This document shows positions 1-33,211 of a stretch of 33,211 nucleotides of DNA, in pieces (position 1 is the stretch's first letter; every line of letters starts with the position of its first letter). The translations under genes and the position numbers were made by a program. The notes beneath the pieces were generated by a model that did no database searches, was not told the origin of the DNA, and worked only from the letters and a program-made list of their open reading frames with translations. Where the stretch lies: positions 77,208 to 110,418 of the forward strand of contig JABUSF010000001.1 in assembly GCA_021443945.1 (NCBI GenBank), given 5' to 3'. Source of the DNA: Ileibacterium sp. Lineage in GTDB: Bacteria > Bacillota_I > Bacilli_A > Erysipelotrichales > Erysipelotrichaceae.

Positions 1-401
1 TCGACTAAAACGTCGATGAGACTGAGCATTTCATCGGTATCCGGCCCGTGACGGCGGCCTCCCTCCAGAAGATCCTGATCCAGAACGAAGCCAGTCCAGC
101 ACCAGATGTTTTTATTTGGATATTCCGCTTTGACCCGTTTTAACAAAGGAAGAAGCTCTTTCTGGTTCGCCAGTTCAAACGGTTCTCCTCCCAGGACAGA
201 AAGACCGGAGATGAACTCTGGCTTTAAAGCTTCCAGAATTTCATCTGCTGTCTCTTTGGTGAACGGTTTTCCGTAATCGAAATTCCAGGTCTGAGGCTGA
301 AAGCATCCCTGGCAGTGGTTGGTGCATCCGCTGACAAACAAAGACACCCGGCAGCCATTCCCGTTGGCAATGTCGATTTTCTTCAGTTCTCCGTAATTCA
401 T
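1..401 (-). CDS. nrdG: anaerobic ribonucleoside-triphosphate reductase activating protein (radical SAM); C-terminus lies beyond the window edge
   Basis: Own translation of the minus strand; it is absent from the ORF track because it runs off the window. Sequence: (MVPIN)MNYGELKKIDIANGNGCRVSLFVSGCTNHCQGCFQPQTWNFDYGKPF...LSVLGGEPF. It has the CxxxCxxC radical-SAM motif and the MNY... N-terminus typical of NrdG. An alternative in-frame ATG lies at 416. Confidence 0.85.
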   Translation of the reverse strand, partial: MNYGELKKIDIANGNGCRVSLFVSGCTNHCQGCFQPQTWNFDYGKPFTKETADEILEALKPEFISGLSVLGGEPFELANQKELLPLLKRVKAEYPNKNIWCWTGFVLDQDLLEGGRRHGPDTDEMLSLIDVLV

Positions 402-550
402 ATTGATTGGTACCATCCTTTTTCAAACGGCTTATTTTTGAGTTTGCCTGTGTGCATTATACATCAAAACAGTTTGGGCAAAGAGCTTTGGGCAAAAGCA
501 AAAGGGATCGAACCCCTGGCAAATACAGGGATCCAGTCATGAAAAAACTG

Positions 551-578
551 CTGATAAACAGGATGATTTTGGTATAAT
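551..578 (+). promoter_or_regulatory. sigma-A type promoter with extended -10 (CTGATA-16 nt-TGgTATAAT) upstream of the BlaI-like gene
   Basis: TGGTATAAT at 570-578 and a -35-like CTGATA at 551-556. The only downstream + strand gene starts at 719. Confidence 0.5.
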
Positions 579-718
579 ATTCAGGATTGGTGAAAAAGTT
601 GTGTATGAAAGGGCGAACAGGACAGCCGGCTGTCTGCAGGGTAGGAGAAGGCTGCTGCTGTCTGAAGAAGGGTTTGCCCGAAAAAGAAGGAGAACATATA
701 GAGAAGGAGAAGATACAT

Positions 719-1087
719 ATGAAGAAATCTGGCCTCACCAAAAGGGAGACGCAGATTATGAATGTCCTTTGGAACAGCGACGTCCCCCTGTCCTCCAACG
801 ACATTCTTCAAAAAGAACCGGAGCTTAGCCGCAACACGATTCAAATCGTTTTAAAAAAGCTTACGCAAATCGGCTTTATCGAAATTGCCGGTTTTGGCTA
901 TAACAAAAATGCTTTGACCCGGACTTTCCGCCCGATTGTTTCCCAGGAAGAGTATTTATGGGAATCTTTGTCGGATGACACCATGGAACGGTTGGCGGAA
1001 AGCTGCGTTTTGAGAACCAGCAGCACGGAATTTCTCAGAAAACTGGATGGAATGATCCATCAGAGAATGGAGCTGCTGAAAAACTGA
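719..1087 (+). CDS. BlaI/MecI/CopY-family winged-helix transcriptional repressor (no adjacent BlaR1-type sensor)
   Basis: MKKSGLTKRETQIMNVLWNSDVPLSSNDILQKEP..LSRNTIQIVLKKLTQIGFIE is typical of the penicillinase-repressor family. GGAGA lies about 9 nt upstream of the ATG at 719. The ORF-track start at 587 is an unlikely N-terminal extension. Confidence 0.75.
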   Translation: MKKSGLTKRETQIMNVLWNSDVPLSSNDILQKEPELSRNTIQIVLKKLTQIGFIEIAGFGYNKNALTRTFRPIVSQEEYLWESLSDDTMERLAESCVLRTSSTEFLRKLDGMIHQRMELLKN

Positions 1088-1095
1088 CTGCACAT

Positions 1096-1114
1096 AAAAA
1101 GGCCTCTGCAGGCC
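1096..1114 (-). terminator. intrinsic terminator closing the pilus operon (shared convergently with the BlaI-like gene)
   Basis: The minus strand reads GGCCT-GCAG-AGGCC followed by TTTTTAT, 40 nt after the adhesin stop. Confidence 0.55.
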
Positions 1115-1155
1115 GATTCTTTGCTGAAAAGAGTTCGGAATGCAAAGGCATTTTT

Positions 1156-4032
1156 TTATTGGGCTGAATTTGCTTTTCTTCTTTCAAAATACCAGAACCA
1201 TCCGCCAAGAGCGGCAAGGCTTGCTCCAAGCAGAACCAGACTTGTCATTCCGCTTCCTCCGGTGCTGGGCAGTTTGCTTTCGATCAGTTTGTTTTTCACG
1301 ATCAGATGCAGTCTGGCTGCTCCTGTCTGTTCATCCACACTGACGTTCAGATTCTGGGCAGGCTGATCCGGGCTGACCATGGTTTCATTGACCGCAAAGG
1401 CATAAATGTTTTGGGCGGGAACGATGTTGGGCGTAATCTTCCAGATTCTGGATTCTCCTTTTTCGTCGGTCTCCATTTCGTGATGGTCAGGGGCTTTTGT
1501 TTCTTTCAGGTAATAGGTTTTTCCATTTTCCAGATGTTCAAAAAGCAGGAGGCCTTCTTCGTTGGTTTCACTGTGTGCCGCTTCTTCGCTGCAGGCTTCG
1601 TCGGTATACAGGGCGAATTTGGCTCCTTCCAGTTTTTCGTTCAGATTGTTTTCCTTCAGAATTTCCAGAGATGGATTCTGGGGACTGTTTTCAATGATCA
1701 GGCCCTCCTTTTTCAAAACGGCCTGGGAATGGTCCTCCAGTTTTATGGTTCCATCGGAAGACACATTGAACACAATTTTCTGTTCCAGAGGTTTGTAACC
1801 GGGCAGTGGGTCTTGTTCCTGCAGAACATGCTGTCCGGCTTTCAGACGGGAAAGAACCATTTGCCCGTTTTCGTCAGTTTTCAGGGTCTCGGTTTTTCCT
1901 TTGGGATCCTGATGTTCAAACTGCACGCCGGCAAGGGGAACATCGGTGGACTGCTGCTTCTTGATGACCTTCAGTTCAATGGGTTTGTTGGTAACTTCAG
2001 CGGTGGAGTACACATTCAAATCGGCAGCGGTGTCTTTGGACTGCAGATTTTTGACCAGAACCCTGCTGTCGGATACATATCCGTCCGGTGCTTTGACTTC
2101 CTGAATGGTCAGTGTGCCCAAAGGCAGAACCGGCTTTCCGTTTTCGGTATAGAAGGGGCTGCCGCTGACTTTGTGAGCTTCATCCATTTTGATCTGCCCG
2201 TTGGCGTCGGTTTTGAGGGTCCAGGTTCGCAAAGGCTTTTTGCCCGCAGAAGCAGGATCTGTATCCATGTTGACCGGATAGTAATGGAAGACAAACTGAG
2301 CTCCTTCCACCGGCCGCTGATCCAGGGCATCCTTTTTCACCACCAGCAAATCCACCGGCACTCTTTGAGGCGTGTTGGGAAATTGGGCGGATGCCGTTTG
2401 ATTGGCCTGCACAATGACCTTCACCGCTTTGGTATCGATGGCAAAGCCTTTGGGAGCTTTGGTTTCCGTGATGGTGTACTGGCCTAAAGCCAGGCCGGAA
2501 AGGGTATTGGAGACGCCGCTGGCATCGGTTTTGAGCGTTCCCACTGGCTGTCCGGCGGCATTGGTGACCTGAAACTCGGCTCCTTCCAGAGAATACAGAG
2601 GGTTGTTCTGGGTCAGATCCGGACTGGCAGAGGATTTCTGCAGCTGCAGGGATCCATATTCAATTTTCTTTGGGGGATCGAAGGTGACGCCCGGCTGGGA
2701 CGGATGGTTCAGAGAACTGGTCACATAGACGGCTCCCCCGTAGCCGGTGTAATTGTTCGTATTGCGTTCGGCAAAGGACTCCGCATCGCTGATGAGATTG
2801 ACCTGATCTTCCCAGCTGAAGTTTCCGCCCATGGTGATGTGGCTGTTTCCAAAAGACATGCCAGGCTCCGTAAAGGAGAGGATCCGGTAAATGATGCACT
2901 GAATGATCATGTACTGCATGTTGCTGCCTTTCTGGCTGAACACTCCATAGGTTTTGCCGCTGATGGCCTGGGAGTTTTCCACGTAGTATTTGGCCAGAGA
3001 ACATTCCTGAATGGTCTGCGGGGTTAAAACACTGTTGATGTCCAGACGGACTTTCGGGCCGTTTTGAAACACGCCTAAGGGGTTGATGCAGAACGCATCC
3101 TGGTCATTGATGTACATGCGGGCAATATCGATGTTCTTAATGGGCACGTTATTGTTGCTGACAAGGGTGACCGTATGGAATGCATTTCCGATGCTGCCCA
3201 TATAGTTTCTGGCATCCCCCTGGGCAATGGGAATCAGCCCGGCAGTGGCTTCCTGATAAAGCTGGTTGTCCCAGAGCAGGTCGTTTACATTGCCAGGATA
3301 GATTTGAAAGGCTTCCTCATAAGCCTGCTGATAGGGGTCTTTGGAAGAACCGTCCTGAATTCTGGCAAACACCACTTCCAGATTCAGGCTTCCATGAATG
3401 GTTTCCTCTATGGATAAGCCGGATTTCTGGGCTTCTGTGACAGGATAGGCTTTGTGGTTGAGGGCGATGGTGTCCACCTGATATCCGGCCTGGGGAAGAA
3501 TGCGCGCCTGAAAGGAGCTGCCTTCTCTGGCGCTTTCCTGGACAAAGTCTGCCTGGACGCTTTTTTCAAAAGGGGAGCGGACCTGCACGCTGCCTCCGGC
3601 GCTGACCATCAGATTCACCGGAACAGAGGCTTTTTCATCGTCTTTCTGCATTTGAACCTGAGGGGCTTCTTCCGAGAAGTGCAGCTGGAGTTTGACATCC
3701 TCATCGGGCATGGTATAGGTCCAGGAGGACGGAACGCTCTCTTCAAACAGAGAGGTTCCATTTTCTGTGATCTGGTCCAAAACGGCGCCGCTTTGGCAGA
3801 CGGTTTCGATGACCAGATTCTGATTGGCTTTGACATCCAGCTGGATCCGGCCGTCCTGGCCAATGCTGTGCTGATCCTCATCGGTTTGGATCCGGGCTTC
3901 TCCCGGACCGGAAAGCTGTATTTCAAGATGGCGCACCGGCTGTTTGGCGGGCTCCTGGGCATAGACAGGCACACTCAGCCACAGGGCCGCAGCAGCCAGC
4001 GCTGCGCTTATTTTTTGTATCCATTTTTTCAT
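1156..4032 (-). CDS. LPXTG-anchored pilus tip adhesin candidate (958 aa) with C-terminal CnaB/SpaA-type stalk domains
   Basis: Signal peptide MKKWIQKISAALAAAALWLSVPVYAQE. C-terminal LPSTG (nt 1258-1272) followed by a hydrophobic stretch and an RRK tail. Repeated E-box-like modules: YTITETKAPKGF, LTIQEVKAPDGY, YYLKETKAPDHH. It is the last gene of the sortase operon. Confidence 0.85.
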   Translation of the reverse strand: MKKWIQKISAALAAAALWLSVPVYAQEPAKQPVRHLEIQLSGPGEARIQTDEDQHSIGQDGRIQLDVKANQNLVIETVCQSGAVLDQITENGTSLFEESVPSSWTYTMPDEDVKLQLHFSEEAPQVQMQKDDEKASVPVNLMVSAGGSVQVRSPFEKSVQADFVQESAREGSSFQARILPQAGYQVDTIALNHKAYPVTEAQKSGLSIEETIHGSLNLEVVFARIQDGSSKDPYQQAYEEAFQIYPGNVNDLLWDNQLYQEATAGLIPIAQGDARNYMGSIGNAFHTVTLVSNNNVPIKNIDIARMYINDQDAFCINPLGVFQNGPKVRLDINSVLTPQTIQECSLAKYYVENSQAISGKTYGVFSQKGSNMQYMIIQCIIYRILSFTEPGMSFGNSHITMGGNFSWEDQVNLISDAESFAERNTNNYTGYGGAVYVTSSLNHPSQPGVTFDPPKKIEYGSLQLQKSSASPDLTQNNPLYSLEGAEFQVTNAAGQPVGTLKTDASGVSNTLSGLALGQYTITETKAPKGFAIDTKAVKVIVQANQTASAQFPNTPQRVPVDLLVVKKDALDQRPVEGAQFVFHYYPVNMDTDPASAGKKPLRTWTLKTDANGQIKMDEAHKVSGSPFYTENGKPVLPLGTLTIQEVKAPDGYVSDSRVLVKNLQSKDTAADLNVYSTAEVTNKPIELKVIKKQQSTDVPLAGVQFEHQDPKGKTETLKTDENGQMVLSRLKAGQHVLQEQDPLPGYKPLEQKIVFNVSSDGTIKLEDHSQAVLKKEGLIIENSPQNPSLEILKENNLNEKLEGAKFALYTDEACSEEAAHSETNEEGLLLFEHLENGKTYYLKETKAPDHHEMETDEKGESRIWKITPNIVPAQNIYAFAVNETMVSPDQPAQNLNVSVDEQTGAARLHLIVKNKLIESKLPSTGGSGMTSLVLLGASLAALGGWFWYFERRKANSAQ

Positions 4033-4050
4033 GCTGTTTATTGATTCTTT

Positions 4051-4623
4051 CTAATCGGTTTGAACGGCTTCCTGCAGACGGATCACCCGTCTTGCCAGGT
4101 TGTCGTAGGTACACGTAAAGAGGGTTAAATCCCAGCGGTCTGGTTCCTGGCCCGTCAGCTTCTCCAGCTCATTTGGCTTTAAGGTTTCCATGCGGCTGAC
4201 CCGATAGGAGTGAAGGGTTTGATCTTCGTCGAGAATCTGCACTTCATCGTCCAGGTTTAAATGCATGACGGAACGAAACTGACTGGGGTCGTTGTGACCG
4301 GACAGGATGAGATCCCGGGTGTGAACGGATCCGGAAAAGACGCCGGCGCTGTAGCTGGATTCCTCCCAGCGGCTCAGGATGGGAAGCATCAGTCCGTCTT
4401 TGACAAAAATCAGAACACCGTCAAAGGTTTCTGAAACCGGCTGCTCCGTTTGGTCAGAGAGCACAGCTTCTTTATTCTGCCGGCGGCTGACCAGAGCCTG
4501 GACATCCTGCTGGGAGCGCTGCAGGTTTTGGGCCTGCTTCCAAAGGGAGGAAGGGACGATGCAGGCAAAGAAGATCAGGCAGACAATGCCAGCTCCTTCA
4601 CACCACAAAATCCGTTTATCCAT
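4051..4623 (-). CDS. compact sortase-family transpeptidase (190 aa, N-terminal TM only)
   Basis: His in LILSGHN, Cys in DLTLFTCTY and Arg in ARRVIR form the sortase catalytic triad pattern. The N-terminal hydrophobic segment is GAGIVCLIFFACIV. The start overlaps the upstream pilin stop by 8 nt (ATGGATAA). Confidence 0.8.
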   Translation of the reverse strand: MDKRILWCEGAGIVCLIFFACIVPSSLWKQAQNLQRSQQDVQALVSRRQNKEAVLSDQTEQPVSETFDGVLIFVKDGLMLPILSRWEESSYSAGVFSGSVHTRDLILSGHNDPSQFRSVMHLNLDDEVQILDEDQTLHSYRVSRMETLKPNELEKLTGQEPDRWDLTLFTCTYDNLARRVIRLQEAVQTD

Positions 4624-5527
4624 GATGCTTTTGGCGCCAGTTCAGAATGCCGGCAAACCCCAGCAGAATCATGCCGGCCAGTCCAAAGAGCCATCCCAGC
4701 CAGGTCCAGCTGCCGGAAAAGGGGATGGTCCCGGTAGTTTTGTTTTCTTTTTTCACGTTGGTCAAAAGGATCTGACCTTTTTTCTGGGTGGTGGAAAGAT
4801 TCCAGCCATCCAGCTTCGTGTTTTCGCTGACCGTCCAGGTTTTGGTTCCGTCGAGCCCTTCAAAAGTCTTCTTCCAGCCGTTTTTCTCGCTTAAGGTGAA
4901 GGTTTCGTATTTCTGGCCGTCCTGATACAGGGTGGCTTCAATGGAGGCAACGGGGGCTTTGGGATCCCATTGCTTGATGATTTCCAAATCCTGTACAGGC
5001 TCAGTGATGACACCTTTTGGCCAGGCGGTGACATCGTAGGTCCATACCCCTTCCTGGGTTCTGGAAGGCAGACACACCAGAAAGGGGGCGGCGGAATAGA
5101 GCTGATCGTTTTGGCAAACGGGGTTCACGCTGACCAGGTACAGCCCCTGTTCAATGGAGTAGAACTGAGCTTTTCCCTGAGAGTCGGTTTTGGCCTGATA
5201 GGTGGGGCTGATCTGGCTTTTGGCGGCATAGCTCATCAAAGAAGCCGCGCTTTGATCCCATTTGGAAGGATCCTCAGTTTCCGGAAGAACGGCCTGACTG
5301 TCCCGGAAGGCTTCGTCCAGCTGGAAGGGGCCGGATTCCACCACGTCGGCCACTTTATACAGAGAGAAGGAGGCCTCCCTGATTGGGGTCTGACTGGACG
5401 CATAGAGAATGCTTAAGGACACCGGTCGGTTTGGATCCAGCTTTTCCAGAGCCATGGCCGTAAGAGTGCACAGCAGAGGGCTCAGGCCGATCAGAACTGC
5501 AGCAAGCAGCTTGCAAAGTTTATTCAT
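4616..5527 (-). CDS. small pilin subunit (basal/minor pilin candidate) with canonical pilin-motif Lys and a non-canonical sorting signal
   Basis: Signal peptide MNKLCKLLAAVLIGLSPLLCTLTAMA. Pilin motif WTYDVTAWPKG, with the Lys codon at 5015-5017. CnaB-like module IIKQWDPK...GWKKTF. The C-terminus is IPFSG (nt 4712-4726), then a hydrophobic stretch and RQKHH. GGAG lies upstream of the ATG at 5527; the ORF-track start at 5554 is TTG. Confidence 0.75.
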   Translation of the reverse strand: MNKLCKLLAAVLIGLSPLLCTLTAMALEKLDPNRPVSLSILYASSQTPIREASFSLYKVADVVESGPFQLDEAFRDSQAVLPETEDPSKWDQSAASLMSYAAKSQISPTYQAKTDSQGKAQFYSIEQGLYLVSVNPVCQNDQLYSAAPFLVCLPSRTQEGVWTYDVTAWPKGVITEPVQDLEIIKQWDPKAPVASIEATLYQDGQKYETFTLSEKNGWKKTFEGLDGTKTWTVSENTKLDGWNLSTTQKKGQILLTNVKKENKTTGTIPFSGSWTWLGWLFGLAGMILLGFAGILNWRQKHHG

Positions 5528-6362
5528 TCGTTTTGTTTCTCCTTTGGGCGGCAAAGCGCCTGTAAAGCAGAGCCAGGCTGATGAGTACAGCCAGCAAACC
5601 CAGCCCCGCCGCTGCCCAGACTTGTTTCCAATACGGCAGAATAGCGGAAGGAAGCTCTGTTTCCAATGTTTGTTCGTAGGGGATTCGCCTGGCGTGAACC
5701 AGCAGCCGGTGGGAGTTGATTCCGTAAGGAGTGCAGGTCACCAGCGTGAGCAAATCTTCGTTTTCCACAATGTTCATTCCCTGGGTCTGCTCGGGAAGAA
5801 CCACCTCTTTGCCGGTCACTTCATAGGTGAGGGTCTGAGAAAGGATATGGATGAGAATTCTGTCCCCGGGCTTGAGCTGATCCAGATCAGAAAAAAGCCG
5901 GGCGGTGGGCAGACCGGTATGGCCGGTAATCACGGCATGGGTGCTCGGACCGCCGATGGGCAGGGACGTACCGGGAAGATGACCAGCTCCCAGACTCAGA
6001 TAGGAAGAGTCGGTTCCCTTGTAGATGGGCAGGCGAACGTGCAGAGCCGGAATTTCAATGGAACCGCACACGTCCCCTTCCAGGGGCATGGCTTCCAGAT
6101 AAGCCTGGGACTTTTCGTTCTGCCATTCCCACCGGAAGCCGTTTTCAGCCAGATAGCTGTTGAGCTGGCCGGCCAGATCCAGCTGCTTTTGCACTGACTC
6201 CAGCGTCTGGTTTTGAACGTCTTTGTCATACTGATCGATGACGCGCAGCGCTTTGGTGCGGTTGTACAGCTTGGCCGCAAAGGGATAGGCGGTGATGAGA
6301 ATTCCGCTGATGGTGATCAGGGCAAAGAAAAGGGTGCACAGTTTCCGGCCGGCTTTTCTCAT
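5520..6362 (-). CDS. class C (pilin-polymerising) sortase
   Basis: VITGHTG, TLVTCTPYGINSHRLLV and a C-terminal TM segment (AAAGLGLLAVLISLALLY) followed by basic residues. There is a 4-nt ATGA overlap with the major pilin stop. Confidence 0.85.
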   Translation of the reverse strand: MRKAGRKLCTLFFALITISGILITAYPFAAKLYNRTKALRVIDQYDKDVQNQTLESVQKQLDLAGQLNSYLAENGFRWEWQNEKSQAYLEAMPLEGDVCGSIEIPALHVRLPIYKGTDSSYLSLGAGHLPGTSLPIGGPSTHAVITGHTGLPTARLFSDLDQLKPGDRILIHILSQTLTYEVTGKEVVLPEQTQGMNIVENEDLLTLVTCTPYGINSHRLLVHARRIPYEQTLETELPSAILPYWKQVWAAAGLGLLAVLISLALLYRRFAAQRRNKTNE

Positions 6363-7990
6363 TGCTGATGGGCTGGTTTTTTGCGCAGAACAAAGTAAGC
6401 TGCGCCGGCTGCGGCCAGAATCAGACCGAAGCCAATGATTGCAGCGCTGCCCTGTCCGCCGGTTTCAGGAAGAATGGATCCTCTGGTGTCGGCCACGGTC
6501 AGTTTTGCCATCAGCCCATTGCCTCCAAAGGAAGATTCGGAGCTGTCCGTAATGATGCGTACGCTGTCCACCAGGCTGGTGTGGCTGGCGGTGGAGCCGT
6601 CATAGTTTTGAGGATGCTTTAAATTGGACTTCAGACGAAAGCGAATGGAATCCGGGTGACTGCTGTATCCGGCAGGCGGCAGTGTTTCGATTAAGGTGTA
6701 AGGTCCATTGTCCAGGCCGGAGATGGTGAATTGGCCGTTTTCGTCGGTTTTGAACACAGTAGCCTGGTCTTCAAAGGCCATGCAGTTGGTGACTTTTCCG
6801 TTTTCATCGGCGGCAATCCACAAGCCGGAAGGGGATTTCAGCTTGAACTGAGCGTTTTTCAGCTTGATGCTGGGTTTGTCCTTATCCACTTTGGTGATCT
6901 GCAGGGCATAGGTGAAAGCCACGCAGGTATCGGGCGGGGTCTGGCCGGTTTCCTGTTCATGTCCCGGGTTTGGATTGTTGGAGTATTCCAGCCAGCCGGT
7001 GTTTTTGTTTCCTTCAATGCCCACGTTGAAATCCCCGCTGGCTTTGGCGTAATACTTCACCACGATCATGGTGTTGGCATCGCTGATGCCGGCGGCTTTC
7101 AGATCCTCACAGACAAAGTCGGTTTCCACAGCGCGGTCTGTGGTGCGGGTCTGCTTTTTGAAGAACGATGTGATGTCTTCTTCTTCCCCGTCAGGCAGAA
7201 TGGCCCGGACAGAAAAGCTTCCGGTGGGTGTGAAGGCTTTGGTCATGGAGTCGTGGAAGATGTATTTGTAGGTTTTGTAGCTGGCATAGTTTTGAGGAAG
7301 CGTTCCCATCAGGCGGTAGGCCAAATCTTCGCCTCCGAAAAAGCCGGCGGTGTCATTTTCGTTGTCCTCCAGCAGCAGATTTGGAAAAGCGGCATCCACT
7401 TTGTCGTCCACCTGGGCTCTGTATTCCACAATCTTTTTGATCATGGCCGGCAGTCCGGTTTTCGGCTTCATGGAGACGTCGCCAACGACTTTGATCATGT
7501 ATTCGGAATAGGCGTCGTAGCCGTTCAGGGATTCATCCTGATCTTTGATGAGGTAATAGCCGGCGCTCAGCCCGTCAATGATGTAGGCTCCATTGACATT
7601 TTTGGAGACGGCCGCCGGTGCGCTCAGATGATCGGCTGCGGTATTTACAAACTCCTTGGTGAGGTTGAAGCTGTTTTTCTGATCCAGTACCTTGGCGGCA
7701 TCCGACGCGGACTGGATGGAGGAAAAAGCAGAGACTTTTTTCAGAGCGGTCTGCAGGTCTTTGCCGTTGACTCCGCTGCCCCAGACGATGTCAGACAGCG
7801 TGGTTTCATTGCGGTCCGTGGTCTGCAGGCGTCCAGAGAAAATCTGGTAGGCCTGATAGGTATGGCCGGGCTGGTCGTTGTTGATGGTGATGGAATAGCT
7901 TTCCTGGGCCTGTACGCCAGTGGTCAGCGACAGCATGGCCAAAAGGCACATGAAAAGCATCATTCCTGTCTGTTTGAAGATTTTAGTCAT
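6359..7990 (-). CDS. LPXTG-anchored major (backbone) pilin candidate
   Basis: Signal peptide. The HTYQAYQIFSG N-terminal motif is common in SpaH/EbpB-type pilins. Candidate pilin-motif lysines lie in VSMKPKTGLP. E-box YTLIETLPPAGY. LPETG at nt 6458-6472 is followed by a TM segment and an RKK tail. AAAGGA SD lies 4 nt upstream. Confidence 0.8.
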   Translation of the reverse strand: MTKIFKQTGMMLFMCLLAMLSLTTGVQAQESYSITINNDQPGHTYQAYQIFSGRLQTTDRNETTLSDIVWGSGVNGKDLQTALKKVSAFSSIQSASDAAKVLDQKNSFNLTKEFVNTAADHLSAPAAVSKNVNGAYIIDGLSAGYYLIKDQDESLNGYDAYSEYMIKVVGDVSMKPKTGLPAMIKKIVEYRAQVDDKVDAAFPNLLLEDNENDTAGFFGGEDLAYRLMGTLPQNYASYKTYKYIFHDSMTKAFTPTGSFSVRAILPDGEEEDITSFFKKQTRTTDRAVETDFVCEDLKAAGISDANTMIVVKYYAKASGDFNVGIEGNKNTGWLEYSNNPNPGHEQETGQTPPDTCVAFTYALQITKVDKDKPSIKLKNAQFKLKSPSGLWIAADENGKVTNCMAFEDQATVFKTDENGQFTISGLDNGPYTLIETLPPAGYSSHPDSIRFRLKSNLKHPQNYDGSTASHTSLVDSVRIITDSSESSFGGNGLMAKLTVADTRGSILPETGGQGSAAIIGFGLILAAAGAAYFVLRKKPAHQQ

Positions 7991-8133
7991 AGCATCCTTT
8001 CTGTTTCATCCCCTCTGTTTTCACAGATTGGGCGGACAGTAACTGTTAAGCGCGCTTGTTTCTGTCGTCGAAGTCAGTGTAGAAATGAAAGGTGAATTTC
8101 CATCCGCCCTGTGAACCGGGTCAAAAGAACATG

Positions 8134-8160
8134 AAAAAAGCCTTCCCGTTTCGGGAAGGC
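8134..8160 (-). terminator. intrinsic terminator after the DUF871 gene
   Basis: The minus strand reads GCCTTCCCG-AAA-CGGGAAGGC followed by TTTTTTCATG. Confidence 0.8.
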
Positions 8161-8171
8161 GAAGTGAAGGA

Positions 8172-9257
8172 TTAAGGAATGAATTTGAAGGGAACGTTGG
8201 GTTCGATAAAGTCCAGAAGCATGAATTCCTGTTCTGGAATGTGCCCCAGAACGTTTTTGCGGCCATCGTTTGGCATGTCTTTGAGCACCAGGTGCAGTTC
8301 TCCTTTGTAGCGGCCATAACCATCGTTGACAATGATCACATCTCCCCGTTTTAAATCGCGGGTGTTTTCGGCCGGAATGCTTTCGTTGGCAAAGACCACT
8401 CTTGGCATGGAACTGCGGGCCATATATTCGGACATGTCTCCCCGGACCACATGGGGAAAGTTGTATAAGATTTCGGATTCTACCGGCTGCAGTTCTTTTT
8501 CCAGCTCAATTTTAAAGGTGAGCACTTCCGGATCCAGAGCCGCCAGAGCCGCCAGTTCTTCTTCACTGGCATAGCAGTTGGCCACCAGAACATCATCCAC
8601 CAGACCGGTGGCAAACAAATGTCTGGCGGCGGTTTCGGCCGGAAGATCCCGGTGCATTTCCAGGGTGCACAGACCTTCATTGACAGGCCATGGGCCAAAG
8701 GTGTCCGGCTGCTGGCTGGAAACAAAGGCGGCTACAGGAAGATGCAGGCTGTGAATGTTTTGGGAAAGGGTTTTGAAAAAGTCATAGCCCAATCCAGTGT
8801 AGCGCTGGGGATAGAAGTTGTGGCAGGTCTGCAGTTTGGACATTTTGGGGTGATAGCTGCAGATGTTTTCCAGTCCCTTGTTAGGGGCGGAGGCGTTGAG
8901 CTCAACGATAAGATTTTGGGGATTGTAGGTCATGGCGGCTTCTTTCATGCCGTCAAAGGCTTCGTCCAGACGGATGCCGTCGGCGTGAATGTCTTCAAAG
9001 AAAGACAAATCGTCGGTGGTCAGGCCCAGTTTTTGAAACACGGCGGGAGAGACGTCGAAGATGACTTCCATACCGTATTCATGGGCTTTGTCCAGAAGAG
9101 CGGTAAACTCTTTTTTGATTTCTTCTTTTGGTTTGTCGACGGAAAGCAGGCAGGAGAAAATGCGTTTAAAACCATATTTTCCAGCCAGCTCAATATAAGC
9201 CAGATCCTTTTCCAGAGTGGAATGTTCCGGGTAAATGCTGATGCCAAGGCGTTTCAT
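8172..9257 (-). CDS. DUF871 family protein (MupG-like 6-phospho-N-acetylmuramidase family)
   Basis: MKRLGISIYPEHSTLEKDLAYIELAGKYGFKRIFSCLL... shows the N-terminus and length typical of DUF871/MupG. The ORF-track start at 9272 is a TTG 5 codons upstream. Confidence 0.7.
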   Translation of the reverse strand: MKRLGISIYPEHSTLEKDLAYIELAGKYGFKRIFSCLLSVDKPKEEIKKEFTALLDKAHEYGMEVIFDVSPAVFQKLGLTTDDLSFFEDIHADGIRLDEAFDGMKEAAMTYNPQNLIVELNASAPNKGLENICSYHPKMSKLQTCHNFYPQRYTGLGYDFFKTLSQNIHSLHLPVAAFVSSQQPDTFGPWPVNEGLCTLEMHRDLPAETAARHLFATGLVDDVLVANCYASEEELAALAALDPEVLTFKIELEKELQPVESEILYNFPHVVRGDMSEYMARSSMPRVVFANESIPAENTRDLKRGDVIIVNDGYGRYKGELHLVLKDMPNDGRKNVLGHIPEQEFMLLDFIEPNVPFKFIP

Positions 9258-9340
9258 AAATTTATCGGCCAAGCGGTTTTTCCGTTTGGCTTTTCCTTTC
9301 TATACCAGTATAAAGCGATCTCTGTTCTGCGCGAACAAAT

Positions 9341-9374
9341 AAAAAAAAGCCCGCTGCTCTGAAAGGCAGCAGGG
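9341..9374 (-). terminator. intrinsic terminator after the ATPase gene
   Basis: The minus strand reads CCCTGCTGC-ctttcaga-GCAGCGGG followed by CTTTTTTTTATTT. Confidence 0.8.
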
Positions 9375-9380
9375 AAAAAA

Positions 9381-10322
9381 TCAGGCCAGAGTGCTCCAGA
9401 AATGAGTGTCCAGGACAAATTCCTTGAAACGGGGCAGAGCAAAGCGGACCGCTCCTTTATAAGGGGTCATCAAAAGGCCCAGATTGATGAGATGCTGTTT
9501 GGCTGCATTGAAATCATTGGAATTCATGTCGGCAGCTTTGCGGATGTCTGTGATTTTCTCGCTTTCACTGACGGCAATGCAGGTGAGAATCTGCTGATCC
9601 AGCTGGCTGAGATCCTGCCAGATTTTACGGTACACCCGCTCATTCATAAACCGGTCAAAATCCCGTTTGGCTTCGTGAAGCGGGTAGTGGTTTTCACTGC
9701 ACAAAAAGCCAAGCACCTGAAAAGCATAAGGATACCCTTTTGTAAAGGCGGCCATTTTCTGGCTTTCCAGCACATCCACTTCCAGCTGATTCTGATAGGC
9801 TTGTGCCAAATCAGGAAGATACAGGGTTTCCAGGTAGACTCTCAGAGTGTTTTGGAGAAAGGCCATGGATTTGCATTTGAGCAGTTCAGCGCAGTTGTCC
9901 GTTCGTCCGGCCATCACCAGAAAGATGGGATATCCCTGGCTGTACCATTGTTCCAGACCCAGCAGAAATTCCTGGGGGATGGAAGGATGGGAAACGTTGT
10001 CCACGGCAATCAGAATGCGTTTCGGGGTGGTTTTCAGATCTTCTTCCAAAAGGCCGGCCTGCTGCAGTCGCTCCTTCAAATCGGCAAACATGTTTTTGTC
10101 CCGGTTCAGCTGGATCACCACCCAGTCTTTTTCGTTTTCAAAACGGTTGAGAATGTGACGCAGAGCAATGGTTTTTCCAGACCCCTGTGCCCCGGAAAGA
10201 ATGCAGACCCGGATGCAGGGATCTTCACTTAAGAACTCGGAATATAATTCGGCAAGGTAAACGTCCTGGCTGATGCGGCATTTGGGAATGCGGCCCAGAG
10301 ACAGAGTAAATGGATTCTTCAT
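9381..10322 (-). CDS. orphan P-loop NTPase (AAA+/ORC-Cdc6-like core) with a C-terminal winged-helix-like domain; function unknown
   Basis: Walker A is LSGAQGSGKT and Walker B-like is RILIAVDNV. The C-terminal segment LSQLDQQILTCIAVSESEKITDIRKAADMNSNDFNAAKQHLINLGLL looks like an HTH. AAGAGG SD lies 9 nt before the ATG at 10322; the ORF-track start at 10346 is TTG. Confidence 0.65.
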   Translation of the reverse strand: MKNPFTLSLGRIPKCRISQDVYLAELYSEFLSEDPCIRVCILSGAQGSGKTIALRHILNRFENEKDWVVIQLNRDKNMFADLKERLQQAGLLEEDLKTTPKRILIAVDNVSHPSIPQEFLLGLEQWYSQGYPIFLVMAGRTDNCAELLKCKSMAFLQNTLRVYLETLYLPDLAQAYQNQLEVDVLESQKMAAFTKGYPYAFQVLGFLCSENHYPLHEAKRDFDRFMNERVYRKIWQDLSQLDQQILTCIAVSESEKITDIRKAADMNSNDFNAAKQHLINLGLLMTPYKGAVRFALPRFKEFVLDTHFWSTLA

Positions 10323-10770
10323 ATCAAACAGCCTCTTCGTAATCAAATCTTTCTTTTTCTATAAGAATTTTCAGTTATAGGATTACATACTAACGATATT
10401 TTGCGCAGTTGGCTATATGTTTTTCGAAAATGAAAGAATCAATCGGTCAAGATAAGAAGAAATCCTGAACAGGGGATGGTTTCTTTGAAATGGGAAAACG
10501 CGGCAAATGGAAAGCAGGAAGCGGATTTCAAAAGAGGAAGGCGGTTTTGTTCGGCGTCAAAAGACGTGCTGTTTGATCCAAAAAAGGAAGAATTCTGCAT
10601 TTTCTCTCTGTGATTTTCAAGAGGTCCATAGGGGAAAACAGGATTGGAGGCTATTCTTAAAGAAGAAAACTGGAAGAAACTTTCAGTTCAGAACGATGAA
10701 GCTTTCTGTGAAATCTGAAAAACGGCACGGACAGCTTCAGCCTGCCAAAAAAGCAGGCAGAAAGGATTTG

Positions 10771-12972
10771 ATGATGAGTATTGCCTTTGATCAGGGCGTT
10801 TTTACTTTGACCACAAAGAACACCATGTATCAGTTTATGACCGATCGATATCACGTTCTGATTCATCTTTGGTATGGAAAAAACACCCATTGCGATATGA
10901 GCTATCTGGTGGATTATCCGGATGTAGCCTTTTCGCCCTCTGTTTTTGATGCCGGCCGGGACCGGACCTATTCTCTGGATACCCGTCTGCAGGAATATCC
11001 CGTGCAGGGCACCGGAGATCTGCGCATTGTGGGCGGGAAAGTCAAAACGCCTGACGGATGCTCCAGCCTGGATCTTCGCTTTGAAGGCTTTTCGGCTGAA
11101 AAGGGAAGAGCGCCCATTGAAGGGCTTCCCTATGCCCGGGCCGAAGCGGAGTGCGAAACCCTGATCATCCATCTGCGGGATTCCGTGCTGGATCTGAACG
11201 CGAAGCTGTATTACGTGGTTTTTGAAGAATTGGACATCATTGCCCGGCACATCCGCTTTGAAAACAGCTCAGATCAGACATTGATTCTGGAGCAGGCAGC
11301 CAGCGCGGTGCTGGATCTGCCAAACGAAGACATGGATTTGATTTCCTTTTCCGGCCGGCATGCCCAGGAAAGACAGCTGATCCGCCGCTCTTTGGAGCAG
11401 GGAACCGTGAGTTTGGATTCCAAAAGGGGAACGAGCTCCCACCAGCAGAATCCCGCATTCATTCTGGCCGGCAAAGACACAACGGAAACCTGCGGCAGCT
11501 GCTATGGAATGATGCTGGCGTATTCGGGCTCTTTCCAGGCGCTGGTGGAAAAAGACCCTCTGGGACAGATTCGGGCCGTAATGGGCATTCATCCGGATTT
11601 GTTTGAGTGGGTTCTGGAGCCTGGCCAGTCCTTTGAAACTCCGGAGGTCTTTCTGTCTTTTTCCAGTCGGGGATTTGAACAGCTCAGCCACAACTATCAT
11701 GGCCTGATCAACACCTGCATCGTCCCTGCCCGGTTTCAGAATACCCCAAGAGATGTGGTGATCAACAATTGGGAAGCCACCTACTTTGATTTTGACGGGG
11801 ACAAAATTGCCGCCATTGCCGGCGAAGCCGCCGCGCTTGGCATTGATATGCTGGTGCTGGATGACGGCTGGTTTGGATCCCGGAACAACGACTCCCAGGC
11901 GCTGGGAGACTGGTTTGTCAACGAAGAAAAGCTGGGGGGAAGCCTGCAGCAGCTCATTGAACGCATTCATGCCAAAGGGATGAAGTTTGGATTGTGGATT
12001 GAGCCGGAAATGATCAGCGAAGAAAGCCGGCTTTACCAGGAACATCCGGAATGGGCTCTGAGCATCCCGGCAAGAGGATGCATCCGGTGCCGGTATCAGC
12101 TGAATTTGGATCTGTCCAATCCGGACGTGCAGGAGTATTTGTTTGAGCGGATGGATGCACTGCTCAGTGAAAATGAGATTGATTACATCAAGTGGGATAT
12201 GAACCGCCCGATTGCTCAGTGGTATTCTCCCTGCTGGCCGGCTGATCGGCAAAAAGAAGTTCCTCACCGGTACATGCTGGGGCTGTATGCGCTTCTGAAC
12301 CGGATCACCCAGGCTCATCCGGGGGTGCTGTTTGAAGGATGCTCCGGGGGCGGGGGACGATTTGATGCAGGCATGCTGTTTTACCATCCTCAGATTTGGA
12401 CCAGTGACAATACGGATGCCCATGACCGAACCCGGATTCAGTATGGGACCAGCTTCTTCTATCCGGTTTCGGCCATGTCGGCTCATGTGTCCGCCGTTCC
12501 CAACCATCAGACCGGACGGGTGACGTCTTTGAGCACCCGGGGTGCGGTGGCCATGGCGGGATCCTTTGGGTATGAGCTGGATTTAAGCAAGCTGAGCGGA
12601 GAGGAAAAAAGGGAAATCAGAGAGCAGGTGGGCTGGTATAAACAGCTGCGCCCTCTGATTTTTCAGGGCGATTACTACCGGCTGACGGGTGCGGATGAAA
12701 ACCGCTCCTTCTGGATGTTTGTTTCCAAAGACAAAAGGAAAGCTTTTGTGGAAGGGGTTGTGTACGAGCATAAGCCCACCGCTCTTCGCCATCGAATTCG
12801 GCTGAAAGGTCTGGATCCGGATGCATGGTATCGGTGCATCGGTGCCAGTTTTGAATCTCCGGCTGTCCATCAGATTCTCAGCGGGGAAGCGCTGATGAGC
12901 GGCGGATGCCTTTTGGATTATTCATGGGGATATGACAAGGCCATGGCTCTTGTGTTTGAGAAGGTGGAATAG
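10771..12972 (+). CDS. alpha-galactosidase, glycoside hydrolase family 36
   Basis: MMSIAFDQGVFTLTTKNTMYQF..., IDYIKWDMNR and FEGCSGGGGRFD are GH36 signature stretches. The roughly 733 aa length fits the family. AAAGGA SD lies upstream. The in-frame 88-codon extension from 10507 is highly basic and not protein-like. Confidence 0.9.
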   Translation: MMSIAFDQGVFTLTTKNTMYQFMTDRYHVLIHLWYGKNTHCDMSYLVDYPDVAFSPSVFDAGRDRTYSLDTRLQEYPVQGTGDLRIVGGKVKTPDGCSSLDLRFEGFSAEKGRAPIEGLPYARAEAECETLIIHLRDSVLDLNAKLYYVVFEELDIIARHIRFENSSDQTLILEQAASAVLDLPNEDMDLISFSGRHAQERQLIRRSLEQGTVSLDSKRGTSSHQQNPAFILAGKDTTETCGSCYGMMLAYSGSFQALVEKDPLGQIRAVMGIHPDLFEWVLEPGQSFETPEVFLSFSSRGFEQLSHNYHGLINTCIVPARFQNTPRDVVINNWEATYFDFDGDKIAAIAGEAAALGIDMLVLDDGWFGSRNNDSQALGDWFVNEEKLGGSLQQLIERIHAKGMKFGLWIEPEMISEESRLYQEHPEWALSIPARGCIRCRYQLNLDLSNPDVQEYLFERMDALLSENEIDYIKWDMNRPIAQWYSPCWPADRQKEVPHRYMLGLYALLNRITQAHPGVLFEGCSGGGGRFDAGMLFYHPQIWTSDNTDAHDRTRIQYGTSFFYPVSAMSAHVSAVPNHQTGRVTSLSTRGAVAMAGSFGYELDLSKLSGEEKREIREQVGWYKQLRPLIFQGDYYRLTGADENRSFWMFVSKDKRKAFVEGVVYEHKPTALRHRIRLKGLDPDAWYRCIGASFESPAVHQILSGEALMSGGCLLDYSWGYDKAMALVFEKVE

Positions 12973-13024
12973 ATTTGTCCTGAAAGGACGTTGTGGGAAA
13001 CGAGTGCAGATTTTCATGTAAAAA

Positions 13025-13080
13025 GACCCTCCCATCGGTCTGCTGCAGGCAGTGCCGGTGGTTGAGGGCCTTTTCTTTTT
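13025..13080. terminator. bidirectional intrinsic terminator between the convergent alpha-galactosidase and DUF2812 genes
   Basis: A long imperfect hairpin (GACCCTCCCATCGG..CTGC-tgcag-GCAG..CCGGTGG..GAGGGCC) is flanked by A-run and T-run on both sides. Confidence 0.7.
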
Positions 13081-13084
13081 ATGG

Positions 13085-13612
13085 TTATTGGCGGCTGACG
13101 GACTTCCAGTCTTTGATCAGTCCATACCAGCAAAGAACGGTCAAAACAGAAACGAAACAGGTAAATCCCATTGTAAAGCCATCTGCAAAATCTTTGCTGG
13201 GTCCTTTGAAGAGCTGATAGATCAAAAGGATCAGGGAGATGGCCATGAGAATGGTAATCGGAATCATTCTGGCTTTGATGATCCGCAGGATCATTCCTTT
13301 GCGGTCTTCTTCGCTGGAAAAAATCTGCTGATCAGCCTGGCCGTCGTTTGGATGCGCGAAAAGCACGAAGCCGTTCATGGTAAAGATGTATTTCCATCCA
13401 TACTCTTCATACAACGCAATCGCATCGTTTCTCTGGCTTTTGCTGGCGAAGTAGTCGAAGCGGTAGAGCATGTTTTCCGGCTTGGCTTTGCGGAAAAAAT
13501 AGAAGCCTGGAAGGACTGCGTTTTTCAGCAGCCATCCGTTTTGGGCCATTTTTTCCAGCCATCTTTCTTCCTGATGGTATTGGCTTAAGGTGTAAAATCT
13601 AAATTTCATCAT
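13085..13612 (-). CDS. DUF2812 domain membrane protein (usual partner of PadR regulators)
   Basis: MMKFRFYTLSQYHQEERWLEKMAQNGWLLK... plus two C-terminal TM segments. There is a 4-nt overlap with the PadR stop. Confidence 0.7.
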   Translation of the reverse strand: MMKFRFYTLSQYHQEERWLEKMAQNGWLLKNAVLPGFYFFRKAKPENMLYRFDYFASKSQRNDAIALYEEYGWKYIFTMNGFVLFAHPNDGQADQQIFSSEEDRKGMILRIIKARMIPITILMAISLILLIYQLFKGPSKDFADGFTMGFTCFVSVLTVLCWYGLIKDWKSVSRQ

Positions 13613-13923
13613 AATTTTTCTCCCTTCGAGTTGGCATACAGCCGTGCAATGCGTCCTTTTTCCAGGTCCAGAATGTGCTGTCCCTGTTCAGTCAGTTTGT
13701 AGATTTTCCGTTTGTTTTCCGTGCGGACGGTTTGGATCAGTCCGTCTTTTTCCAGTTTGCTTAAGGCCCCGTACATCGTACCGGGGGGCAGCCGGACTTC
13801 ATCGCTGGTGAGTTCGGCAGTTTTTTTTGAAATGGAATACCCATGATCTTCCTGCTGCAGAAAGAGCAGGATGTAGAAGGTGGCTTCGGTCATGGGAATG
13901 TATTTTGATTCTAGATCTTTCAT
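13609..13923 (-). CDS. PadR-family transcriptional regulator
   Basis: TEATFYILLFLQQEDHGYSISKKTAELTSDEVRLPPGTMYGALSKLEKDGLI is a classic PadR wHTH. GAGGGA SD lies 6 nt upstream. Confidence 0.85.
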   Translation of the reverse strand: MKDLESKYIPMTEATFYILLFLQQEDHGYSISKKTAELTSDEVRLPPGTMYGALSKLEKDGLIQTVRTENKRKIYKLTEQGQHILDLEKGRIARLYANSKGEKL

Positions 13924-13992
13924 ATATCGTCCCTCGATACATTTAGTATATCCTTAAAATATATCGAGTCAAGATATATCGGATAACGATAT

Positions 13993-14031
13993 AAAAAAAC
14001 TTCCCGCCTGGAAAGAATTCCAAGCGGGAAG
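13993..14031 (-). terminator. intrinsic terminator of the nrdA-nrdB operon
   Basis: The minus strand reads CTTCCCGC-ttggaattctttccag-GCGGGAAG followed by TTTTTTT. Confidence 0.8.
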
Positions 14032-14047
14032 GGTCAGGATCTGAATT

Positions 14048-15091
14048 TTAGAGATCGTCGGTGATGGCGCCGGCTTTTGCATAGGCGGTGGATTTGGCTT
14101 CGAAGAAGTCTGTTTTGATATCGTTGGCATTGGCGTAAACATCCACCCAGGCCATGGAAGCCGGAATGTCTTCGTGGCCTTCGTACAGAGGGCTGAAGCC
14201 GAGCTGTTTGGCCCGCAGGTTTCCGAGGTAGAGGATGTAGTCTTCCACCATGTCCATGTTCAGGCCTTCGATGTCATTTCCGATGACATAGCGGGCCCAG
14301 TCGATTTCTTCCTGAACGCCTTTTTTGAGCATGGCTTTGTATTCTTCCACCAGCTCATCGGTAAACAGTTCCGGATTTTCCCGGCGCAGCTCGAGAATCA
14401 TGTTGCGGAACAGCCACAGATGGGTGTTTTCATCCCGGTTGATGTAGCGGATGTTCTGCACGCTGCCCGGCATTTTGCGGGTGCGGCCCAGGTTGTAGAA
14501 GAACATGAATCCGGAATAGAAGTAGATGCCTTCCAGAATGTAGTTGGCCATCATGGTCTTCATGAGCTGTTCCGGCGTTTTGTTTTCCAGAAAGTCGTTG
14601 TACAGGTTTCCGATGAATTCGTTTCTTTTCAAAAGGCGTTCGTCGTTTTTCCACTGGTACAGAATGTCATTGCGCTCTTCCGGGGAGCAGATGGTGTCCA
14701 GCATGTAGCTGTAGGCCTGAGAATGAACAGCTTCCTGGAAGGCCTGGATGGTCAGGCACAGGTTGACTTCGTTGGCGGTGATGTAGCTTCCAACGTTTGG
14801 CAGATTGGCCGTCTGCAGAGAGTCCAGGAACACAAGGAAGGACAGGGTTTTGTCGTAGGCTCTTTTTTCAGCGGGGCTGAGGTGGGAGCGGTAGTCCTTC
14901 AAATCCTGAGCCATGTTGATTTCTTCCGGGATCCAGAAGTTGTTCATGGCCTGACGGTACCAGCTGCTGGTCCATTCGTATTTCAGGTTGTTGAAATCAT
15001 TCAGGTTTGTGGTGTTTCCATTGATCATGGATCTTAAAGCCACATCTGTGTCGCCCTGGGCATTGAACAGGGCTTTTTCTTTGAGCTTCAT
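14048..15091 (-). CDS. nrdB: class I ribonucleotide reductase beta (radical-generating) subunit
   Basis: Ferritin-like di-metal motifs: FLDSLQ, QAFQEAVHSQAYSYM, ILEGIYFYSGF, RDENTHL. It lies directly downstream of the alpha subunit. AAAGGA SD is present. Confidence 0.9.
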   Translation of the reverse strand: MKLKEKALFNAQGDTDVALRSMINGNTTNLNDFNNLKYEWTSSWYRQAMNNFWIPEEINMAQDLKDYRSHLSPAEKRAYDKTLSFLVFLDSLQTANLPNVGSYITANEVNLCLTIQAFQEAVHSQAYSYMLDTICSPEERNDILYQWKNDERLLKRNEFIGNLYNDFLENKTPEQLMKTMMANYILEGIYFYSGFMFFYNLGRTRKMPGSVQNIRYINRDENTHLWLFRNMILELRRENPELFTDELVEEYKAMLKKGVQEEIDWARYVIGNDIEGLNMDMVEDYILYLGNLRAKQLGFSPLYEGHEDIPASMAWVDVYANANDIKTDFFEAKSTAYAKAGAITDDL

Positions 15092-15110
15092 GCTGTTTCC
15101 TTTCTAAATC

Positions 15111-17636
15111 CTATGCGCTGCAGGATTCGCACTCTTCCACTTCCAGAGACTGGGAACGGACATAGTAAATGGTTTTGAGTCCTTTTTCCCAGGCACGGAT
15201 GTAAAGATCGAGAACTTTACGGAAGGTGTAATCATTGGTGATGTACAGATTGACCGACTGACCCTGGTCGATGTGGCGCTGGCGGACGGCAGCGGAATCA
15301 ACCACCCAGTTCTGATCAATATGATGAGCATTTTTATAGTACCAGAAAGTTTCCGGACTTAAATCCGGTGCCACCCGTGTGAGCAGGCTGCCTTTCTTTT
15401 CTTCAATGAAGTATTTTTTCAAAATCGGATCCACGGCTGGTGTGGTTCCGGCCAGAATGGAGGTGGAGCTGGTGGGGGCGATGGCCATTAAATAGCCGTT
15501 GCGCAGTCCGGTTTCCCGGATCTGGGCAGCCAGTTCTTTCCATTTGTCACTGGTGTAGTCCCTTTTGTCAAAGTAAGCGCCGGTTTGGTATTCACTTCCT
15601 TCGAAGAACGCATAACTGCCTTTTTCTCTGGCCAGCTGGCTGGAGGCTTCCAGAGCATGGAAGTTGATCCGTTCATAAAGGTCATCCATGAACTCAAGGT
15701 GGCGTTCGTTTTCAAAAGGAATCTGGCGTTTGGCCAGCAGATGCTGGTAGCCGCTGGTGCCAAGGCCGATGGCCCGGTACTGCTGGTTTGTCATCTGAGC
15801 ATACGGCAGAGCGTAGTAGTTCAGATCGATGACGTTGTCCAGGGCACGGACAACCGTGAAGATCACGTCTTTAAGCTCCTCGTCGTTGTCGGTGTCAATT
15901 TTGGCAAGGGACAGACTGGCCAGGTTGCAGACCACAAAGTCACCAGGGATGGTGGTTTCCACCACTTGGCGCCGGCCGTCCTTTTCGATGATTTCAGGGT
16001 CGAGCACCTGCATGCTGGACATGTTCTGAGCGATTTCGGTGCACAGATTGCTGGAGTAGATCATGCCTTTGTGGCTGTTTGGGTTGGCGTAGTTGACCGC
16101 ATCCCGGTTGAAGACAAACGGTGTTCCGGTTTCCACCATGGATTTGATCAGCAGGCGGACGATTTCTTTGACGGGCATGACCCGTTTGGAGATGCTGGGG
16201 TCGGCCACGCATTCCAGATATTTTTCTTCCCAGTCCAGACCGTAGTGGTCTTCCAGGCTGTAGCCTTTTTTGACCAGAATTTCATGGGGATCCATCATGT
16301 TCCAGCTGCCGTCAATGTTGTTTTTAGCCAGACGCCAGAACAGATCCGGGAAGCAGACAGCCGGGAAGATGTCGTGGGCTTTTTTTCGGTCGTCTCCATT
16401 GTTGGTGCGCAGCTGCAGAAATTCCGGAAGGTCTTTGTGCCATACGTCCAGATAGACGGCGGCTGCTCCGGAGCGCACACCCAGCTGATCCACGGCTACG
16501 GCCGTGTCGTTGACCAGACGGATCCAGGGGATGACACCGCCGGCAGCGCCTTCAAAGCCCCGGATGTCGGAGCCGGATGCTCTGACTTTTCCAAAGTACA
16601 TGCCCATTCCGCCGCCAAATTTGGACACCTGAGCGAAGTTGGATACACTGCGGTAAATACCGGTTAAGGAGTCGTCCACCGTGTCGATGAAGCAGGAGCT
16701 CATCTGGTGGAACGGTTTTCTGGCGTTGGCCATGGTTGGGGTGGCCATGGTGACTTTCAGAGTGCTGAGCATATCGTAGAAGCGTTTGGCCCAGTAGACA
16801 GAATCTTCTTCCGGAATGGCCAGATGCATGGCAATGCCCATGAACATTTCCTGTACCCGCTCCAGCAGATGGCCCTGGTGATCCACCAGAAGATAGCGGC
16901 TTTTGAGCAGATCCAGGCCGGGATGCTTGAACAGATGACTGCGCTCCGGTTTGAGATAACAGGCCAGTTCAGCAATGTCATCCGGACTGTAGCGTTCCAG
17001 CAGCAAAGGTTCGATCAGTTTGTTTTCCTTCATCCAGGCCAGTTTGTCGTACCAGGTTTCAAAGCCAAGCTTTTCTTCCATGGCACTGACTTCCAGATCG
17101 ATGTTCAGGTTGAGCAGGCGGGCTGCAATGTCTTCCCATAAAGGGGCGTCCCGGCTGGTCAGTTCGCTGGCTGCCCGGATCAGGGATTCCATTTTCTGAG
17201 AATCGTCCATACCCTCCTTCAGGAAGGTGCGGACCTTCATCACCAGCTGTCCGGCGTCATATTCTTCATCGGTGAAGTCTTTTTGAATGTTGTGAAGAAC
17301 GTCTTTCAGATCATCCACAGGGCAGATGGCCAGCAGCTGATCCAGGTGGGCACGTTTTTTGGAGTGTTCAAAACGGTAAACAATGTAGGCTTTGGCTACG
17401 TCGTAGAAGCCTTCATCCAGCAGAAGAATTTCCACAATGTCCTGAATTTCCTCCACGGAAATTCCTTCGTAAAGTTTGTCTTCTGCTTTCAGTGCCATTT
17501 CAGCGATTTTTTCGGCCTCCACTTCCCGGCTGGTACTGGCCCAGGCTTTGGAAATAGCGGTCTCAATTTTGCTTCGGTGGTAGGGTTCCTGCAGGCCGCT
17601 GCGCTTGCAGATCCAATGTATGTTTGTAGATGCCAA
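15111..17636 (-). CDS. nrdA: class Ia ribonucleotide reductase alpha subunit with N-terminal ATP-cone
   Basis: The ATP-cone stretch is ICKRSGLQEPYHRSKIETAISKA...VAKAYIVYR. Catalytic core stretches are NLCTEI and the C-terminal ..ECESCSA. I prefer the TTG at 17636, which has AGAGGAG 8 nt upstream. In-frame alternatives are ATG 17669 (no SD, overlaps a -10-like TGTTTTAAT) and TTG 17699 (ORF track). Confidence 0.9.
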   Translation of the reverse strand: MASTNIHWICKRSGLQEPYHRSKIETAISKAWASTSREVEAEKIAEMALKAEDKLYEGISVEEIQDIVEILLLDEGFYDVAKAYIVYRFEHSKKRAHLDQLLAICPVDDLKDVLHNIQKDFTDEEYDAGQLVMKVRTFLKEGMDDSQKMESLIRAASELTSRDAPLWEDIAARLLNLNIDLEVSAMEEKLGFETWYDKLAWMKENKLIEPLLLERYSPDDIAELACYLKPERSHLFKHPGLDLLKSRYLLVDHQGHLLERVQEMFMGIAMHLAIPEEDSVYWAKRFYDMLSTLKVTMATPTMANARKPFHQMSSCFIDTVDDSLTGIYRSVSNFAQVSKFGGGMGMYFGKVRASGSDIRGFEGAAGGVIPWIRLVNDTAVAVDQLGVRSGAAAVYLDVWHKDLPEFLQLRTNNGDDRKKAHDIFPAVCFPDLFWRLAKNNIDGSWNMMDPHEILVKKGYSLEDHYGLDWEEKYLECVADPSISKRVMPVKEIVRLLIKSMVETGTPFVFNRDAVNYANPNSHKGMIYSSNLCTEIAQNMSSMQVLDPEIIEKDGRRQVVETTIPGDFVVCNLASLSLAKIDTDNDEELKDVIFTVVRALDNVIDLNYYALPYAQMTNQQYRAIGLGTSGYQHLLAKRQIPFENERHLEFMDDLYERINFHALEASSQLAREKGSYAFFEGSEYQTGAYFDKRDYTSDKWKELAAQIRETGLRNGYLMAIAPTSSTSILAGTTPAVDPILKKYFIEEKKGSLLTRVAPDLSPETFWYYKNAHHIDQNWVVDSAAVRQRHIDQGQSVNLYITNDYTFRKVLDLYIRAWEKGLKTIYYVRSQSLEVEECESCSA

Positions 17637-17746
17637 TTTTATTTCTCCTCTATCGTAAACTCTCTCCATTAAAACAAAGTGGATGAAAACAATCCACAAA
17701 CCAACAGGGGCGAAAACCTTTACAGAAAAGATCTTCTTGATGGTTT

Positions 17747-17802
17747 AAAAAATAAGAAAGAAAGACTCTGCTGCATTGAAGGGGAAAATGCGAAAAGCAG
17801 AG
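17747..17802 (-). terminator. terminator-like hairpin plus U-tract in the nrdA upstream region (insulator or attenuator)
   Basis: The minus strand reads CTCTGC-ttttc-GCATT-ttccccttc-AATGC-a-GCAGAG followed by TCTTTCTTTCTTATTTTTT. It lies about 110 nt upstream of the nrdA start. Confidence 0.45.
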
Positions 17803-17849
17803 CAGGTATATACAATTGTAGTCTCCTTAAGAAGGATTGACTAGTTTGT

Positions 17850-17867
17850 GAAAACGAACTTGTTTTC
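17850..17867. promoter_or_regulatory. imperfect 18-bp palindrome GAAAACGAACTTGTTTTC (AAAAC-N6-GTTTT), candidate operator
   Basis: 7 of 9 arm positions are complementary. It shares its arms with the perfect palindrome at 18032-18049. It contains a partial Cheo-box-like CGAAC-N4-TTTC. Confidence 0.4.
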
Positions 17868-18031
17868 AGATTGACGGAAACAGGACACTCTTTTTTTCAA
17901 GTGCGGGAATTCTTTACTGGTGTAAAATTTTTGCGTACAGATTGCATAAAACAGGCATAAAATGCTTTTTTCATGCCGATTTGGTAAGAAATAAAAGCTT
18001 TTTTAACGCATCGTGCATATTCCCTGTGCAC

Positions 18032-18049
18032 AAAAACAAGCTTGTTTTT
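18032..18049. promoter_or_regulatory. perfect 18-bp palindrome AAAAACAAGCTTGTTTTT, candidate auto-operator of repressor A
   Basis: A perfect inverted repeat that ends 6 nt before the extended -10 of the downstream HTH-S24 gene. Confidence 0.5.
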
Positions 18050-18055
18050 TTCCTT

Positions 18056-18064
18056 TGTTATACT
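18056..18064 (+). promoter_or_regulatory. extended -10 promoter TGtTATACT placed 6 nt before the ATG (leaderless-type)
   Basis: TGTTATACT-gtgagc-ATG. There is no SD between the -10 and the start. Confidence 0.5.
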
Positions 18065-18070
18065 GTGAGC

Positions 18071-18670
18071 ATGATTAACCTACAAAAAGCACTGCAGACA
18101 TTCAAACGGCAGAACAGAGTGAATAATTCCTATATTGCAGAATATTGTGACGTATCTCTGCCAACCGTTTCCCGCTGGTGCAGCGGTAAGATTCAAAATG
18201 CTGCTCCTGCAACGCTGGAAAAGCTCCTGGAGATGATGGGGCTTGATTCCGAAGAAGCGAAAACTGTTCATGGTCTTTCCCCGGAAAAACCTATGATCGG
18301 CTGCATGGAGCCCGGTACCGGCTTGCTTGACGAAATCAACAGGGAGGGATATATACAAGTCACTCAGGAAGATGCCAAAGGCGGAGACTTCTTTATGAAA
18401 ATGAAGGGTGATTCCATGAAGGATGAAAATATTCGGGATGGAGCACTGCTTTATGTAAAACGCTGCAGAGACGTAGCAGACAATGTTCCTGCGGTGCTGA
18501 GAGTTCACAATGAGCTGACGGTCCGCAGACTTCTGAAAAAAGAAGGCTACTGGATTCTGCAGGCGGCAAACAGTGATGTGGAACCTCTTGTCTATACGGA
18601 AGAGGATATTGAATCCATGCCGGTGGAACTGGTGGGAAAAGTGGTCTATGCCCGCCAGGATTTTGAGTAA
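18071..18670 (+). CDS. LexA/HdiR-like repressor paralog A (XRE-type HTH + S24 peptidase fold) with degenerate cleavage site and catalytic Lys
   Basis: MINLQKALQTFKRQNRVNNSYIAEYCDVSLPTVSRWCSGK... aligns without gaps to paralog B. GDSMKD is retained. It has MEPGTG where LexA and paralog B have Ala-Gly, and TVRRL where they have TVK(R/K)L. The ORF-track start at 17942 is an extension not supported by the paralog alignment. Confidence 0.8.
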   Translation: MINLQKALQTFKRQNRVNNSYIAEYCDVSLPTVSRWCSGKIQNAAPATLEKLLEMMGLDSEEAKTVHGLSPEKPMIGCMEPGTGLLDEINREGYIQVTQEDAKGGDFFMKMKGDSMKDENIRDGALLYVKRCRDVADNVPAVLRVHNELTVRRLLKKEGYWILQAANSDVEPLVYTEEDIESMPVELVGKVVYARQDFE

Positions 18671-18686
18671 CAAAACATGGTTTTAA

Positions 18687-18716
18687 AAAGCGGGACAGAT
18701 CATCTCGCTTTTTTTC
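18687..18716 (+). terminator. intrinsic terminator after repressor A
   Basis: AAAGCGGGA-cagatca-TCTCGCTTT followed by TTTTTCTG. Confidence 0.7.
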
Positions 18717-18726
18717 TGACTCCCGC

Positions 18727-18752
18727 AAAAAATCCGCCCCAAAACGAGGCGG
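18727..18752 (-). terminator. intrinsic terminator after the alcohol dehydrogenase gene
   Basis: The minus strand reads CCGCC-tcgttttgg-GGCGG followed by ATTTTTTG. Confidence 0.55.
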
Positions 18753-18761
18753 AAAAGAAGG

Positions 18762-19880
18762 TTATTGCTTGTTTGTCTGTACCAAAGCAGGTTGATTGGC
18801 TTCTTTTAACAAAACGTACTGATCATGGTCCGCTGCCAGAGCTTTCAGCTGATGCTTTTTCAGAACCAGTCCGGTGTCGGGAATGCAGACCGCCATTTTC
18901 ATGTTTTTGACCCGCTGCATCAGAGCATCAAGACCCTGCTGACTGGCTTTGGCTTCATCGGCTTCTTCAATGCCAAAGAGAGTTTTGGCAAACAGAGCCA
19001 GCTTTTGGGAGAAGGCTGGAATCTGCTGCCGGCTCCAGGCAAAGAACAATGCGGAGGTGGCAGTTCCTCTTGGCAGAGAGCACTGGTAGGACAGGGTGTC
19101 GGCCAGTTTGTTTAAATCTCCCTGAATGGTCTGCTTGAACTGATGGGCTTCCAGCCCCACTTGAAACAGAGAGGTTCTGGCTTTGGGATCTTCAATGTTG
19201 ACTTCAAGGGCTTTGGCGCATTCCAGGAGGCTCTGCATCATTTCCAGATCCTTCTGTCCATCGGCATCATTGCTGGCCAGATAGCGAATGAAGATGTAGG
19301 AGAAAATGCCGAACACCTGGTTCATGGTCGGATAGTAGGGAAGCATGGACAGGGTGGGATCCAGCACCGCAAAAGCGCATTCCCCATAGGGGGAGTGAAG
19401 GCTTTTCTGTTTTCCGTCCCGAACCAGCGTGCATTCATCGTTGAGCTCTGCTCCTGTGGCCGGATTGGTTAAGACTGCCGCAACGGGAGCGGCGCCTTTG
19501 GGCTGGATTTTTCCTTCCCACATGTCCCAGAGCTTTCCGTCTTTTTTATCGAATTTCAGTCCATAGGCGATGCCTTTGGCACACTGCAGAGTGCTGCCGC
19601 CGCCTAGAGAAAGGATCATGTCGCATCCTTCTTCCTGGGCTTTGCGAACGCCCCGCTTGACGGAAGAAAATTTCGGGTTTGGAAGGATTTGGCCCAAATC
19701 GGTATGGGGGATTCCCGCTTCTGTTAAAAGAACGCGGACTTTTTCCAAAAGGCCGTCTTCCACCGGCCGGTGGCCATGGACCAGTAATGGATGCTGGCCG
19801 TGAGCCCGTATTAAATCAGGAAGATCCTGAAGAGCATTAATGCCAATGCTGATTTTTGTGTTGGAGTGTTCTGTTTTCAT
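18762..19880 (-). CDS. iron-containing (group III) alcohol dehydrogenase family protein
   Basis: LLVHGHRP....NPKFSSVKRGVRKAQEEGCDMILSLGGGSTLQCAKGIAYG shows the Fe-ADH nucleotide-binding pattern. The 372 aa length fits. Confidence 0.8.
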   Translation of the reverse strand: MKTEHSNTKISIGINALQDLPDLIRAHGQHPLLVHGHRPVEDGLLEKVRVLLTEAGIPHTDLGQILPNPKFSSVKRGVRKAQEEGCDMILSLGGGSTLQCAKGIAYGLKFDKKDGKLWDMWEGKIQPKGAAPVAAVLTNPATGAELNDECTLVRDGKQKSLHSPYGECAFAVLDPTLSMLPYYPTMNQVFGIFSYIFIRYLASNDADGQKDLEMMQSLLECAKALEVNIEDPKARTSLFQVGLEAHQFKQTIQGDLNKLADTLSYQCSLPRGTATSALFFAWSRQQIPAFSQKLALFAKTLFGIEEADEAKASQQGLDALMQRVKNMKMAVCIPDTGLVLKKHQLKALAADHDQYVLLKEANQPALVQTNKQ

Positions 19881-19886
19881 GGATTT

Positions 19887-19895
19887 ATTGTAGCA
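19887..19895 (-). promoter_or_regulatory. extended -10 promoter TGcTACAAT placed 6 nt before the ATG (leaderless-type)
   Basis: The minus strand reads TGCTACAAT-aaatcc-ATG, with no SD. Confidence 0.45.
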
Positions 19896-19954
19896 ATGGG
19901 GAAGAGGGGCTGGAATTGGAATGATTCAGCCGCCCAAATGAGCCATCTGCATGC

Positions 19955-19992
19955 AAAAAGGCCGCCCATTTTGAAATGAGCAGCCTTTTTTT
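19955..19992. terminator. intrinsic terminator after nrdD (symmetric A/T flanks)
   Basis: The minus strand reads GGCTGCTCAT-ttcaaa-ATGGGCGGCC (two G-U pairs) followed by TTTTTGCATG. On the + strand a T7 run follows the same stem. Confidence 0.75.
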
Positions 19993-20021
19993 GTTATCGA
20001 TACAGGGAACGGAAGACCGGT

Positions 20022-22196
20022 TTAAAGGTGAGTGACACGTTCCTTGATTTCCTGGGTTCTTCCCTGGTTCCAGAACTGTGTTCCAATGTAGCCGCAAGTT
20101 CTTCTTGCGACGTTCATTTTTTCCTGATCACGGTTTCCGCAGTTCGGGCATTCCCAGACGAGTTTGTGGTTTTCGTCTTCCACAATCTGGATTTCGCCTT
20201 CGTAACCGCATTCCTGACAATAGTCAGATTTAGTGTTCAGCTCGGCGTACATGATGTTGTCATAGATGTGACGGATCAAAGCCATGACAGCCGGCAGGTT
20301 GTTCTCCATGTTTGGAACTTCTACATAAGAGATGGCTCCGCCCGGAGAAAGTTTCTGGAACTGGGATTCGAATGTCAGTTTGGTAAAGGCATCGATTGGT
20401 TCCGTAACATGTACGTGATAGGAGTTGGTGATGTAGTTTTTGTCGGTAACGCCTGGAATGATTCCAAAACGATCCTGCAGTTTTTTTGCAAACTTGTAGG
20501 TTGTGGATTCCATTGGGGTGCCGTACAGGGAGAAGTCCATATTGTTCTGAGCTTTCCATCTTGCACAGGCGGCGTTCAGGTATTCCATGATGCGTTTTGC
20601 AAAGGCGCATCCTGTTGGCTGAGTATGAGGTTCACCGGTCATATAGCGGACAGCTTCTGTCAGACCGGCATAGCCAAGGGAGATGGTGGAGTAACCGCCG
20701 TAGAGCAGTTTGTCGATGGTTTCGCCTTTTTTCAGACGGGCGAGAGCACCGTTCTGCCACAGAATGGGAGCCACATCGCTTGGTGTGCCAAGCAGACGTT
20801 TATGACGAATCATCAGAGCGCGGTAGCACAGGTCAAGGCGTTCGTCCATAATGCGCCAGAATTCCTTTTCGTCCCCTTTGGAGGAGCAGGCAACATCCAC
20901 CAGATTGATGGTGACAACACCCTGGTTGAAACGGCCGTAATATTTTGGATTGCCCTGGGCATCCACGTACGGAGTCAGGAAGCTGCGGCATCCCATGCAT
21001 GGATAGCACTGTCCATCGCCGTTCTGGTCGACTTTCAGCTTCAGCATCATTTTTTCGGAGATGTAGTCCGGAACCATGCGTTTGGCGGTGCATTCGGCAG
21101 CCAGTTTTGTCAGATAGTAGTATTCGCTGTCTTCGTGAATGTTGTTTTCTTCCAGAACGTAAATCAGTTTTGGGAAGGCTGGTGTGATGTACACACCTTT
21201 TTCGTTTTTCACACCTTTGATTCTCTGTTTGAGAACTTCTTCAATGATTTTTGCCAGGTCTTTGCGGGTCTGAGGATCTTCAACTTCGTTCAGGTACATG
21301 CTGACGGTGATGAAGGGGGCCTGACCATTGGTTGTCATCAGAGTGATGACCTGATACTGAATGGTCTGCACACCGCGTTCGATTTCCTTCTGAACACGCA
21401 TTTCGGCAATTTCGTTTACCGTTGTCTCGTCGGTAGGAAGGTTCATAGCTTCCAGCTCTTCTTTGACTTCACGGCGGGCCTTTTCACGGGACATCTGAAC
21501 GAATGGAGCCAGGTGGCTCAGAGTAATAGACTGTCCGCCGTACTGAGAACTTGCAACCTGGGCAATGATCTGGGTGGCGATGTTGCAGGCGGTAGAGAAG
21601 CTCTGAGGTTTTTCGATCATGGTTTCAGAAATCACGGTTCCGTTCTGAAGCATGTCTTCCAGATTGACCAGACAGCAGTTGTGCATGTGCTGGGCAAAGT
21701 AGTCGGAATCGTGGAAATGAATGATTCCCTGATCGTGAGCTTCCATGATGTCGTGATCCACCAGGAAACGGCGGGTGATGTCTTTGGAAACTTCACCGGC
21801 CATATAATCACGCTGTACAGAGTTTACAAGAGGATTCTTGTTGGAATTCTCCTGTTTTACTTCTTCATTGTTTCTTTCCAGCAGAGACATAATCTGCTGG
21901 TCTGTAGAGTTGGACTTTCTGACCAGAGCTCTTTCATATCGATATGTAATGTAGTTTTTGGCAACGGCATAGAATCCCATCGCCATGATGGTGGCCTCTA
22001 CCAGGTCCTGAATTTCTTCTACACCAGGGGAGCGGGTCATGTTTTCCAGCTTTTCGCCAACCACAGCAGCTGCGTGAAGAACTTGTTCTTCTGTCATCTG
22101 ATCATGGGTTGTAGCTTTATTTGCTTTGCGGATCGCATTTTCGATTTTCGCAATATTGAAAATAACTTCTTCGCCGCTTCGTTTGATTACTTTCAT
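20022..22196 (-). CDS. nrdD: anaerobic (class III) ribonucleoside-triphosphate reductase
   Basis: N-terminal ATP-cone MKVIKRSGEEVIFNIAKIENAIRKA. C-terminal Zn-ribbon CQECG...CPNCG and glycyl-radical motif RRTCGYIG. Strong SD GAGGAGGAG. Confidence 0.95.
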   Translation of the reverse strand: MKVIKRSGEEVIFNIAKIENAIRKANKATTHDQMTEEQVLHAAAVVGEKLENMTRSPGVEEIQDLVEATIMAMGFYAVAKNYITYRYERALVRKSNSTDQQIMSLLERNNEEVKQENSNKNPLVNSVQRDYMAGEVSKDITRRFLVDHDIMEAHDQGIIHFHDSDYFAQHMHNCCLVNLEDMLQNGTVISETMIEKPQSFSTACNIATQIIAQVASSQYGGQSITLSHLAPFVQMSREKARREVKEELEAMNLPTDETTVNEIAEMRVQKEIERGVQTIQYQVITLMTTNGQAPFITVSMYLNEVEDPQTRKDLAKIIEEVLKQRIKGVKNEKGVYITPAFPKLIYVLEENNIHEDSEYYYLTKLAAECTAKRMVPDYISEKMMLKLKVDQNGDGQCYPCMGCRSFLTPYVDAQGNPKYYGRFNQGVVTINLVDVACSSKGDEKEFWRIMDERLDLCYRALMIRHKRLLGTPSDVAPILWQNGALARLKKGETIDKLLYGGYSTISLGYAGLTEAVRYMTGEPHTQPTGCAFAKRIMEYLNAACARWKAQNNMDFSLYGTPMESTTYKFAKKLQDRFGIIPGVTDKNYITNSYHVHVTEPIDAFTKLTFESQFQKLSPGGAISYVEVPNMENNLPAVMALIRHIYDNIMYAELNTKSDYCQECGYEGEIQIVEDENHKLVWECPNCGNRDQEKMNVARRTCGYIGTQFWNQGRTQEIKERVTHL

Positions 22197-22241
22197 TTAA
22201 TGCTCCTCCTCACTCTTCATTTTGTGATCAGTTTCTCAAAT

Positions 22242-22288
22242 AAATCCCTAGGGATTTAAAGAGGGAGATCAATGACGACTCCCTCTTT
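22242..22288 (-). promoter_or_regulatory. structured nrdD 5' leader: 10-bp hairpin (AAAGAGGGAG/CTCCCTCTTT) followed by the palindrome AAATCCCTAGGGATTT
   Basis: Both elements are perfect inverted repeats, lying 45-90 nt upstream of the nrdD ATG. The CUCCCUCUUU arm is also complementary to the nrdD SD region. Confidence 0.45.
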
Positions 22289-22492
22289 AATTGATTGCTG
22301 ATTTCCAGCTCAGTATACATGCTTTTAGCAGGCAGGAATATGGAAAAGGTTAACTTGAATTAAAATTTCGAAAAAAAAGCCTTTTTTGATTCTTTTGAAA
22401 AATTTTCCTGCAAGCGTGAATAATATGACATAAATAGTCAGGATTCTTGAACTATCTGCTTGTGATCATTTGAACGAATCAAAAGGCTGTTT

Positions 22493-22533
22493 CGGAAATC
22501 TCGCCTGAAAAAGGGGAGATTTCCGTCTTTTTT
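22493..22533 (+). terminator. strong hairpin whose T-tract is on the + strand, abutting the stop of minus-strand repressor B
   Basis: CGGAAATCTC(g)CC-tgaaaaag-GGGAGATTTCCG followed by TCTTTTTT on the + strand. On the minus strand the stem is followed by GAAACAGCCTTTTG, a poor U-tract. Confidence 0.6.
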
Positions 22534-23130
22534 CTATAACTCTGTTTTGGAATACACCGCTCTGCCAATGATCTGCACAGGCAGACCTACAATGTCCTGC
22601 AGAGTGTATTCTTTGTCTTCCACTTCATCGTTGGCTGCATGAAGCACCCAGGAGCTGTCTTTTTTGACGAGTTTTTTAACGGTGACTTCCTCTCCGCCAA
22701 TGAGCATGACTGCAATGGCGCCGGAAGGCACGTCTGTACAGGATTTTACAAACAGAAGATCCCCGTCATGAATGTGGGCATCTTTCATCGAATCACCTGT
22801 TACCCTTAAAAAATAGTCCCCTCTTCGGTCATCGTCTTCTGAAACGCCTATGTATCCCTCCAAATTTTCTTCGGCAAGAAGACCGTAACCGGCTTTTACC
22901 GTTCCCAGAATCGGTTTTTCAGGAGCCAGCTGGCTGATGCGGGTCATGTCGTCCATATTGACACCCAGCATTTCAGTAAGCTTTTCCAGAGTTTTTGGAT
23001 CAATCTTGCGGATTTTACCGGTGCACCAGCGGGAAACGGTGGATTTAGTAACGCCGCAGTACTCGGCGATGTAGTCGTTTGTAATATTGTTTTGTCGCTT
23101 GTACTGACTTAAAAGGTCCTGTATCTTCAT
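22534..23130 (-). CDS. LexA/HdiR-like SOS repressor paralog B (XRE-type HTH + intact S24 self-cleaving peptidase domain)
   Basis: GTVKAGYGLLAEENLEGY matches LexA GRVAAGEPLL..IEGH and keeps Ala-Gly. GDSMKD carries the Ser nucleophile and EVTVKKLVKK the general-base Lys. It is divergent from a Y-family polymerase gene. Confidence 0.85.
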   Translation of the reverse strand: MKIQDLLSQYKRQNNITNDYIAEYCGVTKSTVSRWCTGKIRKIDPKTLEKLTEMLGVNMDDMTRISQLAPEKPILGTVKAGYGLLAEENLEGYIGVSEDDDRRGDYFLRVTGDSMKDAHIHDGDLLFVKSCTDVPSGAIAVMLIGGEEVTVKKLVKKDSSWVLHAANDEVEDKEYTLQDIVGLPVQIIGRAVYSKTEL

Positions 23131-23136
23131 GGCTCA

Positions 23137-23145
23137 AGTATATCA
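23137..23145 (-). promoter_or_regulatory. extended -10 promoter TGaTATACT placed 6 nt before the ATG (leaderless-type)
   Basis: The minus strand reads TGATATACT-tgagcc-ATG, the same architecture and -10 hexamer as paralog A. Confidence 0.5.
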
Positions 23146-23243
23146 AAGAGGGCAGGGGATGAAAATAAAAAGCGCAACTATCGAGCAAATTCATGATTCA
23201 GACGCGTTTGTTTGATTAAATACGCATAAGCCACGCAACATTA

Positions 23244-23272
23244 TTGAAAAATGAAGAACGCCTGTCTATGAT
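23244..23272 (+). promoter_or_regulatory. promoter TTGAAA-17 nt-TATGAT placed 6 nt before the polymerase ATG (leaderless-type), with a GAAC-N4-GTCT element in the spacer
   Basis: TTGAAA at 23244-23249, TATGAT at 23267-23272 and ATG at 23279. The spacer contains AGAACGCCTGTCT, a partial match to the Firmicutes GAAC-N4-GTTC SOS box. Confidence 0.5.
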
Positions 23273-23278
23273 AGAAGC

Positions 23279-24541
23279 ATGAAACGGGTTATCGTACACA
23301 GCGACATCAACCACTGCTATGCCCAGCTGGAGGAGATGAGAGATCCCTCTTTGCGCAATATCCCCATGGCAGTGGGAGGAAGCGAAGAAAAAAGACATGG
23401 AATCATTCTGGCCAAAAACGATCTGGCGAAAACATATGGGATTAAAACCGGAGAGTCGCTGCGGCAGGCGAAAGCCAAATGTCCGCAGCTGCTGATCATT
23501 CACCCGGATTACGACAGCTATATGTACTATACGGAAAAGGTGAAAGACATTTACCGCCAGTATACAGATCAGGTGGAATCTTTCGGCTTGGATGAGGCCT
23601 GGATGGATTTAACCCATTCCCAGCTTCTTTTTGGAGACGGCATTGAGCTGGCGCAGAAAATTCAGGACGAAGTTTATCAGAAGCTTGGCCTGACCGTTTC
23701 CATGGGGGTTTCCTTTAACAAAGTCTTTGCCAAACTGGCCAGCGATTTGTTCAAGCACAAAGGGTTCGCTCTGATTACGGAGGACAATTTTCAGCAGATG
23801 GTATGGCCTTTGCCGGTGGAAGAGCTGCTGATGGTGGGCTCGAGAACGAAAAAAAAGCTGAACGAGATGGGGATTTACACCATCGGAAGCCTGGCCGCTG
23901 CCCATCCGGAGCTGCTGTCCAAACGCTTTGGGGTGATGGGTCTGCTGCTGAAAAGGTATGCAGCCGGAGAAGATGACACCCCTGTCCGTCACAAGGACTA
24001 TCAGCGGCCGGTGAAGTCGGTGGGCTGTTCCAAGACAGTGGTCAAGGACATTGAAAGCATCGGCCAGCTGCAGGAAGTCTTCCGGGTTTTAGCAGAGACG
24101 GCAGCGGTGCGCTTAAAGGCGGATCATTACAAAGGCAGCGTGGTCAGCATCTGGCTGCGGGATACGGATTTAAAGGGAAAAGGTCTGCAGATGAAGCTGT
24201 CTCAGTCCACGGATCTGGCCCGTGATCTTTTAAATGCGGCCATGCAGCTGGTGTACAAACTGAATCTGGAGGAGATCAAGCTTCGTTCCGTCGGCATTCA
24301 TGTGAGCGGTCTGGTGCATAAGGCGGATGTGGACCAACTGGATTTGTTTACACCTCCCGATGACAGAATCCGCCAGCGGGCTCTGGAAAAGACCATGTAT
24401 GAAATTCGGAAGCAGTATGGCTATGACAGCTGCCGTTTTGCTTCTTCCAAAGTGGATGCGGAAATCACAGACTTTGATCCGCTGGGTCTGCTGCATCAGG
24501 TGCACCCGGTCGGGGTGCTGGACGGACCGGTTAAAGTATGA
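23279..24541 (+). CDS. Y-family (UmuC/DinB-like) translesion DNA polymerase
   Basis: VIVHSDINHCYAQLE, GLDEAWMDLT and VSMGVSFNKVFAKLASD are Y-family palm and finger motifs. The 420 aa length fits. Confidence 0.9.
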   Translation: MKRVIVHSDINHCYAQLEEMRDPSLRNIPMAVGGSEEKRHGIILAKNDLAKTYGIKTGESLRQAKAKCPQLLIIHPDYDSYMYYTEKVKDIYRQYTDQVESFGLDEAWMDLTHSQLLFGDGIELAQKIQDEVYQKLGLTVSMGVSFNKVFAKLASDLFKHKGFALITEDNFQQMVWPLPVEELLMVGSRTKKKLNEMGIYTIGSLAAAHPELLSKRFGVMGLLLKRYAAGEDDTPVRHKDYQRPVKSVGCSKTVVKDIESIGQLQEVFRVLAETAAVRLKADHYKGSVVSIWLRDTDLKGKGLQMKLSQSTDLARDLLNAAMQLVYKLNLEEIKLRSVGIHVSGLVHKADVDQLDLFTPPDDRIRQRALEKTMYEIRKQYGYDSCRFASSKVDAEITDFDPLGLLHQVHPVGVLDGPVKV

Positions 24542-24804
24542 ATGTGTTTAAGTATTACGTGGATGTGGTCACCCTCATTTTAAAGGATGGGGTTCTGCAG
24601 CCCTTGGCGGTGGTGTGGATGGACCGGCGCTATAAAGTGGATAAGGTTCTCTCGGTTCGGGAAACCTACTCCAAAGCCGGCGGCAGCGGCATTTGCTACC
24701 GGTGTCTGTTTGGCGGTCAGGAGCGCAGCCTGTTCTGGGAGCGCAACCGCTGGTTTCTCGAATCAGAAACTTTCATTCCCGAACTTCTGGAAAAAAATCA
24801 TTAG
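24538..24804 (+). CDS. 88-aa hypothetical protein translationally coupled to the Y-family polymerase
   Basis: There is an ATGA start/stop overlap with the polymerase gene, the strand is the same, and a terminator follows. I recognise no family (MNVFKYYVDVVTLILKDGVLQPLAVVWMDRRYKVDK...). Confidence 0.55.
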   Translation: MNVFKYYVDVVTLILKDGVLQPLAVVWMDRRYKVDKVLSVRETYSKAGGSGICYRCLFGGQERSLFWERNRWFLESETFIPELLEKNH

Positions 24805-24824
24805 TGTCTTTTGGATACGAAAAA

Positions 24825-24848
24825 ACTCACCGGCCTGGTGAGTTTTTA
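24825..24848. terminator. bidirectional intrinsic terminator between convergent genes
   Basis: AAAAA-ACTCACC-ggcc-GGTGAGT-TTTTATTT. Confidence 0.75.
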
Positions 24849-25553
24849 TTTAGAATCGGGCTGGGCTTTCAGAAGCAGATCCGGGTTGGGGCTGCAAAAG
24901 GAGAGCAGCTGAGCAGAAGACCATTTGTTAACCTGGCTTAGAAAATCCCGAGCGGTCAGGGCGGCCAGGGTCCGGCCCGTCAGAGTGAACTGAAAATAGC
25001 TGGAAAGAAGATGGACGATGGCAAGGCTTCTGTCCAGATAGGAAGAAGAAGTCGGAGTGCAGCGGCCTTTGATCACATCCCGGATGGGTTTTTCGATTTG
25101 GCCGAACACAGGCTTTAAGTGCTCCGAAGAATCAAGGAGTTCAAAAAGCTGCAGGATGTATTTTTCCTTCAGAAGGTTTTTGTACTGGGCAATGCTGGCG
25201 TTCTGCAAAGTAGTGCACAGCAGCCACACCATCAGAACTTCCACATTGTGCAGGTAGGAATCTTTTTTTCCAAACCGGGCTTCACACCGTCCAATCCATT
25301 TTTTCATCCAGTCCGAACCGGCGATGAAAGCACTGGCGTCTTCAATTTTTTCACTCCAGTGCCTGGACTCGATTTGGCATTCTCTTTCAAACTGCCTTCT
25401 GGAAAGTCCTGACAACGCGCAAAGGGTGTCTGTCAGTTCTTCCAGGCTGGAGTTACGGGTGCCGGACATCGAGGTGTAGAGGTAAATGCGGGCCAGCTTT
25501 CCCGGATGGCTTCGCTCCTGTCTGGCCAGATTTAAAATCTGCGTATCGTTCAT
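24846..25553 (-). CDS. hypothetical all-alpha-looking protein (235 aa), no family recognised
   Basis: A long ORF with AAAGGA SD 8 nt before the ATG at 25553; the ORF-track start at 25574 is GTG. A possible HTH-like stretch is LCALSGLSRRQFERE. Confidence 0.55.
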   Translation of the reverse strand: MNDTQILNLARQERSHPGKLARIYLYTSMSGTRNSSLEELTDTLCALSGLSRRQFERECQIESRHWSEKIEDASAFIAGSDWMKKWIGRCEARFGKKDSYLHNVEVLMVWLLCTTLQNASIAQYKNLLKEKYILQLFELLDSSEHLKPVFGQIEKPIRDVIKGRCTPTSSSYLDRSLAIVHLLSSYFQFTLTGRTLAALTARDFLSQVNKWSSAQLLSFCSPNPDLLLKAQPDSK

Positions 25554-25804
25554 GATGGTTTTCCTTTGCTTCACTCTAGCATGCCTGTCTTTTAATCAGC
25601 ATCTTTTTCTTGGGGAAATGCTTGATTGCTTTAAACAAAGCATTTTTAAACGAAAAAGAGATCTTTCATGAAATTCATAGGGGAAGCAGTCTGGACAGAA
25701 GTATTAATCAGCCTCATCTTTTCACCGAAGTGCAGGTTGGACTGCTTTTGAAAAGAAGAATACGGAAGAAATATGGTATAACTAGCGGTAGAAATGGAGA
25801 AATT

Positions 25805-27115
25805 ATGGCTAAAAAAGTTATACAGATTGAAGAAAAAGTTCCGTTTAAAATGCTTCTGCCATTAAGCATCCAGCATTTGTTTGCCATGTTTGGCGCCACT
25901 GTGCTGGTTCCTTTCCTTTTTGGCATTAACCCGGCAATCGTTCTGTTTATGAACGGATGCGGAACCCTGTTGTTTATTCTGATCACCAAGGGAAAAGCGC
26001 CTGCTTACCTTGGAAGCTCATTTGCCTTTATCGGCCCGGCAACCATCATTATCAATGAATGGGGATACCCTTATGCTCTGGGCGGATTTGTGGCTGTCGG
26101 CGCACTGGGATGCCTGATTGCTCTGGGCATCCGCAAATTTGGAACCCAGTGGATTAATGTGGTTCTGCCTCCGGCTGCCATGGGACCTGTTGTAGCACTG
26201 ATCGGTCTGGAACTGTCCAGTTCCGCGGCTTCCACAGCCGGCCTGATCGGGGATGCTGTCAGCATGAACAATGTCATCATTTTTGCGGTCACTCTTGGCG
26301 TTGCGGTAATTGGAAATGTCTGCTTCCGAAAATTCTTTGCGATCATTCCGATTCTAATTGCGGTTATCGCCGGATATGTCACAGCTCTCTGTCTTGGAGA
26401 AGTGGATTTTGCCCCTGTACTGAGCGCATCTTTCATTCAGCTTCCAAACTTCCAGTTTCCAAAGTTTGCTTTGGGACCAATTCTGACCATGCTGCCTGTC
26501 ATCTTTGTCATTGCCTCTGAGCACATTGGTCATCAGATTGTGACTTCTGAAATCGTTGGCCGGGATCTGATTAAAGATCCAGGCTTGGACAGATCTATGT
26601 TTGCGGATAACTTCTCTACCATGATCTCCGGTTTTGTTGGTTCTGTTCCAACAACAACCTACGGGGAAAACATCGGTGTAATGGCCCTGACTGGCGTATA
26701 TTCTGTCCAGGTCATCGCCGGAGCCGCTGTTCTGTCGATTCTCTGTGCTTTTATCGGACCTGTCTGCGCACTGATTCAGTCGATTCCAAGTGCGGTCATC
26801 GGCGGAATCTCCTTCCTGCTTTACGGAATGATCGGTGTTTCCGGTCTGCGCATTCTGATCGATGAAAAAGTGGACTATTCCAACTCTGTCAACATGATCC
26901 TGACGTCTGTTGTATTCGTAACAGGTCTTTCCGGCATCAGCGTGACTTTTGGAAACACCACTCTTTCCGGTATGGTGCTGGCCGCTTTAACCGGTATTTC
27001 CCTGTCCCTGGTTTTCTACATCCTGGACAAGCTGCACCTGCTCAATGAAACCAGTAAGGAGCCGGAAAACGAATTCACAGAACTGGAAGAAGAACTGGCT
27101 GCAGAGAAAAAATAA
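25805..27115 (+). CDS. uracil/xanthine permease (NCS2/NAT family)
   Basis: LSIQHLFAMFGATVLVPFLFG and ...YLGSSFAFIGP..., with multiple TM segments. GGAGA SD lies before the ATG at 25805. The ORF-track start at 25610 is an extension. Confidence 0.9.
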   Translation: MAKKVIQIEEKVPFKMLLPLSIQHLFAMFGATVLVPFLFGINPAIVLFMNGCGTLLFILITKGKAPAYLGSSFAFIGPATIIINEWGYPYALGGFVAVGALGCLIALGIRKFGTQWINVVLPPAAMGPVVALIGLELSSSAASTAGLIGDAVSMNNVIIFAVTLGVAVIGNVCFRKFFAIIPILIAVIAGYVTALCLGEVDFAPVLSASFIQLPNFQFPKFALGPILTMLPVIFVIASEHIGHQIVTSEIVGRDLIKDPGLDRSMFADNFSTMISGFVGSVPTTTYGENIGVMALTGVYSVQVIAGAAVLSILCAFIGPVCALIQSIPSAVIGGISFLLYGMIGVSGLRILIDEKVDYSNSVNMILTSVVFVTGLSGISVTFGNTTLSGMVLAALTGISLSLVFYILDKLHLLNETSKEPENEFTELEEELAAEKK

Positions 27116-27128
27116 TACTGAAAGGACA

Positions 27129-27175
27129 AACCTTAAGGAGATGGCTCAAACCCATCCTTTAAGGTTTTTTCTTTT
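27129..27175 (+). terminator. intrinsic terminator after the permease gene
   Basis: AACCTTAAGGAGATGG-ctcaaac-CCATCCTTTAAGGTT followed by TTTTTCTTTT. Confidence 0.85.
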
Positions 27176-27205
27176 GCCGGACAATCCATGGCTTTTTACA
27201 GGATT

Positions 27206-27214
27206 TGGTAAAAT
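27206..27214 (+). promoter_or_regulatory. extended -10 promoter TGgTAAAAT placed 6 nt before the ATG (leaderless-type)
   Basis: TGGTAAAAT-acagct-ATG, with no SD. Confidence 0.45.
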
Positions 27215-27220
27215 ACAGCT

Positions 27221-27877
27221 ATGAAATATGCAGCGATTTTACTGGCTGCCGGCAAAGGAAGCCGGACAAAGCTGGACTACAACAAAGTGTTTTTTGAATT
27301 CGAAGACGGCACCACTGTTCTGGAAAAGGGCCTGAAGACCTTTGACGCGGATCCGGACTGTACACAGATTATTGTGGTCAGTGCCGATTATGAAATCGAT
27401 CAGGTCAGAAAAGACTATTCTCTGTCGGACAAGGTGGAATTTACCGTGGGAGGAGCGGCCCGCCAGGATTCGGTGTGGAACGGACTGCAGAAGGTGGCTG
27501 AGGAATACGTTCTGATTCATGATGCCGCTCGTCCGTATCTGCAAAGCAAAGATCTGAAGGCTCTGAAAGAAAAGCTGGAAACCGAAGACGCCGCTTTGCT
27601 TATGGTACCGGCGGTGGATACAGTCAAGATTGTGGATGAAAAGGGATATGTGCTGAAGACTCCAGAGCGAAGGCAGGTGTTTCATGCCCAGACTCCTCAG
27701 GGGTTTAAAACCGAAGTCATTAAAAAGGCTCACGAAGCCGGGAAAAAAGCAGGTTTTGAAGCCACCGACGATGCTCAGCTGGCCGAACTGTTTTCAGATG
27801 TTCCTGTTGCCTGTGTGGTGGGGGATGTATCCAATAAAAAGATCACCCATCCAGATGATCTCAAGTCTGTGATTTGA
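27221..27877 (+). CDS. IspD/TarI-family cytidylyltransferase (2-C-methyl-D-erythritol-4-phosphate or ribitol-5-phosphate type)
   Basis: AAILLAAGKGSRT, GGAARQDSV, IHDAARP and HAQTPQGF are IspD-family motifs. Confidence 0.8.
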   Translation: MKYAAILLAAGKGSRTKLDYNKVFFEFEDGTTVLEKGLKTFDADPDCTQIIVVSADYEIDQVRKDYSLSDKVEFTVGGAARQDSVWNGLQKVAEEYVLIHDAARPYLQSKDLKALKEKLETEDAALLMVPAVDTVKIVDEKGYVLKTPERRQVFHAQTPQGFKTEVIKKAHEAGKKAGFEATDDAQLAELFSDVPVACVVGDVSNKKITHPDDLKSVI

Positions 27878-27893
27878 AAATCCGCAAGAAATG

Positions 27894-27917
27894 AAGCTCT
27901 CCCAGGAGGGCTTTTTT
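27894..27917 (+). terminator. intrinsic terminator after the cytidylyltransferase gene
   Basis: AAGCTCTCC/GGAGGGCTT stem followed by TTTTCATG. Confidence 0.55.
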
Positions 27918-27993
27918 CATGAGACCACATAAAATGATAAAAAAATAAAAAATATTTATAGTTTTCTAATTTTCATCCTTTTTAATATAGGGT

Positions 27994-30339
27994 ATGGAAA
28001 AATTGACTTTAAATAAAAAAACCAATCCGGAAACCGGATTGTCATCAAAAGAGGTTCAGCTGGAACCGGCCAACAATATTACCGAAGATGTGTCCAAGAC
28101 GTACGGGGCGATCTTTCTCCAGCATACCTTTACCTTTTTTAACGTGGTGAACTTTATTCTGTTTGTCCTCGTCATGTGGACTGGAAGTTATAAAAACGCC
28201 ACTTTTATCGGACTCATCGCCTTCAACGCGGTGGTGGGAATGTTCCAGGAAATTCGATCCAAGCGGATGCTGGACAAGCTGGCGATCCTAAACCAGGAAA
28301 AAGCAACGGTGATCCGAAATGGGCAGAGTCTGGTCATCCCCATGGACGAAGTGGTTCTCAACGACATCCTGGTGCTGAAAGCCGGAAATCAGGTTCCTGT
28401 TGACGGGGTGGTGGTCAGCGGCGGATGCGATGTAAACGAAAGCATGCTGACGGGAGAATCCGATCCCATTCAGAAAAAAGACGGAGACTCTATTTTTGCG
28501 GGCTGTTTTGTCACGGCGGGAAGCTGCCGCATGCAGGCTGCCGCGGTAGGAGATCACACCTACATGAACTCCATGCTCAAGCAGGTCCGCCGTTCCAAAC
28601 GCTATCCGTCGCAGCTGCGTGATTCCCTGGATCAGATTATTAAATTCTGCACCTGGATTCTTGTTCCCATGGGCGTCATTCTTTTTACAAAAACCTATTG
28701 GGGTGCGGGAGAGACGTTAAACCAGTCTATTCTGGCCACGACGGCTTCCATGGTGGGAATGATTCCGGAAGGACTGATCGTCCTGACCAGTATCGCTCTG
28801 GCTGTTTCCACGGTCAAACTGGCTCAAAAAGAAGTTTTGATTCAGGAGCTGTACTGTATTGAAACTCTGGCCCGGGTAGATGTGCTTTGTCTGGACAAGA
28901 CAGGAACGCTGACGAAAGGGGATATGCGGGTTAATGGCATCCTTTCCAAATCGGAGTGGAATGCCGGTCAGATTGAACAGCTGCTGGCCAATATGTACGC
29001 TTCTACAGAGGATGACAACCCCACTGCACAGGCAATTCGGGAGCATGTGAGCAAACTTCCGGTTCAGTGGAAATCGGATTTGAACTTTCCGTTCAGCTCT
29101 TCTGCCAAATGCTCCGGCATTGTGTATCAGGAACATACGTACTACATTGGGGCCTATTCCTTTATGGTGAATCATCCGGATCCGGCCGTGGTGGAAGAAA
29201 TTGAACATTACGCCAACAAAGGCATCCGTGTGCTGGCTTTAATGGAAGGACCAAGAGCAGAGGAGCTGAAAAAAGGCGATTATAATCTGATCGCTCTGGT
29301 GCTCATCGAAGACATTCTCCGGCCGGATGCAGCAGCCACTCTGGAATTTTTCAGAAACCAGGGGGTGCAGATTAAAATTATCTCCGGTGACCTTCCGCAG
29401 ACGGTGGCGGCCATTGCCAAGCAGGCAGGGCTGAAAGGTGCTTCCGTCAACATGTCCAAAGTGACAGAAGAAGAGCTGCCGGATGTGGTCAGTCATTACA
29501 CCATTTTTGGCCGGGTGACTCCGGATCAGAAGCGGGAAATGATTCAGGCGCTGAAAAAACAGGGACATACGGTGGCCATGACCGGAGACGGTGTCAACGA
29601 TGTTATGGCTTTAAAGGAAGCGGACTGCTCCATTGCCATGGGTGCAGGATCTCAGGCGGCCAAATCCATTGCTTCTCTGGTGCTTTTGAAAAACCAGTTT
29701 GAAGCCCTGCCCTCCATCCTGAACGAAGGCCGAAGGGTCATCAACAACATCCAGAGAACGGCTTCTTTGTTCCTTGTCAAAACCCTGTTCTCTGTGGTCT
29801 TGACCTTGCTGACGATTGTATGGCTCAAGCGGTACCCCTTTGAGCCAATTCAGCTGACGCTGTTCTCCTTTGTGGGAGTGGGTCTTCCCGCGTTTCTGCT
29901 GACACTTGAGCCCAATTATTCCCGGGTTACAGGGAATTTTCTGATCAATGTCCTCAGCCGGGCGGTGCCCGGGGCCATCAGTATGATCACCATGGTCATT
30001 CTGGCCAAACTGATGTGCGGCCTGTTTCCGGTCAGTGAAGAACAGTTTTCCACCATCTGCACCTGGCTGGCTGGCATTAATGCCTTGTGGGTGCTCAAAA
30101 GAGTCTGCTTCCCCCTGACCGCTATGCGCAAGGGAATTCTTGTGCTGGTGACAGCTGCTTTCCTGGTGGGGATGATCTTCATGCGGCCGATCTTCTCGAT
30201 TGTCCTTTTGCCTGCGCTGTGGGTGGGGATGATTGTGATTGCCGCCCTGCTGATTCCCTGGTATCTGCAGTGGCTGCAGACCATGAAATGGAAGCGCACC
30301 ATTGCTCAGCTGATCGATGCAAAAGAATCCTTACAATAA
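27994..30339 (+). CDS. cation-transporting P-type ATPase (HAD-IC superfamily, P2/P3-like)
   Basis: TGES, the phosphorylation motif CLDKTGTLT, the hinge MTGDGVNDVMALKEA, and about 10 TM segments. Confidence 0.9.
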   Translation: MEKLTLNKKTNPETGLSSKEVQLEPANNITEDVSKTYGAIFLQHTFTFFNVVNFILFVLVMWTGSYKNATFIGLIAFNAVVGMFQEIRSKRMLDKLAILNQEKATVIRNGQSLVIPMDEVVLNDILVLKAGNQVPVDGVVVSGGCDVNESMLTGESDPIQKKDGDSIFAGCFVTAGSCRMQAAAVGDHTYMNSMLKQVRRSKRYPSQLRDSLDQIIKFCTWILVPMGVILFTKTYWGAGETLNQSILATTASMVGMIPEGLIVLTSIALAVSTVKLAQKEVLIQELYCIETLARVDVLCLDKTGTLTKGDMRVNGILSKSEWNAGQIEQLLANMYASTEDDNPTAQAIREHVSKLPVQWKSDLNFPFSSSAKCSGIVYQEHTYYIGAYSFMVNHPDPAVVEEIEHYANKGIRVLALMEGPRAEELKKGDYNLIALVLIEDILRPDAAATLEFFRNQGVQIKIISGDLPQTVAAIAKQAGLKGASVNMSKVTEEELPDVVSHYTIFGRVTPDQKREMIQALKKQGHTVAMTGDGVNDVMALKEADCSIAMGAGSQAAKSIASLVLLKNQFEALPSILNEGRRVINNIQRTASLFLVKTLFSVVLTLLTIVWLKRYPFEPIQLTLFSFVGVGLPAFLLTLEPNYSRVTGNFLINVLSRAVPGAISMITMVILAKLMCGLFPVSEEQFSTICTWLAGINALWVLKRVCFPLTAMRKGILVLVTAAFLVGMIFMRPIFSIVLLPALWVGMIVIAALLIPWYLQWLQTMKWKRTIAQLIDAKESLQ

Positions 30340-30344
30340 AAAAT

Positions 30345-30379
30345 GCTTTGGCAAATCATTGTGCCAAAGCGTTTTTTTT
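30345..30379. terminator. bidirectional intrinsic terminator between the convergent ATPase and cyclophilin genes
   Basis: AAAAAAT-GCTTTGGCA-aatcattg-TGCCAAAGC-GTTTTTTTT. Confidence 0.85.
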
Positions 30380-30863
30380 ATCCTTCCACGCGGATGGATT
30401 TGATTTTCTGTTCAGATAAAGGTCTGTCCTGGAAGTTTGTTTTGGTGTTGGCGATATGATCAACGCCGTCCATTCCTTCGGTGACTTTTCCAAAGGCAGC
30501 GTAATCACCGTCCAGATGAGGAGCATCTGCATGCATGATGAAGAACTGGCTTCCTCCGGAGTTTGGATCCATCGCACGGGCCATGGAAAGAACGCCTCTG
30601 GTATGCTTGATGTCATTGTCTTTAAATCCATTGGATGCAAATTCACCTGGAATGGTGTGGCCTGGACCTCCCATACCGGTTCCCTGAGGGTCACCGCCCT
30701 GAATCATGAATCCTGGAATCACCCGGTGAAAAATCAGACCGTCGTAGAAGCCGTCGTTGGCGAGTTTTTCAAAGTTTTCTACGGTTTTAGGCGCTTTTTC
30801 AGGATAAAGTTCGCCTTTGATCACATCACCATTTTCCATTGTGATGGTAAAAGTCTTTGCCAT
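30378..30863 (-). CDS. cyclophilin-type peptidyl-prolyl cis-trans isomerase
   Basis: [45 protein letters not shown] is present. Confidence 0.95.
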
Positions 30864-30997
30864 ATCTGTCCTCCTGACTGTTTTCAGTCCTGTACTCCTA
30901 TTCTACACTGAAAACATATCCGTGAGTCCGCGGATGCCAAAACCCTGTAAGTCGGGTTAAAATAGTGACAGCATAATGAAATGAAGGAGTTTTACCT

Positions 30998-31807
30998 ATG
31001 AAAATATTGCTCTGCGCTCTGTCTGATCCTTTGCACGACAGCAAATTCGCCCGTAAAATCAAGTCTCTGCTGGAAGAACAGGGGTTCGAAGCCGATCTGG
31101 CCGGAAGCACTCTGCATGCCTGTCAGCCCAAAGAAAGAGCGGAAGAAGTCAATGCCGCTTTTAACGGCGGCGAGTACGAATGGGTTTTGGATATTTCCGG
31201 AGGCGATCTGGCCAATGAAGTTCTGCCGTTTCTGGACTATGAAGGATATGCCCAGTCGGAAGCCTACTTTGCCGGATTTTCTGATCTGACCTGTGTGGTC
31301 AATGCCTTGTATGCCAAAACGGGAAAAGAAGCCGTTCTGTTTCCCATCGGCTACCAGAGCGATCTGACCAAAACAGCTGCTTTTTTAAGAGGGGAAGACG
31401 AAAGTGCCCTGGAAATCAAAAGCTTCTGGGATGAAATGGAAGGCAACTACTGGATTGGCGGAAACATGCGCTGCTTTTTGAAGCTGGCGGGAACTCCTTA
31501 TTTTCCGGTATGCGAAAAGGGAACTCTCGTGCTGGAAGGCTATTCCACATCCATCAACAATTTCTATTCCATGATGGCTCATTTAGGCCAGATTGGAGTC
31601 TTTGAGCAGGTGGATGAAATTCTGTTTGGCCGTTTCCAGAACATTGAAAGTCAGATTGGTCTGGATTCCATGATGGACTTCTACAAGCAGGCTATGGAAA
31701 TTCTGGGACTGGAAGAGATGTGCTGGGGATTTGCACCGGAGTTCGGTCATATTCAGGACTGTCCGCCGCTGATCATCGGTGACGGCCGTGATGAAGAAGA
31801 CGAATAA
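30998..31807 (+). CDS. S66-family LD-carboxypeptidase / MccF-like serine peptidase (short, 269 aa)
   Basis: The nucleophile motif is AGFSDLT (family pattern GYSDxT). LVLEGY carries the Glu and the C-terminal PEFGH the His. AAGGAG SD is present. Confidence 0.65.
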   Translation: MKILLCALSDPLHDSKFARKIKSLLEEQGFEADLAGSTLHACQPKERAEEVNAAFNGGEYEWVLDISGGDLANEVLPFLDYEGYAQSEAYFAGFSDLTCVVNALYAKTGKEAVLFPIGYQSDLTKTAAFLRGEDESALEIKSFWDEMEGNYWIGGNMRCFLKLAGTPYFPVCEKGTLVLEGYSTSINNFYSMMAHLGQIGVFEQVDEILFGRFQNIESQIGLDSMMDFYKQAMEILGLEEMCWGFAPEFGHIQDCPPLIIGDGRDEEDE

Positions 31808-31826
31808 TTAGAAAAGGAGGAGCTGT

Positions 31827-32609
31827 ATGAAAAATGCTCCAAAAGGCTTTAAGCTGCAGTTTTCTGCTGCCGTCAAGCCATCGATTTATATGATTGTGCT
31901 CAGCTGTCTGTACAGTGTTCTGTATATGCTGTCGGCCAGAGCCAATTTCTCCAGTTCTGTTTCTCTGGCAGCTCAGACACTGCTCTTTGGAGCCTACGGG
32001 CTGGGACTCTATTTTGTCTGCACCATGATGTGGGGCAAAAAGCATGGGGTGTTAAGCCTGGGAAAAACCTGTCTGGTTCTGGCCTGGAATTTATTCTGGA
32101 TCTGTATGGTCAACCTGATTTCCTACGCCTACACTTTGGTGGTGAATGCAGGACTGTCCCAGTGGATTCTGCTGATTGTACAGCTGCTGGCAGGACTGCT
32201 GATTATCTTTCTCGTGCCTGCAACTCTTCTGTTCTACAAAGCTTTGTATGAAGATGCAGAAAGTTCGAAAGAGATTTTGGGAAGCATCTGGGTCTCTTTG
32301 AAAAAATCACCGTCAGCGATTTTAAACGCCTGGCTGATTTTGTTTATTGTCCTGATGGTCTGGGATACGCTGTTCAGTGGACCGCTTTCTATATACTATG
32401 GGTTCAATGCAACTCTTTTGATGGCCAATCTGCTGTATATCGGAAATCCAATGTTTTACTGGATCATGATGCTCTTTGTATCTGGTGCGCAGGGCGCTTT
32501 TGTCTATATGATTCTGCTGTATATCCTCTGGGGTCTTTTGTGCACCTGGCTGGAAATGAATCTGATCGCCTGGATCGGAAGCAAATGGCAGCCATCCAAA
32601 ACAGAATAG
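31827..32609 (+). CDS. polytopic membrane protein of unknown function (about 7 TM)
   Basis: AAGGAGGAG SD lies 19 nt after the S66 gene stop. The sequence has repeated hydrophobic segments. I recognise no family. Confidence 0.6.
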   Translation: MKNAPKGFKLQFSAAVKPSIYMIVLSCLYSVLYMLSARANFSSSVSLAAQTLLFGAYGLGLYFVCTMMWGKKHGVLSLGKTCLVLAWNLFWICMVNLISYAYTLVVNAGLSQWILLIVQLLAGLLIIFLVPATLLFYKALYEDAESSKEILGSIWVSLKKSPSAILNAWLILFIVLMVWDTLFSGPLSIYYGFNATLLMANLLYIGNPMFYWIMMLFVSGAQGAFVYMILLYILWGLLCTWLEMNLIAWIGSKWQPSKTE

Positions 32610-32617
32610 AGATCATC

Positions 32618-32648
32618 AACCCGGTTTGAATAAGCCGGGTTTTTGTTT
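32618..32648 (+). terminator. intrinsic terminator after the membrane-protein gene
   Basis: AACCCGG-tttgaataag-CCGGGTT followed by TTTTGTTTG. Confidence 0.75.
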
Positions 32649-32669
32649 GCAAAGAAAATCGAAGAATGG

Positions 32670-32697
32670 TTACAATGGCCCGGCATTTTGTGATAAT
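32670..32697 (+). promoter_or_regulatory. promoter TTACAA-16 nt-(TGt)GATAAT for the MATE gene
   Basis: Hexamers and an extended TG lie 30 nt upstream of the SD-bearing leader of the MATE gene. Confidence 0.45.
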
Positions 32698-32726
32698 CTT
32701 TTGCAAGTTGAGAAGAGGAGTTTAAC

Positions 32727-33211
32727 ATGCAGGAAAATAAAATGGGCGTAATGCCTGTCAATAAGCTGCTGATCACCATGGCTGTGCCCATGATGCTCTC
32801 CATGCTGGTTCAGGCTTTATATAATATTGTAGATTCCATGTACGTGGCTCAAATTTCTGAAAATGCGCTGACTGCGGTATCCCTGGCGTTCCCTTTTCAG
32901 AATTTGATGATCAGTGTCGGGGTCGGTACGGGAGTGGGTGTCAATTCTCTGCTCTCCAGACTGCTGGGAGAAAAGAACAGCAAAGAAGCCAGTGCTACGG
33001 CCGTCAACGGGATGTTTCTGGCCTTGTGCGGTTTTATCGTCTTTGCGGTGGTCGGAACTTTATGCGTTCGCCCGTTCTTTGAGTTTCAGACAAACATTCC
33101 TGAAATTGTAGAGGGCGGTGTCAGCTACCTTTCCATCTGCACTCTGTTTTCCGCCGGTCTGTTTGCGGCCACGATGACGGAAAAGCTGCTGGCTGCTACG
33201 GGAAAAACGGT
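32727..33211 (+). CDS. MATE-family efflux transporter (N-terminal part; continues beyond the window)
   Basis: Own translation; it is absent from the ORF track because no stop falls in the window. MQENKMGVMPVNKLLITMAVPMMLSMLVQALYNIVDSMYVAQISENALTAVSLAFP is a typical MATE N-terminus. AGAGGAG SD is present. Confidence 0.85.
   Translation, partial: MQENKMGVMPVNKLLITMAVPMMLSMLVQALYNIVDSMYVAQISENALTAVSLAFPFQNLMISVGVGTGVGVNSLLSRLLGEKNSKEASATAVNGMFLALCGFIVFAVVGTLCVRPFFEFQTNIPEIVEGGVSYLSICTLFSAGLFAATMTEKLLAATGKT

Follow-up and report, generated by a model that had tools for sequence, protein, structure and literature searches.

A conserved, lineage-restricted duplicate of an HdiR-like repressor in Ileibacterium sp. 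lacks the residues for self-cleavage

Why should a bacterium keep, beside a normal self-cleaving DNA-damage repressor, a rare duplicate of it that is strongly conserved although residues for self-cleavage are gone? The question is raised by a 33,211-nt stretch of DNA (the window) from Ileibacterium sp., an uncultured gut bacterium of the Erysipelotrichaceae with Allobaculum among its relatives, in which the first-pass annotation had described two HTH-S24 genes, here called A and B, near genes for ribonucleotide reductases (RNR). ORF positions and strands agree with the coordinates given there for both repressors and with the gene order, which is nrdB-nrdA (-), A (+), Fe-ADH (-), nrdD (-) and B (-). 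A Y-family polymerase gene divergent from B was absent from that account. The genes discussed are the following:

14048-15091, minus strand: nrdB, class I ribonucleotide reductase (nrdAB unit, 14048-17636)
15111-17636, minus strand: nrdA, class I ribonucleotide reductase, with a TTG start and an AGGAG Shine-Dalgarno sequence
18071-18670, plus strand: paralog A, XRE-HTH and S24-fold protein, 199 aa
20022-22196, minus strand: nrdD, anaerobic ribonucleotide reductase, downstream of B and co-directional with it
22534-23130, minus strand: paralog B, HdiR-like XRE-HTH and S24 repressor, 198 aa, family-wide
23279-24541, plus strand: Y-family DNA polymerase of the IMS/DinB-UmuC type (Pfam IMS, 6e-43, and IMS_C; NCBIfam DNA polymerase IV subfamily)
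24538-24804, plus strand: 88-aa ORF, overlapping at ATGA with the stop codon of the polymerase gene

The inverted pair around adh-nrdD is present here as reported, but only this species has the bracket. The sister species keeps the nrdA-A arrangement but carries a methyltransferase gene downstream of A, and in one same-species strain contig synteny is interrupted inside adh and the A-side synteny is missing.

Paralog B is an ordinary family-wide HdiR-like repressor. Its cleavage determinants are intact, as had been stated, with Ala80-Gly81, Ser114 and Lys152 in the LexA columns (AG/S/K). Across 44 Erysipelotrichaceae genome loci, every intact copy has the Ser and Lys, together with Ala-Gly or, in two, Gly-Gly. 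B orthologs in loci L008-L021 show 58-70% identity, and the divergent arrangement with the polymerase is kept in most of L008-L051. The 88-aa ORF accompanies the polymerase in most related genomes and belongs to no known family, with zero matches in Pfam, NCBIfam or PHROGs. A direct repeat with an 11-bp period, YGCRHY-N5-YGCR, occurs in 13 of 13 B-upstream regions, compared with 1.4-1.7% of background windows. Around B, the window contains:

22493-22525: hairpin directly after the B stop codon, with a weak U-tract on the B strand
23137-23165, minus strand: B promoter, TTTTCA-17-TATACT with a TG extension; same design in orthologs
23223-23237: operator-like direct repeat of the B-polymerase region, CGCATAAGCCACGCA (B strand, TGCGTGGCTTATGCG)
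23244-23272, plus strand: polymerase promoter, TTGAAA-17-TATGAT

The repeat sits immediately upstream of the polymerase promoter's -35 and fits the relaxed form YGCR-N7-YGCR. Since the -10 elements of both promoters end 6 nt before the ATG, both mRNAs are predicted to be leaderless. Orthologous loci have clear terminators at the position of the hairpin. The polymerase is presumed to be the main target of B, which would repress its own gene and the polymerase cassette and would be removed through RecA-stimulated self-cleavage once DNA is damaged.

A and B share 47% identity and 70% positives (BLASTP, E = 3e-71), close to the half estimated by eye in the first-pass annotation, but their alignment is not entirely gap-free, having one 1-residue gap besides an N-terminal offset of one residue. 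Pfam HTH_3 and Peptidase_S24 match both proteins, with lower scores for A (62 bits for Peptidase_S24). Alignment to E. coli LexA structures with phmmer placed E80-P81-G82 of A on LexA A83-A84-G85, S115 on S119 and R152 on K156, confirming the columns proposed for Pro81 and Arg152, whose codons read CCC (18311-18313) and CGC (18524-18526) as quoted. No Lys of A falls in the catalytic column, K156 and K157 lying on LexA K160 and Q161. As had been proposed, A has neither an Ala at P1 nor a general-base Lys but keeps GDSM; the site/Ser/Lys columns read PG/S/R in all 3 A-type sequences and AG/S/K in 9 of 9 B-type relatives. The changes extend to 27 of the 71 family-invariant columns (those at least 95% conserved among 20 close B-types) and cluster at residues 76-89, 107-111, 125, 136-145 and 149-155, for the most part near the cleavage loop and the active site. 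The cleavage loop has been rewritten (I76, M79, E80, P81, T83, D87 and I89), as has the nucleophile-adjacent strand, and Ala125 replaces the conserved Asp of DGDLL. Judged by these residues, A is very probably a non-self-cleaving repressor. The S24 fold is retained in an AF2 model of medium confidence only (pLDDT 71), which in Foldseek matches the C-terminal domains of LexA, UmuD' and lambda CI, with the LexA structures 1JHF, 1JHH and 1JHE among the best matches. The retention of Ser115 and GDSM is unexplained if catalysis has been lost.

The control region of A, shared with nrdAB, contains the following elements:

17815-17843, minus strand: likely promoter of nrdAB, TAGTCA-17-TACAAT; the sister species conserves both hexamer regions
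17851-17866: one of two perfect palindromes, AAAACGAACTTGTTTT, immediately upstream of the nrdA -35
17932-17946: operator-like repeat of the family type in the nrdA-A spacer, TGCGTACAGATTGCA
18033-18048: perfect palindrome, AAAACAAGCTTGTTTT, over the A -35 region; candidate A operator
18056-18064, plus strand: A promoter, with the extended -10 TGTTATACT placed 6 nt from the ATG, giving a leaderless mRNA; promoter also kept in the sister species

The core promoter of A resembles that of B (TTTGtTATACT..GAGC.ATG vs TTTGaTATACT..GAGCCATG). In the 33-kb window, only the operator-like repeat matches the B-type motif in its strict form (chance of a match in the shuffled spacer, P about 0.017), and the sister species carries the same element upstream of A with the 11-bp register kept (L001, 1393-1407, TGCGCAGATTTCGCA). 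The window has only two intergenic repeats of the family type, one in the control region of A and one in that of B, each beginning with TGCGT; the A-side repeat, 125-139 bp from the A start, overlaps neither core promoter. The two perfect palindromes (2 exact matches vs 0.08 expected) are both without a conserved counterpart in the sister species, where only the left half, AAAACAAGCT, of the A-side palindrome is retained and the segment holding the nrdA-side one is missing.

A 26-nt stretch with one mismatch, common to A (18164-18189) and B (23015-23040), had been taken as a hint of related operator specificity. The stretch is indeed there and exceeds the length predicted by synonymous-codon resampling (P about 0.002), but it is not specific to this pair, as 25 of 26 nt of A over the same codons are matched by the B ortholog in Allobaculum fili (L018), which belongs to another genus. 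It encodes TVSRWC-GK, of which the TVSRW core is invariant across close genera, while the upstream repeats differ between genera. The match is family-wide codon conservation. The recognition helix (residues 30-38 in the AF2 model) starts with L30-P31 in A and with K-S in B, at positions that we take to be analogous to the specificity-setting Q28/Q29 of 434 and Q44/S45 of lambda. S31P and T29S hit family-invariant columns, and besides the first two helix residues two more invariant HTH columns differ; the remainder of the helix is mostly identical. Because of the different helix start, shared operator specificity of A and B is not to be assumed, and the operator set of A is probably separate from that of B or overlaps with it.

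A is a lineage-restricted duplicate of the family repressor. In the survey of relatives that had been called for, the A/B pair was not generally conserved, A-type genes being confined to this species and one closely related sister species. A nests inside the close B clade (bootstrap 84-99), among chromosomal B-types and not phage repressors, and its branch is long (root-to-tip 1.27, against about 0.8). Between the two species, dN/dS is 0.049 at dS 1.29 with the frame intact in both, compared with 0.13 for the neighbouring nrdA, and amino-acid identity is 96% in the HTH and 87% in the S24 domain. The low dN/dS points to strong purifying selection and thus to a maintained gene, not a decaying copy. 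In the sister species, the recognition helix of A carries W36G/C37V, which could be a sequencing error at 2.4x coverage or a real loss of DNA binding. Most likely, the repressor was duplicated recently, promoter included, and A then underwent a burst of change in which P1 in the cleavage loop went from Ala to Pro, the general base from Lys to Arg, and the cleft around them was remodelled; strong purifying selection has acted ever since.

The best explanation, to which we give somewhat better than even credence, is that B is a standard HdiR-like repressor of the polymerase cassette and A a selected, uncleavable duplicate repressor. The sequence features, phylogeny, selection, synteny and motif enrichment are shown, whereas the lost cleavage (read from sequence only), the repression and the target genes of both proteins are what we infer. 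A would be a stable DNA-binding repressor without self-cleavage and probably works without being switched off by DNA damage, as expected if the S24 fold now serves it for dimerisation alone. It would most likely autoregulate its own leaderless promoter and, less certainly, influence the divergent nrdAB operon, its sole conserved neighbour. A much less likely reading gives A no regulon of its own: acting mainly via B, through mixed dimers or competition at B-type operators, it would be a damage-insensitive brake on the polymerase cassette. This would fit the 47% identity across the whole S24 domain, the mostly identical recognition helix, the homologous promoters and the two TGCGT-initial repeats. 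The differing helix start and further HTH columns, the 27 altered invariant columns, which include surface positions, and the conservation of nrdAB, not the polymerase cassette, beside A all speak against it. Rather less probable again is the proposal of the first-pass annotation that the repressors couple RNR expression to DNA damage, B acting on nrdD and A on nrdAB. The divergence of A from nrdA, correctly noted there, recurs in the sister species, i.e. in both species having A, and the spacer contains the operator-like repeat and two palindromes. However, those palindromes are confined to the window; only the divergent pairing and the A-upstream repeat recur, and the synteny could be simple inheritance in two closely related species. 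B does lie upstream of and co-directional with nrdD, an adjacency found in 13 related genomes, four of them without the polymerase, but nrdD has its own -10/-35 at every locus, a terminator follows B in most, and seven have an unrelated conserved palindrome, TAGTTGAA-N4-TTCAACTA. The B-type repeat is missing from 10 of 12 B-nrdD spacers and from that of the window, and an uncleavable A would pass on no damage signal by the classical route.

In another reading, A would still self-cleave or be cleaved: Arg152 could serve as the base, the cut could fall at another bond, or the active site of B could act on A in trans. Ser115, GDSM and Gly82 are intact, trans cleavage is possible for S24 proteins such as UmuD, and LexA K156R, as Lin and Little are said to have found in 1989, keeps some autodigestion at very high pH, so that the Arg alone is no proof of an inactive A. 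Against this, P1 is Ala, Cys or Gly in 128 of 141 aligned sequences and Pro was not seen in functional family members, the loop and the nucleophile-adjacent strand are rewritten, and Lys to Arg recurs in members that also miss the site or the Ser (P0024, P0031 and P0155), which suggests a structural, not catalytic, replacement. We regard cleavage of A as improbable. Most improbable is that A is a functionless relic of duplication or a degraded mobile element. The lost catalytic residues, the Pfam scores below those of B, the very narrow distribution and the synteny missing in one strain contig would agree with decay, but the dN/dS, and a frame and promoter preserved in both species, would not; near A there are neither phage or mobile-element genes nor a compositional island, and its grouping with chromosomal B-types also argues against such an origin.

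B resembles HdiR of Lactococcus and Streptococcus in its phage-CI-like HTH, S24 domain, Ala-Gly site and Ser-Lys dyad and in adjoining an error-prone Y-family polymerase gene, its expected co-target with itself; minimal HdiR-type regulons in Streptococcaceae comprise the repressor itself and the error-prone polymerase (PMC8565304). The likeness is one of features; B comes from a different bacterial family, Erysipelotrichaceae, and its putative operator is an 11-bp-period direct repeat between two leaderless promoters. A, without the cleavage site and Lys, is fundamentally different from HdiR. IrvR of Streptococcus mutans is, like A, a second XRE-HTH/S24 regulator beside an SOS-type HdiR in one genome; it is LexA-like and SOS-independent, has a non-SOS role next to its own target gene, and retains Ser224, Lys260 and the Ala-Gly site, its constitutive self-cleavage being essential for function (PMC7101444). 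In contrast, A has lost both the site and the Lys. By Foldseek (E = 4e-4 to 2e-3), the C-terminal domain of phage 186 CI is similar to the S24 fold, as is that of A. This repressor is not known to be inactivated by self-cleavage, induction proceeding through an antirepressor, but it is far removed from A in sequence (13-15% identity), forms a different oligomer and is phage-borne, whereas A is chromosomal and apparently derived recently from a cleavable ancestor. LexA1 and LexA2 of Pseudomonas putida and Leptospira are, to our knowledge, both canonical winged-helix LexA proteins with intact cleavage determinants. Like A and B, they are two S24 repressors in one genome, and each has a regulon of its own (cited in PMC3901139, ref. 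184, and PMC4756842). The non-cleavable Ind- mutants of LexA (G85D, S119A and K156A) are affected in the same columns as A. They are, however, laboratory or point mutants of the cell's only LexA, whereas A occurs naturally as a paralog under selection beside an intact copy and is altered at 27 family-invariant positions.

Two genes encoding an XRE-type helix-turn-helix (HTH) domain followed by an S24 domain are present where the first-pass annotation had placed them:

18071–18670, (+) strand, paralog A, 199 aa
22534–23130, (-) strand, paralog B, 198 aa

The proteins align end to end (BLASTP: 47% identity, 70% positives, E = 3e-71), as that annotation had stated, but not without gaps, since the alignment contains one 1-residue gap and an N-terminal offset of 1 residue. 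In Pfam searches, both matched Peptidase_S24 (PF00717; 62.4 bits for A, a full-length match, 1–116, and 86 bits for B) and, at the N-terminus, HTH_3 (23.0 bits for A, exactly at the cut-off, and 43.2 bits for B). Neither is a canonical LexA, since both fall below the cut-off of the LexA equivalog TIGR00498 (56.7 bits for A and 84.2 bits for B vs 110.95, a whole-protein score that needs a winged-helix N-terminal domain), match it over the C-terminal domain only, and have an XRE-type N-terminal domain. The AF2 model of A (pLDDT 71) has HTH helices at residues 16–26 and 30–38 and keeps the beta-rich S24 fold, as Foldseek matched it to the C-terminal domains of LexA, UmuD' and lambda CI (E down to 3e-10) and, more weakly, to the phage 186 repressor.

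Alignment of A with LexA structures (phmmer, E = 2e-12) bears out the earlier claim that A lacks the scissile Ala and the catalytic Lys, and the codons quoted for the two replacements are right. E80-P81-G82 of A pairs with A83-A84-G85 of E. coli LexA, so that Pro81-Gly82 (CCC GGT, 18311–18316; Pro81 is CCC, 18311–18313) takes the place of the scissile Ala-Gly or Cys-Gly in the Ala84-Gly85 columns. The general-base Lys is likewise absent, with Arg152 (CGC, 18524–18526) in the LexA Lys156 column according to phmmer, MAFFT and the survey alignments. No Lys of A falls in the catalytic column, K156 and K157 pairing with LexA K160 and Q161 outside it. The nucleophile is present, Ser115 of GDSMKD occupying the LexA Ser119 column. 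B has an intact cleavage set (Ala80-Gly81, Ser114 and Lys152).

When the window proteins were mapped onto 44 Erysipelotrichaceae loci, Ser and Lys were found in all intact copies of B-type proteins, and the site was Ala-Gly, or Gly-Gly in two. In the wider XRE-S24 subfamily, 126 of 138 database representatives have Ser and Lys together with a site that is Ala-Gly, Cys-Gly or Gly-Gly. About 10 of the 138 are degenerate, and four of these (P0024, P0031, P0049 and P0155) carry Arg for Lys, usually with the site or the Ser lost too; this replacement appears to be independent of that in A. Loss of the cleavage apparatus in this subfamily is thus rare yet recurrent, and Arg in the Lys column looks like a structural stand-in. 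As a separate observation, the MAG JAJQFG01 (L033 and L036) encodes two XRE-S24 paralogs, only one of which adjoins a polymerase; since both retain Ala-Gly, Ser and Lys, two copies alone need not accompany cleavage loss.

A-type proteins are rare. Among 5.8 billion proteins, the closest to A were only two relatives of 99% and 90% identity, followed by B-types at 44–51%. No A-type copy was found in 185,579 species-representative genomes (best match 47%) or in two scans of JGI metagenomes, and a search of 1.84 billion representatives returned nothing closer than 46%. The motifs MEPGTG, TVRRL and DGALL are present in each of the three A-type sequences. In a custom neighbour-joining tree based on Kimura distances, A and the copy from the sister species nest within the clade of B-types from Allobaculum, Ileibacterium and the window (bootstrap 84–99), on a branch about 1.6x the root-to-tip length of other sequences. 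A differs at 27 of the 71 columns conserved in at least 95% of 20 close B-types. The changes fall mainly in the cleavage loop (76, 79–81, 83, 87 and 89), in the nucleophile-adjacent strand (107 and 109–111), at Asp125 (to Ala) and in 136–145 and 149–155, with the position of the catalytic Lys among them. Despite these changes, dN/dS between the A copies of the window and the sister species is 0.049 at a dS of 1.29 (0.13 for the adjacent nrdA), and their amino-acid identity is 96% in the HTH and 87% in the S24 domain. A is therefore a duplicate that changed fast at first and is now strongly constrained, and not a pseudogene. A mobile-element origin was rejected, as there is no compositional island and the PHROG matches are to generic repressor families only.

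A genome scan located the B family in Allobaculum, Ileibacterium, Faecalibaculum, Catenisphaera, Absicoccus, Erysipelothrix and other Erysipelotrichaceae, with 58–70% identity in the closest genera. In most of the loci L008–L051, the B ortholog lies back-to-back with a Y-family polymerase gene that is followed by a small ORF. The corresponding features of the window are:

23279–24541, divergent from B, Y-family polymerase gene, missed in the first-pass annotation
24538–24804, (+) strand, 88-aa ORF overlapping the polymerase stop codon (ATGA)
23223–23237, direct repeat reading TGCGTGGCTTATGCG on the B strand, fitting the relaxed pattern only, just upstream of the polymerase -35

The 88-aa ORF, which travels with the polymerase in most Erysipelotrichaceae loci (35–74% identity) and has no significant match in Pfam, NCBIfam or PHROG, may encode an uncharacterised polymerase accessory factor. 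Downstream of the cassette, a 242-aa ORF (24846–25574, (-) strand) with no recognisable domain in Pfam, NCBIfam or PHROG has weak relatives (23–24% identity) at the equivalent position in L009 and L018. The upstream regions of the B orthologs have in common a direct repeat whose period is 11 bp (e.g. ATGCAACTTTTATGCAAC, ACGCAACTTTTGTGCAAC and CGCACTTTTTGTGCA). The motif YGCRHY-N5-YGCR was found in 13 of 13 such regions, loci without the polymerase included, as compared to 1.4–1.7% of 160-nt background windows drawn from those loci. In Streptococcaceae, the phage-like S24 repressor HdiR controls itself and an error-prone polymerase (PMC8565304). Since the cassette architecture is the same, the preferred reading is that B, an HdiR-like protein, represses a minimal mutagenesis cassette, with cleavage upon damage and operator binding predicted by this analogy.

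The 434-bp nrdA-A spacer, aligned with that of the sister species, contains conserved blocks amid diverged DNA, as well as two palindromes that are not conserved in full:

17843–17815, likely nrdA promoter (TAGTCA-17-TACAAT), a sister-species block also found by promoter scan
18056–18064, extended -10 of A (TGTTATACT), 6 nt from the ATG, a sister-species block resembling the B core promoter
TGTGCA and AAAACAAGCT, other conserved blocks
17851–17866 and 18033–18048, perfect AAAAC-N6-GTTTT palindromes, the second overlapping the A -35 region

In the genes for A, B and the polymerase, the -10 stops 6 nt short of the ATG and a Shine-Dalgarno sequence is absent (18056–18073, 23128–23145 and 23267–23281), so that the mRNAs look leaderless; the B orthologs of 13 genomes (L008–L021) are built in this way too. 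Unlike these genes, nrdA has an AGGAG Shine-Dalgarno sequence and a leader of about 170 nt. A terminator-like hairpin with a T-run in this leader (17679–17697, (-) strand), about 40 nt before the start and within a stretch that is missing in the sister species, could be an attenuator.

The 33-kb window has just three YGCR-N7-YGCR sites, namely 17932–17946 in the nrdA-A spacer, 23223–23237, and one within nrdD; the strict B-type motif is found at the first of these only (P ~0.017 for shuffled spacer). This repeat overlaps neither core promoter and is also present in the sister species (TTTTTcTGCG-CAGATTT-CGCA vs TTTTTGCG-TACAGAT-TGCA), with a 2-nt spacer shift but the 11-bp register kept. The control region of A thus retains a family-type site, a putative operator, consistent with a duplication that included the promoter. 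The AAAAC-N6-GTTTT palindromes, whose only two exact copies in the window (vs 0.08 expected) both lie in this spacer, were rejected as conserved A operators and are candidates only, since the sister species keeps the left half alone of the proximal one and lacks the segment containing the distal one. Cheo-box LexA sites (CGAAC-N4-GTTCG) were not enriched in the window (10 matches vs 11 expected).

A 26-nt stretch shared by the two genes (A, 18164–18189; B, 23015–23040) had been taken as a hint of related operators. The stretch is real and its identity unusual (P ~0.002 by synonymous-codon resampling; overall third-position identity 39%), but it is not a signal specific to A and B: the B ortholog of Allobaculum fili (ACC GTT TCC CGC TGG TGC AGC GGA AAG) agrees with A at 25 of the 26 nt, on which ground gene conversion was rejected too, and the GTT, TGG and TGC codons are nearly fixed across close genera. 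The stretch reflects family-wide conservation of the TVSRWC-GK scaffold. The predicted recognition helix (residues 30–38) begins with L-P in A and with K-S in B, and A has changed the family-invariant HTH columns T29S, S31P and T18N. The specificity positions of the 434 and lambda repressors are Q28/Q29 and Q44/S45, respectively. Since A and B differ at analogous positions, the same operator specificity cannot be assumed for both. The sister-species A reads TVSRGVSGK (W36G/C37V; L001 1605–1610, codons 36–37), the near-invariant recognition-helix Trp being gone; the contig coverage is only 2.4x and a sequencing error is possible.

The inverted repressor pair that had been described as bracketing adh (Fe-ADH gene) and nrdD (anaerobic ribonucleotide reductase, RNR) is present in the window and in same-species contigs repeating its gene layout at 99.9% identity, but is limited to this species. 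In the sister-species locus L001 (78–80% nucleotide identity), nrdA and A are divergent and a methyltransferase gene downstream replaces adh-nrdD-B. The same-species contig L004 (99.5% identity) departs from this gene order within the 3' end of adh (14312–15697 vs ~18820 in the window) and continues into unrelated sequence without known domains, so that in this strain or assembly A and nrdAB (class I RNR) are not adjacent to adh-nrdD-B. The conserved unit is therefore A plus nrdAB.

Thirteen of the closer loci have a co-directional nrdD downstream of B. At every locus, nrdD has a promoter of its own, and a clear terminator follows B at most of them. The B-type repeat is missing from 10 of 12 B-nrdD spacers and from that of the window. 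As the hairpin after B in the window (22493–22525) has no good U-tract on the B strand, there may be some read-through from B into nrdD. Seven loci (L012, L015, L016, L017, L019, L020 and L021) carry another, conserved palindrome, TAGTTGAA-N4-TTCAACTA, downstream of the nrdD -10 and ahead of the start codon, which resembles a Rex/FNR-type site or an RNA hairpin. The window lacks it, and its nrdD leader (22256–22290) has a perfect 12-bp hairpin instead. No Rfam family matched, and an Rfam search across the window found no riboswitch or known RNA. In L018 (9135–12179; Allobaculum fili), nrdD is matched in two pieces about 876 nt apart (9491 to 10368), which points to an intron, an intein or something else inserted in the gene.

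We consider A to be probably a maintained repressor that does not cleave itself. Its S24 domain would act as a dimerisation module only, leaving A blind to the RecA signal, and A would autoregulate, with a possible influence on nrdAB. Caveats are that its carriers are two species only, that the nucleophile Ser115 is still present, that the sister copy has the W36G/C37V oddity and that LexA K156R reportedly shows residual autodigestion at very high pH. That A is still cleaved is very unlikely. That A is a relic is barely credible given its dN/dS, for all its changed columns.

The remaining alternatives concern the partnership with B. The family-type repeat upstream of A and the extensive similarity of the two proteins would suit a role of A mainly in mixing or competing with B, which we regard as unlikely, the first residues of the recognition helices being different. 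Coupling of the RNR genes to DNA damage by the two repressors is unlikely; A is conserved beside nrdAB, but most B-nrdD spacers lack the repeat and nrdD has its own promoter. The RNR link proposed in the first-pass annotation is unproven, an effect of A on nrdAB being a candidate. A two-repressor circuit can also be imagined, though we doubt it. Cleavable B would be the DNA-damage sensor, and uncleavable A, being under a family-type operator, would rise after the loss of B and bind related operators again, either by itself or in A-B mixed dimers. This would cap or reset expression of the mutagenic polymerase and tie that of nrdAB to the phase that follows damage. If this were true, a naturally evolved 'Ind-' paralog would be the built-in governor of a minimal SOS system.

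The DNA-damage response of Erysipelotrichaceae, which are common gut bacteria, appears essentially unstudied, a literature search on it having returned nothing relevant. The analysis also delineates, across the family, a cassette made up of an HdiR-like repressor and a polymerase, for which the direct repeat is a candidate operator. A should be of moderate interest to SOS specialists; its practical impact is limited, since it is known from two uncultured species only, by sequence alone.

To our knowledge, uncleavable LexA-like repressors are known mainly as laboratory mutants. A mimics the uninducible LexA mutants G85D, S119A and K156A but, unlike them, is a natural, selected paralog. Since A lacks the scissile Ala and the catalytic Lys and is strongly selected beside an intact B, the S24 scaffold is predicted to be reusable as a plain dimerising repressor, and the A/B pair is a small natural setting in which to study what a minimal SOS circuit gains from a copy that is blind to damage. 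Self-cleavage has been treated as a defining trait of LexA-like repressors (PMC7101444, PMC8565304). B, known in Erysipelotrichaceae from its sequence, would function like HdiR (PMC8565304) by analogy of architecture. IrvR of S. mutans is a parallel to A, as an extra XRE-S24 regulator with a non-SOS role in a genome that also has an SOS-type one; however, IrvR keeps the catalytic dyad and the Ala-Gly site and requires constitutive self-cleavage (PMC7101444).
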